A stretch of DNA of 64,000 nt from a bacterium (GTDB lineage Bacteria > Patescibacteriota > Microgenomatia > Curtissbacterales > GWA2-41-24): assembly GCA_021813945.1 (NCBI GenBank), contig JAKAJD010000001.1:560412-624411 (forward strand). The letters are read 5' to 3'. Positions 1 to 64,000 of this stretch are shown here, one piece after another. The notes beneath the pieces are model-generated. The model did no database searches, was not told the origin of the DNA, and saw only the letters and a list, made by a program, of their open reading frames with translations. Both the position numbers and the translations under genes were made by a program. Within the stretch, counting starts at the first letter, position 1, and each line of letters opens with the position of its first letter.

Positions 1-87
1 AGGAAAGTGCTTAAGACACATGTATATTATCTAAAATCTTAGGCATTTTTACAAAGGTCAGGCCCAAACTTAAACTAATCTTTTAAC

Positions 88-147
88 GAAGGTCAGGCCT
101 TGGCCTCGCCATTTCCAAGAAAAAGGCCTGACCTTGAGATAACGAAG
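88..147. repeat. Intergenic palindromic repeat (type 1): AAGGTCAGGCCTT ... AAGGCCTGACCTTGAGATAACGA
   Basis: Seen in sequence; a half-copy also lies at 53-66. Confidence 0.6.
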
Positions 148-437
148 GGTAAACACCCAAACATCGAGGCCTACCCTTAACCAATTTTAGCCTCGAATTG
201 ACTCAAATTCCTTGATTTTTGATATCCAAAAATGTCTATTCGATATAGATAATAGCAGATTGTTATAAGAATCAATCAAGTATTTTATCAGAAATCATTT
301 TATGGAAACGCTAGCCTTGCCTATTTTTACAGGTTTGGCAATTTTCCGGCAAAATAAAGCATCAATATTGCCCACCCCACCAAAGCCTCCAAAAAGCCCT
401 CGCCCGAAATTTATAGGTGATAGATCAGCAGATCTTA

Positions 438-497
438 ACGAAGGTCTGGCCTTTGTTGGAAAATTCTTTTGCCTAAGACCTGACCTTGAGATAACGG
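438..497. repeat. Intergenic palindromic repeat (type 1); spacer matches the copies at 11066 and 14458
   Basis: AAGGTCTGGCCTTTGTTGG ... CCTAAGACCTGACCTTGAGATAACG. Confidence 0.6.
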
Positions 498-571
498 TAG
501 TTAATCTGAAAACGCCACTAACGGAATTTAAACTAACCTTGAATTGAAGCTAAATTAAAGATAAGCCAAGT

Positions 572-694
572 TAAAGGCAGGCCTTAACTTGGAATTGCAG
601 CACAAAGGCCCGCCCTTTTGTCTGAAACCCTTACGACGGTCTGGCCTTAACCAAACCGTATCCAGGAAAAAGGCCAGACCTTGAGATAACGATG
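572..694. repeat. Two adjacent palindromic repeats, type 2 at 572-618 and type 1 at 634-694
   Basis: AAAGGCAGGCCTT ... AGGCCCGCCCTT; GGTCTGGCCTT ... AGGCCAGACCTTGAGATAACGA. Confidence 0.55.
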
Positions 695-712
695 GTTGAC
701 CAAAAAACGCTA

Positions 713-1588
713 CTATCTAAAGTATCCTGTGGGCACAAAATCGAAGAAGTCCTTAGTCTCAACCGGATTATCGGAAACATCATTGCTTTTCGCACCCTCA
801 ACTTTGTTCCTATCAAAATCAACGCTCTCCCAATATGGCCGCAAAATCGAGGCTAAATCCTCAACTAGACCACCCTTTTTTGCCTGAAATCCCGGAGTTT
901 GAACTCTAACAACAGCAGAAGCCGGACTTTCGTTTCCCCAGTTGTCAATCGCAGTTAAATAGTAAAATCTTTGCGAACCTGAAGCTAAATTCGTATTCAA
1001 AACATAAGATTCGGTTTGGGAAATCACATTAAAACTTCCATTTTCTCCAGTCTCAGAGGCCCACACCTTAAAAATTAACCCAGGACAATCGTTCCAAGTA
1101 AGGCTAACTATGTTGCCGTCAAGTTTGGCACTTACACTGTAGGGTGTTGAAACAGCAAAGTTATGAATTGAAACTGAACCTACTGGCGAATACTCCGATT
1201 TGTGGCCATACTCATCCAAAGCCTGAACGCGCACATACCAAACTCCATTGGCAAGCGAATTGGAATCATCGAAGCTAAACGAAGGTGAATCGGAATACAT
1301 CATGTTCTGGCTGCAACTGGAAAAATCGGCCTTTTTGCACCACTGGACCGAATAGTGGATTGTGCCTGAAATTTGCGACTTAGAAGCATCCCAAGCCCAT
1401 GTCGGTTTAAAGCTGTTTTCGCCCTTAGAAATGGTTGGAATTCCTGGTTGCGATAAGGTTGTTGTATTAACCCAATTGACCTGTTTTGCTTCACTGGCAA
1501 AAGCCTCATTTTGACTGCCAAAAAAAACTAGAATTGAAGCGGGTATCGCTATCGCCAAAAAAATTTTGCGCAGGCCAAAAATTTGCAT
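713..1588 (-). CDS. Secreted protein with a signal peptide (cleavage after AFA); beta-rich, FN3/Ig-like. Hypothetical.
   Basis: ORF; N-terminal hydrophobic signal MQIFGLRKIFLAIAIPASILVFFGSQNEAFA; no catalytic motifs. Confidence 0.45.
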   Translation of the reverse strand: MQIFGLRKIFLAIAIPASILVFFGSQNEAFASEAKQVNWVNTTTLSQPGIPTISKGENSFKPTWAWDASKSQISGTIHYSVQWCKKADFSSCSQNMMYSDSPSFSFDDSNSLANGVWYVRVQALDEYGHKSEYSPVGSVSIHNFAVSTPYSVSAKLDGNIVSLTWNDCPGLIFKVWASETGENGSFNVISQTESYVLNTNLASGSQRFYYLTAIDNWGNESPASAVVRVQTPGFQAKKGGLVEDLASILRPYWESVDFDRNKVEGAKSNDVSDNPVETKDFFDFVPTGYFR

Positions 1589-1751
1589 CTTTTGCCCGCC
1601 AAATTAAATTTGGGCAGGCCTAACTAAAATGTAGCATATCTCAAGATCTCTTGCCAGAAAAAAATTTATGTATTTTTGCAATTTTTTACCCAAATCCCCT
1701 TTTCTTCGACCTAAACGGACACAAAGTAGATCAAATTTTAGCGGAAAACTC

Positions 1752-1918
1752 GACGAAGGTCTGGCCTTGGAAAACTAAAAGGCCAGACCTTAAGATTAAG
1801 AAGATTGATCTGAAAACGCTAATTTCGCCTGACCTTGAGATAACGATAGTTGAGATTAAACCACGCTAAGGGCAGGTCTTTTTCGGTGAAAGGTCCATGC
1901 CAAGGCCTGCCCTTTCTC
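1752..1918. repeat. Cluster of three palindromic repeat copies: 1752-1797, partial copy 1828-1850, and 1867-1918
   Basis: GGTCTGGCCTT ... GGCCAGACCTT; CCTGACCTTGAGATAACGA; GGGCAGGTCTT ... AGGCCTGCCCTT. Confidence 0.55.
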
Positions 1919-2938
1919 CTATCTTTGATGCACAAACCTGCGCCAAGTCTCTATGTTCTCAAGCGCAATCCCCGTTCCGTAAACCACGCAGTGCAACGGA
2001 TCATCGGCAACGTGAGCAGAAACACCAATCTGACTGCTAATATACCTGTCGATATTTCGAAGCTGGCTGGAGCCGCCCGAAATGACGATTCCGCGGTCGA
2101 TAATGTCGGAAGAAAGTTCCGGCGGAGTTTGCTCCAAAACACCCTTAATACAGGCAATAATCGTCCCTAAAACAGGGTTTATTGCTTCTGTTACCTCGTT
2201 GGAATCAACCGTTATGGTTTTAGGCATGCCGGATATGGCATCGCGCCCTTTTATCTCCCATGTTTTTTTAGGTGAAATGGCAATCGCGCTTCCGACTTTT
2301 TGCTTCAACTCCTCTGCCATCTTCTCACCGATTACCAGATTGTGGATACGCCTGATATAGGAAATTATGGCCTCGTTGAACTTATCGCCCCCTGCGCGGG
2401 CACTGCCGGCCCCAACAATACCTCCCAAAGATACTACCGCCGCTCCAACCTGGCCTCCGCCGATATCGACAATCATCGACCCGTAAGGCGCATCAATCGG
2501 CAGTTTGGCGCCAATAGCAGCAGCCAACGGCTGGTCAATTAAATAGGCAGTCTTCGCTCCTGCAGAAAGCGTGGCTTCCAACACCGCCCGGCGTTCAACC
2601 TGAGTTATCCCGTATGGCACACATACCATCACTTCCGGTCTGGCGAAGCGTGAATAGCCTAAAACCTTGTCCATAAAATAGCGAAGCATTGCCTGGCAAA
2701 CCAGATAATCGGCAACCACCCCTTCCCTAACCGGCCTCTGAGCAACCAAATCCGTACCGGTCCTTCCCAGCATCTCATGCGCATTTGAACCAACAGACAC
2801 AACTTTACCCGTTACCGAATCAACAGCCACCACGCTTGGTTCGGAGAGCACTACGCCTTCACCGGAAACCCAAACAAGGCTGTTGGAAGTTCCCAAATCA
2901 ATTCCTAATCTTTTAGATGAAAAAAGAGGCAATCTCAT
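1919..2938 (-). CDS. mreB: Rod-shape determining protein MreB (actin-like ATPase)
   Basis: N-terminal GIDLGTSNSLVW phosphate-1 motif, DIGGG phosphate-2 motif, overall MreB/Mbl architecture, 339 aa. Confidence 0.9.
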   Translation of the reverse strand: MRLPLFSSKRLGIDLGTSNSLVWVSGEGVVLSEPSVVAVDSVTGKVVSVGSNAHEMLGRTGTDLVAQRPVREGVVADYLVCQAMLRYFMDKVLGYSRFARPEVMVCVPYGITQVERRAVLEATLSAGAKTAYLIDQPLAAAIGAKLPIDAPYGSMIVDIGGGQVGAAVVSLGGIVGAGSARAGGDKFNEAIISYIRRIHNLVIGEKMAEELKQKVGSAIAISPKKTWEIKGRDAISGMPKTITVDSNEVTEAINPVLGTIIACIKGVLEQTPPELSSDIIDRGIVISGGSSQLRNIDRYISSQIGVSAHVADDPLHCVVYGTGIALENIETWRRFVHQR

Positions 2939-2947
2939 GTAAGCTTG

Positions 2948-3003
2948 CGCAAAGGCCAGGCCTTTACATTGACCATTCCTAAGCTAAGGCCTGGCCTTAA
3001 CAG
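2948..3003. repeat. Palindromic repeat (type 2): AAAGGCCAGGCCTTT ... TAAGGCCTGGCCTTAAC
   Basis: Between the mreB start and the upstream gene's 3' end. Confidence 0.6.
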
Positions 3004-3103
3004 GGTGTGTTGGTCCTGCCGCATTTTAGAATCGGCACTAAAAAAGGGCAAGGGGTAAATCGGGTTTTATTGACCTAAAGGGAAACAAACTACATCAAAC
3101 TCT

Positions 3104-3136
3104 AAATCCTAAATTCTAAACTCTAATTTAGGATTT
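3104..3136 (-). terminator. Candidate terminator hairpin just downstream of the 1276-aa surface protein gene. It is a 12-bp perfect inverted repeat, AAATCCTAAATT / AATTTAGGATTT, with a 9-nt loop.
   Basis: Seen in sequence; immediately 3' of the stop codon at 3158 on the minus strand; AT-rich downstream. Confidence 0.4.
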
Positions 3137-3157
3137 CGAATTTCCGTAAGCAGCGGC

Positions 3158-6100
3158 TTACGGTGCCACTTCCTGCCAGGAGACTGCCGGGGAACCAATA
3201 AGCTGTGCTACCGCAGGAACCAGGTATTTTGCCTGAAAAACAACGTAATCGGACGGATTCAAGCTGTTTTTGCAAGCATCACCGCAAAGCGGGTCATCTG
3301 TCAAAAAGCTTCCTAAATCAAAAGCCTTAGCGTATATGCCACCATTTACAGTCAGATAATAATTGCCCGTCGGCGAAGCCCATTTCCTGCCTTTTCCATT
3401 TGTATTGTCATAATCATGGACCGTGCCTCCGGCAATGTAAACCCCGTCTGCCTGAGTGACATTTGTATTAAATGTTACGTCTCCTTTGACAACAAATACT
3501 ATGGTCGAATTACTACCTGTTGCAAAACCGAAATTTGAAGAAACAGTCAAATTTCCATCCACAAAAACGACCCAGTTGCCGGCCGTAGATATATTGAGAC
3601 CGCCAACGTCGGCATTTGAAGTGCACTGTACATATGACCAGGAATTAGACGCCCATACAGCTACCTGGACGGGATTTACCGTACAACTTGAAGGATTCGT
3701 CGCCTTATACCTGAACCTGCTTGCAAAATAGTTGTAAACTCCCCCTCCATCTGCCGGGAAAAGCGCTTTTGAATAATTATTAAGTTCCCATCTACCGCTT
3801 ACACTTGAATCAAGCGGATTACCAGCCAAAACGGCGGTTGACTGGGAGTTTACAGGTACACTTGTATTTGAAACCTGAATCTTGCCCCGACCCCCCACAT
3901 CTCCTCCTACTGTATTAAACCAGGTCTTTGCCGCCACAACATACAATAACTGGAAACTGTTATTACTCCAGTTTTTGTCATTGTTTGGCGAACAGTTGGG
4001 AAGGACATAAAAATTGGCCACATAAGAACCGGGCGTATTACTTACTGTAAATGAAAATGTAAAATCCTGATAGCTTGTTGGATTTAAATCATCGGTGTTG
4101 CGTAAAAGGGGTGTGACCGTTATCGCCTTTGAAGCCGAAGGTGTCTGTGGAACCGGCGGTGATGCACTACAATTCGGCAATGTAGTGCTTGTGGGCCAAA
4201 ATCCAACGGAACCCGGACCGGTAAAATCAACCTCCGCCTGTGACGTATTAAAAACACGCACTGTCAGGTTTGCAGTCGCTCCGGGATCATAAACCTGTTG
4301 ATTCCCAAGTGGGCTGTTTGCAACTTTAAGGTCAAACATACAAGTTGGCGTCGTGAAAGAAATACCGGGCGGTGTCGTTGTTGAGGTCGGGTAAATCTTA
4401 GCGCTTTGCTGAGTTAACGAATATGCTGTCACTCGCCAGTAGTAGGTAACTCCCTTCGCTGGAACAAGCGGCGTGTCGCCGATAGTAGAAACAGTCGCAC
4501 TTGCTACCGCTCCGCCTCCGCCTCCGCCGCTAAACGAAATTGAGGGTGCAGAAGTGTAATTCTTGCCACCATATGTTATGGCTATGCTTGTAACTTTTCC
4601 GGCCGAAATAGAAGCAACTGCCTGGGCGCCAACTCCCCCGCCGCCGGAGATAATAACTGCCGGCGCCGAAGTATAACCTGTACCGCCATTGGTAACATTA
4701 ATCGACGTAACATCCTTGCCCGTATAGGCATCTCCAAAATCTAATGCGCTTGTTGCACTCCAAGTGAAATTAACAGTTTTTGGAGGCGTGTGATCAGAAT
4801 AGGAAACAGCTTTAACTGCCCATTGGGAAGTTTGCCCTGCTAACGAAGCTACAGTCGAAGAGTCACCGGTGAAAGCATCGTGCGAAACATCCAACCAGAA
4901 ACCTGTTTCGGTAGTAGCATTGTTTTGCCAGCTGAATGACATAGTTGGAGTACCCCCGGTACAAGCAGTCGTTACGTTTAGATTAGTAGGGTTCGCCGGC
5001 GGCGGCGTACATGTTGCCGTAGTGATCGGATATAAATTAGATTCGTTCGGGTCAAAAGTGCCTCCGCTACTATGCACTTTCCAGTTATGGGAAACACCAG
5101 GGTCAGTCATGGTAACATCCCAAGACCGGTCAGTCCCTCCTAAGCTCGAAGGTATTCCGGTACTGGTAACGTTCGTTCCCGAACCCATAACAGCCGTACC
5201 GTCACGAAGTATCGAATAAGCCGTACCTCCCGAATTGGAAGTCCACCGCAAATGCACCTTTGGGTGTAACGCGTCGACGCAATCGGAAAAACCCGAAAGT
5301 GTAATAACAACCGGTTCCGGGGAAGGTGTCGGACCTTGCGTCGGGCAAGCAGTACAAGAACCACTAGTAAATGAGCTAGCAGTTGAATAAACGCCAACCT
5401 GGCAAGCGGGTGTGCAAAAAGTTATATCGTAGCTGGCACCGCTGTTTAGATTCGCAAAAGGGGTTTTGCTATCACAGCTGATAGACCCGTCATTACAAAA
5501 TGGATCATTGGAAGTTGAAGTCACCTTTCGGTTGTCACTCTGCGAACCTGCGCTTCCGTAACTATAACCGGTAAGATGAAGCTGGACTTCATACTGCCAT
5601 GTCCAATTAAGTTTCACTACGCCTGTGGAGGTATAGATTGTACCCCCATCACTCACCCAGCTACGTATGGCAACAAAGGTATTGCCAGATCCATCAGCCG
5701 GTTTGACTTCCCAATAAATGTATTCTCCAGCACAAAACAATTGATTTCCTGAATCTAAAGCGGCTGTGAACCCAGCTATATCACGCGCACCGCAAGGTCC
5801 TGTTCCGTCAGTCCACATATGCCACCAAGCGCTCGGCCTTGCGTAAGAATATGTCTTCGTCGGGGCGGTGCAACCGGCCGGACAAGGCTTTCCAACTTGC
5901 GGTGTCGCTACTGGAGTTGCGATTGGCAGTATTGCGTTTGGCGGACAGGTCGGGGTAGTAAACCTTCCTGTCACAGAAGGATACCAGTTGCCGCTAATGT
6001 AGTTATTAACCCGCCAGTAAAAAGTCACACCTTGCGGATACATTGGATATCCAGGAGGTGGAGCATTCAAACTGGAAGCGCCAGTCACAGGATAGTTACT

Positions 6101-6988
6101 AAAGGTTCCGGGTGCAAAATTGTTAGGCCAAATCGAGAAATCCAAATATTGCGGGTTACCCGCAGGGGAAGAGGGCGTCCAGCCATAGTTCACACCAACA
6201 ACATTTGCAGTTGTATCAGCTGTTTGTGAAGCACAATACGGGTTGGCGGAAAGATTTACCGCTGGGGTGATTACGACCCCTGGAGCGCACGTAAATTGCC
6301 CAATCGAAGACCAACTGCCTACTCCTTGCGGTGAAACAGCCCTAATGCGCACGTAATAGGGACTGGCCGAATCCGGCAAACTAAAATTATATGACCGCGT
6401 ACCTGGACTCAAACCGCTAGCAACTAAACTGCTAGGCACAGGGTCTCCTGGTCCTACATCGCCAGAATTTTGCGATTCATAGACCGAAAAGCTGGCAATA
6501 TTTGTCCCATCCACCCCAATTCCGGTTAGCCCCCATCCCACCGAGTTGCAAGCAGTATTGGTAATATAAGGAGTTGCATTAGGTGTCGTACAATGCACAT
6601 CCTGTGGGTCCGTTTGATAATCGGCTACTCCCCCAACACCCCATGTGCCAAAGTATCCCGCAGCGGTGCGAGGGTCTGAACAACTGGTACCCCATGTGAC
6701 ACTGTAAGGCGGACTATTCGTATTATCCAACCCCGAATAAAGCCAATAAACTGTCCCCACAGGAACCGTGTAAGTTCTTGGAGACGCACCGTTTAAAAGT
6801 TCGCCAAATGAGTTGTAATAATGTACAGTAACTGTTATCGGAATACTGGCTGCGGGACTGCTGTTATCTAGCGTTGCAGCTACAATAGCCTGTGCACCAG
6901 CCTGTGCCATAACCGGTTTTGGTCGGAAAGAGGCCAGCGAAACTAGGCCAATCAAAACTATTCCTGTCAGTACAATTCTTTTGATCAT
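3158..6988 (-). CDS. Giant secreted or cell-surface protein (1276 aa). N-terminal signal peptide. Gly/Ser/Thr-rich, with Ig/FN3-like repeats.
   Basis: Long ORF, signal peptide MIKRIVLTGIVLIGLVSLASF...AQA, poly-Gly tracts, repeated beta-strand-like segments; start overlaps the stop of the upstream gene (ATGA). Confidence 0.6.
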   Translation of the reverse strand: MIKRIVLTGIVLIGLVSLASFRPKPVMAQAGAQAIVAATLDNSSPAASIPITVTVHYYNSFGELLNGASPRTYTVPVGTVYWLYSGLDNTNSPPYSVTWGTSCSDPRTAAGYFGTWGVGGVADYQTDPQDVHCTTPNATPYITNTACNSVGWGLTGIGVDGTNIASFSVYESQNSGDVGPGDPVPSSLVASGLSPGTRSYNFSLPDSASPYYVRIRAVSPQGVGSWSSIGQFTCAPGVVITPAVNLSANPYCASQTADTTANVVGVNYGWTPSSPAGNPQYLDFSIWPNNFAPGTFSNYPVTGASSLNAPPPGYPMYPQGVTFYWRVNNYISGNWYPSVTGRFTTPTCPPNAILPIATPVATPQVGKPCPAGCTAPTKTYSYARPSAWWHMWTDGTGPCGARDIAGFTAALDSGNQLFCAGEYIYWEVKPADGSGNTFVAIRSWVSDGGTIYTSTGVVKLNWTWQYEVQLHLTGYSYGSAGSQSDNRKVTSTSNDPFCNDGSISCDSKTPFANLNSGASYDITFCTPACQVGVYSTASSFTSGSCTACPTQGPTPSPEPVVITLSGFSDCVDALHPKVHLRWTSNSGGTAYSILRDGTAVMGSGTNVTSTGIPSSLGGTDRSWDVTMTDPGVSHNWKVHSSGGTFDPNESNLYPITTATCTPPPANPTNLNVTTACTGGTPTMSFSWQNNATTETGFWLDVSHDAFTGDSSTVASLAGQTSQWAVKAVSYSDHTPPKTVNFTWSATSALDFGDAYTGKDVTSINVTNGGTGYTSAPAVIISGGGGVGAQAVASISAGKVTSIAITYGGKNYTSAPSISFSGGGGGGAVASATVSTIGDTPLVPAKGVTYYWRVTAYSLTQQSAKIYPTSTTTPPGISFTTPTCMFDLKVANSPLGNQQVYDPGATANLTVRVFNTSQAEVDFTGPGSVGFWPTSTTLPNCSASPPVPQTPSASKAITVTPLLRNTDDLNPTSYQDFTFSFTVSNTPGSYVANFYVLPNCSPNNDKNWSNNSFQLLYVVAAKTWFNTVGGDVGGRGKIQVSNTSVPVNSQSTAVLAGNPLDSSVSGRWELNNYSKALFPADGGGVYNYFASRFRYKATNPSSCTVNPVQVAVWASNSWSYVQCTSNADVGGLNISTAGNWVVFVDGNLTVSSNFGFATGSNSTIVFVVKGDVTFNTNVTQADGVYIAGGTVHDYDNTNGKGRKWASPTGNYYLTVNGGIYAKAFDLGSFLTDDPLCGDACKNSLNPSDYVVFQAKYLVPAVAQLIGSPAVSWQEVAP

Positions 6989-7800
6989 AACTTTATTTGG
7001 GGTGGCATAATATAATTTGGATAATTTTTTTCTATAAAACTCAAGAGCTCTTTGTACAAAGAAAGTACATTTGCATCCTTATTTTTGTCATAAAGACTTT
7101 TAACGCCGGAAAGCGCATTAATGTACATTGACCATTGAAAATTTTTATCGGAAGAGAGAGCCGCAGCTTCAAAACTTCTGTCGAGGTTTTGTATTAAACT
7201 TTTATCAAATGCCCCATTGTCAACCTCATCTTTTATTTTCTTAATCTCGGCAGGATAACTAGCCTTACCACAAGAAGCATCAAAGCACGGAACAGTATAA
7301 ATGCTTTCCTGTGCATGCTCCGGGTAATTGTTGATCATATATTGAGCATATTGCTCCAAAACTGCACGTGTTTTAGGATCATGATCACCACTATAAAAAC
7401 CTAAAAGCGTCGAATAGTTGTCTAATAGAAGTTTGTACCTAGCGGTATAATCAGTAGCCTTTGCAGCATCATGGAGCTTCTTTAAAAATAAATCGCGCTG
7501 AAGATCACCGGGAAATTTAACATCCGCAACATTTATAGGTGGTGCAAGTGGACCTATTTTTTGCGATGAACGGTTAGAAATTGATTTTTGGAAGCTTGAA
7601 ATTCCCACAAAAAATATCAATACCCCGATAACCGCAACAACCGCTGCCAAAAACAAAACATGGCCTATACCCGAAAATAAAGGCTCGACAGGAATTTTAA
7701 TAAAGCCGGACTTGCCGGAAGAAGCTGGTTTTTGACTAACGTTAGTGGCAGGCTGCGTGCCTGCGGCAGGCGAAACAGGCATAAACAGACCACGAACCAA
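6985..7800 (-). CDS. Single-pass membrane-anchored hypothetical protein
   Basis: ORF with one TM helix (HVLFLAAVVAVIGVLIFFVGI); translationally coupled to the downstream giant protein gene. Confidence 0.5.
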   Translation of the reverse strand: MVRGLFMPVSPAAGTQPATNVSQKPASSGKSGFIKIPVEPLFSGIGHVLFLAAVVAVIGVLIFFVGISSFQKSISNRSSQKIGPLAPPINVADVKFPGDLQRDLFLKKLHDAAKATDYTARYKLLLDNYSTLLGFYSGDHDPKTRAVLEQYAQYMINNYPEHAQESIYTVPCFDASCGKASYPAEIKKIKDEVDNGAFDKSLIQNLDRSFEAAALSSDKNFQWSMYINALSGVKSLYDKNKDANVLSLYKELLSFIEKNYPNYIMPPQIKL

Positions 7801-7855
7801 CCGGTCCGCGACCTAATTTAAGCTTAGAATAAATTGAAAGTGAGTGTCAAGGAAG

Positions 7856-8608
7856 TTACTGATCGTTTAAGTAGTAGATACGCGCCGCATTCGTCCACAG
7901 AGAAGGTGTAACCTTATCTGGCGCTTTTGCTCTAATTTCGTCAAAAATCTGCTTGTGGACAGGTTTCCAGTTCGCGTTTGCAGTCTTGAAATCCGGATTT
8001 CCGGTAGCTTCATATAAAACTTTTGATATGTTAGCAACCTCATTACAAGCTGTTAAGAAAACACTAAAGTAATCTCCTTCGGTTGGTGGAACCTGACGAG
8101 GTTCTTCCGGCGGCCCGAATGTTTCGCCCCACCTGTTTGGATCGCAAAGAGCCATCATTTGGCTCAAATATTTAGGGTCTAGCATCTCGTTGTGGGCATT
8201 TGAATCGTGGGCCTTGTTCAAATCAGCAGGCGTTAAGTGAGATTGCTCAAGAGCAGTAGTAATAGTTTGCGCCACTGATGTCTTTGCCTGAGTTAGCTGT
8301 TCTGGTGTAAGTTGCGCTTCAACTGTTGCTGTCGGCGCTTCAGAAACTACTGTAGGTGAAGCTTCACCAATAACAGTAACACCCTCCGGCCCAGTAGATG
8401 GCTGAGCTTTCGCTCCTGCTATTGCCTGACTTGTCTGGTTTGGGGTCAGATCGGATTTCTCTCCTCTTCCGGAACCACCACATGCGGCGATCAATGCCGC
8501 AGATCCTGCCAAAATAACGCCTCCAAAAACACCAACTCGTGCTGTTCTCTGTGTTTTTTTAGGAATTTCGCTTGAAACGTCTCTAGATCTATCTCTATCT
8601 TTGTCCAT
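7856..8608 (-). CDS. Putative lipoprotein (lipobox LIAAC), hypothetical
   Basis: ORF; signal plus lipobox ...ILAGSAALIAACGGSG; Thr/Ala-rich linker. Confidence 0.5.
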   Translation of the reverse strand: MDKDRDRSRDVSSEIPKKTQRTARVGVFGGVILAGSAALIAACGGSGRGEKSDLTPNQTSQAIAGAKAQPSTGPEGVTVIGEASPTVVSEAPTATVEAQLTPEQLTQAKTSVAQTITTALEQSHLTPADLNKAHDSNAHNEMLDPKYLSQMMALCDPNRWGETFGPPEEPRQVPPTEGDYFSVFLTACNEVANISKVLYEATGNPDFKTANANWKPVHKQIFDEIRAKAPDKVTPSLWTNAARIYYLNDQ

Positions 8609-8704
8609 TTATTGCTTACTTGCGCAGTAATAATACCACGCTTTAGCCTCAAAAACAATTATACTACTATAAGTTAGAGTTGTCAATTACTATGAGTCTA
8701 ACTT

Positions 8705-8760
8705 ATATCAGAGGAGCGCCATTGGCATGACTTAAAGGTGCCAAGGCGACCTGCTGATAT
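8705..8760. repeat. 56-nt structured element (copy of 46065..46120) in the 5' leader of the lipoprotein gene 7856..8608
   Basis: Near-identical sequence; substitutions fall in predicted loop and bulge positions. Confidence 0.6.
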
Positions 8761-8784
8761 AAATTCTTAGGCCTACAGCTTAGT

Positions 8785-8834
8785 CAAGGTCAGGCCTTAG
8801 GCTCAGAATCATCCAACAAAGGCCAGACCTTTTA
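8785..8834. repeat. Palindromic repeat (type 1)
   Basis: AAGGTCAGGCCTT ... AAGGCCAGACCTT. Confidence 0.6.
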
Positions 8835-8861
8835 GCTGAAACGGTCTGCTAATATCCAAAA

Positions 8862-10337
8862 TCATTCGCCAGAAGGCATCTCCCATGCCCTCAGAGCGGG
8901 ACTGGCGCCTGGCGTAAAAACCACTAAAGTGCTTCCCTTAAGGTCAAAGTCGTAAGCATTTACTACATCTGAGGTCGGCACCGTACCAGGCTTAAATGCA
9001 TTTGTAGGAGGCAACTCCCCAACAAATAGCGAAAAATCTTGAGTCTGGCCGGGCGAAATCTTAAGATCATAAGTTGTGGCAAGCGGAATCACTCTGCCGT
9101 CCTTAAGATACAATTGTCCCGAAAAAAAGGTAAACGGCTCCTTTACACCAACCGAATTGCTTGTTACTCGAAAGACAACGGCATCTCGCTCTTTTGAAGC
9201 TGGATCAGGCTTAACTTTTGTGAAACCTTCTACTTTATACTCAAGATCTGTAGCCAATTCGCCAGGGATCCGAACATGTAAAGTCTCGTTAAGATTGCTG
9301 TAATTAAGCTGTTCAGGAATTAAAGGATAATTTTGATCTATTTGCCTTTCCTCAACTGTTTGTCTCCCTCCAGTACCTTGGGAATCAAAAGCCAGTTTTA
9401 TATCTTTTGTGTCCTTAGATATTTCCAATACCAGTGCAATCGGTAATCCAAAACCAGGTGCCATAACAGAGTTGACTTTAGTCACACAATCTTTTTGATA
9501 ACCGTCAGCTACTGAGCTTAAAGTGCCAGCATTTGTGCTTACATACGGGTCATTAAATAAACCCCCACAACCATAGGGGTAATACACACTAGAACCATAA
9601 GGAACAGGGTTACCATTCTTATCTAAAACCAACATACTGTACCCTTCATTAAATTTTGGGGGAGGAAAGTTAAAGCCAATATATTTGTCAGTCTTATTTT
9701 GCAAAACTCCCTCCACAACAAGTGTTCGGCCAGACTTACGGGGCAAAACACCAAGATCCTGCCATTTTTTAATAGCAAAGTCATAAGTGTCTAAATGGAT
9801 TACTGCCCTCTCACCAACATCGGTTTCATCTCCAGGATTTACTTCAGGAGTACGCGTAGGTTCTGGCGTTGGGCTAGATTCTTTCTGATTCTGACCGTTT
9901 CCCAAAACACTTGGAACTGGGGTAATTTTTGCTGGTTCCACTGCCGCCTGGTGCTGGGCGTCAGGTGTCAAACTCGCTTTATCGTAACCGCCACATGCAG
10001 CAGCCCAACCAGCAGCCAAGGTAGTCGTGACCACCACAGCCGGGCGGCGCAACCTGCTGGGGAGCCGGATTGGGAAAGGTCTGGTCAAACGGTTAGAAGA
10101 ATCAGGGATATCGGAAATACTAAAAGAGGTAAAAAGGTCAGCCTTTAGGATTCTGGTCGCCTCAGCTTCCCTGAAAGCCTTAAGATTGGCAATTTTTGCG
10201 GCAATGGATTGATCTGCCCTTTTAGTGAAATCCCGGTCTAACATGTTAGGTCTTGTCTTGAGCTTCTGGGAGCAATTTTGGTATCGGAAGAGGAATTGAT
10301 CTAACAGCACCTTCGCTGGGAAAATCATGGGAAACAT
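8862..10337 (-). CDS. Putative lipoprotein, hypothetical. The real start is probably the TTG at ~10051, which gives MRRPAVVVTTTLAAGWAAAC.
   Basis: Lipobox AAAC GG about 95 codons into the ORF; starting at TTG 10051 yields a canonical lipoprotein signal and removes the overlap with the 10246..10779 ORF. Confidence 0.5.
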   Translation of the reverse strand: MFPMIFPAKVLLDQFLFRYQNCSQKLKTRPNMLDRDFTKRADQSIAAKIANLKAFREAEATRILKADLFTSFSISDIPDSSNRLTRPFPIRLPSRLRRPAVVVTTTLAAGWAAACGGYDKASLTPDAQHQAAVEPAKITPVPSVLGNGQNQKESSPTPEPTRTPEVNPGDETDVGERAVIHLDTYDFAIKKWQDLGVLPRKSGRTLVVEGVLQNKTDKYIGFNFPPPKFNEGYSMLVLDKNGNPVPYGSSVYYPYGCGGLFNDPYVSTNAGTLSSVADGYQKDCVTKVNSVMAPGFGLPIALVLEISKDTKDIKLAFDSQGTGGRQTVEERQIDQNYPLIPEQLNYSNLNETLHVRIPGELATDLEYKVEGFTKVKPDPASKERDAVVFRVTSNSVGVKEPFTFFSGQLYLKDGRVIPLATTYDLKISPGQTQDFSLFVGELPPTNAFKPGTVPTSDVVNAYDFDLKGSTLVVFTPGASPALRAWEMPSGE

Positions 10338-10779
10338 CTAGTCTCCAATTACCCAAATTCTCCGGAACAGACGCAACTATAACCAGATCAAAAGGTTCAC
10401 TACTTCCTGGTTCCTTTGGAAGCACGGAAAGTGTAGCGCCAAAAGTCTTGTCACCGGAAGCAATATCAAATTTCCAATCTTTTGAGTGAGACGAGGGATC
10501 CTCCGTAGAACGTCCTAAAATAGCCACATAATCTCCCTGGCCTTTCACAGGACTTTCTGTAACAGCTAAAAGCTGGATTTCTATTCCGTCTAGAGTAAAG
10601 TAGTCAAAATAATCTCTGTCTTGCTCTCCCTGGGTTGTAGACTGAAAATCCGGCCTCGGACCACCGCTATAAAACTGATTGGAAGCAATATAAAGCCCTG
10701 CAGCCGCAATTCCCGCAACAGCAACCCTAGTTACGCCGCCTGTAAACCTTAACCCTCGTCTGTCATCGTCAACTCTCAT
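10246..10779 (-). CDS. Membrane-anchored hypothetical protein
   Basis: ORF with an N-terminal TM (VAVAGIAAAGLYIA). Confidence 0.4.
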   Translation of the reverse strand: MRVDDDRRGLRFTGGVTRVAVAGIAAAGLYIASNQFYSGGPRPDFQSTTQGEQDRDYFDYFTLDGIEIQLLAVTESPVKGQGDYVAILGRSTEDPSSHSKDWKFDIASGDKTFGATLSVLPKEPGSSEPFDLVIVASVPENLGNWRLDVSHDFPSEGAVRSIPLPIPKLLPEAQDKT

Positions 10780-10905
10780 ACCCGCAAATTATACCACCAG
10801 GCCCATAATAAATGTAACAAAAGACATCATAAGGTGCGATTTAGAGATCAGTACCAGAAAGGTCAGTTCTAATTTAAAATTAAAAATTTGAAATTTAAAA
10901 TTGAA

Positions 10906-10986
10906 TCAGGCCTGCCCTTAAATCCTGGAGAAAGGTCAGGCCTTAACCTAAGCGAATCCCCCGAAAAAGGCCTGACCTTAACCTAA
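10906..10986. repeat. Palindromic repeat half-site at 10906-10922 plus a full type-1 copy at 10930-10986
   Basis: AGGCCTGCCCTTAA; AAAGGTCAGGCCTTAACC ... AAGGCCTGACCTTAACC. Confidence 0.6.
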
Positions 10987-11065
10987 GCAACTTTTGCCTT
11001 TTGAGATTTGAGTTTTGAGCTTTAAATCTGCTACAATCCGCACTAGTCTGGGAACAGTAAGCTTA

Positions 11066-11122
11066 ACAAAGGTCAGGCCTTTGTTGGGGAAGGTCTTGGC
11101 CTAAGACCTGACCTTGAGATCA
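11066..11122. repeat. Palindromic repeat (type 1) with a conserved spacer
   Basis: AAAGGTCAGGCCTTTGTTGGGGAAGGTCTTGGCCTAAGACCTGACCTTGAG. Confidence 0.6.
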
Positions 11123-11126
11123 AAAG

Positions 11127-12362
11127 TTGACTTTTGAGATCCTATTTATGAACCTTGCTAAACATAGAGAAACTTATTACGCCATAGTAATTGTCCTTCT
11201 TGCACTTTTTGCTCTGGCGGCCATTTTTTATGCGCGCGGTTTTAAACCTAATTTTCGAACCGGCCGAATTACACATACCGGCCTTATAGTTGCCGACTCT
11301 ATCCCAACAGGCGCACAGGTTTTTATAGACGACAGGCTAACTTCGGCCACCAACACCAACATTGCCTTTTTGGAACCCAAAACCTACAAAGTAAAAATCG
11401 CAAAAGACGGCTATACAACTTGGGAAAAAGAAATTGATGTCAAAGCCGACCTGGCAACCGAAATAAATGCCCTTCTCTTCCCTCTAGCGCCGCAAATATC
11501 CCCTTTGACAACAACAGGGGCAAACAGTCCTACTCTTTCGCCTGATGGCGGCAAAATCGTCTATGGTGTCTCAGGCATAAACGGCGGGGCCTACATCCTT
11601 CCAGTCGCGGATGGGCTCTTAGCTTTCAGGCAAAGCACAAAGCTGATTGCCCGAAACACTACTGCTTTTGACTTTTCAACGGCCCAATTCGTTTGGGGTC
11701 CGGATTCCAAACAGCTGATTGCCCGATTCCCCAAAAATGACGGCACAGTCACCGCCAATCTGATGCTCGACTCCGACACTTCGGACCAGCCACTTCGCGA
11801 CGTCACCGCCTCGCTAACCGCCACAATTTCCGACTGGCAACAGCAAATCAACACAAGCGCCCAAACTTTGGCGGTTTTGGCACCAGACGAAATTAAGTCT
11901 GCAACCCAGGCAGCAACACCTGCTTCACCATCCCCCTCAGCTCAACCTTCACCGGCAGCCAGCAACCAGTTACCAGCGACGAGTTACCAGTTACCCAGCT
12001 TGATCAACTACTATCCGACTGGTCTAACCTTTTCGCCGGACGAAGAAAAAGTTCTCTACATTGATAAAAACGGCAAACATCATGTTTATGATGTCAAAGC
12101 CAAAAAGCAGTACACTCTTCCCGATTTTTCGGATCTTGAAAATATCACCTGGTTTCCAGATTCGGCACATTTAGTTGTTGCCCAGAAAAACCAGATCTCG
12201 ATTATGGAATCAGACGGCGCAAACAAAATGGCAGTTTATTCCGGAAAGTTTGATTACGGATTCGTTTTTGCTCATCCGTCCGGCTCTAAATTGATAATTT
12301 TGACTACTCTCACCCAATCCGAAGGCACCCCCGACAACCTCTACGCAATCAATTTAAAGTAG
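11127..12362 (+). CDS. PEGA-domain protein with a TolB-like beta-propeller region
   Basis: N-terminal TM; PEGA-like segment PTGAQVFIDDRLTSATNTNIAFLEPKTYKVKIAKDGYTTWEKEIDV; SPDGGKIVYG and FSPDEEKVLY beta-propeller blades. Confidence 0.55.
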   Translation: MTFEILFMNLAKHRETYYAIVIVLLALFALAAIFYARGFKPNFRTGRITHTGLIVADSIPTGAQVFIDDRLTSATNTNIAFLEPKTYKVKIAKDGYTTWEKEIDVKADLATEINALLFPLAPQISPLTTTGANSPTLSPDGGKIVYGVSGINGGAYILPVADGLLAFRQSTKLIARNTTAFDFSTAQFVWGPDSKQLIARFPKNDGTVTANLMLDSDTSDQPLRDVTASLTATISDWQQQINTSAQTLAVLAPDEIKSATQAATPASPSPSAQPSPAASNQLPATSYQLPSLINYYPTGLTFSPDEEKVLYIDKNGKHHVYDVKAKKQYTLPDFSDLENITWFPDSAHLVVAQKNQISIMESDGANKMAVYSGKFDYGFVFAHPSGSKLIILTTLTQSEGTPDNLYAINLK

Positions 12363-12370
12363 AAAACTTT

Positions 12371-12426
12371 ACGAAGGTCTGGCCTTAACCTAAGCCGATT
12401 TATCGAAAAAGGCCTGACCTTAAGTA
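12371..12426. repeat. Palindromic repeat (type 1)
   Basis: ACGAAGGTCTGGCCTTAACC ... AAGGCCTGACCTTAAG. Confidence 0.6.
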
Positions 12427-12489
12427 CACAATTGGTTATTCGATCAAACCCAAAAGCCAACCTTAACCTGGTCGCTGATTGCCGGGCCC

Positions 12490-13602
12490 TTATTGATGCG
12501 AGGCCACGCAATAGTTGAACGCAACCGGCGCCCCAACTGGACGCGACAATTTGCATTTGGCAGACGAAGAAGTATTGGCCTGAGGGTCTGAGGAATCCTC
12601 AAGCATTGCCCATAATTCGTAATAAGAACCGGCTCCATCCGAATAATAACCGTAATAATAGTCTGTCGCACCACCCCCTGTTGGTGTTGGTGCCGGAGTC
12701 GGTGCTGGTGTCGGGGTTGCGGGAGGACATGGAATTGTAAGAGCTTCACCGGCAATATACGGTGTGGGGCCGGCAGAATGGTCGGCCGCTCTTGTCCAAA
12801 CTTGGGCATTTTCAGGCTGCCAAGCATTTTTAAAAGTGATATCCCAATTGATTGTCAAAGTCGTTCCGGACCCCGAATAAGAACTGGTCACACGGTCCAA
12901 ATCCGCATAACTGTTGCCACTGCCGCCTCCAGACCATTGCCAAGTTCCTGCATCATCTTTTACTCCGAAATCGTGGATGTCGTTGTTCAAAACAGCCAGA
13001 AACGCGCCTGTCGGAGCAGCGGCCACGTCGTAAGTATTTGTACTGTTGATCAAAATATATGCATAAAGTATGTCAGAGTACCCTGCGGTGTCTAGGTAAG
13101 TTGCCGTAAACCTATACTTTGTTCCATAGCTAACACAAGCTGGACCGGAAACTGTCCCGGTAGTCGGAGTAACAGCATAAACCGGCTTAGGACCAATGTC
13201 TTCCAGCATCTTAGATATCCACGTGGGCACACTCGCCAAAAATCTCAATGAAGATGCCTGTTTCGGGTCTTTTGGAATTGTTCGAAAATAGGGATTTAGG
13301 CCGGGAATCCAGTTATCACCGGACTGAGACGTGTGATTGCCGGAAATATAATGAAACCCATTGTCGTTGTAATATTGCTCCAATGCGCTTGCAATTTGCG
13401 CCAGATTTGCCTTCCTGCTGCCATCTCTTGCTTTGCTGGTGCCACTAACTAGCCTAAACGTAACCACCGAACCGACAATGCCGAGTATAGCAATTACAAT
13501 CAAAAGCTCAATTAGGGTGAAACCGAAGCGCTTGCTTTTCAGCAAAAAGAACTTATGTCGGACTACCCTAACAAGCCAACTGGTATGTAACTTTTTTTTC
13601 AA
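12490..13602 (-). CDS. Type IV pilin-like (GspG-like pseudopilin) protein with a large inserted domain and a Pro/Thr linker
   Basis: Prepilin motif KRFGFTLIELLIVIAILGIVG (G|FTLIE cleavage/methylation site); C-terminal Cys pair; ORF start is TTG; a second in-frame TTG (MLKSKRFGFTLIE) would give a typical short leader. Confidence 0.75.
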   Translation of the reverse strand: MKKKLHTSWLVRVVRHKFFLLKSKRFGFTLIELLIVIAILGIVGSVVTFRLVSGTSKARDGSRKANLAQIASALEQYYNDNGFHYISGNHTSQSGDNWIPGLNPYFRTIPKDPKQASSLRFLASVPTWISKMLEDIGPKPVYAVTPTTGTVSGPACVSYGTKYRFTATYLDTAGYSDILYAYILINSTNTYDVAAAPTGAFLAVLNNDIHDFGVKDDAGTWQWSGGGSGNSYADLDRVTSSYSGSGTTLTINWDITFKNAWQPENAQVWTRAADHSAGPTPYIAGEALTIPCPPATPTPAPTPAPTPTGGGATDYYYGYYSDGAGSYYELWAMLEDSSDPQANTSSSAKCKLSRPVGAPVAFNYCVASHQ

Positions 13603-13663
13603 ATATCTAATTTGATTGTGCAGCTATCAAGAAAATTAGTCAAACGCAAAGTAAACTTCTTAC

Positions 13664-13735
13664 GAATGTCAGGCCAAAGCAAAAGGACAGGCCTTTTGCT
13701 TGCACACACCCAAGTTAAGGCCTGTCCTTAACCTG
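13664..13735. repeat. Palindromic repeat (type 2 variant, GGACAGGCC)
   Basis: AAAAGGACAGGCCTTTT ... TTAAGGCCTGTCCTTAACC. Confidence 0.55.
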
Positions 13736-13746
13736 GTTGATAGTAG

Positions 13747-14430
13747 CTAATTTATGCTTGCCCCCGCTGCCGGTTCCGCAATAACCAAAAGCCTTTTCCA
13801 AGTTGTCCCCGGCGGATAACAAGTCTGCAAAACCAAAATTTGTTTGTCTGTTTTCATCGTAAAGTAGGAAACGTCCGATGGATCCGTAATTTTTGTTTGG
13901 CTGACAATATAGTCGTACCTTCTTCCTTGAAAGAAAATTACTACCCGATCCCCCGGCACCATGTCTTTCAAAAGATAAAAAACGGCATTAAATCTTGGCA
14001 CATTGAAAATGGTATCCGTGGAATGGGCAAAAAGATAAGTAACGCCAGGCTCGCCCGGAAAGGATGTGCCAAGGGCGTGGGCGACACCACGCCTCAAAGC
14101 TGCATCATAAGCATCCTTATTTGAAGCATCAACATTGGGAATAACCGGTGCATCTGCCCCAATTTTTTCAACAATTATTGAAAAATTAGAATCTTTCGGA
14201 ACCAAAACATTAACGTTTGACTCCCCTTTTCCCAGAAGCGACCCGAATGTTTGGGTGCTTGTCGCAGCAACCGGCGCCGCTTCAAACTTTTTCCCTATCA
14301 AGCTGTCAAAACTGTGCGCCACAAAAGCCTTGCCAACAGGCCAGAATGTATAACCCATTGCCAAAAGCGATCCCAAAACCAGAAAATTGCCGATAGTTCT
14401 TATCGCCAGAATTTTTTTATCGACGTACAT
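13747..14430 (-). CDS. Sortase-family transpeptidase
   Basis: N-terminal TM anchor; LFAHST (His) ... GDRVVIFF ... YDYIVSQ ... LVLQTCYPPGT (TLxTC Cys) ... WKRLLVIAEP (Arg). Confidence 0.7.
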   Translation of the reverse strand: MYVDKKILAIRTIGNFLVLGSLLAMGYTFWPVGKAFVAHSFDSLIGKKFEAAPVAATSTQTFGSLLGKGESNVNVLVPKDSNFSIIVEKIGADAPVIPNVDASNKDAYDAALRRGVAHALGTSFPGEPGVTYLFAHSTDTIFNVPRFNAVFYLLKDMVPGDRVVIFFQGRRYDYIVSQTKITDPSDVSYFTMKTDKQILVLQTCYPPGTTWKRLLVIAEPAAGASIN

Positions 14431-14457
14431 CTGTAACCTTATGTTAACAGTATTTTT

Positions 14458-14584
14458 AGCAAAGGTCAGGCCTTAGTTGGGAAAGTCTTGGCCTAAGACC
14501 TGACCTTGGGACGTAGAAATTATTTTACATGAACACTTTCCGAATGCCAGGCCTTTCAGTCTTCTAAGGCCTGGCCTTGAGATC
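14458..14584. repeat. Two palindromic repeats, type 1 at 14458-14512 and type 2 at 14541-14584
   Basis: AAAGGTCAGGCCTTAGTTGGGAAAGTCTTGGCCTAAGACCTGACCTT; TGCCAGGCCTTT ... AAGGCCTGGCCTT. Confidence 0.6.
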
Positions 14585-14619
14585 TAAAGTCGGTTACCAA
14601 GACCTGAGCTTAGAGCAAA

Positions 14620-14661
14620 GGCAAATTGACACCTCTGGACAAATATTAGATGATAGATTTA
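14620..14661 (+). promoter_or_regulatory. Conserved pilin upstream element, copy 1: GGCAAATTGACAC-N-ATATTAGATGATAGATTTAG
   Basis: About 45 nt collinear with 18741..18787; contains TTGACA; it overlaps the annotated ATG at 14650, which suggests the true start is the GTG at 14662. Confidence 0.4.
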
Positions 14662-15576
14662 GTGAATCTGCCCAAACGATCTAAAGGATTTACACTCATC
14701 GAGGTTTTGGTTGTCATTGGCATAATTGGTATGCTTTCGGGCATAACAAGCGTTTCTTACACCCAATCTCAAACCAAAGGAAGAGATACTAAAAGAAAAG
14801 CGGATCTGCAAGCAATTAAATCCGCACTCAACCTTTACTTCCAGCAAAACCAAAAATACCCGCCGGCAGATCCGCTAGCCACAACAAGCTATTATTCCTA
14901 CAGCGGCGGAGCCTGGATACCGGACCTTTCTCCAACCTTTATGAACACACAACCCAAAGACCCTGCACAAGCATTCAATTTTTGGCAAAACATGCTTGCC
15001 TCAATTGGAAACTTTAGTCTCATCAGCCCCGTCTTTGCCGGCGGTGGCGGAGGGGGTTGTTCAAGTCAAGCTGCAGCTATTGCTGCATACAATACTACTA
15101 CTCATAAAATCGATAGCGTTAGCATGATCTGCTATGGCTCCGGCTACTCAGTCGCTCCTTATGTAGTCTTCACCGGTTGTTCTGACGCAAGCACCGTTCA
15201 GGCAACAGCCACCGCCCATCTGGGCGGCGCTGCACCCCCAGACGGGGTCGGATCAATTACTATGGACACTCTCGGCTCCGGATACACCTGCACACCCACA
15301 GTCAATATCGGCCCCCCTCCTGGAACAGCTCCGCCCCCACCTCCTCCTCCGCCACCCTCAACACCTTATCCACTACCGGCTCCTGCCGTTGGCTGCGGTG
15401 CGGCAAGCCCGGTTCCATACTATTACTGCTATACGGTAAATTCTGCCAGGAGCCGTTTCAAATTATGGACCCGCCTCGAAAACACTAATGACCCACAAGT
15501 CAGCGGAAACTCAGGGGCCTCCTGCTACGACACTACTCCTCCGGCCTCACTTAACTACTGCCTGGACGCAGACTAA
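14650..15576 (+). CDS. Type IV pilin-like (GspG-like) protein with an inserted domain and a poly-Pro linker. The true start is likely the GTG at 14662.
   Basis: KGFTLIEVLVVIGIIGMLSG prepilin motif; PPPPPPPPPPSTP linker; C-terminal CYDTTPPASLNYC disulfide loop; paralogous to 12490..13602. Confidence 0.75.
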   Translation: MIDLVNLPKRSKGFTLIEVLVVIGIIGMLSGITSVSYTQSQTKGRDTKRKADLQAIKSALNLYFQQNQKYPPADPLATTSYYSYSGGAWIPDLSPTFMNTQPKDPAQAFNFWQNMLASIGNFSLISPVFAGGGGGGCSSQAAAIAAYNTTTHKIDSVSMICYGSGYSVAPYVVFTGCSDASTVQATATAHLGGAAPPDGVGSITMDTLGSGYTCTPTVNIGPPPGTAPPPPPPPPPSTPYPLPAPAVGCGAASPVPYYYCYTVNSARSRFKLWTRLENTNDPQVSGNSGASCYDTTPPASLNYCLDAD

Positions 15577-15581
15577 GCTTC

Positions 15582-16661
15582 ATGCCTAAAATCCCAAAGT
15601 TCACCAAAAAAGAACTTTTTCTAATTGCCGTAGGCTTAATACTTATAACTTTTGCTTTTTCTAAACCGGGAAGAACAATTTATAAAGTCATCCACATAAC
15701 AGCAAGACTTAACCCTTCGACAAGTTCATTTTCTGCAAGCCCCGATATTAAATCCGCACAAATCTTTTACGATGATGACGGCAAACAAACACCGGCGGTG
15801 ATTTTTCGAAAAGGCACTCAAAAACAAAGTGCAGTCATAATCTCAGCTGGAGTTGGTCTCACCGATTACAATTACAAACTTATCGACAGTTTTGCATCGA
15901 GCCTTGCCGACGTGGGGATAACGGTTATGATTCCCCAAACCCAAAGCATGAAAGACGATATTGTCAACGAAAGCTCAATTAGAAGTTATGTCAATGCCTT
16001 CCGTTATCTTGAAAATCAGGGTTCAGTCGACAAAAAGAAAATCGGCTATTTCGGCTTTTGTGCCGGTGCCAGCTTCCTGGCCCTGGCTGCAGAGGATCCG
16101 GATATCGCAAACAGAGTAGCATTTTTAGCCCTCTTTTCCCCTTACAACAATTTCGTGGATTATCTTGCCCAAACTTTTTCGCGTCAGGCACTAACCAAAG
16201 ACGGAACCCGCAACTGGCAACCACACCCACAAACAGTAGAACTTCTTCAAAAAAATCTAATGTTTCGTACTAATTTATTGATCGCCGGCTCCCCTAACAA
16301 AGCTGAAATAAGCCAAAAAGTAAACGACATCTTCACCAAGCAAGAAAACGCCGCATCCAAAAAAAGCGCTATTGAAAACTTAAGCTCCAAGGAGATGCTT
16401 TCAGAAGCCGCTCTTCTTTCCCCAGACCACGCCGCCAAAAACATTAAAGCCAAAACTTATATATTTCACGACTATAACGACACCTTTACCCCCAGGGAAG
16501 AATCCGAACGACTAAAGGCAGAAATACCAGGAGCAGAACTTATAGAACCGACTATTTTCGACCATACAATTTTTAGAAAAGACATATCACGTATGGCCTG
16601 GGCAACTCAAGGCACAAAAGTTCTCATCTACTTCTACAAAATTCTCTACCACGTTAGCTAA
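15582..16661 (+). CDS. Alpha/beta hydrolase, dienelactone-hydrolase-like (Cys nucleophile)
   Basis: GYFGFCAGASF (G-x-C-x-G nucleophile elbow), N-terminal TM, about 360 aa. Confidence 0.5.
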   Translation: MPKIPKFTKKELFLIAVGLILITFAFSKPGRTIYKVIHITARLNPSTSSFSASPDIKSAQIFYDDDGKQTPAVIFRKGTQKQSAVIISAGVGLTDYNYKLIDSFASSLADVGITVMIPQTQSMKDDIVNESSIRSYVNAFRYLENQGSVDKKKIGYFGFCAGASFLALAAEDPDIANRVAFLALFSPYNNFVDYLAQTFSRQALTKDGTRNWQPHPQTVELLQKNLMFRTNLLIAGSPNKAEISQKVNDIFTKQENAASKKSAIENLSSKEMLSEAALLSPDHAAKNIKAKTYIFHDYNDTFTPREESERLKAEIPGAELIEPTIFDHTIFRKDISRMAWATQGTKVLIYFYKILYHVS

Positions 16662-16667
16662 ACCTTA

Positions 16668-16686
16668 GCAAAGGCCAGGCCTTGAG
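16668..16686. repeat. Palindromic repeat half-site
   Basis: GCAAAGGCCAGGCCTTGAGG. Confidence 0.4.
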
Positions 16687-16765
16687 GCAAAAGATTGGTT
16701 ACCTCATCCAGCTCCGAACCTTGATTTAACCGCTTCTAGGTTTTAATCTTAAATCAGGGGGAAAT

Positions 16766-16918
16766 TTGAAAACTCACCTAAAACCGCAAGCGAAAAAGCA
16801 TCCGTACCACCACTTTTCTTACTATTTAGACGATCCTCTGGTTGCCTCACTTCTGGCGGTAATCGCCCTTCTGACTTTGATGTTTGCACTTATCCAGTTT
16901 GCCAAAACCGTTGCCTAA
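16766..16918 (+). CDS. Possible small tail-anchored membrane protein (50 aa, TTG start)
   Basis: GGGGGA Shine-Dalgarno 5 nt upstream of TTG; C-terminal hydrophobic helix; the stop sits 2 nt before the next ATG. Confidence 0.25.
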   Translation: MKTHLKPQAKKHPYHHFSYYLDDPLVASLLAVIALLTLMFALIQFAKTVA

Positions 16919-16920
16919 AA

Positions 16921-17316
16921 ATGAAGGAAAAAACAGTAACTAATACTTTTGATCTCACCATAAAAACCGCGATTATAATTCTGGCCCTTGCTCTTTTCTG
17001 GTTTGCTTTCGTTTACTACCCGCAAATTGTCAACAAGTTCCAAGCCCGCAAATCAAGTTTTGTAACAAATGTTCTGGCAAGCTCAACAGGACTTCCCTAT
17101 CAAAACAGTCACTTTAAAATTGAATATTCCCCTAAGCAAAATGCTTATAAAATCACCGTTTTTGCCCAGACTCTGGATCAATATGACCAGTACAAAGCCG
17201 AGTCCAGTTTGGCTTTGAAAAACATCCTTTCGCTGGACAAAACCTGTAATCTTAACATCATCTACCAGAGCAACTTCTCATTCGTTAGACAAAGCGCCTC
17301 CGAAAAAAGCTGTTAA
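16921..17316 (+). CDS. Membrane-anchored hypothetical protein
   Basis: ORF with an N-terminal TM (AIIILALALFWFAFVYY). Confidence 0.4.
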   Translation: MKEKTVTNTFDLTIKTAIIILALALFWFAFVYYPQIVNKFQARKSSFVTNVLASSTGLPYQNSHFKIEYSPKQNAYKITVFAQTLDQYDQYKAESSLALKNILSLDKTCNLNIIYQSNFSFVRQSASEKSC

Positions 17317-17371
17317 GCAGAGTTTGTCCAAATATTCCCATTGAGTTAAAATAATGACGATGTTTCCAAAG

Positions 17372-17425
17372 CAAAGGCCAGGCCTTTGCCCAAGATAGTC
17401 CCACGCTAAGGCCTAGCCTTATCGT
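17372..17425. repeat. Palindromic repeat (type 2) immediately upstream of tRNA-Arg
   Basis: AAAGGCCAGGCCTTTGCC ... TAAGGCCTAGCCTTATCG. Confidence 0.55.
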
Positions 17426-17431
17426 AAGCGC

Positions 17432-17504
17432 GCCGCTGTAGCTCAATGGATAGAGCAGTCCCGTCCTAAGGGAAAGGTTGGAGGTTCGACTCCTCTCAGC
17501 GGTA
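17432..17504 (+). tRNA. tRNA-Arg (anticodon CCT)
   Basis: Manual cloverleaf: 7-bp acceptor stem (G1-U72), D-arm GCTC/GAGC, anticodon loop GTCCTAA, T-loop TTCGACT, 5-nt variable loop. One 27:43 mismatch. No encoded CCA. Confidence 0.75.
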
Positions 17505-17629
17505 CATTGTTTACGCCGAATGAAAATGAGGCGGGGTGTAGTGTATCGGTATCGCGACTCCGTCCGCGTATTGTTACACTAACTACTGAAATCGTTGTTT
17601 CAGTAGTGTTCCGCAATATCACGCAAAGA

Positions 17630-17702
17630 CGGGGTGTGGCGCAGTTGGTAGCGCGCGTCGTTCGGGACGGCGAGGCCGTCGGTTCGAATCCGACCACCCC
17701 GA
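17630..17702 (+). tRNA. tRNA-Pro (anticodon CGG)
   Basis: Manual cloverleaf: acceptor CGGGGTG/CACCCCG with C1:G72 (typical of bacterial tRNA-Pro), D-arm GCGC/GCGC, anticodon loop TTCGGGA, T-arm GTCGG-TTCGAAT-CCGAC. Confidence 0.85.
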
Positions 17703-17731
17703 CTAGGGTTCACTTTTTGGCAAAGCCAAAA

Positions 17732-17765
17732 ATATCAGAGGAGTCCCGAAGGGAAGCTGCTGATA
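17732..17765 (+). repeat. Mini-variant of the ATATCAGAGGAG...CTGCTGATAT structured element, sitting just 3' of tRNA-Pro
   Basis: Shares both termini with the 8705 and 46065 elements; the core is replaced by TCCCGAAGGGAAG. Confidence 0.4.
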
Positions 17766-17836
17766 TTCCCAGCACCCCGACACAAAACAAAAACCCCCAA
17801 AATGGGGGCTTTTGAATTTAAAATCCTGTCTAGAAA

Positions 17837-18673
17837 TTATTTCCCTGCGTTGACGTTTGCTTCAACGAAACTTACACACGAACCCTGGTTCTTAAATACC
17901 GGATTGTTGAAATTCTGCCAACCGCCCTTCTTGCACTCGTCCTTATTAGTCGGAGTCGTCAAAACGATTGTGTTGTTTTCAAAATCGTAGGTCTTGGTAT
18001 TTGTCCCGTCAAATCCAAGCGTCGCATTATCAACATAGCCGACAAGTACGTCACTTATAGCATTTGGTCCAACCTGGAAACGTACTCCACCAGTTCCATC
18101 TGCTCTAGTCCTTACGGAGATTGACACAACATTACCCGGCAGACAATTCGCCAAATACTGTGCAAGTGTCCCAGGTCCGAAGGCACTACACGGGAGTGTT
18201 GAACCCCATTTTCCGTTCAGCGCATCCCAAGACTGCCATACACCTGCTACCGGAGCCTGTAATTGATCCCGAGGGTCAAAGGTAAGCTCATCGGGGATTG
18301 TTGTAGTTGTCGTATTTATGTTTACATCAACTATCAGCTTCGGATAAGAAGCATTAGAAGCTCCTACTGGAACATATGTTGCGTAGCTTGCAGCCGCGTT
18401 GGCAAAATTAGTCGTTGATTGTCCGTCATAGGCTGTCGTGTGAATTGCTGAGAAGTTCGATCCGTTTGAGCCTGAAGCCAGTTCCACACTTCCTGCACCC
18501 GCTGGAGGGGTTCCCGGCCCAGTCACAAATTGGCCAAGACCGTCTGCCGCATTTGTCTGGAAATCCCATGTACCTTTATTGGAAGGTGAAATAACTGTCG
18601 CAGCCAAAACGGGGCTGGCCAAAAGGGTGCTAACTGCCATAAACGAGGTAATTCCCAATATTAACTTTTTCAA
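17837..18673 (-). CDS. Secreted hypothetical protein (signal peptide)
   Basis: MKKLILGITSFMAVSTLLASPVLAATV signal; Thr/Asn-rich. Confidence 0.5.
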   Translation of the reverse strand: MKKLILGITSFMAVSTLLASPVLAATVISPSNKGTWDFQTNAADGLGQFVTGPGTPPAGAGSVELASGSNGSNFSAIHTTAYDGQSTTNFANAAASYATYVPVGASNASYPKLIVDVNINTTTTTIPDELTFDPRDQLQAPVAGVWQSWDALNGKWGSTLPCSAFGPGTLAQYLANCLPGNVVSISVRTRADGTGGVRFQVGPNAISDVLVGYVDNATLGFDGTNTKTYDFENNTIVLTTPTNKDECKKGGWQNFNNPVFKNQGSCVSFVEANVNAGK

Positions 18674-18740
18674 AAAATATCACCCCCTTTGGACAGAAGA
18701 TGTTTCCTAAGTTATCCCAAACCCCACAAACAGTCAAGAT

Positions 18741-18787
18741 AGGCAAATTGACACACTCCGCCAGATAATAGATCATAGAAATAGGTT
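18741..18787 (+). promoter_or_regulatory. Conserved pilin upstream element, copy 2: GGCAAATTGACAC-N-ATAATAGATCATAGAAATAG. Consensus -35 TTGACA.
   Basis: Collinear with 14620..14661; ends 1 nt before the ATG at 18788. Confidence 0.4.
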
Positions 18788-19351
18788 ATGACTCTGCCCA
18801 GAGAAAATTTTAAATTTAAAATTATAAATTTCAAATTAAGGAAAGGTTTTACCCTCATCGAGCTTCTGTTGGTAATTTCAATTATTGGCATATTAGCTGC
18901 GATCTCTTTCGCCTCTTTCACCCAAGCACAAACGAAAGCCCGTGACAGCAAACGGAAATCGGACTTAAAAGCCATTCAGCAGGCCCTGGAACAATATTAT
19001 CAGGCAAACAACATCTATCCCAACACAAACGGCGGAAAAATTCAGTGTAACACTACGAGCCCTGTTCCAGACGTAAACACAATCAATTGGGGATCTATTT
19101 TTCAATGCGCCGGCTTAATTTATCTGAACCCGCTTCCTAAAGACCCTGCATTTGACCCAAGCACCACCATAGACTATTACTACACTCCTCTTCCCGGCAA
19201 CCAAAAATATATGATAAGTGCAACAATCGAAAACAAAAATGACTCCGAAAATAAAGCCAACCCGTCATACATAACAGGTTCACTACCCTGCGATAACCCA
19301 ACATACAACGGGCCAACTTCTGGGAGAACCTACTGCGTAATAAACCCCTAA
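18788..19351 (+). CDS. Type IV pilin-like (GspG-like) protein, short form
   Basis: RKGFTLIELLLVISIIGILAAISFA prepilin motif; conserved LNPLPKDP segment shared with the two larger pilins. Confidence 0.75.
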   Translation: MTLPRENFKFKIINFKLRKGFTLIELLLVISIIGILAAISFASFTQAQTKARDSKRKSDLKAIQQALEQYYQANNIYPNTNGGKIQCNTTSPVPDVNTINWGSIFQCAGLIYLNPLPKDPAFDPSTTIDYYYTPLPGNQKYMISATIENKNDSENKANPSYITGSLPCDNPTYNGPTSGRTYCVINP

Positions 19352-19389
19352 ATTAAGTATTTTGTATCTGGTATTAAGCTATAAGCGAG

Positions 19390-19764
19390 TTATGTTCTTG
19401 GGGGAAACTTTTTCGCGCTTTTAATAAGTCCATTAATTAGCTTGCTAACGACAACAGATTGTTCAGACACCTGCTTATAATCCTCTAAGGATAAGTACTC
19501 CAAATCCCTCGAAATAATCACCTGATTCTGAACCTCAGTTAATGATCCGAGAGACATGTAATAAAACTGCACTTTCTCCTTTGCCCCGTTTCTGGAAAAT
19601 CCTTCAGCTATGTTACTTGTTATCGAGACGGCAGCTCTTCTAATCTGGTCAACGATACCAAATTTTTCGATACCAGGAAACTTCTTAGTAACTTGATAAC
19701 AAAGAAGCACCAGTTTGTGACCCTCTTTCCATGCTTCAAGCTCCGTAAACGACTTTATCCCCAT
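19390..19764 (-). CDS. Four-helix-bundle protein of the 23S rRNA intervening-sequence protein family
   Basis: Family hallmarks: FTELEAWKEGHKLVLLCY ... SITSNIAEGFSRNG ... SLGSLTEVQNQVIISRDLEYL. Confidence 0.8.
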   Translation of the reverse strand: MGIKSFTELEAWKEGHKLVLLCYQVTKKFPGIEKFGIVDQIRRAAVSITSNIAEGFSRNGAKEKVQFYYMSLGSLTEVQNQVIISRDLEYLSLEDYKQVSEQSVVVSKLINGLIKSAKKFPPRT

Positions 19765-19798
19765 ACTAAATACTTTATACTCGATACTTAATACTTAT

Positions 19799-20053
19799 TT
19801 ACGCCATCAGCACGAAAAAGCCGGCAAGAACGGCAATAAGGGCAATAAGAAGGTATTCCAAAAACAATCTGCCGGTTGCTTCCCTTTTGGCGTGATGATA
19901 CGAAAATCCCCAAACAATATAAAACGTTGCCAAAAGAACGATTATTAAAAACTGTTCTGTCGGGCTGTAGCGTGCCAAATAAATCGCAACCATTCCAACC
20001 CCAAATCCAAAATACAAAAACAGATGCGCCAATTTTTCCAGTTTTTTATTCAT
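19799..20053 (-). CDS. Small 3-TM membrane protein, hypothetical
   Basis: 84-aa ORF with three hydrophobic helices. Confidence 0.35.
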   Translation of the reverse strand: MNKKLEKLAHLFLYFGFGVGMVAIYLARYSPTEQFLIIVLLATFYIVWGFSYHHAKREATGRLFLEYLLIALIAVLAGFFVLMA

Positions 20054-20090
20054 TTAGTTTTGACTTTTGCCTTTGAACTTTGAGTTTTCA

Positions 20091-21059
20091 TCATATTATT
20101 GCTCCTTGTACCGCATACCAGATCACCAAAAGCACAAATCCCAACATACCCAAATGCGCCAAAACTCCGGGCCTAAGATGCAAATTATCGCGCCTTACAA
20201 CAAATAAAACTTCAATTGCAAACAAAAAGAAAATAAATCCTACAATTGCCAAAGTCACAATTTTTGAAATAGAAAATTGTCGGCTGGCAAGAACCGTCGC
20301 GCTGGCAGCCGGTGCAGCACCCTGTTCCAAATTTACATTATCGCCTGGGTTGATAACGGCAAGCGGCGCAGGACTTGGACTTGGGATAGGTGTGGTCTGC
20401 AAGGCAACTTGTTTTCCGGCAGTTTGCGGCGTTGGGCTGGGAATTGGGCTTGGTGCCTGAGCAAGAGTCGGTGCAACAGGCACTGCCGCAACCGGCGTAC
20501 CAAACATTTGCACCACCAAAATCCCGTCAACACCGGTTAATTTCCCCGAAGCAACGGCAACCCCGATTTCTTTAAAATTGGCATCCAGTATGTTTTCTCT
20601 GTGGGAAGGTGAATTCATCCAGGCATCAACAACCGAACCGGCATCATTAAAATCTCGGGCTAGATTTTCGCCTGCGTAAATGTACCTATATCCGGCGCCG
20701 GTTATAAAACTCCAAGGTGTTCTACCTAAAGGGGAATTATGAGCCCAGTAGTTAACAGAAAACATATCCTGTGCTTTGGCTGCTGCAGCAGCCGCCAACT
20801 GACCGTTGTAAGTTAAAGGGCCCAAACCGTTTTGCACCCGCTTGGCATTTGTTAAATCTATAATTTGCTGAGCGGAAAATGTAGCGACTCCCAAAACCTG
20901 AGGCGCCCTAAGTTTCACAAAATAAAGACCTGCAATTAAAAAGACAAAAATCTGGAAATAGGTAAAAAGTGCTGGAACTGTTAATGCGTGGGCATGATGC
21001 TGCTTGCCATCTTCGTGATGATGAGGAATAATTTGCCTGGCAATTTTCCGATGGATCAC
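20091..21059 (-). CDS. CAP/SCP/PR-1-like domain protein (YkwD-like) with a His-rich N-terminus, a Pro-rich linker and two TM anchors
   Basis: CAP motifs: GYRYIYAGENLA, WMNSPSHRENILD, NFKEIGVAVASG. Confidence 0.75.
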   Translation of the reverse strand: MIHRKIARQIIPHHHEDGKQHHAHALTVPALFTYFQIFVFLIAGLYFVKLRAPQVLGVATFSAQQIIDLTNAKRVQNGLGPLTYNGQLAAAAAAKAQDMFSVNYWAHNSPLGRTPWSFITGAGYRYIYAGENLARDFNDAGSVVDAWMNSPSHRENILDANFKEIGVAVASGKLTGVDGILVVQMFGTPVAAVPVAPTLAQAPSPIPSPTPQTAGKQVALQTTPIPSPSPAPLAVINPGDNVNLEQGAAPAASATVLASRQFSISKIVTLAIVGFIFFLFAIEVLFVVRRDNLHLRPGVLAHLGMLGFVLLVIWYAVQGAII

Positions 21060-21085
21060 ATCTTAAGTTTAAACGAGGGCCCAGA

Positions 21086-21163
21086 AAAAGGCCAGGCCTT
21101 TTTCCAGATTCGCCCAAGTTAAGGCCTGGCCTTAACCCAAGCAGCGTTAGACGTTAGACAACC
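21086..21163. repeat. Palindromic repeat (type 2) with an extended tail, CGTTAGACGTTAGAC, shared with the 41473 copy
   Basis: AAAAGGCCAGGCCTTTTT ... TTAAGGCCTGGCCTTAACCC-AAGCAGCGTTAGACGTTAGAC. Confidence 0.6.
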
Positions 21164-21197
21164 ATATCAATCTATATAATATAGTATGATCTTTGTA

Positions 21198-22292
21198 TCA
21201 ATCAGGCAGAATTGACAGTTTGTAAACATTGGCAATTTTCGTCACTGCCGGCTTGGCGGTTCCGTCATCTCTAAAGATGGCAGTCGAACCTCCAAACGAA
21301 GTCCAGTAATTCATCCCAGCCACATTAGGATCTTTAACAAGAAGCGCAAGCGCCGAATCAATCCACCCTGCTTGTTCATCTTCCGTCATATTGCCGTTAA
21401 TATCCGGAATCGGTACACCTGTCTCCCCTAAAAAGATCTTGGCATTTGCCTTTTTAGCCAAACTATCGATGTCACCCAATAACTTATCCGCCCTATCAAC
21501 ATAGTGGTCTATGGCCACTACTCCACCCATCTGCTCTGCAGTATCTGAATCCATCACAAGTTTGGCGATGTCATAGTTCATTGACCATAAACCGCAATCG
21601 ACTTTCTTCCCGATTTTGGAAAATTCCGAATCGCACAACTGCTTTTCATCTATCATAAAGTTTCGAAAACCCGAAACGTCGCCGTTATTTCTAGGATCAC
21701 CAGGCCCTCCGTTTTCGCATTCAGGGCAAGGGCTAAAAATATCGCCGTCGACAAAAAGGTTGGGATTTTTTCGGATAAAAGCCGCAAGTTTAGTTTTGTG
21801 TTCATCCCGGCTCAAATCAGCAGGAACTCCGAACCAACCTTCCCATCCTGAAAAGTTGCCCCGAAACCAGACGTGAAGGTTGTAGCGCCTGGCAGCCGCC
21901 ACCCATCTCGAAAGGATCGGCACAAAGCGGTCGTCATAAGGCGTAGCGATAGCTACAGTATTAGCACCGGTTGCCGCAATACTTTTAACCTGTGAATCAA
22001 TAACTGCGTCAAAACGAGGATCGGTAATAGCTTGCGCCGAAAGATCTCTGGAAAATTTCATCGTGTCGACAGATTTAACACTCCATGTACGCTCCTGGGG
22101 CGCAGTCGGTTGTGGACCTTGTTGCACGGTAAAAATTGGCTTTTTGTTAAACATTAAAAATCCTAAAACTGCCGCAAAAACCAAAAGCACAGCAGCCAAA
22201 ACCCCAACCCAAAGCTTACTTTTGCTTGCCCAAAACCGGTTCATAGTTAAGCCCTCCCAAATACTGTGGTTTGATCTCATAAATATCCGCAA
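21198..22292 (-). CDS. Glycoside hydrolase, TIM-barrel clan GH-A (GH5/GH113-like), membrane-anchored
   Basis: N-terminal TM; GNFSGWEGW and IFLGETGVP motifs are consistent with the acid/base and nucleophile Glu of clan GH-A; family assignment is uncertain. Confidence 0.5.
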   Translation of the reverse strand: MRIFMRSNHSIWEGLTMNRFWASKSKLWVGVLAAVLLVFAAVLGFLMFNKKPIFTVQQGPQPTAPQERTWSVKSVDTMKFSRDLSAQAITDPRFDAVIDSQVKSIAATGANTVAIATPYDDRFVPILSRWVAAARRYNLHVWFRGNFSGWEGWFGVPADLSRDEHKTKLAAFIRKNPNLFVDGDIFSPCPECENGGPGDPRNNGDVSGFRNFMIDEKQLCDSEFSKIGKKVDCGLWSMNYDIAKLVMDSDTAEQMGGVVAIDHYVDRADKLLGDIDSLAKKANAKIFLGETGVPIPDINGNMTEDEQAGWIDSALALLVKDPNVAGMNYWTSFGGSTAIFRDDGTAKPAVTKIANVYKLSILPD

Positions 22293-23847
22293 AAGGAAAA
22301 TGTTGGATTAAAGCGTAATCTTCCTTAAAACCTACAGTATTTTTAATAAGTTTATACGTCTGATCACTATCGTCATAAGTTCGCATTACAATCCATCTCG
22401 CCCAATGCTCCGGACCGGAAGTTGCACTGTCCCAATAGGCGCCTGTTCCCTCGTGAATAAATCGCTTCATTGGAAGCCCCGAGGAAAAAATTATCGCATC
22501 ATGTGAGGCCGCAGAAATCAGCACAAAGCCTTTTTTGTCCTTTGCATTGGCTCTAAGCCAACCAGCAACTTCCGAAACGTTCTTCTGGGAAGACCCGACA
22601 CGTGCATCGTCAATAGTAACAGCATCAAAATTCGTATACGAGAAAAACGTTGCAAATAATAGCAAACCGATAATAATAACCCTAAAATCCTTAATTTTAT
22701 CGATAAGGTATCCAACCAAAATTGCTATCGTTGGTACCATCATCACGCCATATCGGACATTAAACCAAGTATTTCCAGAAAGTCCTTGGATAAACAACAC
22801 GGAAAAGCCAAAGTAAAGCGCCAGGATATTAAAGATAAAAGGGGTCATAAGCGCGCTTGAGCTTATTTTGACGCTTCCCTTGACCCTATCGCTTACCCAA
22901 AAGTAAATTGCCCCAACTAAACCAAGAGTAAGTGGCAACAGTCCTGTGTTGTAAAGAAGCGCAAAAAAATAAATCTTCACTGAAAGCCACAGATTACTTT
23001 TAGTAGCCAAATTTCCAGCCTCCAGAAGCTGCTGTTGCTGGGCATGCGCAGAATACGGGCCTAACGCAAAATACAGTGGGTCGCCAAAGATTGCCAAGTT
23101 CCACAAAAACCACAATGCTGCCCCAATCGCCGCAAGCGTCGAAAAGAATATAAGCGTACCCTCAGCGGCCTTATAACCCTTCTTGCGGTAAACGTGCCAA
23201 ACTATTAAAACTCCTGCCCACAAAAGCAGAAACCAACCGTCGTAACGGACCAGCGTCGAAAGGGCTATCCAAAAAGCCGATTTAATAAGCCGAAAAATCT
23301 TATCGGAAACATGCCACATCACCAACTCGTAAACGCCCGCCGTCATGGTAAACAGAAGCAAAAGTTCGGTCATTGCCGTTGATTGCAAGTACAAAATATT
23401 CAAGTTGGAAGCAAAAACAAATACGCCTGTTAACCGTCCGAGATAACCAACCCCTAAGTTCTTTAAAAACCTGTATATCAAATACCCTGTGCCGACATAC
23501 GAAGCCATCGAAACAATAGCCCCCGCAAAACCGGAGTGCCACAAAAAGTCATTCCAGATAAAGGGAATCATCATAATGTGAGGAAGTGGCAGCCAAACTG
23601 AACCTAACTGGGCAAGCCCCGGCTTAAGACCCTCTACAACCCTTCTTCCAATATCCAAATGTGATCTTGCATCGTTATATGCCAAACCCAAACCGTTTTT
23701 ATAAAAATAGAAGTAAGTTGCAATGCTAACCGCCGTCAAACAAAAAAGGACGGCCCATGAGATATTTTTTTCAAGGTTAGCATTTGCCCTTTTTAATAAA
23801 TTATTCGAAAAAAGAAACTGGACTACTCCACCGCCAATTTTTATCAT
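22216..23847 (-). CDS. Polytopic GT-C fold glycosyltransferase (ArnT/PMT-like, GT83/GT39-like)
   Basis: More than 10 predicted TM helices; first-loop motif YNDARSHLDIGRRVVE resembles the DE-x-RY-A motif of ArnT/PMT. Confidence 0.5.
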   Translation of the reverse strand: MIKIGGGVVQFLFSNNLLKRANANLEKNISWAVLFCLTAVSIATYFYFYKNGLGLAYNDARSHLDIGRRVVEGLKPGLAQLGSVWLPLPHIMMIPFIWNDFLWHSGFAGAIVSMASYVGTGYLIYRFLKNLGVGYLGRLTGVFVFASNLNILYLQSTAMTELLLLFTMTAGVYELVMWHVSDKIFRLIKSAFWIALSTLVRYDGWFLLLWAGVLIVWHVYRKKGYKAAEGTLIFFSTLAAIGAALWFLWNLAIFGDPLYFALGPYSAHAQQQQLLEAGNLATKSNLWLSVKIYFFALLYNTGLLPLTLGLVGAIYFWVSDRVKGSVKISSSALMTPFIFNILALYFGFSVLFIQGLSGNTWFNVRYGVMMVPTIAILVGYLIDKIKDFRVIIIGLLLFATFFSYTNFDAVTIDDARVGSSQKNVSEVAGWLRANAKDKKGFVLISAASHDAIIFSSGLPMKRFIHEGTGAYWDSATSGPEHWARWIVMRTYDDSDQTYKLIKNTVGFKEDYALIQHFPFADIYEIKPQYLGGLNYEPVLGKQK

Positions 23848-25359
23848 TTATTTATTCCTTTCAAGGGAAAATAAGGTGAAACCGAAAACAGCAATTATTG
23901 AGACTAAAATCACTAAATAAAAGACATTGAGGGTTAATAAGTGATCTAAATAGGTATTGTAGAAAAAAGAACTGGTAACTCCTTTTTGAAAAACATCCCA
24001 ATTGAGCATGTAATTCCATTTCATACCAAGCGCTACTGCCTCAACCTGCGGGGGAACTTGATTTGTTGTTATTGCTCCTAAAAGGTTGACAGAGGCTCCA
24101 TAGCAAAAAAGTCCAAAAAGCATTAGATTAAACCAAATCTTCTTTCTGAAAAGATCTACCGCTTCTGAAATAAAAATTGCCGCGAAGGCAAAAATGGGAA
24201 CCAAGTACCTTGGCCCAAATGCCCAACCGCCATACGGGTCACCCCACATCGTGTATAAGACAAAAATGAAAAGTACTGTGCCGATTAGTGCGACCGATTG
24301 CTCATATCTTCGCCTGATAAGCTCCCCTATTCCTAAAACAGCTACAATTACTATTGGCGCGTAATATATGAATCCTCTATCTTCGCTGAAAACAAGAGTG
24401 GCGAAACCGTGGCCCATCCTTCGTGTATTAAAAAATCTTGAAGTATTTTTCTGAGTTGAGAGCGTCTTAATAATGGGAGCATTATTCTGATCAAAATCCT
24501 TAACAGACGTTAAAGTTCCCGCAAGCTGAAAAGGCTTGTTAAAAACCGTTAAGCTGTAAAGTGAGTAGGCTCCTAAAGCCAGGACTATACCTAAAACTGC
24601 CAGAAGGAAGCGGGCTTGGAAAAAGATTTTCGTATATCTGCTGTCCCTTTGTACTTTTATTACGGTTTGCACAGCATAAAAAATTAGCGGGATAAAAAAT
24701 ATCGGGTTTTGGGAATCTATCCAAAATGATAGTCCAACCAAAAAAGCGGCTATCCCCAACCTAATAACATTCCTTTTGGAAAACAGCAAAGCAGCTGTCG
24801 AAAGAAGCAAAAAAGTAGTCAGCTGATGCTGGTAATAGGAAACGCTATACGCAAATGACGTTGTGGCAAACAGATAGCTGAGCCCTCCAACAATAGATGC
24901 TTTAAAAGAAATTTTAAGCTGCTGGCAAATTTTCAAAATCAGAAGAAAGTTCAAAACCGCAAAAAATGCAGGCATCGCAAAAGTAGATACCTGAGCCAAG
25001 TTAAATGGTGCACCTAACAAATAAAATGGCACACCCAAAATAGACATCCCGGGTGATACGAGAAGTGTGTACTTACCACTAAAAAACCCCAAATCGGGTG
25101 TTACAATTTTTGCGATATCTTGCCTCAAAAAGAAGCTGTGATCTTGGGCAAGAGACATTGTTAGGGCGTACCTACCCCGCTCCGGAGATAACTCAAAAGG
25201 CTGACCCATCACCTTCTGCTCATTATAAATTTGCGAAGATGTCGGATTTCCGTAATTTCCTTTCAAGGTTAAAACAAAAATAAGCGAAATAAAAATTACA
25301 AAAAAAGCGACTAAGAATTTTTTCATACGAGGCTCTTTGTTGTTTTCGAAAGCTCCCAT
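23848..25359 (-). CDS. Polytopic membrane protein, putative GT-C glycosyltransferase (PMT_2-like)
   Basis: Many TM helices; N-terminal ERGRYALTMSLAQDHSFF segment; adjacent to the other GT-C gene. Confidence 0.4.
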   Translation of the reverse strand: MGAFENNKEPRMKKFLVAFFVIFISLIFVLTLKGNYGNPTSSQIYNEQKVMGQPFELSPERGRYALTMSLAQDHSFFLRQDIAKIVTPDLGFFSGKYTLLVSPGMSILGVPFYLLGAPFNLAQVSTFAMPAFFAVLNFLLILKICQQLKISFKASIVGGLSYLFATTSFAYSVSYYQHQLTTFLLLSTAALLFSKRNVIRLGIAAFLVGLSFWIDSQNPIFFIPLIFYAVQTVIKVQRDSRYTKIFFQARFLLAVLGIVLALGAYSLYSLTVFNKPFQLAGTLTSVKDFDQNNAPIIKTLSTQKNTSRFFNTRRMGHGFATLVFSEDRGFIYYAPIVIVAVLGIGELIRRRYEQSVALIGTVLFIFVLYTMWGDPYGGWAFGPRYLVPIFAFAAIFISEAVDLFRKKIWFNLMLFGLFCYGASVNLLGAITTNQVPPQVEAVALGMKWNYMLNWDVFQKGVTSSFFYNTYLDHLLTLNVFYLVILVSIIAVFGFTLFSLERNK

Positions 25360-26264
25360 CCAAATCTTGGACTCACATAAGGCTTAATAACTAGACTCAG
25401 CCTTACGAAAAGTTCCAAAGCAAAATAGCATAAAGCATATGCTGGTGATTTCACAAATCCCAAGACTATCGCTCTCATTTTGTAGCTTCTTGGAATTTTA
25501 TAAACCTCTAATACACCGTCTCCAAAATACTTTTCCAACCTGTGTTTTGCTGATAAATTTCGTCTATGTTGAAGTAAGTAATCAAAAAAGGTGCTCGGAT
25601 TCCTAAAATAAACAAAGGCATTTTCAGCAAACACAAAACCCAAACCAGCCTCTCTGTTTTTAACATAAACAAAATCGTCTGTTCCATAAAGCCCCTGCGG
25701 CATCCTCAAACAGGTAACAAGCTCATGCGACATGGCCGAAATAGACCCTTGATGGTTGTGAACGTTATCACCATTGTTTAAGTTTCGCTTGGTCGAATGC
25801 CATATGTAATCGCCCATTTTGTGAACTTTTTCGATAAAAGATTTGGGATTATCGGCTATCCGAAATCCGGCAACCAAACCAACACCTTTTGCAAAACCGG
25901 AAACGAGGCGGGAAATAACCTTATCACTTGAAAGTATTACGTCACCGTCAAATTTTATACAAACATCACTCTTAGATCTCAAAAAAACTTCGTTCAAACG
26001 TGCTGCCAACCCCATCCTTTGGCTATATTCTATAAGTTCAATCTCAGAATTTCTAAACGACTTTACTTTAGAAACCGTCGAATCGGTACTCCCGTCAGAT
26101 ACAACAATAATTTTCTTAATATAGAAATTTTCTCCCTTCTGGCTTATGATACTTTTCAAAAGTCGTTCAATATTTTCATCCTCATTGTAAGCACAAATTA
26201 CAACATCTACCGTTTTTTTATTCTTCATATAACCACCCTTTTTGAAGATTGAGCGATTTCCCAA
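25323..26264 (-). CDS. Glycosyltransferase family 2
   Basis: VDVVICAYNEDENIERLL ... VVSDGSTDSTV GT2 signature. Confidence 0.8.
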   Translation of the reverse strand: MGNRSIFKKGGYMKNKKTVDVVICAYNEDENIERLLKSIISQKGENFYIKKIIVVSDGSTDSTVSKVKSFRNSEIELIEYSQRMGLAARLNEVFLRSKSDVCIKFDGDVILSSDKVISRLVSGFAKGVGLVAGFRIADNPKSFIEKVHKMGDYIWHSTKRNLNNGDNVHNHQGSISAMSHELVTCLRMPQGLYGTDDFVYVKNREAGLGFVFAENAFVYFRNPSTFFDYLLQHRRNLSAKHRLEKYFGDGVLEVYKIPRSYKMRAIVLGFVKSPAYALCYFALELFVRLSLVIKPYVSPRFGWELSKTTKSLV

Positions 26265-28063
26265 CCTGTCTTATTAGCAAATCTCCTTTTTGCGAAAATT
26301 TCACCATACCAAAAAACCAGGGAGTAGCCTAAAAATGAAACTGGCGAACTCAACAGAAAACTTGCAACCATCCTCACTCGGTCAGATATTCCAATACGAA
26401 AGGCTGAAATCACACTTTCTTTTTTGCCAAATTTTTTAATCAAAAGTTCCCTGCCTCCCATAAAACGCTGGCTCTGCTTAAAATGGTCCGCAATATTCGA
26501 GGGTGATCTGAAAATAACCCTGGCATTTTCACTGAATACGAATTTGAAACCCTTCTTCCGCGCAAAAAGATATGAAAAAGAGTCTTCAGGAAGCAATGTC
26601 GGCCAAACAATCAGTTTATAAAATTTCTTTGAAAAAGCCCTGGCCCTTCCGTGACAAAGATATAAATTATCCCCTCCCGACATTCTCAAATACATTTTGT
26701 TCTTAAAATAATGACTATCCGAAATAATTTTCTCAAAAAAAGTCACTGGCCTTGCAGACACAGTATTTGCTCCCACCAAACCTACGTTAGGATCCGAAAG
26801 AATGGGTAAAATCAGATTATCCAAAAAATCCCGTTTCACAGGCAAAACGTCACCATCCAAAATGACTAAAATATCTCCTTTGGCAGCTTTGGTAATTTGA
26901 TTCTGAGCTTTTTCCACACCCAACCTTATGTTATTTTCAATAACCTTAATCCTGGAATCTTTTTTTGAACGACAAATCTGGACAGTTCCGTCATCTGAAC
27001 CATCGGAAACAATAATTATCTCCAAAAGTTTCCCGTGAACTAGCTTCTGTTTTAAAATTCTGTCTATCAACAAACCAATATTCGCTTCCTCATTATATGC
27101 TGGGATTCCAACCGACACGGTGGCATTTAAATCAACAGCCCCCGGCCCGGAGACAAGTTCTTTTGAAGATCCGTAGATTTCGTGCACAGCGGAAAAAGCT
27201 GACCTTCTTAAAACGGCTAGCCTGTTTGCTATAATTTCCGCAAAAAACAAAACAGTCCAAAAGGGATTCTCAGCAAAATTGGAAATTAACGACCTAGCCG
27301 CCAGAAGAGGAGGAATCTTATATTCCGAGTCCAAAATCTCTTTAGGAAAATATTTTTCAAGAGCTTTTTTACCACTCAAAAATTTTTTTACCTGACGCTT
27401 CCGATCGGAAAAGCTGCCGACATTGCGCATGTAAGCCTGAGCTTTAGGATTTCTGGCCATGGAAAATCCAAGTTGTTTTAATCTGAAATATGTATACGCA
27501 TCCTCTGGAACATTTATCGGCCACTCCAGTTTTTTCGAAAAAGCCCTCGAAATAACCTTCATTGAATGCCCGCCTGATGTGTAAACGTTTAGCCCTTTTT
27601 TCCAAGTTGAAAAAAGCTTCAATTTAACTAAAAGCCCATGATAGAGTACTCTTTCATAAAATTTCTTTGGTTTAAGTGGTACAGGTCTTCCGATAACCAT
27701 GCCCAAATTGGAAATATTAGAATCATAAAAAGGCTTTACCAACTCCGAAAGCGTTTTATCCGAAACAGGCAGAATATCACCCTCGATAATTGCCAGCAAA
27801 TCTCCGCGAAAAAGCTGTAAGAGCTGGTTCTGTCTTGCCTGTTGGCCTAACCTTGTCCTGCCTTCTATAAGAGTAATCAAAGGATTATTGATGCTTTTAA
27901 CTAACTCGCAAGTCGAATCATAACTACCATCGGAAACCACAATTATTTCTTCTAGCTTAAATCCTTCTTGCTTCTGTAAAAGCAAGACCTCGATTAATTG
28001 GCAAATGTTTTTTTCTTCGTTAAAAACCGGAATCCCAACAGTTAGTGTAAGTTTTTTCTTCAT
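26225..28063 (-). CDS. Tandem double-GT2 glycosyltransferase (two GT2 domains in one polypeptide)
   Basis: Two copies of the GIPxxNEExNI ... VVSDGSxDxT signature, at about aa 10 and aa 310. Confidence 0.8.
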   Translation of the reverse strand: MKKKLTLTVGIPVFNEEKNICQLIEVLLLQKQEGFKLEEIIVVSDGSYDSTCELVKSINNPLITLIEGRTRLGQQARQNQLLQLFRGDLLAIIEGDILPVSDKTLSELVKPFYDSNISNLGMVIGRPVPLKPKKFYERVLYHGLLVKLKLFSTWKKGLNVYTSGGHSMKVISRAFSKKLEWPINVPEDAYTYFRLKQLGFSMARNPKAQAYMRNVGSFSDRKRQVKKFLSGKKALEKYFPKEILDSEYKIPPLLAARSLISNFAENPFWTVLFFAEIIANRLAVLRRSAFSAVHEIYGSSKELVSGPGAVDLNATVSVGIPAYNEEANIGLLIDRILKQKLVHGKLLEIIIVSDGSDDGTVQICRSKKDSRIKVIENNIRLGVEKAQNQITKAAKGDILVILDGDVLPVKRDFLDNLILPILSDPNVGLVGANTVSARPVTFFEKIISDSHYFKNKMYLRMSGGDNLYLCHGRARAFSKKFYKLIVWPTLLPEDSFSYLFARKKGFKFVFSENARVIFRSPSNIADHFKQSQRFMGGRELLIKKFGKKESVISAFRIGISDRVRMVASFLLSSPVSFLGYSLVFWYGEIFAKRRFANKTGWEIAQSSKRVVI

Positions 28064-28064
28064 G

Positions 28065-28985
28065 TTAAATCACCTTTTTTGAAGAAGGAACTGTTTCCCA
28101 TAAGCCTTGCTTAATAAGGGGCTCATCCTTCGTCGGAATACTTCTAATAACGTAGTGAAAAATCAGCGCTAAGGGCACCCAGAAAGGATTCTTCAGAAAG
28201 GCGGTTATGGTTCCTTTAACTTCTGCACTCCGCGGAACTTTGTATAGACCATAAGTCCAATCGCCAAAATACTCGGCTATCTTTTTGTTCACATTAGTGA
28301 AACGGTTAAACTGCTTAAGACGGTCTGCTACATTATCTGGGGATCGGTAAAAAACGACGGAATTCTTTGCAAAGCGACAACTCCTTTCGCTTTTGTAAGC
28401 TTTAAAAAACAAGAATTTATTTAACGAAAAATCCCCCTCAGGGCACTTAGTTTTTCTAGCAAAATCCCCCCGCACGGCAAATGCACAGGAACTAAAGTTG
28501 TGAATATTATGACCATCTTCAAGATCCTTTCTTATCTCGTACCAAATCAAAAACCAGGTATTAATGAGCTTTTCAGTGATATTTCTGGCCGGAACCGGAA
28601 TTTTATTAAAACCCACCAAATTAACTTTTTCGTCTTTGAACCAGTCAACAGCGTTGCCCAAGGAATCTTCATTTTCCAAAACTACATCTCCATCCAAATA
28701 GACTAAAATGTCTCCCCTCCCGCCCGCAAAAAACTGATTAACCCTGGCTGTTTTCCCTAAACGTCTTCCATCTGATACTAGCGCCACTTTTCCCTCCTTT
28801 TGCGAAAATGCTCTTACTATCAAATCAGTTTTATCGGTTGACCCGTCGCTGTAAACATAAATCCTGTCGATTTGAAAATTTTCCTGCTTCTGACCACAGA
28901 TTGAATTCAAAATATTTTCGATATTTTCCTGCTCGTTGTAAGCGGAAATTCCAAGTGTAACTTTCGGCGTTTTAAATTTGCTCAT
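28065..28985 (-). CDS. Glycosyltransferase family 2
   Basis: LGISAYNEQENIENIL ... VYSDGSTDKTD. Confidence 0.8.
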   Translation of the reverse strand: MSKFKTPKVTLGISAYNEQENIENILNSICGQKQENFQIDRIYVYSDGSTDKTDLIVRAFSQKEGKVALVSDGRRLGKTARVNQFFAGGRGDILVYLDGDVVLENEDSLGNAVDWFKDEKVNLVGFNKIPVPARNITEKLINTWFLIWYEIRKDLEDGHNIHNFSSCAFAVRGDFARKTKCPEGDFSLNKFLFFKAYKSERSCRFAKNSVVFYRSPDNVADRLKQFNRFTNVNKKIAEYFGDWTYGLYKVPRSAEVKGTITAFLKNPFWVPLALIFHYVIRSIPTKDEPLIKQGLWETVPSSKKVI

Positions 28986-29946
28986 GTACTTTTGCTAATT
29001 TTGGTGAATCGTTTCGAGGCCAAAAATCGACAAACTTCAAAATAGGCCTGGCCGCAAACGCTAGTCGCATTTTGAAAATCATATAAAAAACAAACATCCA
29101 AGGATCGCTTACAAAAAACTTCCATGCGACTCTTAAATCGAAAATTAGGCTGTCTTTAAAAACGTTTTGGACAATCTCAGGTTTGAAATAATTGTTAACG
29201 ATTTTTTCAGCAGAAACGTTTTTTCTGTACTCACCCACAAAATCCCCGATGCTCGTTGGACATCGGAAAATTCGAACCGCAAAAGGCGCAAAAACCGTGT
29301 CGAAATTATGGACCTTGCACCACAAGTGGGCATAAACATCCTCGGGAACACCTGCCGGCCATTTCAGTTTGGAGTAAACTTGTTTCGAAAATAAACGACC
29401 GCCTCGCCCGCATGTGTACCATTTTCTTTTTGTATAATCGCTAATTTCAAAATAGTGATAAAGCCTCGATTGCATTGACAAAACCTTCTCCATAATGGTT
29501 TTTCCGGCCAAAGGTTTGGCGTTTCCTTGAACCAAACCAATAGATCTGTTGCGCGCATAAGGTTCGACTAAATAATTCAAGTAGTTTTTCCCGTCGGTTA
29601 ACGTATCAGCCTCAAGAATCACGACAGCATCACCTTTTGCCATAGAAAAAATTTTATTCTGACAAAAACTTTGACCTTTTCGGGTCTGGTTATCAACAAG
29701 TTTTACCCGATTGTCCTTATATGTCTTGACGATTTGGCCGGTCCTATCGTTGCTACCGTCACTAACAACGATAATTTCCTGCAAACTGAACCATGTTTGC
29801 TTCTGGTTCAAAGTTTCTCTCAGCAAACTCCTTATATTCGCTTCTTCGTTGTAAGCCGGTATACCAACCGTCAAATTTACTTTTCCTTTCATATTCTTGA
29901 ATTTCCTTTCAAAAAACCACTCATGATAATTTTCTGTTCTTTTCAA
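28972..29946 (-). CDS. Glycosyltransferase family 2
   Basis: TVGIPAYNEEANIRSLL ... VVSDGSNDRTG. Confidence 0.8.
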   Translation of the reverse strand: MKRTENYHEWFFERKFKNMKGKVNLTVGIPAYNEEANIRSLLRETLNQKQTWFSLQEIIVVSDGSNDRTGQIVKTYKDNRVKLVDNQTRKGQSFCQNKIFSMAKGDAVVILEADTLTDGKNYLNYLVEPYARNRSIGLVQGNAKPLAGKTIMEKVLSMQSRLYHYFEISDYTKRKWYTCGRGGRLFSKQVYSKLKWPAGVPEDVYAHLWCKVHNFDTVFAPFAVRIFRCPTSIGDFVGEYRKNVSAEKIVNNYFKPEIVQNVFKDSLIFDLRVAWKFFVSDPWMFVFYMIFKMRLAFAARPILKFVDFWPRNDSPKLAKVHEQI

Positions 29947-32900
29947 TTATTTTTTCTAAGGTCTCGGTGCTTTGTTCCCAGCTAAAGTTTTCCGCCCATC
30001 TAACGCTAAACTTCTCGAAATCCCGCCTTAGGCGGTCATCGCGAATAAGCAATGTGATTTTTTGTGCAAGTTCAGATGAATCTCCCCAAGGCACCAGAAA
30101 ACCGTTGTGCGGATTTTTGACTGAATCCCGAAGACCGGGAACGTTAGAAGCTACAACTGGAGTACCACTGGCATTAGCTTCAATCACTGTGATCCCCCAA
30201 CCCTCGACCATTGAAGGTTGTGCAAGAACCCACGATTTGGCTAGCAGATCTGTCTTTGTTTTTTCGGATATCTTCCCTAGAAACTGAACGGCGTCACCAA
30301 GCTTAAGCTCCTCTGCCAGCTCCTCAAGTGAAGACCTGCTTTCACCTTCGCCTGCAATAACAAGCTTTGCTTTCTGCATGTCCGCCTTTATAAGAGCAAA
30401 AGCCTTAATGAGAATATCTATAGATTTATAAGGTTTCAGTCTTCCAAGGTATAGAACCACTGGACTTTTAGCTTTGGGCATGGGTTTAAATTTGGTTAAA
30501 TCAACACCCGGATGAATAATATCGATTGGAATTTTCCTTCCCAAACCAATCTTTTCCATATCCAGCTTTGATGATTTGGAGACGGTAACCAGCTTCACAT
30601 TCTGATAAATGAATGGCATAAGAACCCCTTCTAGAAATTTTCCGAACTGCGCAAAAGGAAATCTCAACTTTGTGCGGAAAACGTCTTGATGAATATGATG
30701 GACCAGTCCGACAATCGGTTTGCCAACATAAAGGGGAGTAAAAAACGGAATTCCGTTTTCGCTGTCAATGACTAAATCAAAGTGCTTTCTAAGCTTTAAT
30801 AAATAGTAAAGAGGCGCCAGAAGGTAGATTGTGTAAAAACCGCCGCGCCTTATGATCTCCACCCCGTCTATACATTCATAAGTTGGATTTTTTCTGTCAT
30901 TCCCACAAAAAACAGTCACCTGATTGCCATTTTTGATAAGACCTTTGGCTATCTCGTGTATGTAAACCTCCGCTCCTCCCGCCCAAACATGACGAGTGTC
31001 CCTCCAGTTGAAAATAAGAATTCGCTTTTCTGCTTGCCACGCAGGTCTTTTCGGTAAATCAAACTTGAATAAATCAATGATGTCCTTAAAATTTGAACCC
31101 AAAGTTGCCAAATCATCTCTAAAGAAATGCAAAATCATAACCGCAACGAGATTGGCAATACCGGCGACTAGCATTACGTCAACAATCTGTGGAACGGAAT
31201 TATGAAAGATGAAAATCCCGCCAATTTGGCCTAAAGCCAAAACAAAACTAACTATCGGGAAAATATGTTGGTGTTTAACCTGGTAATAATTGACAATTCT
31301 GGCAGCTATCGTAAAAGCCAAAATTCCAAAGCCGTAATAAGGAATCAAGTGTTCGACAGGGTGAATCTTTTGTCCTATCAAAAGCTCGGCAACCTCAAAG
31401 CCTAAAAAGGAAACTCCTAAATAAACCATGGTGCTGGAAATAGCTGATGCCAAAAACAACTTGTAAAATGCCTTTCTGCTGTCTCTTTTTGCGCCTTCCT
31501 CACGGCTAATTATCGGTGTAATAAATTGACCGAAAAGTCCACCCATGAAAAAGATCATTTTGCCAAAAAGCGCGAGAACCGCGTATTCACCCGCCTCTTT
31601 GGGTGAAAGAAATACTTTTGCCAAAATCACATCAAAGCTTAAAAATGCCAGGATCGAAAATTCCGAAAAAGCCGAGGTCATAAAGAAATGGACAGGAAAT
31701 TTAATTGCTTTTTTTACATTAACAACTACCTCCTTCTCAGAAACTGCATTAACTGAAAGCCAAGCCAAAAGCGCGGCTATGCCAATAGACGCCGGAATTG
31801 CTGCATAAACGTATTGCGGAAGTCCTAAGCTCACTAAAATCCAGCTGATTACAAATTTGGAAATAGCACCCACAACCATCAACCCGGCATATATGACAAA
31901 TTTCATATTTCCGTACAAAAAGCCAACATCAATTGCTGAAATTAAGCCCAAATACCAAACCGGAGCAAAAAGCACAAAAGGTAAGATTGAATCCGATTTA
32001 AAAATAGGAGCAATAAAAGGACTCGCCCCAAGCCATAAACCTGTAAAAACAAGTCCAAAAACAATCGCTCTTTTTCTAACCTGTCGCCAAAATAATTTAA
32101 CCGGACTTCCGTATTCTCCTAAAAAATAGGCACTTCTATGGGTGACTGTTCGGGAAAGGCTGTTAAATGGGATAGTGACTATAAACAAAAAGCTTCCCAC
32201 AAGGCTAACCAAACCAAATTGCTCAATAGAAATCGTCCTTCCTAAATAGGCGTTATAAGCAAAATTGAAGAAGTTTCCGACAACTGAAGCCAAAATCAAA
32301 ATACCTCCTGCAGCCTTGCCAGATTTAGCCAGTAGGCGCAGTTTGGCTACGTCAAAAAGTCCTGTATACGCTGCCTTGGGAGCCGGAATCGGCTCGGTTT
32401 CGTCCTCAACAAATTCTTTCTCAAGATTTCTGTTTTCCAAATTAAGCCCGTGGACGGTCTTTTCCCAAAAGTGCGGTTTAAAAATAAGCTGGTATAGCGC
32501 CTTTACACCGGCAACTGAAACCAAAAGCCAGTAAAATGGCACCAGAAAGACATATCTCATTAGTCCCCATTGCTCCCTTTTGGCACAGCCAATCATGTAG
32601 TAGTAGACAAAAAGGAAGTTGCCAAAAACCAAAGAAGAAACAGCCATGTAGAAAATAAATGATGGAAAAAGAGCTTCAATTGTTGTTCCAACCGCGGCGT
32701 TAAGCACAAAGTAAGCAATTGTCAAAAGCCACAAAATCGGATTGATAAAAATGAAGGCAATCTTTCCGCCCACTATCAGCTGGAAAATAAACGCGTGGAT
32801 GCCGTTTTCGCGCACGAACTCCACCGGGTTTCGCGTATGAACCAGATAAGTCTGCATATAACCTTTAATCCAACGCGACCTCTGGCGGATCCAATTTCCG

Positions 32901-34570
32901 ATTTGGCTATTAGCTTCTTCTAAAGTTGTTGAGTCGATAATTGCCGTCTTGTAGCCGATCTTAAAAAGCCGAACTCCCAAATCGGCATCCTCGGTTACGT
33001 TGAAAGGGTCCCATCCTTCAAAACGCCTAAGGTCCTCTGTTCTAAAATGATTGCTGGTTCCCCCAAGAGGAATTGCAGTATTGATCGATTGCATTCCGGT
33101 TAACGTGAGGTCAAACCAAAGCGAATATTCTGCTGTAAAAAGCCTGGTTAAAAAGTTCTGATCCGGGTTAAAGTAGTTGAGCTTCGCCTGCAAACACACG
33201 ACCTCCCGGGGCAACTTCAAAAAGCCCAAATAAGCCTTTTTAAGCTGCTGCGGGTCGGGTATATCCTCGGCATCGTAAATAACCACGTATTCCCCTTTTG
33301 CAAGCGTTAAACCGTAGTTGCAAGCCTTAGGTTTCGTTTTGGGCAAGGAATGAGGAACAATAACTTTTTTGATATATTTCGGAAGCTTACTGTTATCCAG
33401 CGCTTTTATTGTCTCTTTGTCGTCTGCTTCCAAAAGCAGCAAGACATCCAGCTTTTCCTTTGGCCAGTCAATAGCCTCCAAAGCATCCAGAAAGTTAGGT
33501 AAAATGGCAGCTTCCCGATAAAGAGGGCACAAAACCGAATAAACGGGCAGCTCTTCATCGTCGAGTTTAGCAATTTGCGATGGTGTAAAAGTTATATCCG
33601 GCGGAGACTGAAGACTTCTTAAAACCAAAAAAAGATTGAAAACTACGTCAAAAAAATAGATCGTTGAAAGAACTGCAATGAATACTGCAACCGCTTGCAG
33701 CGGCCCTAAAAAAAATCCCAGCGCTGCTGCCCCAAAAATCGAAGCGAAAATGACTTTCTGCAAAAAAGTAAAGTTGATAACCGCCGATTTTCTGTGGCTC
33801 AAAGTTGTGTGGGTTATGAATTTTCGCCCTAAAAAACCGACTCCCGCGCCGCGCATCACTTCCCCTTCTTCGGGCCTAATATGAACAGGTGCTTGCCGTA
33901 GGGTTTTTAAAGCCAGCGCATTGGTTGCCAAATCCCAACCGTTTCTCAAAAAGCTTATTTTTGAATCCCCACCTTGGCGTTTTTCAAACGCAACATCCAC
34001 TTCACCAACTGAAAAACCGGCATTTTTAGCTCTCACCAAAAATTCCAAATCGAAAGACCAGGGTGATTTTGGACTAAACTTTACTGTTTCAAAAACTTGG
34101 CGCTTAAAAGCTTTAAGGCCGGACTGAACGTCACAGCCAATGCCGTGAAGCAGTCTGCCAAAGGCAAACTTAAAGATCTTGGAAAAAGTTTTTCGAAATA
34201 TTGGCGCTTTATATTCGCTTCTGTTGGCAACGACAATGTCAACTTCCGAAAGGCCTGAAACAAGATCGGCGATTGCTTCGGGCGGATACTGCAAATCCGC
34301 ATCTATCATCACCAAAATATTGCCGGAAGCTTTAGAAAAACCTTCAACGAGTGAGTAAGACTTACCTTTCTCGCCCTCTTTTCTAAAGACTCTGAGCGGG
34401 AATTTTTTCCGAAGTTTTAAAAGAAGTTCCCACGTGCCGTCGGTTGAAAAATCGTCAACAACTACAATCTCATGTGCTTTTGGGAACGCGAAAAGTGCCT
34501 TCTCGATACGCTCGAGCAGGCTTTCAACATTACTAACCTCGTTAAATGTCGGTACTACGACACTAACCAT
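29921..34570 (-). CDS. Four-module mega-glycosyltransferase (1549 aa). In order: a Dpm1/GtrB-like polyprenyl-phosphate sugar synthase GT2; a processive GT2 with the QxxRW motif; a polytopic membrane domain with about 12 helices; and a C-terminal GT4.
   Basis: Module 1 (about 33880-34570): VVVPTFNE, VVVDDFSTDGT, MIDADLQYPPE. Module 2 (about 32770-33550): YDAEDIP, FRTEDL, TEDADLG, QRSRW. Module 3 (about 31030-32770): multi-TM, MOP/flippase-like. Module 4 (29921-31030): EGWGITVIEANASGTPVVASN of GT4. Confidence 0.8.
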   Translation of the reverse strand: MVSVVVPTFNEVSNVESLLERIEKALFAFPKAHEIVVVDDFSTDGTWELLLKLRKKFPLRVFRKEGEKGKSYSLVEGFSKASGNILVMIDADLQYPPEAIADLVSGLSEVDIVVANRSEYKAPIFRKTFSKIFKFAFGRLLHGIGCDVQSGLKAFKRQVFETVKFSPKSPWSFDLEFLVRAKNAGFSVGEVDVAFEKRQGGDSKISFLRNGWDLATNALALKTLRQAPVHIRPEEGEVMRGAGVGFLGRKFITHTTLSHRKSAVINFTFLQKVIFASIFGAAALGFFLGPLQAVAVFIAVLSTIYFFDVVFNLFLVLRSLQSPPDITFTPSQIAKLDDEELPVYSVLCPLYREAAILPNFLDALEAIDWPKEKLDVLLLLEADDKETIKALDNSKLPKYIKKVIVPHSLPKTKPKACNYGLTLAKGEYVVIYDAEDIPDPQQLKKAYLGFLKLPREVVCLQAKLNYFNPDQNFLTRLFTAEYSLWFDLTLTGMQSINTAIPLGGTSNHFRTEDLRRFEGWDPFNVTEDADLGVRLFKIGYKTAIIDSTTLEEANSQIGNWIRQRSRWIKGYMQTYLVHTRNPVEFVRENGIHAFIFQLIVGGKIAFIFINPILWLLTIAYFVLNAAVGTTIEALFPSFIFYMAVSSLVFGNFLFVYYYMIGCAKREQWGLMRYVFLVPFYWLLVSVAGVKALYQLIFKPHFWEKTVHGLNLENRNLEKEFVEDETEPIPAPKAAYTGLFDVAKLRLLAKSGKAAGGILILASVVGNFFNFAYNAYLGRTISIEQFGLVSLVGSFLFIVTIPFNSLSRTVTHRSAYFLGEYGSPVKLFWRQVRKRAIVFGLVFTGLWLGASPFIAPIFKSDSILPFVLFAPVWYLGLISAIDVGFLYGNMKFVIYAGLMVVGAISKFVISWILVSLGLPQYVYAAIPASIGIAALLAWLSVNAVSEKEVVVNVKKAIKFPVHFFMTSAFSEFSILAFLSFDVILAKVFLSPKEAGEYAVLALFGKMIFFMGGLFGQFITPIISREEGAKRDSRKAFYKLFLASAISSTMVYLGVSFLGFEVAELLIGQKIHPVEHLIPYYGFGILAFTIAARIVNYYQVKHQHIFPIVSFVLALGQIGGIFIFHNSVPQIVDVMLVAGIANLVAVMILHFFRDDLATLGSNFKDIIDLFKFDLPKRPAWQAEKRILIFNWRDTRHVWAGGAEVYIHEIAKGLIKNGNQVTVFCGNDRKNPTYECIDGVEIIRRGGFYTIYLLAPLYYLLKLRKHFDLVIDSENGIPFFTPLYVGKPIVGLVHHIHQDVFRTKLRFPFAQFGKFLEGVLMPFIYQNVKLVTVSKSSKLDMEKIGLGRKIPIDIIHPGVDLTKFKPMPKAKSPVVLYLGRLKPYKSIDILIKAFALIKADMQKAKLVIAGEGESRSSLEELAEELKLGDAVQFLGKISEKTKTDLLAKSWVLAQPSMVEGWGITVIEANASGTPVVASNVPGLRDSVKNPHNGFLVPWGDSSELAQKITLLIRDDRLRRDFEKFSVRWAENFSWEQSTETLEKIIEKNRKLS

Positions 34571-34722
34571 TTGAACCTTTTTGGGCAGATTTAATTAAGC
34601 AGAAGTTTTAGGCAGTTCGATCAGAAATCGAAGGGTCATAATAACATATAGTAGTTGGAAAGACAATACTTAACCTTTTAAAGCTGAGGCTTATAGTTTT
34701 GAAGCTGAAAGGCGCAAAATCC

Positions 34723-36924
34723 CTAGAATAAGAAGTGTCTCAAGGCCATGGCGCTGGCGGCAAATCGGGAAAACAGCCTAGACACCAAAACCGAAGGCTT
34801 AGGAAAGGTGTATCCCCGAAGTCGCGTAACGTAGGCAACCACAACCCTCCAAGGTCTTGCAATTAACCTTTGGGCAATATAGAGAATCCCCAAGTAACCA
34901 AGAATCATAAATGCCGTCTCCAGCCAGTTTCTAGCGGATGCAATGTTAGACGCGCCCTCTAGTCCTTGCCCCGAACTGCTGCCCCCACTTGTCGAAGCCG
35001 CCAAAACGTCCGGCACAATGCCGCCTGTTGGAAATACCGAAACATACGATAGTCCTACCTGGAAACTTGTTTGTGAAGAAGAAGAAATTATGTCGTCACT
35101 TGGCCCGACCTTGCCCTGGGCATCGACTTCGGCAGAGTATGTACCCGCCGGTGCTTTTTCAGAAAGCACCAGGCCAAAGGAAATATTAGCTACATGTCCG
35201 GAATCCAGCTTGCCAACACCAAAACTTTGCTCGGAAGCCAAACTACCGTCCGGCGCCCACAGCTTGAAAGTTATATTGGTGTCGTAAACCGGTCCGGTCC
35301 CGCTGTTTTTGGCTGCAGCAAAGAAAGTTACCGTATCGCCTGGATTTACATAGCCTCCAACGTTAGTCGAAATTTTGGTCGAAAGCGCACCTCCGGGACC
35401 ATGCACATCCGGCTGACTCTGACTTTGACTCTGACTCTGACTTTCAGTAGCCGCAAACTGGCTAGCCCCGCCAATATCTCCATTTAAAGTCCCAAAAATG
35501 TTAATAATTCCAAAAAATCCCTTTACGTTTACAAAATTGGCATTGACAAAATTGATAATATTCACAACAGAAAAGGCCGAACCTGTTCTAATCGACCCGT
35601 TACCAATACTATTGCCACCTGTGTTAGCAGAAGAAACCACCCGGTTTGTTAAACTTACCGAGTTACTCTGCGTCAAATCACCGCAACCACAACTACCGCC
35701 TACCCCTCCTTGGCCTAAAGGCCCGAAATCAAAACTCATCAAGCCGTAAACTGGATCCGCCGCCCCAGCACTTCCCCAACCCAAAAACTTACCATTCCAA
35801 GTTCCTAAATTATTAATAAGAAGCTGGGCAAAACTGCCTCCAAAGATATTTAAATTGGCAAAATTGGAAACATTAACAGCCGTCGTTGCATTACCGGTCG
35901 ATGTATTTCCTCCGCCACTGGTATTTGATCCGCTATTTGATGTAGCTTCCACATTATTTTGGATGTTGGCACTATTTTGCTGGCTTACGCTCCCGCCTCC
36001 GCTTTGACTCTGACTTTGACTTTGACCTGACCCGCCTGTCCCTAAATTGTCCGGCAAAACAATATTGCCGGAAACATTCCCAAAAAGATTCAATACGACA
36101 AACTTAATGCTGGACCCGAAAAAGTTTGTATTAATAAAGTTCAAAAGGTTAACCGAAGAATAAGCATTTCCGGTCTGAACATTACCTGTACCCAAAACGC
36201 TGTTTTGTCCGCTATTGGCAGCAGCATATATAAGGTTAACAACTAGCGCATTGTTGCTTTGGTTTCCAACAACTACCATTGCCGAGGGAAGCAGCTGACC
36301 ATCGGCAAGCTGCGTCAAGTCAATATTGCCGTTTTCGTCGGCATAAACATTCTTGATGCTATAAGCATATGCAGAGTCGGCAATATTGCTGTTTGCCGAA
36401 TTGACTACAGTCACATCGGTTGTGGCGCCACCGGTGTTAATATTGCCGCCGACAGAGCCAGTATTATTAGTGGAAGGACTTGCTGACCCGCTTGCTTCGA
36501 CTGTAGCAGACTGTGTCGCTTGGTTACTTTCTATATCAGAAGGTGTACCTACTGTATTATTTCCGGTATTGGAAGTAGAAGAAACATTATTGCCAACTGT
36601 CGCGTTGTTCTGCTGGTTAACATCGCCGCCCGGGCAGCTTGAAGGACAAGGCGACGGTGATGGGCTTGGGTCAGGGCTTGGTGTCGGGCTTGAATCAACC
36701 GAAGTCGTTTGAGTCGTTGGTATGGGTGTTGGGGTTGGTGACGCTGATATCGAAGTATCAGATGCGGGTGTTGGACTCGGTGAATCCGAAGGGCTGGGCG
36801 TTGGAGTCGGTGTTGGATCAGTAGTAGTTGTACCAGTCGTCTGATCTGCCCACACCAACCTTCCGGGCAAAAACCCGATCGACAAAAATATTATTAGTGT
36901 AATCGCTGTAATTCTTTTAATCAT
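34723..36924 (-). CDS. Cell-surface protein with a signal peptide, a Thr/Pro/Ser-rich linker and Asn/Ser/Gly-rich repeats. (SQ)n tracts are encoded by hexanucleotide repeats. C-terminal hydrophobic anchor.
   Basis: MIKRITAITLIIFLSIGFLPG signal; [21 protein letters not shown] linker; GACTCT/GACTTT tandem tracts at 35414-35445 and 36003-36030. Confidence 0.55.
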   Translation of the reverse strand: MIKRITAITLIIFLSIGFLPGRLVWADQTTGTTTTDPTPTPTPSPSDSPSPTPASDTSISASPTPTPIPTTQTTSVDSSPTPSPDPSPSPSPCPSSCPGGDVNQQNNATVGNNVSSTSNTGNNTVGTPSDIESNQATQSATVEASGSASPSTNNTGSVGGNINTGGATTDVTVVNSANSNIADSAYAYSIKNVYADENGNIDLTQLADGQLLPSAMVVVGNQSNNALVVNLIYAAANSGQNSVLGTGNVQTGNAYSSVNLLNFINTNFFGSSIKFVVLNLFGNVSGNIVLPDNLGTGGSGQSQSQSQSGGGSVSQQNSANIQNNVEATSNSGSNTSGGGNTSTGNATTAVNVSNFANLNIFGGSFAQLLINNLGTWNGKFLGWGSAGAADPVYGLMSFDFGPLGQGGVGGSCGCGDLTQSNSVSLTNRVVSSANTGGNSIGNGSIRTGSAFSVVNIINFVNANFVNVKGFFGIINIFGTLNGDIGGASQFAATESQSQSQSQSQPDVHGPGGALSTKISTNVGGYVNPGDTVTFFAAAKNSGTGPVYDTNITFKLWAPDGSLASEQSFGVGKLDSGHVANISFGLVLSEKAPAGTYSAEVDAQGKVGPSDDIISSSSQTSFQVGLSYVSVFPTGGIVPDVLAASTSGGSSSGQGLEGASNIASARNWLETAFMILGYLGILYIAQRLIARPWRVVVAYVTRLRGYTFPKPSVLVSRLFSRFAASAMALRHFLF
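35414..35445 (-). repeat. In-frame hexanucleotide tandem repeat (GACTCT/GACTTT)n encoding (SQ)n
   Basis: Seen in sequence; second tract at 36003-36030. Confidence 0.6.
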
Positions 36925-36954
36925 TTTTTCTTGTGCATAGTTCTCTGTTCTCTA

Positions 36955-37012
36955 AGTTAAGGGCAGGCCTTAAGCTTTGTGTCCCCTGTGCAAAAGGCCT
37001 GCCCTTTGCCTG
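36955..37012. repeat. Intergenic palindromic repeat (type 2): GGGCAGGCCTT ... AAGGCCTGCCCTT
   Basis: Family member; followed at 37027-37100 by a second hairpin, GGAGAGGGAAG / CCTCCCCTCTCC. Confidence 0.6.
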
Positions 37013-37111
37013 GGAAAACTCCACCCTGGAGAGGGAAGCCTAACTCAAACTTTTGGCAACCGAATGTACTGCCAAAGGTTTTCCTCCCCTCTCCTAAGAT
37101 GAAGGGAAACG

Positions 37112-37576
37112 TTACTCGTCGTTGTGGTCTCCACCACCAAATCCGACGTTAACGTTTTTGTTGACGACGTTGCTCACAACAACGCCTGTTCCGGCATCAC
37201 CAGTAGAAGTTGATCCTTCCACCTCGCCGCGTACATTGTTGTTACCGGTGTTTGAACCAGCTACAACTGAATTTCCAATGAGGGCTACGTTTTTCTGGGA
37301 ATTTTTGCATCCACATGAAGAAACGTTCACATTCTTGTTGGCGATGTTTGATACCCCCACAACTGTTGTGGCATCGCCAGTCTTGGTTGAACCACCATGT
37401 TCTATTTCGCCTTTAACATTGTTGTTACCGGTGTTTGAACCAGCTACAATTGAATTTCTAATGCCGGCGAAATTGAACTGCCCGCCACCAAAATGGCCTG
37501 CAAAAGCTGGTACTGCTGTTGCCGCAAAAAGTGCCGCAGCTGCACCGATAGTTACTAATTTTTTGGTTGAAATCAT
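37112..37576 (-). CDS. Secreted protein with an internal duplication (154 aa, counted from ATG 37576). The ORF-track start at 37705 is probably too far upstream.
   Basis: Strong SD GGAGGTG 8 nt upstream of ATG (MISTKKLVTIGAAAALFAATAVPAFA signal peptide); two roughly 60-aa repeats VAGSNTGNNNV(K/R)GE...NKNVNV. Confidence 0.55.
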   Translation of the reverse strand: MISTKKLVTIGAAAALFAATAVPAFAGHFGGGQFNFAGIRNSIVAGSNTGNNNVKGEIEHGGSTKTGDATTVVGVSNIANKNVNVSSCGCKNSQKNVALIGNSVVAGSNTGNNNVRGEVEGSTSTGDAGTGVVVSNVVNKNVNVGFGGGDHNDE

Positions 37577-37652
37577 TATTATTTTCACCTCCTTCCCTAA
37601 AAAGGATATTTCCGCTAGGTTGTCCAAAAAAACAAAAAGCGGAGGCTCATTG

Positions 37653-37669
37653 CCTAGCAAATTGCTAGG
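37653..37669. promoter_or_regulatory. Perfect 17-bp palindrome CCTAGCAA-A-TTGCTAGG nested in a longer inverted repeat, about 80 nt upstream of the 37576 start. Candidate operator.
   Basis: Seen in sequence; flanked by GCGGAGG ... CCTCCG arms. Confidence 0.3.
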
Positions 37670-37852
37670 AAACAAACCTCCGTTTGCGGCCGGTTTACCC
37701 TCCAAAACTTTAGTGAAGAAGGGTTAAATATTAAAATTTTGGACAGAAAAGCGAAAGTTTCGGGGCAGAAAACTGAAACTATAAACACACTACCACCGAA
37801 AATTTACCCTGTCAAGTGCCCTCATTCAGCCTCAAAAACGATCAATTTGAAA

Positions 37853-38437
37853 TCAAAATATCTTTTTGAAAAGACCAAAAATTACCCGCCAAACTGCCGA
37901 AAAAACATTGACTTTGTGGGCTTTGGTCCCGGGTTCAGGACTCAAACCTGGCGAAGGTAAAGCTGAAGGTGAACCGGAAACCTTATCAAAACCCGAACTC
38001 CCGGCACCAACCAAGTTTTCAACTTTCACATTGCTACTTGAGTTTCCTCCGCCAACCGTAATTGTTTTAACCAGGCTTAAATTTGACCCGGAAGACTCTA
38101 TATCGGCTTCCAAAGAATATGTCCCCTCAGCCTTTGGGGCCGCAAAATCAACTGTAAACACGTCTCCGGATCGCCTCATTTGGTAGGTCGAAAGCACATT
38201 GTATTCACTGTCGTGAACATTGAGGTTGTGCTTGCCAGATCCATCATTACCGGTTGTAATGCGCACATAAACAGTCTGGCCTTGGCCAAAATTTTGGGTC
38301 TTTTGAGAAAAACCGGGATCAGTTGCTATCTCCATCGGCACGTTGGCACCTGCCGAATCTACAATTTTCGAAACATCAACATTTGGGCTTAAATTGGAAA
38401 AATTTAAGGAGGAAAAGAGCAAAATCGCGCCAATCAT
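37853..38437 (-). CDS. Secreted hypothetical protein
   Basis: ORF with an N-terminal hydrophobic signal. Confidence 0.4.
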   Translation of the reverse strand: MIGAILLFSSLNFSNLSPNVDVSKIVDSAGANVPMEIATDPGFSQKTQNFGQGQTVYVRITTGNDGSGKHNLNVHDSEYNVLSTYQMRRSGDVFTVDFAAPKAEGTYSLEADIESSGSNLSLVKTITVGGGNSSSNVKVENLVGAGSSGFDKVSGSPSALPSPGLSPEPGTKAHKVNVFSAVWRVIFGLFKKIF

Positions 38438-38438
38438 A

Positions 38439-38687
38439 CTAAGCAGAATCCGAAAGCGCTTTGTTTGTCGTTATTGGTACTTCCCGGCTCTTCCTGCTAT
38501 CTGCAAGTTTATTGATCACCCTTTCTGTTATTTGGGTAACCGTATAGTTGGAAATATAAATCTCCACAGAACCGTAGGCTTTATTCCTTATTGCCTCAAT
38601 AATCTGCGAGACAAGCTGGGGTGAAATATGCTGCGTCGAAAACGCGTCGTCCTTTTGGCTCATTTTCTTCTGGGCAGTGCAGGCCAA
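38439..38687 (-). CDS. Small hypothetical protein
   Basis: ORF only; abuts the downstream gene. Confidence 0.3.
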   Translation of the reverse strand: MACTAQKKMSQKDDAFSTQHISPQLVSQIIEAIRNKAYGSVEIYISNYTVTQITERVINKLADSRKSREVPITTNKALSDSA

Positions 38688-38722
38688 AAAAGGGGGCAGT
38701 CAGTTCGACAACCCATTATAAC

Positions 38723-40354
38723 CTAATTGACAAGTAGGCTTGATGTAGTCTGGGAGTTGCCGATATCATAGGTATAACTCGTCTTGGCAACGTTTGTAAC
38801 AGCGGATTTATAGGTTCCGGTTTGCGACGATCGCAACCTGAATGTGATAGTCCCGTCCGTTGCTGTCGTGCCGGAACCGGAAGATTTACCCCCGGAAGGT
38901 TGTGTCACCATAACTGAAACTGTAGCGCCAGAAACCGGATTGCCGCCGGCATCCAGAACCGTCACCTTTGTGTAAACATTTCGAGTCCAAAACGATTTTG
39001 TGAACCACATCGAGATATTAGAAACGTGCATCACCAAACTCGGAACAGGTGTTGGCGTCGGTGTCGGAGTCGGGCTGGGTGTGGGTGTTGGTGTAGGAGT
39101 TGGGGTTGGGGTAGGTGTTGGACTTGGGGTAGGTGTGGGTGTCGGACTTGGAGCCGGTGATCCTCCACCAACTGCCCTGTACGCATTAATGCGCCCATGT
39201 GCCCATAAAGTACCAGTCCCACCAATTGAGTCGGCAGTATTTTCAATCTGGGCCTTCACGCAACTATTGGTAGAACATAAACCGCTTGCCCAAACCAAAG
39301 CTGCAAGGCCGGCAACATGAGGCGTCGCCATCGACGTTCCCGAAAGGGTTCCATAGTCTGTTTGACCAATCGAATTTGTATGGGTCGGCAAAGTCGAAAA
39401 AATGTTAACTCCTGGCGCCGCTACGTCCACCCAGGATCCATAGCTTGACCAGCTCGGCTTAACATCATTACTATCCGTCGCCGCAACCGACATCACATTA
39501 GGGTAGAAAGCCGGGTAAACCGGTGAAGAGTTGCCGTTGTTGCCGGCTGCCGCAACCACCACTACTCCGTGACTCCAGGCATAACTGACAGCATTGGCCA
39601 AAGTCGAAGAGCTGCTAGAACCGCCAAGACTCATGCTTATTACCTTGGCACCGTTATCCGTTGCCCAAATAATCCCATTGGCAACCCAAGAGTAGTATCC
39701 CGAACCGTTATCATCCAGAACCTTAACATTCATAAGCGAAGACTTGTAGCCGACTCCGGCAACACCAACATTGTTATTGGTCACAGCCGCTGCAATTCCG
39801 GCAACATGAGTGCCGTGTCCGTAAAGGTCATCAACGGTTGAGCTGGTTGTGAAGTTTTGGTTAGCCACAATTTTGGAAGACACATCCGGATGGTTCTGGT
39901 CAATACCGGTATCCAAAATGGCAATGTTAACCGCAGAACTGCCGGTATTTAAATCCCAAGCGCTTTGCGCACTGGTGTTTGCAGCCTGGATTTTAAACAT
40001 TCCCCACTGCTGTGAAAGATAAGTATCATTTGTAGCTGTCATAGCTTTGGCTACAAAATCCGGTTCCGCAAATTCAACGGACGGCAATTTCAAAAATGTA
40101 GAAGAAAATCCGTCTTCCAAACCTTGTGGAACTTCAAGCGCCAGCACATTAATTTTATCCAGCCTATCTTTTACCCTCACCCCAAACCTGGAAACGGTTG
40201 AATTTATTTCGTCCTGTGATGTGCCCATCCTAAACTTAACCAGGACTCTTCCTGTGGTGTGCTCGCCAAAATTCGGCCCGGAAGCCAAGGTATTAGCTGA
40301 AAGAGGCAGAAACAAAAGGAGTGAAATTAGGCAAGATGTAAAAAATCTTCTCAT
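38723..40354 (-). CDS. Subtilisin-like serine protease (peptidase S8) with a signal and propeptide, a PT-repeat linker and a C-terminal beta domain
   Basis: Catalytic triad motifs ILDTGID (Asp), [11 protein letters not shown] (His), [11 protein letters not shown] (Ser); (PT)n linker encoded by a GGTGTN repeat at 39038-39150. Confidence 0.9.
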
Positions 40355-40372
40355 TTAGGGTGTAACAGACCA

Positions 40373-40400
40373 GTCTAAGAAATGAGTAAGGTGCGGTCAA
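40373..40400 (-). promoter_or_regulatory. Candidate sigma70-type promoter for the subtilisin gene. -35 TTGACC at 40395-40400 and -10 TAGACT at 40373-40378, with a 16-nt spacer, preceded by a tandem TTTGACTTTGAC tract.
   Basis: Seen in sequence on the minus strand 20-45 nt upstream of ATG 40354. Confidence 0.3.
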
Positions 40401-40441
40401 GATAGCAAAAAGTCAAAGTCAAAGTGTAAAGGGACAGTCCT

Positions 40442-40858
40442 TTAGCGAAGTTTCGCAATAAGGCCGGTTAACATAGCAATTATTTCCTGAAGATCACCTC
40501 TAATTCGACTGCCTGCTTCTTCCTTAATCTGATTAGTTTCAACTAAAATGTAAGTCCAGTAATCTGTTTCTCCGGCAGAACCTCGTGCAATTTCCAAATG
40601 GGAAGCATAACTCTTGCCTCTATGACTATGAAAACCCTCAGCTATATTTGCCGGAACCGAGAAACCTGCAGCCAGCGCCTGCTTCCAGATTTCCCAATCG
40701 GAAAAACCTTTCTTACCTGCTTTTGAAAGCTTGTAAATCTCCAATGCAACCGAATTTGCCTTTTGCCAAACTATTAAATCTTGATAGCTGGTTATCTTCT
40801 GTGGGGTATTAAATTTATCGCTTTGAGTCTTGCCGTTATTATGACTTTGACTTTCCAC
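40442..40858 (-). CDS. Four-helix-bundle protein, 23S rRNA intervening-sequence protein family (second paralog)
   Basis: YQDLIVWQKANSVALEIYKL ... PANIAEGFHSHRGKSY ... ARGSAGETDYW. Confidence 0.8.
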   Translation of the reverse strand: MESQSHNNGKTQSDKFNTPQKITSYQDLIVWQKANSVALEIYKLSKAGKKGFSDWEIWKQALAAGFSVPANIAEGFHSHRGKSYASHLEIARGSAGETDYWTYILVETNQIKEEAGSRIRGDLQEIIAMLTGLIAKLR

Positions 40859-40871
40859 TTTTCACTCTGAC

Positions 40872-41333
40872 TTACAGTTCGTCTTCGCCGTAGATGGAAG
40901 GCAAAATTATTCTTTCCCAATCGTGGATATCCGCTTCCTCAAAAAATCTGTGCAGCTCTTCCTTTGCTGCTTCAGCAGAATCCGAAACGTGGACAATATT
41001 GTTAGACTGCGAAACCGAAAAATCACCGCGAATCGTGCCATATTCCGCTTCCCTTCCGTTTGTCACCCCGGCCATTTTGCGAACGACAGATATTGCGTCT
41101 TTGCCTTCCAAAACCATACAAACCAAAGGCGAAGACATCATGAATTTTTTAAGTCCGGCAAAAAATGGCTTGTCCTTGTGGTGGGAATAATGTTCTTCGA
41201 TAATTGCGTCCGAAGCCTTAATCATCTTGAGCGCAACCAGTTTTAATCCCTTACGCTCAAATCTGTGGATTATTTCTCCAACAAGCCCCCGCTGAAGGGC
41301 ATCCGGTTTTAACAAAACTACAGTCTTTTCCAT
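40872..41333 (-). CDS. ndk: Nucleoside diphosphate kinase
   Basis: EKTVVLLKPDALQRGLVGEII ... NIVHVSDS active-site His region; 153 aa. Confidence 0.9.
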   Translation of the reverse strand: MEKTVVLLKPDALQRGLVGEIIHRFERKGLKLVALKMIKASDAIIEEHYSHHKDKPFFAGLKKFMMSSPLVCMVLEGKDAISVVRKMAGVTNGREAEYGTIRGDFSVSQSNNIVHVSDSAEAAKEELHRFFEEADIHDWERIILPSIYGEDEL

Positions 41334-41393
41334 GGTTCTATTTTCGTTGACAGCTTATCTAAATGTCAATCTCCCTCAGCGCCAAAACACTTA

Positions 41394-41552
41394 ACAAAGG
41401 TCAGGCCTTAACGACCGCCATTTCCAAGCAGAAGACCTGACCTTGGGACAAAAGATGGGTCATCACTCAAGAAAAAGGGCAGGCCTTTCTCTTGCGTGTC
41501 ATAGGTTAAGGCCTGCCCTTAACCCTTGCGTTAGTCGTTAGACGTTAGACGT
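41394..41552. repeat. Two palindromic repeats, type 1 at 41394-41447 and type 2 with a GTTAGACGTTAGAC tail at 41473-41552
   Basis: The spacer GCCATTTCCAAG is shared with the copy at 88-147; the tail is shared with 21141-21163. Confidence 0.6.
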
Positions 41553-42013
41553 TCACTCTTTTCCCTTTCATTCACCTCAGCCCTCTGTGTCTGGTACCTT
41601 TCTAACTGGCCTTGGAACACAGCTTCCTGAGTAGGAGTCGTAGAAAATAATAGCCAGTTAATCCTGTTAACCCTGCCCGGGCTTAAGTTTCCGCCTAAAT
41701 CACCTTCAATTAAATCTCTAATCGTTTGGTCAGTCACCAGCTGGGGATATCTTGGCAGGTGAAAAACAAATTCTCTCTCATCAAGGGGTACTGTTGGCAA
41801 ATAACCTAAACCGTAAACATAAAGGCCGTGTTCCTCATCCCTGGGGTCGTCCTGGATTTTCAAAACGTGGCCCGATCCAAAAAGAAAGATCTTGCGAAAT
41901 TTGCCCCGCTCTCCGGAAACCTGCCTTAGGCGGTTCGATGCCAAACGGATCAAACCTTGCACCGGTTCTCTTAGCGCTGCGACTTCTTCCGAGTGCAAAA
42001 CCGCCTCGACCAT
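41531..42013 (-). CDS. Hypothetical protein (160 aa)
   Basis: ORF only; no recognisable motifs (I considered a Pth-like call and rejected it). Confidence 0.35.
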   Translation of the reverse strand: MVEAVLHSEEVAALREPVQGLIRLASNRLRQVSGERGKFRKIFLFGSGHVLKIQDDPRDEEHGLYVYGLGYLPTVPLDEREFVFHLPRYPQLVTDQTIRDLIEGDLGGNLSPGRVNRINWLLFSTTPTQEAVFQGQLERYQTQRAEVNEREKSERLTSND

Positions 42014-42059
42014 GCACCCAATTTAGCACTTTTTAAATGATGAGAAAAGTCTTTATGAA

Positions 42060-42638
42060 TCAAGCTGCCTGCTCATCAACTAACATATAACCAACATTTC
42101 TTTGAGTCCGAATAATTTCAGGTGCGTCTTTCCTTCCTCCATTCAAAATTTTCCTCAGCCTGGCAATATGCACATTTACAGTACCGACAGAAGCATGACC
42201 TCCCCACACTTTTTCAACTAATTCTGTCCTTTCAGCTACTTTATTTTTCCTCAAGACCAGATAGCGCAATAACTCACAATTTAATTTGGTTAAATGAACT
42301 CTTTCCCCACAAACCACAACAGATTGGGCGTCCATGTCAAATTCGAAATACTTATTCACATAAACGCCACTATCAACATGGCCAGTTTCGCTGACCGAAT
42401 CTCTTGCTGTTCTGGACAATCTTCCGTTTCTTACCAGAAAGCCAGCAAAATCACCAAGTTCTTGCCAGCCGTTTGCATGTTCGGGGTCTGCCTCCTTCAT
42501 ACGGCCAACCAGTTCTTGGAGCTTATAAAAACCCGTATTTCTTCTTTCCGGCATAAATAAGCATTCTAGCCGAAAGGTCACCTGTTTGCAATTATAGGAT
42601 AAAGTATAGCGCTGTAAGGGCAGACCTTTGTTCAGCAA
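42060..42638 (-). CDS. Winged-helix OmpR/PhoB-type DNA-binding protein with no receiver domain
   Basis: C-terminal trans_reg_C signature: LTKLNCELLRYLVLRKNKVAERTELVEKVWGG ... VHIARLRKIL ... IRTQRNVGYML. Confidence 0.65.
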   Translation of the reverse strand: MLNKGLPLQRYTLSYNCKQVTFRLECLFMPERRNTGFYKLQELVGRMKEADPEHANGWQELGDFAGFLVRNGRLSRTARDSVSETGHVDSGVYVNKYFEFDMDAQSVVVCGERVHLTKLNCELLRYLVLRKNKVAERTELVEKVWGGHASVGTVNVHIARLRKILNGGRKDAPEIIRTQRNVGYMLVDEQAA

Positions 42639-42668
42639 AAACCTTATGTTAAGGCCTGCCCTTAACCT
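42615..42668. repeat. Palindromic repeat (type 2) followed by a GGTCTCTGG tail shared with the 44672 copy
   Basis: TAAGGGCAGACCTTTG ... TTAAGGCCTGCCCTTAACC. Confidence 0.6.
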
Positions 42669-42709
42669 AGTACCTGGTCTCTGGTGACTGGTAACTAGTT
42701 ACTAATCTC

Positions 42710-44662
42710 TTGTTTCCTGTTTCAACTTTATGGTTTATTGTTGCCATGGCAGCTAAGTTAAACTTTTTGATAATTGGTGTCTTCGCCATTCTTGCGATCT
42801 TTTTTGCAATCTCAATCAAAACCAGCGCCGACACCTACTGGCACCTGGCAGTTGGTCGTCAAATTCTTGAAACTAAATCAATTCCCCATACAGATACCTT
42901 CATTTATGGCCCGATAGACAAAACTTTTAATTCAGTAGAATGGCTGTTTGATATATTTTTATATAGTTTTGAAAACCTTTTCGGAATGCTTGGGGTCACT
43001 CTACTTCGAGTTCTAATCGGGATAACCAGCATTTATCTTTTCTACCTGACAATCTCACTTATTACTAAAAACAATATCCTCAAAGGCTTTCTTGCTGCCT
43101 TAACCGGCTACATGCTTGCCTATCGTCTCTATGACAGGCCGGAAATTACCAGCTTCCTTTTGCTTTCTATCGTCAACTACACCTGCATCTACTATTTTCT
43201 TAAAAAGAAACTACCGGTCACAATTTATCTGCTACCTTTCGTTTTCCTGATTTGGCCCAACACCCATCCGTTTGGAATAATCGGCCTAGCAGTTTTTAGC
43301 TTCTTTTTCTTTTTATTTTTATTTGAAAAATTTGTAAAAAGAATCGAATACAAGAATTTAAACCAGATTGTGTTACTCTACGCTGCTTCGATTATCCTCT
43401 CTTTTGTCCAATTCAAAAAGCTATTTGTTTTTCTGGAACTTGGAGGATTAAATTCGCACAATCTTACCGAATTTTATTCCCTGCCACAGCGCTTTTGGTT
43501 AACCAAAGGATATGATATTTTCAATCAAACTTCGTATGACATCTATATCTACTTCATTTCGGCCGTAATATTGATTGGCTCAATCGCCCTACTTGCCAAA
43601 AACTGGCGCAAAAACCTAACCCTAATCTTAATGGGCTTTTTTTATCTGGCGCTTTTTTTGACACCTTTTAAGCTTTACAGAATTTTGCCATCAGTGTTTC
43701 TGATATCTGCCCCCATAATTCTTCTAGTTTGCAAAGATGCTTTACCAAAAATACCTGCCTATACAAACAAAATCGCTGGTGCCTGCTTTACGGTTATTTT
43801 GCTGATCATTGTTATATCCATCGGCCAGCAAAGGATAGCAGGCATTCGCGATTTTGCAATCGTACTTTACCGAGGCACAGATCCTTCCAATTACAAACCA
43901 GCCGGTGTTATCAATTTGCTTTGGAACCCGACTTTTCCCCAAAAAGAGCCGGAAATAATCTCCAAATACCTAAATACTAAACACCTTTTTACTTCGACTC
44001 CCTGGGATGAATACTTTCTTTGGAAAAACTACGGCATCAAAGTCTTCGCCGACGCCCTCTTTTACAACCGCGCCCAAAACGATTATGGAGATGAAGCAGC
44101 CCTAACACACGGAACAGGCAACTGGCAGCAGCTTTTGGAAAAATACGACATCGACACAGTCGTAAATAGCCAGCCCGGCTCCTATTGGCCGGTTAGCGTA
44201 CCTGTCTATACCTTGCCCAACTGGAAGCTCATCTACGCCAACGACGTGGCCTTTGTCTACGCCAGAGATGATGTTATAAAAAACCGTCCAGTTGACCTTT
44301 CTGCTATCAATGAGGGCCTTCAAAATGTCCTCAAAATTGAAGATAAAAATGCAGACTTAGCAATAAAACAACTTCAGGATTTACTAACGTTTGATCCGCA
44401 AAACGCCTTTGCCAGAAGCCAGCTGGCAACCTATTACATAAAAAAAGACACCGAAAAAGCCCGCCAAATTTCTGAAGATTCTCGCCAGATTTACCCCAAA
44501 AATCCGCTTTTCAGCTTGATTCTGGCCGCCTATTACCAGCAGAAAAACCAGTGCACTCAAGCCATAAACTTTGCCGATGAAGCAACCCGAAAAGCCCTAA
44601 ACGACGATTCAATAACCCCCGAAGCCCAAAACATCAAAGACGGTTGCAAATCGAATCTCTGA
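42710..44662 (+). CDS. Polytopic membrane protein with a C-terminal soluble (TPR-like) region; hypothetical
   Basis: About 12 predicted TM helices in the first 400 aa; divergent from the regulator gene. Confidence 0.45.
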   Translation: MFPVSTLWFIVAMAAKLNFLIIGVFAILAIFFAISIKTSADTYWHLAVGRQILETKSIPHTDTFIYGPIDKTFNSVEWLFDIFLYSFENLFGMLGVTLLRVLIGITSIYLFYLTISLITKNNILKGFLAALTGYMLAYRLYDRPEITSFLLLSIVNYTCIYYFLKKKLPVTIYLLPFVFLIWPNTHPFGIIGLAVFSFFFFLFLFEKFVKRIEYKNLNQIVLLYAASIILSFVQFKKLFVFLELGGLNSHNLTEFYSLPQRFWLTKGYDIFNQTSYDIYIYFISAVILIGSIALLAKNWRKNLTLILMGFFYLALFLTPFKLYRILPSVFLISAPIILLVCKDALPKIPAYTNKIAGACFTVILLIIVISIGQQRIAGIRDFAIVLYRGTDPSNYKPAGVINLLWNPTFPQKEPEIISKYLNTKHLFTSTPWDEYFLWKNYGIKVFADALFYNRAQNDYGDEAALTHGTGNWQQLLEKYDIDTVVNSQPGSYWPVSVPVYTLPNWKLIYANDVAFVYARDDVIKNRPVDLSAINEGLQNVLKIEDKNADLAIKQLQDLLTFDPQNAFARSQLATYYIKKDTEKARQISEDSRQIYPKNPLFSLILAAYYQQKNQCTQAINFADEATRKALNDDSITPEAQNIKDGCKSNL

Positions 44663-44671
44663 GGCCATGCA

Positions 44672-44740
44672 AAGGGCAGGCCTTTGTGCGGCAATAATCT
44701 TAGGTTAAGGCCTGCCCTTAACCCTGGTCTCTGGGTACTG
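44672..44740. repeat. Palindromic repeat (type 2) with a shared tail CCTGGTCTCTGG
   Basis: AAAGGGCAGGCCTTTG ... TTAAGGCCTGCCCTTAACCCTGGTCTCTGGGTACTG. Confidence 0.6.
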
Positions 44741-44767
44741 TAGACTGGATACTGGAGCTGGGAACTA

Positions 44768-46045
44768 CTATACTTTCAGAAGCTTTTGGAACCTATCTTC
44801 ATCCTTAAATGGTCCTATCACAGCAAGATTAAGTTTGCTGTCTGTCACTAAAAACTGGGCCAGTCGATGAACATCATCTGCCGTAACTCCATCTATTAAC
44901 TTCAAATACTCGCTTAAGGATCTTACCCTTCCCTCCATCAGCTCGTCCGACCCGTAGGAAAGTGCGACCGTTCTGGAATCTTCCCACGAAAGAATCACCT
45001 TACCCTTGATATACTCTTTTGCTTTTTTCAACTCCTTTTCGCTTACTTTTTCACTGGCAACTTCGCCAAATTCCGCCAAAATCACCTTGATTGCTTCATC
45101 AATTCGCTTTAAATCCACTCCTGCCGAAGCCACCAAAGTACCCGTATCGTGGTACGATTCGTGATCCGCCCGAATGTAATAACAAAGACCGCGCTTTTCG
45201 CGAACGTTTATAAAAAGCCGCGAAGACATCCCGCCGCCCAAAATTGTTCCCAAAACAGCAGCCGTATAACGGTCCGGATCTGTAAGTCTTAACCCCCTAA
45301 AGCCAACTACTAAATGAGCCTGGTCTGTCTTTTTATAAGAAATGAGGCAACCCGGTTTTCTTTGATCTTCCTCTACCGGCAAAAATCCGCTTACCGCTTT
45401 TTCTTCTTCTTTGCCGAAATGCTCCGAAATGGCATGATAAGCCTTGTCACGGTCAAAATTACCGGCAACTGCAACAACCATGTTGTTTGGCGCATAGCGC
45501 TCGTTGATGTATTCTTTAAAATCCTTGCGGGTAATTTTGCGAATAACATCTTTTAAGCCTCCGATATCCCAACCCAGCGGCTGGTCTCCCCACAAAAGGT
45601 GTTCGTATATTTCGGAAACCCGCCTCATCGGCGTGTCCTCGTACATGTTCAGTTCCTCAATAATTACCCCGCGTTCTTTTTCAATTTCCGCCTCGTCAAA
45701 TTTTGAATTCCAAACCATATCGGAAAGCATGTCCAAAGCAAGGGGCAAATGCTTAGAAGCAGCTTTAATGTGGTAAGCCGTTACCTCTTTGGAAGTAAAA
45801 GCGTTGTAATCCGCGCCAATTTCGTCTAGGGCGTGTGAAATATCAGAAGCCGTCGGCCTTCTTTTTGTGCCTTTAAAAAACATATGCTCCAGAAAGTGGG
45901 AAATCCCGTTGGTTTCTTTTCGTTCATATCTGGATCCGGCACCGCACATGACAATTGCCGTTGCCGAAAGTACGGAAGAAAGCGGGGCAAAAATTACCCT
46001 TAGCCCGTTTTTTAATGTGACTTTTTCAAAATCAGATGGTTCCAT
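44768..46045 (-). CDS. M16 family zinc peptidase (pitrilysin/insulinase-like)
   Basis: Inverted zincin motif HFLEHMFFKGT (HxxEH) near the N-terminus; 425 aa. Confidence 0.85.
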   Translation of the reverse strand: MEPSDFEKVTLKNGLRVIFAPLSSVLSATAIVMCGAGSRYERKETNGISHFLEHMFFKGTKRRPTASDISHALDEIGADYNAFTSKEVTAYHIKAASKHLPLALDMLSDMVWNSKFDEAEIEKERGVIIEELNMYEDTPMRRVSEIYEHLLWGDQPLGWDIGGLKDVIRKITRKDFKEYINERYAPNNMVVAVAGNFDRDKAYHAISEHFGKEEEKAVSGFLPVEEDQRKPGCLISYKKTDQAHLVVGFRGLRLTDPDRYTAAVLGTILGGGMSSRLFINVREKRGLCYYIRADHESYHDTGTLVASAGVDLKRIDEAIKVILAEFGEVASEKVSEKELKKAKEYIKGKVILSWEDSRTVALSYGSDELMEGRVRSLSEYLKLIDGVTADDVHRLAQFLVTDSKLNLAVIGPFKDEDRFQKLLKV

Positions 46046-46064
46046 TTTTGAGTCCCTCGAAAAA

Positions 46065-46120
46065 ATATCCGAGGAGCGCCTTTGGCATGACTGAAAGGTG
46101 CCAAGGCGACCTGCTGATAT
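46065..46120. repeat. 56-nt structured element, ATATCCGAGGAGCGCCTTTGGCATGACTGAAAGGTGCCAAGGCGACCTGCTGATAT, in the 5' leader of the M16 peptidase gene
   Basis: 53 of 56 nt identical to 8705..8760 while the flanks are unrelated; nested imperfect hairpin (TTGGCA/TGCCAA, GCGCC/GGCGAC, outer ATATCAG/CTGATAT). Confidence 0.6.
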
Positions 46121-46122
46121 TT

Positions 46123-46977
46123 TTACCTTATCTCGACATCGTTAACTTCCCAAGAATAGTCATTATAAACTGTGACTGTCGCAAACCGTGGCCCTTGGAA
46201 ATTGCGATCTGAATCGACCGCGCCGACAGTTGTGATTTTAACATTACCTGATGGCGATTTGTACTCGGCAAAAAAATGCAAATCACCGCTAAAAAAACCG
46301 TCGGCTTTTGAACTTTCCATAAGATCCATAAACTGCTTTGCCTGTTTCGCCACCTCAGCGTTATCTTCTCCCATCACATGACCCGACTGGGGATGAAACG
46401 GTGTCTTATGCGCAAACACAAAGGTAAGTTTTGCCTTTTGACTTTTGAGTTTTGAATTTACTTCTTGCCACTCCTCAGGACTAATACCTTTATATATATC
46501 ACTATTATCTACTATAACAAACTGTACCTCATTTTCCTCAAAATCCCTGCTTGGCTGACCAAAAATTTGTTTGTAATTGGTAAGCGCATCATCGCCGCGG
46601 TTTCTGCTATCCCACAAATCATGGTCCCCCGACGTTAAATAATAAGTCAGACCGGATTTATCAAAAACCTGCTTTACAGAAGTTAACTGGTCAACTGTCC
46701 CAATACTCGACCAATCCCCAAGGCCAATCACAAAATTCACACCGGAACCTTTTGCCTGATCTAGGGCTTTGACCAAAAGATCGTTATCGTTTTCGGAATC
46801 CGCAACTAAAGCAAACCTCAAAATCGGCTTTTTAGCTGCTACCTTTTCACCTTGCACCCTATCGATCCCTCCGGCCGGCTCAAAAACCGAAATATGCCCG
46901 AAAACTTTACCTTTTATATAAAAAAACGCCAAAACAGCCAGTGCAACCAAAATCAAAACCACCAAAATCTTCTTCAC
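46123..46977 (-). CDS. Calcineurin-like metallophosphoesterase, membrane-anchored
   Basis: GLGDWSS, GDHDLW and GDLHFF metal-binding motifs; N-terminal TM. Confidence 0.7.
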   Translation of the reverse strand: MKKILVVLILVALAVLAFFYIKGKVFGHISVFEPAGGIDRVQGEKVAAKKPILRFALVADSENDNDLLVKALDQAKGSGVNFVIGLGDWSSIGTVDQLTSVKQVFDKSGLTYYLTSGDHDLWDSRNRGDDALTNYKQIFGQPSRDFEENEVQFVIVDNSDIYKGISPEEWQEVNSKLKSQKAKLTFVFAHKTPFHPQSGHVMGEDNAEVAKQAKQFMDLMESSKADGFFSGDLHFFAEYKSPSGNVKITTVGAVDSDRNFQGPRFATVTVYNDYSWEVNDVEIR

Positions 46978-47025
46978 GGTCGGTATATTCTAGCAAAATC
47001 ATTGGAGTATGAAATTAAACTAAGC

Positions 47026-50000
47026 CTACTCTTCGGGTGCCACCAGTCCCAGAACCGGAAACACAATGCTCGTCTTTGGCTGGTAATAGGTCCCTCCGGA
47101 AACGTTATAGACAACATACGGGAAGACCAAACTTACAGCCGGCACGACCCCGCCGAAAAACACCGCTTCGTCGGAATAATCACTTGGCAAAACCGCGCTT
47201 CCAGAATACGCATTATCTCCCGGAAAAATCTTGGAAATCGCGCTTTGATATTGGGAACTGCTGCTGTAGGAATTCTCCTGATTCAAATATATAAACGAAG
47301 GTGAAATCGCATCCTCCATCAAATACGAATAGACATAATTGTTGTGGTTTTTGCCGGTAGGAGTTTGGTATTTGCTGAATATATTGTTGCCGGAAATTAC
47401 AACGGCGCCGGATTTTCCCATTTCAACAGAAGATACCGTATCGCCTGTTGAAAGGTCCTTAAACGAACGTTTTAGGTTTATGTCGATAACCTTTGCCTCA
47501 CTTGCTATGCTTTCGTTTTTGAGGCTCAAAGATTTTTTAACAGAGTTAAAAGAAAACGCCTTATTTCCTGAATCTGGGGGAACTTGCTTTTGGTCGTAGT
47601 TAGTCTCCAAAATCGTAGTGTAAACAGGTATATCGCCGCTCGTTTTTACTTCAACGGAAACTTTGCCGTCTTTATAATTTTTCGCAAGAATTGTTTTACC
47701 AAACTGGTTATACTCTTTATCCTGCTTCGCCTCGTAGACTGTTTTTCCATTAACCGCCACGCTTATTTTGGGCTCTTCTATATACAAATTATTTCTTTGA
47801 GCATACATCAAACCGGCAAGCAGGCTAAACAGCGACTGAGAATACCCGGCTTGACTAAACGATAAGCCCTTTATCGCCCGATTGGCATCCTCGTTTGTGC
47901 CTTTTTCGATCATCGCAAGTGCCGGCAAAACAGAAGCAAACTGAGTATCACCGTCCCAAACGTACCTGTCGTCTGCACTATTAAGAGCCAGATTACGCAA
48001 TGTCGAAAGGGCCGCCTTATCACCATTCATAGCCCTTATTGCCACGGATTCGGGCGTATTTTTATAAATTGGATCACTCACTTCATCGCCCAAAACCCAT
48101 TGCCTTGCAATTTTTTCTTCCGGCGTGCCGGACCCTACTTGTACCTCGAAATTCTGCGCCAAACCTTGCGGAAGATTAGCAATATTCAAATTACTAATCG
48201 GTTTATTGGCCTTGCCATTAAGAGATTTTACGTACTGCTTCGTCGCTTCCACGACAGAAGGCATGTTGCTAACCTCATCAATCATATGGAGCCCTGCAGC
48301 CTGGTCCAAACCCGCAGCAAGCCAAAGATTAACAACTTGCTGCGATTCCTGACTATAATTGGCATTGACATTCCAATGATCTCCGGACCGAATTTCCAAA
48401 AGATGAGAAACAGTTTCCAGAAAAGAATTTCTTAATTTTGCATACTGGTAAGACGTTGGCGACACTAAACCGTCGCGGGTCATAGCCATTGCATTAGAAT
48501 ACACGTATAAATTTCGCCCCACCTCGCTCGAATCATAACCAAAAGTTGGATAGTTGTTATGAAAAAGAGCACTAACTACATTTGGTGCAACCCACATATC
48601 CATTTTGTTGAAATCTAAATCGGGGTAACTCGCTTCATATGAAATCTTTTTTGAACCCTCAAAAGATTGCCAAAAAGAATTAATGTTTCCTTGCGGCAAA
48701 ATTGGCCGTTTGGAAGAAACGGAATCAAGTGTATTTCCCTGCTTGTCTTTGGCTTCAAATGTAAAAGACAGATCCTTGCTTTGCCGTCCGGCATCTAGAG
48801 GAAATTTGACCTCTCCAAAACCACTGCTTGCCACCTTAAGCGGCTGACTTTTGGAAAACCCAATCTCTTTTATTGTGAGCGAAACGTCTGCCTCAACATC
48901 TTGCTGCGTTGAATTCTGGACAAGTGCGGAAACAACCGGCTGATCAGCTTGATAGTAAAAATTGGAAACAACCGGAATAATGTTGATGCCCTTTTGCGAA
49001 ATAAACTCGCCGGTAGTCTGGCCGAATTGGGAATTTTTGGTGTTGGAAAATACCTGTGCTGTAAATGTCGTTAAATTATCCGGAAGCTTAAATGTTACAG
49101 TCGCCCGCCCGCTGGCATCAGTTTGTAGGTGGGGATTCCAATAAGCGGTGTCGGCAAAATTTTCTCTCGGGCCCATTCCCTTTTCGTTGTGAACATAAAA
49201 CCCATTGGCAAAAAATGTGTGGTACTCAAAGGTCGTTAAGTTGTAAACGACAAACTGCCCGACATGCTTCTCTATCGATATAATCTTGACAGAATTACCG
49301 TTTTCATCCAAAAGTGTATCACCAATTTCGGCCTCCCCGGCTTCATGCCAAGCATTGTTTAAAAATATGCGGTGAACCCAGGTCACATTAAGAGTGCCGT
49401 TAATCGTTAAATAGTCGGAAACTGCATGCCGGAAAGTCTTGGAAACCGTATCGGGAACGAGCGAAGATAAACGCTCGGAAGAACGCGTCTTTATCTTGTC
49501 TCCAATTCTAATATCTTCAATATTGCGTGCTGTGCCGTCTTCCATCAAAATTTTCGTCCCGGCTAAAAAGCAGCCTCCGCCCCCACCGCCCATGAAGGCT
49601 TCTACACCCGTAGTAGAACTAAAACTCGAAACGGCAGAGGTTGGCGTGTAATTGTAAAAATTGTCATAAATATTTTCGTTGAACTGCCCGATTTGCAAAA
49701 TCGAAGCATCGATAACCGAAAGCGAATTGTCGGCAGACACCGGATTTCCAGCCTCATCCTGGGTTGTAATCGCTGCCGAAACCGAATCTCCAGGTTTATA
49801 AATCTGCTTATCAAAAGCGATTTTGGTCGTTAATTTGCGACTCCCTTTGTCAACTAAAAGATTTATGTGGTTCGAAATAACCTGGCCGGCGTTAACGGTA
49901 AACACATCTACCCCAATTCCTCGCCCAAAACTCTCTACAATCTCAATTGGTAAATTCCAACTGCCGCTTCCCAAGTTATTTTTCGAAAGCGAAACGATGT

Positions 50001-52386
50001 TTGAAGAAGTTCCGCTGTTTTGCGTAATAACCACTATTGCATCATTGACCCCAAAAGTTGCCGAAACACCAATATTGGCTGTTTCGCCGACTTTATATAA
50101 GTTTTTTGAGGAAGTTAAAGTTATTGCGTCTTGTGGCTTGTTATAGGTGTATTGCTGCACTTCTCCTACATAAACCTGCGCCCGGCCCGTTACCGTATTT
50201 CCCCTAGAATCACCCGCTTGCGCAGCAACTTCATAGCTTCCTTTGCCAAGATTAGCAAAGGCAAATGAAGCAGTTCCGTCTGCACCGGAAACGGCGTTCT
50301 GGCTGGCAATCAGTTGCTTATCGCTGTAACTTACAACCTTATAAAGGGAAATCACCAAAGGTTTTGCCGCTACTACCTTTCTTGGAGTGTTGTGGTCCAA
50401 AACCGCTATATTGCCGCTTATTCCCTTTTCTGTATCGCCGCTTAAATTATCAACAAAAAGCGCAAATTCACCTCTGTGAATAAGCTTTGCTATTTTGCCA
50501 AATGAAGGGGTTGCGCCAATATTGGGTGTCACCTCAAGCGTTGCTATCTGGCTTAGCTCAAATTTGTCGGCAAGCTTAGTTGAAAATGTGATCTGTGCTG
50601 TCCCTTTTTCGTCAAATTTCCCATTTCCCGTTATAAGCTCTTGGCCTGCACCGTAATAACCGCTTACAACTCCGCCAACATCCTCGGCCGTTCTGTCTTT
50701 TATTTCTGTAAAATCCGTCAAAAGGACCCTGTAGGTGAATTCGATATTGGAAAGCGGTTGGCCAAAATTAGTCTTGGCAGTGACATTAACATGCGAGTCG
50801 TCACCGCTCACATACTCTTTTTCCAAAGCTGTTGCCGAAATGTCCATATCGGGCTTTCTGTAAGCCTGAACCGACAAGGGCAGCGAATCGATTTGCTGAT
50901 AATCTCCTTTATCATTTTTTACAGAAAGAATTATCTGCGGATAATTCCCCTCAACCATCGAGGGCAAATCTATGTCGGCATAAACGGTGCCGTTTTCGTC
51001 TGCCTCCAAGGCTGTGTAATTATCTTGGTCTTGCAAATTGTAATCGAGCTGAAGTTTGGCAAAGAAAGCTCCCTTGGCAACGCTAAAATCACCATTTTCC
51101 CTCTTTCTTAAAACTGCCTTATAGTGAACTTTATCTCCGGCCCGATAAACCGGCCTGTCAGAATAAGAAAAGACCTGATAATTTGCTCGGCCATATTGTG
51201 CATAATAGTAAACCTTCGTAAAAGTGACCGCTATGTCGCCATTGGAATGGGTTATCACAAAGTCCACGGCATCCTCACCATGCGCGCTTTTGGCAATTCC
51301 ATCTGCGCCCGTGGTAACCTTATCGACCAAAACCGGTGGCCCTTTAACCTTATACAATTCTGCTTCGACTCCGCTTATACTTTTGCCGGTATTTTGCTCA
51401 GACGCCCAAACGTAGGTGTTGTTTGCATCGTTAAACACCTGATTGATGTGCCCAGATGCAACCACGAACAAATCTTCACTCCAGCTATCGTTTTCTAGTT
51501 TTACGTAATATATGCCGGGCTTGGGAAAGTTATCTGCAGGTAGACTTAGGTTGTACGAATTAGCTCCACTACTTTGCTTTATAACACGCTGCATTTGCTT
51601 CATTGCCAAACTTGCCGCATCCTCAAAATAATAAAGGGAATTTTTGCCTCCCTTGTAGCTAAAATATTCAATCAGTTGCTTTTCATTTGCTTGGCCTATG
51701 CTTACATTTACCGACGTTCCAATATAGGAATTCATGCTATTTTCCCCGCCGCTGGAATAGCTATTAAACGAAACCTCAACAGGTTTGGCAGAATCTGTGG
51801 CAATCAACTTCTTGTTTGTTTGTAGTGTAAAATCCGGATTTTGCTTTGTCCTGAAGGCAACTGTAATATCTTCCGGCAATTTCTGTTTATCGGTAGAATA
51901 GAAACTTTTATCAATAGTTATCGTATAAACCGAGTTGTAGGAAAAGTTGGCCGGCAAACCGTCTGATTTTGTTTTGTTGGATGAAAAATAAACGACTTGG
52001 CCATTTTTTTCTAAATGCCATGATCCGGAAACTTCGGGGGTCAAATGGAAATAATTGCCAAGATTTGCTTCGGTTACACCGATCGGTTTGGAAAAAACAA
52101 AGGTCGGCTGCCCTACAACCGCAAATGAATCGCTTTGGTCTTCAGGTGAACTTTCCTTGAGTTCGAATTTTTGGGCTAGGGTCTTATGGCTTTTTTTCGC
52201 CAATCTGCTTTGGGCAAACCATAAACCGCCTCCCAAAAGGCCCAAAAACACCAATATTAAAACTAACAGTTTAATGTGCTTTCGAATTTTAGAAAAAAGC
52301 CTGGAAATTTTACTTTTCGACTGGGGCACCTCCACCGCCGGTCCGGAAATCGGCGGGGGCGGATCAACAGGCAGGCTGGGGTCCAT
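47026..52386 (-). CDS. Membrane-anchored alpha-2-macroglobulin-like giant protein (1786 aa) with an embedded Hint (intein-like/BIL) domain at the bait-region position and no thioester motif
   Basis: N-terminal TM; MG-like repeats; RENFADTAYWNPHLQTDASGRATVTFKLPDNLTTF matches the A2M FPETWLW/VPDSITTW hallmark; the poly-Gly plus CFLAGTKILMEDG ... FYVHN module lies immediately before it. Confidence 0.55.
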   Translation of the reverse strand: MDPSLPVDPPPPISGPAVEVPQSKSKISRLFSKIRKHIKLLVLILVFLGLLGGGLWFAQSRLAKKSHKTLAQKFELKESSPEDQSDSFAVVGQPTFVFSKPIGVTEANLGNYFHLTPEVSGSWHLEKNGQVVYFSSNKTKSDGLPANFSYNSVYTITIDKSFYSTDKQKLPEDITVAFRTKQNPDFTLQTNKKLIATDSAKPVEVSFNSYSSGGENSMNSYIGTSVNVSIGQANEKQLIEYFSYKGGKNSLYYFEDAASLAMKQMQRVIKQSSGANSYNLSLPADNFPKPGIYYVKLENDSWSEDLFVVASGHINQVFNDANNTYVWASEQNTGKSISGVEAELYKVKGPPVLVDKVTTGADGIAKSAHGEDAVDFVITHSNGDIAVTFTKVYYYAQYGRANYQVFSYSDRPVYRAGDKVHYKAVLRKRENGDFSVAKGAFFAKLQLDYNLQDQDNYTALEADENGTVYADIDLPSMVEGNYPQIILSVKNDKGDYQQIDSLPLSVQAYRKPDMDISATALEKEYVSGDDSHVNVTAKTNFGQPLSNIEFTYRVLLTDFTEIKDRTAEDVGGVVSGYYGAGQELITGNGKFDEKGTAQITFSTKLADKFELSQIATLEVTPNIGATPSFGKIAKLIHRGEFALFVDNLSGDTEKGISGNIAVLDHNTPRKVVAAKPLVISLYKVVSYSDKQLIASQNAVSGADGTASFAFANLGKGSYEVAAQAGDSRGNTVTGRAQVYVGEVQQYTYNKPQDAITLTSSKNLYKVGETANIGVSATFGVNDAIVVITQNSGTSSNIVSLSKNNLGSGSWNLPIEIVESFGRGIGVDVFTVNAGQVISNHINLLVDKGSRKLTTKIAFDKQIYKPGDSVSAAITTQDEAGNPVSADNSLSVIDASILQIGQFNENIYDNFYNYTPTSAVSSFSSTTGVEAFMGGGGGGCFLAGTKILMEDGTARNIEDIRIGDKIKTRSSERLSSLVPDTVSKTFRHAVSDYLTINGTLNVTWVHRIFLNNAWHEAGEAEIGDTLLDENGNSVKIISIEKHVGQFVVYNLTTFEYHTFFANGFYVHNEKGMGPRENFADTAYWNPHLQTDASGRATVTFKLPDNLTTFTAQVFSNTKNSQFGQTTGEFISQKGINIIPVVSNFYYQADQPVVSALVQNSTQQDVEADVSLTIKEIGFSKSQPLKVASSGFGEVKFPLDAGRQSKDLSFTFEAKDKQGNTLDSVSSKRPILPQGNINSFWQSFEGSKKISYEASYPDLDFNKMDMWVAPNVVSALFHNNYPTFGYDSSEVGRNLYVYSNAMAMTRDGLVSPTSYQYAKLRNSFLETVSHLLEIRSGDHWNVNANYSQESQQVVNLWLAAGLDQAAGLHMIDEVSNMPSVVEATKQYVKSLNGKANKPISNLNIANLPQGLAQNFEVQVGSGTPEEKIARQWVLGDEVSDPIYKNTPESVAIRAMNGDKAALSTLRNLALNSADDRYVWDGDTQFASVLPALAMIEKGTNEDANRAIKGLSFSQAGYSQSLFSLLAGLMYAQRNNLYIEEPKISVAVNGKTVYEAKQDKEYNQFGKTILAKNYKDGKVSVEVKTSGDIPVYTTILETNYDQKQVPPDSGNKAFSFNSVKKSLSLKNESIASEAKVIDINLKRSFKDLSTGDTVSSVEMGKSGAVVISGNNIFSKYQTPTGKNHNNYVYSYLMEDAISPSFIYLNQENSYSSSSQYQSAISKIFPGDNAYSGSAVLPSDYSDEAVFFGGVVPAVSLVFPYVVYNVSGGTYYQPKTSIVFPVLGLVAPEE
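49186..49572 (-). other. Hint domain (mini-intein-like, about 129 aa) running from Cys939 (GGGGGG-CFLAGTKIL) to His-Asn1067 (FEYHTFFANGFYVHN). The +1 residue is Glu, so canonical splicing is not possible and the domain is BIL-like.
   Basis: Intein block A (C-F-x-x-G-T-x-I-L) and block G (V-Y-N-L-T ... H-N) recognised by eye; no homing-endonuclease domain. Confidence 0.6.
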
Positions 52387-52448
52387 ATATTTATACTACC
52401 CCTAATTAGCCTGTTGTAGCAATCATTATAAACTTAAAACGAGAGAGC

Positions 52449-52808
52449 TTAAATTTCTACTTTGTCGAGGTTCTTTTTCGAGGGTCCCCTAAAAACTGCC
52501 CCCTCTGCCTTATACCTGGAACCATGGCAAGGGCAATCCCAAGTCTTTTCTTTACCGTTCCAATCAACCACACACCCCAGGTGCTTACAAACAGGTGACA
52601 AAGTGACCATCTTACCCTGTTCGGATTTAAAAGCGGCAACCTTTTTCCCGCCAACTTCCACGATTGCACCTTCTCCGTTTTTTAGCGAATCTATGGTTTT
52701 ATTAGTTTTTTTGAACCTGCCCTCAAGAAAACGCTTCGGATAAAGTACGCTTTGCGAAACCTGTTTTCCTATATCCGTCATTATTAGATGATACAACACA
52801 AGGCTCAA
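52449..52808 (-). CDS. Rieske [2Fe-2S] domain protein of the b6f/bc1 high-potential type (boxes CxHLGC and CPCHGS)
   Basis: CKHLGCVVDWNGKEKTWDCPCHGSRYKAEGAVFRGP closely resembles the PetC/QcrA cluster-binding loops; no N-terminal TM anchor. Confidence 0.75.
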   Translation of the reverse strand: MSLVLYHLIMTDIGKQVSQSVLYPKRFLEGRFKKTNKTIDSLKNGEGAIVEVGGKKVAAFKSEQGKMVTLSPVCKHLGCVVDWNGKEKTWDCPCHGSRYKAEGAVFRGPSKKNLDKVEI

Positions 52809-52810
52809 AT

Positions 52811-54397
52811 CTACATCTTCTCCGGCGCGGAGATACCTAGGAGTCCTAAAGTATTTTCCAGGGCAATTTTTGTGGCGGTTATAAGCGCAATTCTCGCTTC
52901 CTCAACTTCTTTTTTCTCCCCTACGACCCTGCAGTTTTCGTAAAATTTATGGAAAGAATCTGCAAGGGATATCGCATATGTTGTCAGCTGGTTTACAGCA
53001 AAATTTCTAGAAATATCTTCAACTAACTCTGGCAACTTTGTAATCTGTTTGATTAAGTTGAGTTCATATTCAGTAGCCAATAGTTCGTAATTCACATTTG
53101 ATTTTTGATCTTTGACTTTTGACTTCGCAAGAATCGAGCAGATTCTTGCGTGTGCGTACTGCACATAATAAACCGGGTTTTTCGCTGATTTTTCCTTTGC
53201 CAAATCCAAATCAAAATCAATAGGACTGTTTGCATCATGCATCAGAATAAAAAACCGTAGTGCATCGCGGCCGATTTCATCCAGAACCTCCCTTGCAGTC
53301 ACAAAAGTCCCCGCACGCTTGCTCATTTTGACTAGTTCTCCGCCGCGTTTGAACCTTACCCACTGGTACAAAATTACATGGAAACGCGAAACATCATAAC
53401 CAAGCACCTTGATAACCGCCTGCAGCCTCGGCACATGACCATGGTGGTTTGCCCCTAAAATATCGATAACCAAATCGGGATCTTTTGAAAACTTAAGGTT
53501 GTGATAAGCAATATCATTGGCAAAATACGTATAATCGCCACCTGACTTTTTGACTACCGTTTCCCTATCTTTCAAAAACTCATCGCTTGGCGCAAACCAA
53601 ACCGCCCCCTCTTTTTTCTTCAAGAATCCTTTAACCTCAAGTTCGCTAATGGCTTTTTCTGTCTTTCCGGAATCTGTTAATTCGCTTTCAGAATAAACCT
53701 CATCGAATTTAATTCCAATTGCGCTACAGTCGGAAAGAATTTCTTTAAGAAGAACCTCAACCGCCTTCTTTCCTGCCTCTTTTGAGTCTGCAGTCTTCGA
53801 AACGTTCGTCGCCAAATCCCTAACATATTCCCCTTTATATTCCTGATCTTCCAGCTTTTTACCATTGGCAACATTGACGATCGATTCTCCCAGTTTTTCA
53901 ATCTGCCCACCTAAATCATTGTGATAATATTCCCGAATTACTTTGTAGCCGGAAAATTCTAAAACCGAAGCTAAAACGTCGCCGATCGGGCCCCCTCGCG
54001 CATTCCCAAAGTGCAACGGTCCGGTCGGGTTTGCGCTCACAAATTCCACTCTGGCTTTTTTGCCCTTGTTTAGGTCATTCGACCCATACTGATCACCCTG
54101 TTTGAGTACTTTTTCTACCTCATTTGCTAAAAACTGCGGTTTTACGAAGAAATTCAAAAAACCAGGTTCCTTAACCTCTAGTTTTTCGATGTATGCCTGA
54201 TCTTTCAAACTATCAGCCAGTATTTTAGCAAACCCCATTGGCGATTGCTTAACCTCGTGGCTAACTTTAAGAGCCATATTTGTGGAATAATCGCCATTTT
54301 TTGGGTCAGCCGGCCTGGTTAACTCAAGCTTTTGTGCTTTTACACCTAACTTGTGGGAAGCTTTAAGGACATCGTCCCTAACCAGATCACGAATCAT
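52811..54397 (-). CDS. argS: Arginine--tRNA ligase
   Basis: Class I HIGH region FVSANPTGPLHFGNARG; C-terminal DALR anticodon-binding region; 528 aa. Confidence 0.9.
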   Translation of the reverse strand: MIRDLVRDDVLKASHKLGVKAQKLELTRPADPKNGDYSTNMALKVSHEVKQSPMGFAKILADSLKDQAYIEKLEVKEPGFLNFFVKPQFLANEVEKVLKQGDQYGSNDLNKGKKARVEFVSANPTGPLHFGNARGGPIGDVLASVLEFSGYKVIREYYHNDLGGQIEKLGESIVNVANGKKLEDQEYKGEYVRDLATNVSKTADSKEAGKKAVEVLLKEILSDCSAIGIKFDEVYSESELTDSGKTEKAISELEVKGFLKKKEGAVWFAPSDEFLKDRETVVKKSGGDYTYFANDIAYHNLKFSKDPDLVIDILGANHHGHVPRLQAVIKVLGYDVSRFHVILYQWVRFKRGGELVKMSKRAGTFVTAREVLDEIGRDALRFFILMHDANSPIDFDLDLAKEKSAKNPVYYVQYAHARICSILAKSKVKDQKSNVNYELLATEYELNLIKQITKLPELVEDISRNFAVNQLTTYAISLADSFHKFYENCRVVGEKKEVEEARIALITATKIALENTLGLLGISAPEKM

Positions 54398-54467
54398 GAC
54401 CTAATTTTCAAGCCAAGACCACCTAAAAGTCAAACTCTAATCGCCTTAGCGGGAAAGAAATAGAAGG

Positions 54468-55703
54468 TTATTGGCAAGTCTTGCCAATGTAGGAATGAAC
54501 CTTTTGTGCGTCTTGTGCGCTGATTACCCCGTTGCCGTCCATGTCATATCGTGCATTGTAATTCTTGTTTGCATAAGCCTGAAATACAAGCTGGGATTCG
54601 GCGTAGGTCACCGTACCGTCCCCATTAAGGTCAGGTGGCCAGGCATTGATTCCAAATGGTGTCCTGCAACTGTAATTAGGATCTACCCCCATCACATTTT
54701 CGGCAGCGTTTGTAAAGCCGTCGACATCCGAATCGTAAGTTGCAGGCTCAATAGTAATACTGTCGGAAACCCCAGTATCGGTCTGTGCATTCGTTAACGA
54801 AGATGCAGCATAAACTTTCCCCTTATAAATACCAAATGGCTGGCCAGCCCCTGCTTTTACGTATATTGGAATCGTCTCCCCTGGTGCAATGCTACCCTCG
54901 GAAGGCGAAAACGTTATTCCTAAAGAACTGGTTGGCGCATAAAGCGAAAACCTTGTCGCGCCGGTACTTGTTAGATAAATTGCTTTTTTGCCTACCCCAC
55001 CCGCGGCCATTTTCAATCCAAAATATGTAGTTGAAAAACTTAGACCCAAACCCGGCGCTGGCGTTGGGGTCGGCATCGGTGTTGGTGGAGGGGTTGGGGT
55101 AGATCCGTCGGATATTGTAACTTTCAATTGGCTTGCTCCACCGTTCACATTTCCATTTACATCCTGGACTCTCAAACCTACAGTGTAAGTTCCGGCTGGA
55201 ATATTTGTTGCCGTTAGAGCCCTGCTGTAAGGCGTGGAACCTGAAGAGTGGGTATTTTTGTCCCAAACTATCTGGTAATTGTTGCCAGGGTTTGAAGATT
55301 CCGAAATATCATATGTAAAAGTTCCGCAATTGTTATTCAAATCATCGTAAGTGGGTGCTGCAGGCTGTGTATAATTTGAATTTGCGCACCAATCTGCTTT
55401 CCCCCAATTATTCCCCACTGCCAACTGCGGATTCAGAAGATAGTAGCGCACATTGTCAACCTGCACCCCATTTGCACCTTCAACGCCTGTGGCAGTCAAT
55501 GTAAACGAACCGCCGTTAAAACCGGAAGTAGGATTAACGGTCAAATTACCCAAAGGTATAGGAGAAGCAGCTTTCGCAAGCCTTTCATTTCTGGTGACAA
55601 AAAACACAATTGCTCCGGAAACCGCAAGAACCAGAAGAATAATAAGAATGTGGACGAATCCCTTGTTTTGACGCACTAATCCATTATGTGACGAAGCGAA
55701 CAC
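54468..55703 (-). CDS. Secreted or TM-anchored Ig-like protein with a PT linker and a C-terminal dockerin-type double Ca-binding repeat
   Basis: N-terminal TM; PTPPPTPMPTPTP linker; C-terminal DLNGDGTVTYAESQLV ... DMDGNGVISAQDAQKV. Confidence 0.5.
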   Translation of the reverse strand: MFASSHNGLVRQNKGFVHILIILLVLAVSGAIVFFVTRNERLAKAASPIPLGNLTVNPTSGFNGGSFTLTATGVEGANGVQVDNVRYYLLNPQLAVGNNWGKADWCANSNYTQPAAPTYDDLNNNCGTFTYDISESSNPGNNYQIVWDKNTHSSGSTPYSRALTATNIPAGTYTVGLRVQDVNGNVNGGASQLKVTISDGSTPTPPPTPMPTPTPAPGLGLSFSTTYFGLKMAAGGVGKKAIYLTSTGATRFSLYAPTSSLGITFSPSEGSIAPGETIPIYVKAGAGQPFGIYKGKVYAASSLTNAQTDTGVSDSITIEPATYDSDVDGFTNAAENVMGVDPNYSCRTPFGINAWPPDLNGDGTVTYAESQLVFQAYANKNYNARYDMDGNGVISAQDAQKVHSYIGKTCQ

Positions 55704-55921
55704 TAAATGTCAATGGGGTTTATCCTGTCAGATTGTAGATTTTCAAAAGATACAAAAGGCCAAGCATACAAAGGGTCAAAATCGGTATGGAACAAACAAT
55801 TACAATTAAGTAATCGAAAAGGCTTTTATGGTCAAACGGCCGGTTTAGCCGCTGCTTTAAATTAGAATAGCGCCTGCTGGGCATATTAAAATATTACTAT
55901 TACTTTTGGGATTTTACAAAG

Positions 55922-58900
55922 CTAATTACAATTACTTCCACCGTTTTTGAAAATGGCAAATTCAAGTTGGGCATCATTAGCACCGACTACCCCATCAGGC
56001 GGGCCGACTTTCCAAAATTGGTTTACCGGATCAACAGGGTTGGGCGTCCTGTCGTAAAACATCCCGTCGGTAAAGTTAGGATCGTTTGTTAAACCCATTT
56101 TATAACCGTAATGTGAATCGTAGGATATCCCATTCTTTACCTGCATTCCTGCCTTTGCCCCAGCCTTATAGTAGGTAAATATAGCCTGTGCATCAGCAGC
56201 ACCTATATTGTGATCCATTTTTGGCCTTCCGGGATCTCCAACAGGTAGATTCCAATTTGTCGAAGTTATTGCAGGCACGGGCACGTCCCAAAAATCCCAC
56301 CTGTTTTCCGGATCGCGCTGTCCGCCTTTTTTCCAGTCCGAACCCAATTCCTTTACATCAGGACATCCGTCAGAGTCTGTATCGACTGAAGCAACAAAAG
56401 GATCTGTCTCAAAAAAGCTTGGTCCTCCGGCGTCCCCACTGGACGGAACGATAATCGGTGGGTAAAAAAGATACGTATTGCCATTTGACTGGTCACAAGT
56501 AAAGGCGCAAACCAAGAAGTTATAGTTGGTGTTGGGAGTAAGCCCAACAAAGCGCAAGCTGTAAGCAGGACCGTTAGCATCGTAGAGATCCTGCGCCAGG
56601 CATTGCCCCCCCGCCGCGGCGGCTGCCATACAATCGCTGTACCCTGCGGTATATATTAGCGCACGGTAATTCCAACCCCATCCATTGCTGTAGCTTCCAT
56701 CAGCGAATGCAAGCGCCGATTTTGTACCTGAGATGTTATACCCGGTTTCGTTTCCTACTCTCACTGAATATAAAATCGGCTCATACCCAACAAAAGAAAA
56801 CATAGGTATCGTACATCTCGTGTCATTATTTGTTGAACAGCTTCTAAAATAATTCTCCGATTGTCCCAAGTCGTTGTAAATTCTAATCGTATGGTTTGTG
56901 TTGGAAAAATCAGTTGTGTACAAAAATCCTGAAAAATTAACTCCCGTCGGCAAACCTCTGAACATAAAGCTTGTGTCATCCTGAATGGACTCGAAGCTTC
57001 TTACACAACCCACTTTAAGCCCCGGTATTTGCATCCTTAGGCATGGATCAATATCCGTCCCTTTTTCAAAAATAATTCCTTTATAAGTTACTTTTGGCCA
57101 CGAGATCGTTGTAGTACAAGTGTTTGGCCCGTTACAGTTTGTAGAAGCATCCGTCTCCCCTTTCCACGAATAAGCATGAATTTGAGTATGAGTCGGATCG
57201 TTATCATCTAAGGTGATAATCGAAACGCGGTAAGTGTATGTATAACCAAGCGAGGAAGAGCCCACATTGAGGGTAAGCGATGTGTCCGTAGTATCGATTG
57301 GCGGGCAAAGATTATCAGGTGAAATTCCCATACAATCTCCACTCCACTGATTCCAATCACCCGTACAATAAGGCCCCGTACATTTAACGTCTACCAAATA
57401 ATGCATCTTCGGCCATGTCATGTCCTTTTTCTGCCCCATGGCCACCAGATAACCGGTTCCCCGACCCCAGCTGACATTAGCAGTGGCACTACCGGACGCC
57501 TTGGGACCAAACTCAATCGCCAGTGTTGCCGAATTAAAGGTATGGCTAATACCCTTGAAGGTAATTCCGTTATAAGGATCGGTAACATTTTGTCCGTCTC
57601 TCAAATAACCATCGTTAATATCATCAATAGTTGAAGACTTTGAAGCAGGTGTAGTATCTAAAAGATACGTCAGTCTGTAAGGGGCAACAGTCCCCGAGGC
57701 CAGCTCAATAACAGGACCTTCCGGAGGATTTGTTGTATTTGCTCTTCGATAATAAACATAATAGGCCGGACCTCCCGAAAATGTACTTACTTTTAGGACT
57801 TTTGTGGGAAAACTTGGCCCTGGGCTACTTGGCCATTCTTCATACTGCTCAAGTGTAAACGTCCCGTTTGTTGAAACATTGGCAATTTGCGTCCCCTGAA
57901 GCCAACCTAAAGATTCCTTCGCGTAAGCTCCATAATCACCGTTATCTTCATTTTGAGTACCCATAATATCATTCCTATTCCCATATTTAATTACCGTGCA
58001 ACCCTTAAAAACAAAGGCTGTACTACATTCATAACCCTGACTGTGCGCTATGTTTAAAAGGTGGCCATATTCATGCGAAAAAGCACCTAATCCCACAGAA
58101 TAGGCCCAACGAAGCCCGATAAATGCCATCCCCGGCGCACTACAGTTAGTAACCGATGGGTCAAAAATCACCATTTTATCAACTGAAGCAGGATCCGGAT
58201 TCCACGGCCACTTATATTGGTATAAAATCTCCTTCACCAAAGGAGAATCGTATGTATATATACCTGAAGGATCGTTAGAGTCCACAGAAAAATTGCAAGT
58301 CTGGTCTATATCAAGGTCCAACATATATACATTGCCTGTTATCGTAAATAAATTATTAGATGATTTTTTTAGAAAATTATTGTAGCTTGAAAAAGCATAG
58401 CTTCTTATATCTGATTCCGCCAGGCTCCTAGTCCGGTTATTTTTAAAGGAAATATAAAGCACTGCCACTTCTCTTGAACCGGTTATTTGGGAAGTTACCG
58501 CAGAAGAAAGCAAGGTTGTGTTTTGGGAAACCGGATACCAAAGCAGATTATCCACCTGGTAACCTGAAACTGTAACCTCACTACCGACGAGGCTAGCATC
58601 GATTTTGCCTTTATCTGACTCAGGAACCAAGACCACACTCGAACTTTTAATATCTTTTTGGGAAAACAATAAATCCTTTTCTTCTTCGTTATCTTTGAAA
58701 TCCGAAACCTGCCTGACAAAATAGCCTTTATGCTCGCCCTTTTTCTCTATTTGATCTTGAACTTCCACTGGATATTTGGAGACATCGTCAACAACAACAC
58801 TTCCGACTTTTGATGGATCTTCTTTAATCAGCTTTTTTAATGCGTCTTTCCTTTTTTGGGAAACTTTCTTAAGTTCGTCTAGCCTTAAACCTTTTGTCAA

Positions 58901-59098
58901 AAAGCTTGCATTTTTAAAATCATCGGATGCTTTGTCCAGCTCTCCGTTAAGCGTTTTAACTTCATCCGCGGGAGTTGGACTAGTCTTATCGGTTGCGGCA
59001 CTCGAAACCGGAATTACATTAAAAGAGTTAAAAAGTAGTGGGAGTGTAAAAATTATGGGCAAAACTTTGGCAAATAGCTTTTTTGCCCACTTTTTCAT
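55922..59098 (-). CDS. Large secreted zinc metalloprotease (HEXXH zincin) with a C-terminal dockerin-like module
   Basis: Signal peptide; AFSHEYGHLLNIAHS zinc-binding motif; C-terminal roughly 140 aa homologous to the C-terminus of 60079..61248. Confidence 0.6.
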   Translation of the reverse strand: MKKWAKKLFAKVLPIIFTLPLLFNSFNVIPVSSAATDKTSPTPADEVKTLNGELDKASDDFKNASFLTKGLRLDELKKVSQKRKDALKKLIKEDPSKVGSVVVDDVSKYPVEVQDQIEKKGEHKGYFVRQVSDFKDNEEEKDLLFSQKDIKSSSVVLVPESDKGKIDASLVGSEVTVSGYQVDNLLWYPVSQNTTLLSSAVTSQITGSREVAVLYISFKNNRTRSLAESDIRSYAFSSYNNFLKKSSNNLFTITGNVYMLDLDIDQTCNFSVDSNDPSGIYTYDSPLVKEILYQYKWPWNPDPASVDKMVIFDPSVTNCSAPGMAFIGLRWAYSVGLGAFSHEYGHLLNIAHSQGYECSTAFVFKGCTVIKYGNRNDIMGTQNEDNGDYGAYAKESLGWLQGTQIANVSTNGTFTLEQYEEWPSSPGPSFPTKVLKVSTFSGGPAYYVYYRRANTTNPPEGPVIELASGTVAPYRLTYLLDTTPASKSSTIDDINDGYLRDGQNVTDPYNGITFKGISHTFNSATLAIEFGPKASGSATANVSWGRGTGYLVAMGQKKDMTWPKMHYLVDVKCTGPYCTGDWNQWSGDCMGISPDNLCPPIDTTDTSLTLNVGSSSLGYTYTYRVSIITLDDNDPTHTQIHAYSWKGETDASTNCNGPNTCTTTISWPKVTYKGIIFEKGTDIDPCLRMQIPGLKVGCVRSFESIQDDTSFMFRGLPTGVNFSGFLYTTDFSNTNHTIRIYNDLGQSENYFRSCSTNNDTRCTIPMFSFVGYEPILYSVRVGNETGYNISGTKSALAFADGSYSNGWGWNYRALIYTAGYSDCMAAAAAGGQCLAQDLYDANGPAYSLRFVGLTPNTNYNFLVCAFTCDQSNGNTYLFYPPIIVPSSGDAGGPSFFETDPFVASVDTDSDGCPDVKELGSDWKKGGQRDPENRWDFWDVPVPAITSTNWNLPVGDPGRPKMDHNIGAADAQAIFTYYKAGAKAGMQVKNGISYDSHYGYKMGLTNDPNFTDGMFYDRTPNPVDPVNQFWKVGPPDGVVGANDAQLEFAIFKNGGSNCN

Positions 59099-60021
59099 TT
59101 TATGTCGCAGAAAGCAACCTTGCCGCCACCTTCAATGTTTGTGGTTGTAATTGGAAAATCGGAAAGTTTGTCCATATCCGGCGGACTTTCTGTTGTATTG
59201 GCCGTAACTCGCAACCCTTGTACTCCTGCCTGCCCAGAATAAGAATCAATGCTCATTCTCCATAAATCGACAGAAATTTTAACTTGTCGCGGTGCTAACC
59301 TTACTCTTTGGCCTTCGAACTGGGAAACAGCAAAACCATCCCTTGCCAAGGCCAAAGCCAAAATTAATTCTGAATCTTCTGGTTTTACCCTTTGGAATGG
59401 ATAATAGGCCGGGTTATTCGGGTCGTCCGGAAAAAGGCTCTCAAACATCACTTCTCCGACAGTCTCCGGATCCCTAATTTCCAGCGTTTCGCCGGTTTGT
59501 AGATCTTCTCGAACCAAATACCGGCCGGAGCCCCCATGAGTGTCGGGATATGTGTCGAGATACTTTGCTCGGTTACCGCCGGGGTACTGTATAATCTCCG
59601 AAACTTCCTTAAATTTGTATTTTCCGGCTAAGGCATCGTTTACAACATCCGTCCAGTTCTTGCCGTCAATTTGCCTTAGCGTATTTAATTTTTCGTACGT
59701 GACATCACAAGCATAAGGAAGTTCAACAGGAGTCGATGTCGGCTCTGGTGCCTTAGTCCTTTCCGTTGTCACCGACCCAAACGTCTCTGTTGGTGTTTTG
59801 GAACCTTCAGCACGCCCATCTCTACAGGCTACGGAAAGAAATAGTAAAGCAAAACCACCTAAAGCAACTGCACCGACAGCCCTTGGTCCTCTTATGTGTT
59901 CCTGATGAGAATTTCTTGTTATCTTTGGTTCCCTATTTGTAGAATTTTGCCCAACATTTCCAGGCCTATCTGAAGGTTCTTGTGGGAGTACTGACTGGCC
60001 TGCCTCAACCTGCCAACTCAT
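59095..60021 (-). CDS. Putative lipoprotein, hypothetical
   Basis: LLFLSVAC lipobox-like; Thr/Pro-rich linker. Confidence 0.4.
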   Translation of the reverse strand: MSWQVEAGQSVLPQEPSDRPGNVGQNSTNREPKITRNSHQEHIRGPRAVGAVALGGFALLFLSVACRDGRAEGSKTPTETFGSVTTERTKAPEPTSTPVELPYACDVTYEKLNTLRQIDGKNWTDVVNDALAGKYKFKEVSEIIQYPGGNRAKYLDTYPDTHGGSGRYLVREDLQTGETLEIRDPETVGEVMFESLFPDDPNNPAYYPFQRVKPEDSELILALALARDGFAVSQFEGQRVRLAPRQVKISVDLWRMSIDSYSGQAGVQGLRVTANTTESPPDMDKLSDFPITTTNIEGGGKVAFCDIK

Positions 60022-60078
60022 TTAAGATTGATAAATTATACTACCGCATTGCAAGTAGTCAAAAATTGAAAGAAAAAT

Positions 60079-61248
60079 CTACCTTAGAGTGCAGTTATCA
60101 CCCAGTTTAAAACTGGCAAAAGCTTCCTGAGCGTCGGATGCACCAATAACCCCATCCGCCGGCCCCGGAAGCCATGGTTTTGAAGGATCCGGCAAAGGGC
60201 CGCGGTCATATTCCAAACCGTCTTTAATTCCATTTTTGTTTAAATCCTGTTCATATTCCGCAGATCCATTCTTCGCTGCCTTTTTAAAATATGCATAAAC
60301 AGCATCGGCATCCGCCGCGCTTATGGCGCTGTCAGCAAATACTTTTGTCGGGTCCGGCGCAGCAAACAATGCAGGCACCGGCACACTGTAAAAATCCCAT
60401 TTATTTTTATAGTCCCGCTGACCACCTAATTTATGGTCGGGGCCAAGTTCCTTAACATCTGTACAGGCATCACCGTCGGTATCAACTCTCCTAAAAACAT
60501 CGGCAATTACACCATGACCTGTTTGACTTGGGTGAAGACCGTCTGTCTGGATATACCCCTTTGCCACCGGATCTTCCGTCCCGCTTGCCCCATTGAAAGC
60601 TTTATGAACATCTGCCACGCCAAGACCCAAAGAAGTGCTTCGGGTAGCAATATAGCTGTTCATCAGCTGCAAATACTGGTCCCGCGCAGGATAAGCCGTG
60701 TCCACAGCAACATAAGGATTGTATAAATTCATAACCGAGATGTATAAATTGCTTTTGGTATTTAGTGTTCTAATCTCGGAAATAATCGCGTCAAAATTGG
60801 ATTTGTAAGTTGCAAGTACCGGGTCAAAACATACAGAGCTTGAACAGCCGTTCCACCTAGCAACCCACCAATCAACCGTACCGGTATCTATCGTAATAAA
60901 ATCTGCACTCGAAATCGCCGACCGGAAAACAGTATCCGTTTTGACTTTATTAAGAAGATCACTACTGGGAAGACTCGGAATTGCCAAATTGTTAAGGTTT
61001 GTCGAAACCGCCTCATCATTTGCGATATTGCCGTTGAAAGTAGAAACCCAACCGTGGGAAGAATCCGGCAAACCGTATCCTGCTGAAATGGAATCACCCA
61101 GCGCCACATAGTTAACGGAACCGGCCGCGCCAATCACCATCTTTTGGGTGGCAAAATAAACGAAAGCGATAAAGGCAGGAATAACCAAAAGAATGAATAA
61201 AACGGAAAGCAGCAGATTTGTCTTATGCCGGTTTCGCTTGCTGGACAT
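60079..61248 (-). CDS. SGNH/GDSL hydrolase (esterase/lipase) with a C-terminal dockerin-like module
   Basis: N-terminal TM; YVALGDSISAGYG (GDS-x motif); DGLHPSQTGH (DxxH); C-terminal VDTDGDACTDVKELG ... DGVIGASDAQEAF. Confidence 0.75.
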   Translation of the reverse strand: MSSKRNRHKTNLLLSVLFILLVIPAFIAFVYFATQKMVIGAAGSVNYVALGDSISAGYGLPDSSHGWVSTFNGNIANDEAVSTNLNNLAIPSLPSSDLLNKVKTDTVFRSAISSADFITIDTGTVDWWVARWNGCSSSVCFDPVLATYKSNFDAIISEIRTLNTKSNLYISVMNLYNPYVAVDTAYPARDQYLQLMNSYIATRSTSLGLGVADVHKAFNGASGTEDPVAKGYIQTDGLHPSQTGHGVIADVFRRVDTDGDACTDVKELGPDHKLGGQRDYKNKWDFYSVPVPALFAAPDPTKVFADSAISAADADAVYAYFKKAAKNGSAEYEQDLNKNGIKDGLEYDRGPLPDPSKPWLPGPADGVIGASDAQEAFASFKLGDNCTLR

Positions 61249-61289
61249 ACTTAAATTCTAATAACAAATCATGCCCATAGTCAAAATTT

Positions 61290-61739
61290 TCACTTTGGGC
61301 TGATTACAAAACCGTTTAAAAGATATTCACCGCAACCTGTATTTTGGATTAAAGCCTGAGCCTTGTAAGGTAGCTTTTTGTGGTCAAAACTTGCGAACAA
61401 ATTCCCGTCTGCACCCTCCATTACTTTGGCAATATCCTCTTTTCCGGAAATATAGCCGAGGCTTGCCAAAAGATTAACGGCAAAATAATTTCTCGCCTTG
61501 AATCTTCGTGCCGGTGATAATTCGCTTATTTTCACCGGATCAACAATCAGAATGTCCCTCAAGCTTCTTTTCTTAGACCCGTTCTCCTCGTCTGGAACAA
61601 ACATTCTAGGAAACCGAATTGCCCGCGGACTCAAAGCTACGCCCAACCTACCAGCTATCTGTTCAGCCTCATTCGCAACGAGATCTTTGTATTCAAAGCT
61701 AATTTCCTTTGACATCGCCGCGAAATATAGCAGAATCAA
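61290..61739 (-). CDS. Hypothetical protein
   Basis: ORF only. Confidence 0.3.
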   Translation of the reverse strand: MILLYFAAMSKEISFEYKDLVANEAEQIAGRLGVALSPRAIRFPRMFVPDEENGSKKRSLRDILIVDPVKISELSPARRFKARNYFAVNLLASLGYISGKEDIAKVMEGADGNLFASFDHKKLPYKAQALIQNTGCGEYLLNGFVISPK

Positions 61740-61803
61740 ATCTAAAAATCAAACTATCGGGTTAAATTTTAGCAGTAACTGGTCTTGATTGATAGCTAAT
61801 ACC

Positions 61804-62655
61804 CTAGTTGTAAATTAGCTTGCCTTTTGAGTCCAAATCTACCTCAATATCCCCCATTTTGTCGGTTCTAAGAATTTTTACCCCAACCGCATCCAGAATA
61901 TCCAAAACCTCTTTGTTTGGATGGCCAAACTTGTTATTTTGCCCAACCGAAATCAAGGCCACGGAAGGCTTGACCTCATCAAGCACTCTTTGGTTTGTAC
62001 CTGTCTTTGATCCGTGATGTGCAACCTTTAGAATATCGCACTTCCCGTTTACTACGAGTTCCAAAATTTCTTTAGGTATATCGCCCGTAAAATATGCACA
62101 TTTGCCCGCGTAGTTTAGCTTCAGAATCACCGACGACTCGTTAACGTCTGTTGGTGGTTTGGCTTGCCATATTTCGTAACGCGACTTGGCAGGCCACAAA
62201 ACATCGAAACTTACTCCGCCCACGCTAATTGCATCCCCTGCCATTGGTTTGTAAACTTTCGAGCCCTCATTAACTAGTGCTTTCTGCCATTCTCTATAAA
62301 GCTCTGTATCATTCTCGACGCCTGTAGTCACCATATTTTCAACCTCATAATTGGCAAAAACTGCCATCTGCCCCTCCATATGATCCTGCTGCGGATGCGT
62401 CAAAACCATCATTTCCACTTTTCTATCCCAAAAAGGCATGTAGCGCGAAAGGCAGTCTGCAATCTTTGTTCCCGGCCCGGCGTCAATAACAACATCATCA
62501 CCTTTTGGAGTAATAACTAATAGCCCGTCACCCTGCCCGACGTCGCAGGCAATAATCCTAAGCTTCCCGAGTTTAAAAGAAGCAGACGCCGCGAGAATCC
62601 CGAGAACAAAAAGGCAAATGGAAACACCTAAAATCGCTTTGTTTTTACCATCCAT
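61804..62655 (-). CDS. comEC: ComEC C-terminal metallo-beta-lactamase-fold domain protein, encoded as a separate ORF
   Basis: ACDVGQGDGLLVI, LTHPQQDHMEG (HxHxDH variant), KVAHHGSKTG ComEC signature; own N-terminal TM. Confidence 0.7.
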   Translation of the reverse strand: MDGKNKAILGVSICLFVLGILAASASFKLGKLRIIACDVGQGDGLLVITPKGDDVVIDAGPGTKIADCLSRYMPFWDRKVEMMVLTHPQQDHMEGQMAVFANYEVENMVTTGVENDTELYREWQKALVNEGSKVYKPMAGDAISVGGVSFDVLWPAKSRYEIWQAKPPTDVNESSVILKLNYAGKCAYFTGDIPKEILELVVNGKCDILKVAHHGSKTGTNQRVLDEVKPSVALISVGQNNKFGHPNKEVLDILDAVGVKILRTDKMGDIEVDLDSKGKLIYN

Positions 62656-63965
62656 AAGAAAGTTAATAAAACGATATAGGCAGATATTACCAAAATCCAG
62701 TTACCTTGACCAAAGCTATATTGGCCAAACGGCAAAGCAGCAAAACACCGAACGACCTGCGAAAAATAAAACGCAGGAACAAAGGCAAAGTAAGCAAAAA
62801 GCTGCGCCACCGGTATAAATACGAGGCTAGCGGCAGCCGTAACAAAACCCAAAACCATAATCGGAAAAACCGCCTCGGCAACCAGTAAATTTGCAAGCGG
62901 TGCCAAAGGTGAAATCCGGCCGAAATAAAAAATAATAACTGGCGCCGTAAACAAATAGGCGCTTGTTGCAATGGCTGCATTTTGGACTAACGATTCTTTC
63001 AACCAGGAATGTCGCGAAGGAGCTCTCGAGGGAGTGATCTCCGAGTTTTGACTGCGATGCACATCATGGAGATTTAAAACCGACCGTTGATCACGACCGA
63101 GAGAGTGACTGAGCGAAATCAAAGGTAGGCTGACGGGATTCCCTCGCAAAAGCGCACTCAAAACACCATCCAACCATTTTCCCAACGTCAGAATCCCTAA
63201 TGTTGCCGCAAAAGTTAGCTGAAAAGAAACTTCAAAAAGCGACTGCGGGAAAAGAAAAACGATGATAAAAGCAGCCATGCCCAAAGTCCACAAAACATTC
63301 ACTTCCCTGCCAAAAAACATAGCGAGAGTCACTGCAAAAACCATCACCGCCGCCCGCAAAACCGGCGGTTCGAATCCTGCCAAAAACGCATAAGCTACAA
63401 CTGCAAAAGTCGCCAAAACAAGGCTTTTCCTCCGGCCAATATAAGGCGCAAGCGCCATTAAAATTCCGGAAACTATCATAAGGTTTTGGCCTGAAACTAC
63501 AACTACGTGGATTGTGCCCGTTTTGGTGAGTTCATCGCGGAATTGCTGCCCGATATTATCAACCCCCAAGACCGAACCAACTACCAAAGTTGCTTCCCTG
63601 GCAGGCAGCATTGCGCCTATATTTCTGCTAATTTTGTCCCGAAGTCTTGTGCGCAGCAATCCAAATCCGCCTGCTTCCCCAACTTTCTCAACCTTAGCCG
63701 AAAACATTTTGCCGCTATCATTAATTTTCCCCGAAACCAAAATTCTATCCCCAACCCTATATTTTGGATAAAGACCCGTATAGATTTTGGCGTCTGCAAT
63801 AGATATCACCTGTCCGGTTTCGTATATTTTAGGCTCGCTTTTTACCGTCGCTTCAAATTTCAAATCGACATTTCTAGGCAAAGATTGGGGTTTATTAAGC
63901 CACAACCTAATACCGATTGATAAGATTAAAAAAGCAAGAAGGATTATATAGGCAGACCTCGGCAC
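62628..63965 (-). CDS. comEC: ComEC N-terminal part: DUF4131 OB-fold plus the Competence membrane channel domain
   Basis: Multi-TM; GTIHVVVVSGQNLMIVSGIL competence-domain motif; the stop overlaps the start of the MBL ORF by 28 nt in another frame. Confidence 0.7.
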   Translation of the reverse strand: MPRSAYIILLAFLILSIGIRLWLNKPQSLPRNVDLKFEATVKSEPKIYETGQVISIADAKIYTGLYPKYRVGDRILVSGKINDSGKMFSAKVEKVGEAGGFGLLRTRLRDKISRNIGAMLPAREATLVVGSVLGVDNIGQQFRDELTKTGTIHVVVVSGQNLMIVSGILMALAPYIGRRKSLVLATFAVVAYAFLAGFEPPVLRAAVMVFAVTLAMFFGREVNVLWTLGMAAFIIVFLFPQSLFEVSFQLTFAATLGILTLGKWLDGVLSALLRGNPVSLPLISLSHSLGRDQRSVLNLHDVHRSQNSEITPSRAPSRHSWLKESLVQNAAIATSAYLFTAPVIIFYFGRISPLAPLANLLVAEAVFPIMVLGFVTAAASLVFIPVAQLFAYFAFVPAFYFSQVVRCFAALPFGQYSFGQGNWILVISAYIVLLTFLWMVKTKRF

Positions 63966-64000
63966 TAGTAGGTTATTTTATCTTTGATTTTTTCAAAGAC

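Follow-up and report, generated by a model that had tools for sequence, protein, structure and literature searches.

The 1786-residue protein analysed here, from an ultrasmall CPR (Patescibacteria) bacterium, is a membrane-anchored, extracytoplasmic alpha-2-macroglobulin (A2M)-type protein of the thioester-less class, with a Hint domain inserted into its bait loop. The domain is of the A-type bacterial intein-like (BIL)/PT-HINT kind rather than an intein, and the architecture, judged from the sequences of the CPR representatives examined, is conserved among them and appears to have been inherited throughout the CPR. Most likely, with a probability that we put at about 45%, the Hint domain would excise itself after export and the bait would then be re-ligated by an amine. 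Neither a link between Hint domains or inteins and macroglobulins nor this architecture was found in the literature searched, most subscription journals lying outside the search, which suggests that a Hint domain in a macroglobulin bait loop is a previously undescribed combination.

Domain organization of the A2M-type protein

The open reading frame given in the preliminary description was confirmed, with an ATG start, and placed on the minus strand, which that description had not stated; the motifs quoted there (CFLAGTKILMEDG, HTFFANGFYVHN and RENFADTAYWNP...TVTFKLPDNLTTF) are all present in the translation (Table 1). Its assignment of the product to the A2M-superfamily surface proteins is borne out by Foldseek and by the Pfam searches that it had proposed, in which the MG2, A2M_BRD and A2M matches (E-values of 2.4e-15 to 4.6e-11) all exceed the gathering scores and PT-HINT lies above its cutoff. 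The PF00207 match (aa 1080-1170) starts at model position 1, and the Pfam TED model gave no match in the 1786-aa protein. Foldseek searches with a structure model of residues 600-1786 (pLDDT 78.5) retrieved A2ML1 (E 3.3e-38), Salmonella A2M (1.6e-35) and ECAM (2.2e-34), and the alignments to full-length A2M, C5 and TEP chains span about 1300 columns; the identity is 10-13% to the solved structures (Foldseek) and about 21-25% to Hint-less A2Ms. When the whole protein was searched against the PDB as a single sequence with phmmer, the Hint alone was matched, and A2M, C3 and C5 were reached by the family profile. In the MG2 region, E. coli YfhM and Salmonella A2M are matched by this profile, and at aa 1080-1170 it aligns to residues 717-860 of 7S62, a 1441-aa A2M. 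By its likeness to the A2M superfamily, the protein has the trapping of proteases after bait cleavage as its putative function.

Table 1. Features of the A2M-type gene and its product, with positions in the window (the whole 64,000-nt stretch of DNA analysed).
Feature	Position	Strand	Basis or remark
Whole gene, A2M-superfamily surface protein with internal Hint	47026..52386	(-)	1786 aa, ATG start; end coordinate includes stop codon
Hydrophobic anchor near the N-terminus, aa 39-58 (KLLVLILVFLGLLGGGLWFA), preceded by a Lys/Arg-rich segment	52213..52272	(-)	Sequence reading
MG2 macroglobulin domain, aa 405-477	50956..51174	(-)	Pfam PF01835, E 2.4e-15
A2M_BRD bait-region domain, aa 755-898, N-terminal part of the bait-carrying MG domain	49693..50124	(-)	Pfam PF07703, E 4.6e-11
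Bait linker, N-side, aa 920-938 (SSFSSTTGVEAFMGGGGGG), ending in Gly-Gly (-2/-1)	49573..49629	(-)	pLDDT <50
Hint (BIL-type) domain, predicted autoprocessing, aa 939-1067	49186..49572	(-)	Cys939 to N1067
C-side flank, aa 1068-1079 (EKGMGPRENFAD): +1 Glu, +2 Lys, +3 Gly, Arg1074	49150..49185	(-)	Conservation counts, model
A2M domain PF00207, aa 1080-1170: restart of the bait-carrying MG domain and next MG domain	48877..49149	(-)	Pfam, E 3e-13
TED-like helical domain, aa about 1270-1531, thioester motif lost	47794..48579	(-)	Helix bundle in model, Foldseek, alignment
C-terminal beta-rich region, aa 1540-1786	47029..47769	(-)	Strands in model, global Foldseek matches

By the positive-inside rule, the hydrophobic stretch near the N-terminus would be an N-in membrane anchor with the remainder of the protein outside the cell, and the same N-terminal feature is found in relatives. 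In the model, the A2M_BRD region consists of beta strands followed by two short helices. The bait-carrying MG domain is MG6 in eukaryotes and MG8 in bacteria; we take TAYWNP... and LPDNLTTF, at its restart, to be the equivalents of FPETWLW and VPDSITTW, respectively. By analogy, the C-terminal region may comprise the return of a CUB-like domain and an MG-like C-terminal domain, with approximate boundaries. The homologue search returned an identical protein (P0001) on a 975,962-bp contig, and identical proteins are present on 10 contigs from several samples; together with the hundreds of clusters that have the architecture, these 10 contigs rule out a one-off fusion or assembly artefact.

The Hint domain and its insertion site

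As the preliminary description had it, the Hint domain lies exactly at the bait position, between the end of A2M_BRD (aa 898) and the start of A2M (aa 1080), where the bait-carrying MG domain restarts. It begins as GGGGGG-CFLAGTKILMEDG at C939, ends as HTFFANGFYVHN at N1067 and is followed by E1068 at +1. Cys939 belongs to block A, T1002 and H1005 to block B, VYNL (1047-1050) to block F and H1066-N1067 to block G, so that the Cys1, the block B TxxH, the terminal His-Asn and the BIL-like character noticed earlier are all found. Likewise, the 129 residues leave no space for an endonuclease, and classical class 1 splicing is excluded by the non-nucleophilic +1 residue, both as already described.

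Among the Hint-family models of Pfam, PT-HINT (PF07591) is the only one to pass, covering residues 954-1067 (E 1.1e-9, 39.2 bits against a cutoff of 27.7), and Intein_splicing, Hint, Hom_end_hint and Hog all stay below threshold; the NCBIfam model intein_Cterm (TIGR01443) reaches 17.7 bits against a cutoff of 15.6. The best structural neighbours are BILs, the nearest being BIL2, and 8W20 matches the Hint at E 1.5e-9. Since PT-HINT passes while the intein models fail, BILs rank highest structurally and the +1 residue is mostly Asp, Gln or Glu, the domain is assigned to the BIL type and not to the inteins.

Residue conservation was counted over 155 Hint-bearing representatives. Gly-1, Cys1, the block B His and the terminal His-Asn occur in every one of them, as does Arg1074, and the block B Thr occurs in 154/155, Lys+2 in 153/155, Gly-2 in 149/155 and Gly+3 in 143/155; the VYNL of block F is near-invariant. 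At +1, Asp (56), Gln (49) and Glu (33) account for 138/155, followed by Gly (8) and Ser (4). The mean pairwise identity of the Hint (0.44) equals that of the best host segment, against 0.25-0.29 in the other parts of the protein. Cys939 is the sole cysteine of the 1786 residues, and thioester-bearing relatives have a median of two cysteines, which fits the Hint Cys1 plus the cysteine of CxEQ. The invariance of the catalytic residues leads us to infer that the Hint may act autocatalytically, by cleavage or by splicing.

The earlier idea that the Hint replaces the bait does not hold, as the domain is inserted and the bait is retained. In the model of residues 600-1786, disordered linkers (aa 920-936 and 1069-1078) lie on both sides of the Hint between the BRD and TAYWNP, and the N-side linker has a pLDDT below 50 in both models; the RENFADTAYWNP...TVTFKLPDNLTTF stretch starts at R1074. 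With the Hint taken out, the flanks read FMGGGGGG|EKGMGPRENFADTAYW and match the continuous baits found in bacterial A2Ms that have no Hint, such as KGGGGGEDEGMVRGDFRDTAYW; the remaining linker of 29 aa is within the range of the Hint-less homologues (24-50 aa, Gly-rich, at the same place). Because the flanks recapitulate Hint-less baits in this way, the Hint is considered to have been inserted into a Gly-rich bait. Lys+2 and Gly+3 are kept together with the Hint and are missing from Hint-less baits.

Distribution, inheritance and gene neighbours

The architecture, of which the preliminary description knew no other case, is not unique but CPR-wide. In an exhaustive search, the Hint was present in 150/150 of the best 50%-identity clusters, a recurrence far beyond chance, and 24/24 close homologues have it too; the architecture is encoded in at least 120 GTDB species genomes, the 80 among the matches listed being mostly CPR. 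The exhaustive search was used for the distribution; a word-indexed search for homologues of the Hint by itself had returned only 3 small proteins and was uninformative on this point. A mobile element of the class 1 intein type, with sporadic occurrence, intein-less alleles and an endonuclease, was rejected in view of the 24/24 homologues and the 150/150 best clusters. A purely parasitic element is normally lost in some lineages, and that 0/150 of the best clusters lack the Hint suggests a function for the host beyond simple maturation, which counts against the maturation proposed below.

A recent insertion was likewise rejected, as it has no compositional signal (GC of 0.426 in the Hint versus 0.436 in the gene). 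The correlation between Hint and host distances is weak, at 0.34 versus 0.84 for a control segment, so lateral exchange of the domain is conceivable; the nearest neighbours of Hint and host agree in 59/135 cases versus 75/135 for the control segment.

The gene is flanked by genes for a Rieske protein and ArgRS upstream and for a metallophosphoesterase and an M16 peptidase downstream, and neither pbpC (PBP1c) nor another informative neighbour was found in the window. At most CPR loci, a Memo-like lipoprotein and an ECF sigma factor are encoded beside the A2M-Hint gene; both are missing from the window, and across the CPR loci adjacency of Memo showed no correlation with the presence of the thioester.

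The thioester motif

The absence of the A2M thioester motif noted in the preliminary description was confirmed, no CxEQ being found anywhere in the 1786-aa protein; in an alignment with CxEQ-bearing relatives, the position of GYPYGC[VT]EQT reads FGYDSS...EVGRNLY. The canonical motif is kept, about 220 aa downstream, in 103/155 Hint-bearing representatives, and this rules out the proposal that the Hint substitutes for the missing thioester. On this alignment, the loss of the thioester is a secondary trait of the protein's own subclade. Bacterial A2Ms that have no thioester are known as a class of their own, type II (PMC5764988).

In A2Ms, bait cleavage activates the thioester, which normally captures lysines of the protease (PMC4498604). 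Latency of the thioester hence requires an intact bait, and since most relatives retain the thioester, the mature bait may be argued to stay covalently closed, favouring re-ligation or conditional cleavage over constitutive self-cleavage. This argument applies only to the relatives, since the 1786-aa protein itself has no thioester to protect.

Comparison with known systems

The protein has in common with bacterial A2Ms the MG array, in which one MG domain contains a bait-region domain, and a helical TED-like domain plus a C-terminal beta domain; it differs from them by the folded Hint in its bait loop. Type I comprises ECAM/YfhM of E. coli and SaA2M of Salmonella, with the thioester CLEQ, and type II the MagD/YfaS-like proteins of P. 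aeruginosa, with no thioester. The 1786-aa protein resembles type II in being without CxEQ, and most of its Hint-bearing relatives resemble type I in having it. For ECAM/YfhM, a lipoprotein, a periplasmic site of action has been given, whereas the CPR protein has, on a reading of its sequence, an N-terminal transmembrane anchor; furthermore, pbpC is adjacent in the type I yfhM-pbpC operon but not next to the CPR gene.

In complement C3, C4 and C5, too, the two halves of the bait-carrying MG domain are separated by an extra folded domain, which occupies the topologically corresponding site. The insertion site of the ANA domain in MG6 of C3 is presumably equivalent to the Hint site, and removal of ANA is the activation step in complement. 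The inserted domain of the present, bacterial protein differs from ANA in being a predicted autocatalytic Hint, which would need no external convertase or furin.

BIL2 of Tetrahymena thermophila BUBL1 (6TMM/6Y75) is eukaryotic, has ubiquitin-like flanks and yields a conjugate with other proteins; we know of no link between it and macroglobulins. Compared with the A-type BIL of C. thermocellum (2LWY), the CPR Hint is distinguished by its one fixed site in one family over a whole superphylum, preceded by an essentially invariant Gly-Gly and followed, at +2/+3, by a Lys-Gly that is nearly invariant. BILs are described as patchily distributed and as lying in hypervariable stretches of proteins that are not themselves conserved (PMC7765530). 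In A2Ms it is the bait loop that varies, and the host of the Hint is a surface protein with an N-terminal anchor.

The PT-HINT domains of polymorphic toxins (MafB, CdiA-type; the Streptomyces umbrella toxin 8W20) pass the same Pfam model as the CPR Hint. They directly precede a C-terminal toxin domain, and its release is presumably their role, whereas the CPR domain lies within the protein, with MG, TED and CTMG domains (A2M, TED-like and beta domains) after it and no toxin domain; a polymorphic-toxin placement was rejected for this reason. A Hedgehog-type Hog domain was rejected because the Hint ends in His-Asn, runs directly into an MG domain and has no sterol-recognition region. A classical class 1 intein was excluded by the non-nucleophilic +1 residue, the missing endonuclease, the sub-threshold intein HMMs and the presence of the domain in all relatives; unlike class 1 mini-inteins, the CPR Hint has no Cys or Thr at +1 and Ser in only the few cases counted above, and it does not occupy a conserved site of an essential cytoplasmic protein.

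Proposed maturation of the bait and alternatives

Both a triggering self-cleavage and a ligation by way of the Hint thioester are conceivable. In the preferred reading, we infer that the reactions do occur, that their site is extracellular and that they end in ligation rather than plain cleavage. Once the protein has been exported and has folded, Cys939 would attack the carbonyl of Gly938 and, assisted by T1002 and H1005, an N-to-S acyl shift would give a Gly-thioester; Asn1067 would cyclise with the help of H1066 and thereby cut the C-terminal junction. The two halves would be kept side by side because both give strands to the same MG sandwich, and, the +1 residue not being a nucleophile, they would be re-joined by attack of an amine on the Gly938 thioester. 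One candidate for this amine is the alpha-amine that the cut would free on Glu1068, as has been proposed for A-type BILs; the other is the epsilon-amine of Lys1069, a nearly invariant residue, and would give an isopeptide. An isopeptide bond to lysine has been reported for BIL2 of Tetrahymena BUBL (PMC8616854), and the title of the 2LWY paper, as it stands in the references of PMC7664689, speaks of BIL trans-splicing 'without nucleophilic side chains'. Release of the Hint would leave a covalently closed, short Gly-rich bait in a normal, spring-loaded macroglobulin, to be triggered by foreign proteases. Ligation is favoured because the chemistries of both junctions are conserved, plain N- or C-cleavage needing one; because most of the Hint-bearing relatives keep CxEQ; and because Lys+2 and Gly+3 are conserved with the Hint and absent from the baits that have none. 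Against it, BILs with no +1 nucleophile are reported to yield mainly cleaved and not spliced products (PMC7664689), and A-type BILs are said to be unable to ligate their flanks (PMC7765530).

These last reports speak for a rather unlikely but serious alternative, already raised in the preliminary description, in which the Hint would cut one or both junctions without re-joining them, leaving a severed bait and an activated or two-chain macroglobulin that needs no foreign protease. Such a trigger would stand at the position where cleavage sets off the conformational change of A2Ms (PMC4498604), and it is consistent with the invariance of the catalytic residues over the 155 representatives and with the universal retention in the CPR, which suggests a host-level function. 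However, constitutive cutting would discharge the thioester conserved in 103/155, and the trap would then be spent; moreover, a single cut does not require that the chemistries of both junctions be conserved together with Lys+2 and Gly+3, and the flanks resemble an ordinary bait carrying an insertion. Removal of the ANA domain from C3 by convertase and processing into beta and alpha chains by furin would be the analogues of this self-cleavage. An unlikely reading joins cutting and coupling: the Hint would be a built-in convertase and a source of thioester, its conditional self-cleavage at the bait/ANA position firing the spring with no foreign protease and an acyl group, that of the TED CxEQ thioester in most relatives and of the Gly938 thioester in thioester-less members, covalently coupling the surface protein of the episymbiotic CPR cell to lysines or other nucleophiles of a target, be it a protease or the surface of a host cell. 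In a milder variant, the bait would be re-closed through a Gly938-Lys1069 isopeptide, giving a branched macroglobulin.

Improbable, and purely inferential with a hypothetical target, is intermolecular conjugation, in which a lysine of another protein, a protease or one on the surface of a host cell, would attack the Gly938 thioester and be coupled to the anchored N-terminal half; in thioester-less members such as the 1786-aa protein this would be the sole covalent trap. The lone Cys939 fits such a reaction, as do the lysines of proteases normally captured by A2M thioesters (PMC4498604), the Gly-Gly with which the N-extein ends, as in ubiquitin-like proteins (Gly-1 155/155, Gly-2 149/155), and BIL2, the nearest structural neighbour, which conjugates its N-extein to lysines of various substrates (PMC8616854); yet the near-invariant Lys+2 would be a competing intramolecular nucleophile, and in most relatives the TED thioester already serves covalent capture. 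That the Hint is catalytically silent, a structural plug or binding module that never cleaves while proteases attack the disordered linkers which flank it in the models, is very improbable. Hint-fold domains without processing do exist, but conservation of Cys1, the block B His and His-Asn in 155/155, of Thr in 154/155 and of a near-invariant VYNL in proteins with about 25% identity elsewhere speaks against it, and a lone conserved cysteine in an otherwise cysteine-free extracellular protein would be hard to explain without chemistry.

Implications

What defines A2M, C3 and TEP proteins is a single loop at which proteolysis from outside triggers them, and a predicted autocatalytic Hint fixed in this very loop suggests another way of maturing or firing an ancient trap. 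The cysteines kept by the Hint-bearing proteins appear to be the reactive ones only. For the intein field, the domain would be one of the rare BILs to have kept a single site in one conserved protein over very long evolution, and it is a candidate for amine- or lysine-mediated ligation. With regard to the biology of the CPR, one of their few widely conserved large surface proteins is marked as probably chemically reactive, which bears on the defence of these episymbionts against, or their attachment to, their hosts.

Domain architecture and fold

Pfam matches to A2M_BRD, PT-HINT and PF00207 follow one another in the window protein (see table), and this order places the Hint precisely between A2M_BRD, the bait-region domain, and the strand that comes after the bait in all A2Ms. 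Together with MG2, these matches support both the A2M and the Hint halves of the architecture in the preliminary description, and all motifs quoted there (intein blocks A and G, the glycine run and the A2M hallmark stretch) are found in the translation, in the order six Gly, CFLAGTKILMEDG at Cys939, HTFFANGFYVHN ending with Asn1067, Glu1068 at +1 and RENFADTAYWNP...TVTFKLPDNLTTF. The NCBIfam intein C-terminal motif also scores above its cutoff.

The AlphaFold2 model of residues 600–1786 (pLDDT 78.5) consists of beta sandwiches, a compact domain (residues 939–1067) suspended between disordered linkers (residues 920–936 and 1069–1078), further beta sandwiches, a helical domain of ~260 residues and C-terminal beta domains. 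In Foldseek, alignments spanning ~1300 columns link this model with human A2ML1 (E 3.3e-38) and with Salmonella and E. coli A2M, C5, CD109 and TEP1. At the sequence level, the family profile matches YfhM/ECAM, SaA2M, human A2M and C3/C4/C5, and aligns the post-Hint segment to residues 717–860 of a 1441-residue A2M; the A2M-type identity claimed earlier is thus borne out by Pfam, profile and structure alike. The only hydrophobic segment follows a basic N-terminus, which suggests that the protein is membrane-anchored with its bulk outside the cell. The Hint agrees with its gene in GC content. The GC of the window, 43.8%, would fit a CPR genome, as would the 975,962-bp contig that encodes the identical protein P0001.

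Features of the window and of the A2M-Hint protein
Feature	Position	Strand	Remark
ORF, 1276 aa	3158-6988	-	no Pfam family at E <= 1e-4
tRNA genes (two)	17432-17504, 17630-17702	+	sole Rfam matches in window
Fusion, 1549 aa	29921-34570	-	two GT2 domains, Polysacc_synt (flippase-like) region, GT4
ORF, 733 aa	34723-36924	-	no Pfam family at E <= 1e-4
Subtilase (S8)	38723-40354	-	fervidolysin-type prodomain, Big_1
M16 peptidase	44768-46045	-	insulinase-type
A2M-Hint ORF, 1786 aa	47026-52386	-	ATG start; ORF list and translation
Hydrophobic segment	aa 39-58		read from sequence
MG2	aa 405-477		Pfam, E 2.4e-15
A2M_BRD	aa 755-898		Pfam, E 4.6e-11
PT-HINT	aa 954-1067		Pfam, 39.2 bits, cutoff 27.7
A2M (PF00207)	aa 1080-1170		Pfam, E 3e-13, from model position 1
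Dockerin protein, 411 aa	54468-55703	-	C-terminal dockerin domain
ORF, 1058 aa	55922-59098	-	no Pfam family at E <= 1e-3

Type and conservation of the Hint

The best PDB sequence match of the Hint is the bacterial intein-like domain (BIL) 2LWY of C. thermocellum (E 2.4e-10), followed by the Streptomyces protein Hint in 8W20 and Tetrahymena BUBL BIL2. The Pfam intein, Hog and Hom_end models all remained under threshold on the window protein, there is no space for an endonuclease, and Glu1068 at +1 is confirmed, both as first noted; a classical intein is ruled out on these grounds, and the domain is a Hint of the BIL/PT-HINT type.

Among 155 A2M+Hint representatives, Gly-1, Cys1, the block B His, the terminal His-Asn and Arg1074 are invariant, and Gly-2 (149), Phe2 (153), the block B Thr (154), block F VYNL, Lys+2 (153) and Gly+3 (143) nearly so. 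Mean pairwise identity of the Hint is 0.44, the level of the best host segment, the rest of the protein reaching 0.25–0.29. Cys939 is the sole cysteine among the 1786 residues; in relatives that bear the thioester the median is two, which fits Hint Cys1 plus the CxEQ cysteine. This conservation pattern and the lone cysteine point to a chemically active domain. The +1 residue is D in 56, Q in 49, E in 33, G in 8 and S in 4 representatives. Gln is nearly confined to thioester-bearing proteins (44 vs 3 thioester-less) and Asp/Glu occur in both states, which could reflect phylogeny or chemistry.

Hints closely related to this one are also found in tandem, 3–5 to an array, or by themselves as small secreted proteins (P0152, 3399 aa; P0208, 662 aa; P0239, 2780 aa; P0105, 202 aa; P0104, 232 aa), with inter-Hint linkers down to 'KGGGGG' or 'KPHI' and junctions of the form GGGG/CF...HN/K.

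Bait and thioester

The next-best homologues are Hint-less bacterial A2Ms of ~21–25% identity, one labelled Anaerolineales (P0027), which carry at the Hint position a linker of 24–50 residues, Gly-rich in many (AKGGGGGGASGLEIREDFPDIAFW, KGGGGGEDEGMVRGDFRDTAYW, GGGGGGEGPRSDFPDAAYW). Without its Hint the window protein reads FMGGGGGG followed by EKGMGPRENFADTAYW, a bait of the same kind, so the Hint interrupts the bait and does not, as originally proposed, replace it. The bait of many Hint-less relatives (P0025–P0050) is a 'K-GGGGG(G)' run. Since glycyl-glycine (lysostaphin/M23-type) endopeptidases act on poly-Gly, such Hint-less A2Ms might, as pure speculation, be tuned to trapping cell-wall-lytic enzymes.

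The CxEQ motif is indeed missing from the window protein, which belongs to a subclade that has lost it. However, it persists in 103 of the 155 Hint-bearing representatives, ~220 residues downstream and within GYPYGC[VT]EQT, and some, such as P0023, match Pfam TED and bMG10; the suggestion that the Hint stands in for the missing thioester therefore fails. Thioester-less type II bacterial A2Ms are a known class (PMC5764988) and parallel the loss in this subclade.

Distribution and gene neighbourhood

A word-indexed search found PT-HINT at the same place in all 23 closest relatives (P0002–P0024), one labelled Candidatus Levybacteria. Residues 740–1180, run exhaustively with HMMER against 1.84 billion cluster representatives, matched 369 clusters at E <= 1e-30; the best 150 all contain the Hint, mostly within one unbroken BRD-Hint-A2M match in proteins of ~1650–1850 aa. 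No Hint-less orthologue occurred among the best matches to these queries, which contained the Hint, so that Hint-less CPR A2Ms may exist. A single junction pattern was found in at least 120 GTDB species genomes, several being MAGs with generic 'Gammaproteobacteria' labels judged unreliable; the matches listed (80 genomes) include Parcubacteria, Microgenomates, Peregrinibacteria, Peribacteria, Gracilibacteria and Saccharibacteria, as well as Levy-, Gottesman-, Roizman-, Shapiro-, Uhr-, Magasanik-, Falkow-, Moran- and Zambryski-bacteria and others. The family is large and old, and the window protein is no curiosity. Hint identities are nearly flat across clades (0.42–0.51), whereas the clades stand out clearly in host segments. 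Distances in the Hint correlate with those in the host at 0.34, where a control segment of similar length reaches 0.84, and nearest neighbours agree in 59/135 cases for the Hint and 75/135 for the control. Saturation around a rigid core or lateral exchange are possible causes.

A2M and Hint are each well known, and their combination is not peculiar to the window protein. No description of a macroglobulin combined with a Hint, intein, BIL or PT-HINT was found in the full-text literature covered, which takes in a minority of subscription journals; automatic Pfam annotations of such proteins are already in domain databases. One CPR paper mentions A2M-domain membrane proteins, but only as a putative means of protection from the host's proteases (PMC8080830).

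A Memo-like gene (PF01875, ~300 aa, lipobox) lies directly downstream of the A2M-Hint gene in 56 of 80 CPR loci (L005–L084; median gap -3 bp), a partnership unlike yfhM-pbpC, the pair seen in other bacteria; Memo adjacency does not track thioester presence. An ECF sigma-70 gene is found upstream in 26 of the 80, and a Memo+PGA_cap fusion gene upstream in the P0023 locus (L004). Examples of these neighbourhoods are L065 8361-9269 and L036 2121-2690. Neither a Memo-like nor an ECF sigma gene is present in the window. There, the subtilase, the M16 peptidase and the dockerin protein near the A2M gene are likely extracytoplasmic, the three ORFs without Pfam family may be further CPR-specific surface proteins, and the 1549-aa fusion sits in a glycosyltransferase gene run that includes 26225-28063.

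Proposed processing

Both junction chemistries are invariant in the A2M-Hint family, and the 2LWY paper, by its title as cited in PMC7664689, reportedly deals with ligation 'without nucleophilic side chains'. BIL2, the top structural neighbour of the Hint, reportedly ligates by way of an isopeptide bond to the epsilon-amine of a lysine (PMC8616854). Lys+2 and Gly+3 are missing from Hint-less baits, and motifs like HN/K or HN/xK, after GGGG/CF, recur in stand-alone and tandem Hint relatives, which suggests that both residues belong to Hint chemistry and not to the macroglobulin. A BUBL-like reaction that conjugates the N-terminal half with lysines of foreign proteins seems quite improbable, and a silent structural domain, set against the conservation of the active-site residues, highly so. 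BILs lacking a +1 nucleophile mainly cleave (PMC7664689, PMC7765530), and plain self-cleavage could then act as an autonomous trigger; yet in A2Ms a cut in the disordered bait untethers it and drives the conformational change by which the thioester becomes exposed (PMC4498604), so a thioester-conserving family should keep its bait covalently closed until challenge, which argues against constitutive, non-ligating cleavage. Self-cleavage as a trigger is a serious but less likely reading.

The best reading, tentatively put at a probability of about 0.45, is a self-processing chemistry proposed from the observed anatomy and conservation, namely excision of the Hint after export with amine re-ligation of the bait. 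After export, an N-to-S acyl shift would occur at Gly938-Cys939, cyclisation of Asn1067 would sever the C-terminal junction, and the Gly-thioester would be attacked by the alpha-amine of Glu1068 or the epsilon-amine of Lys1069. The Hint would thereby come free, and the trap, its Gly-rich bait closed again, would be functional.
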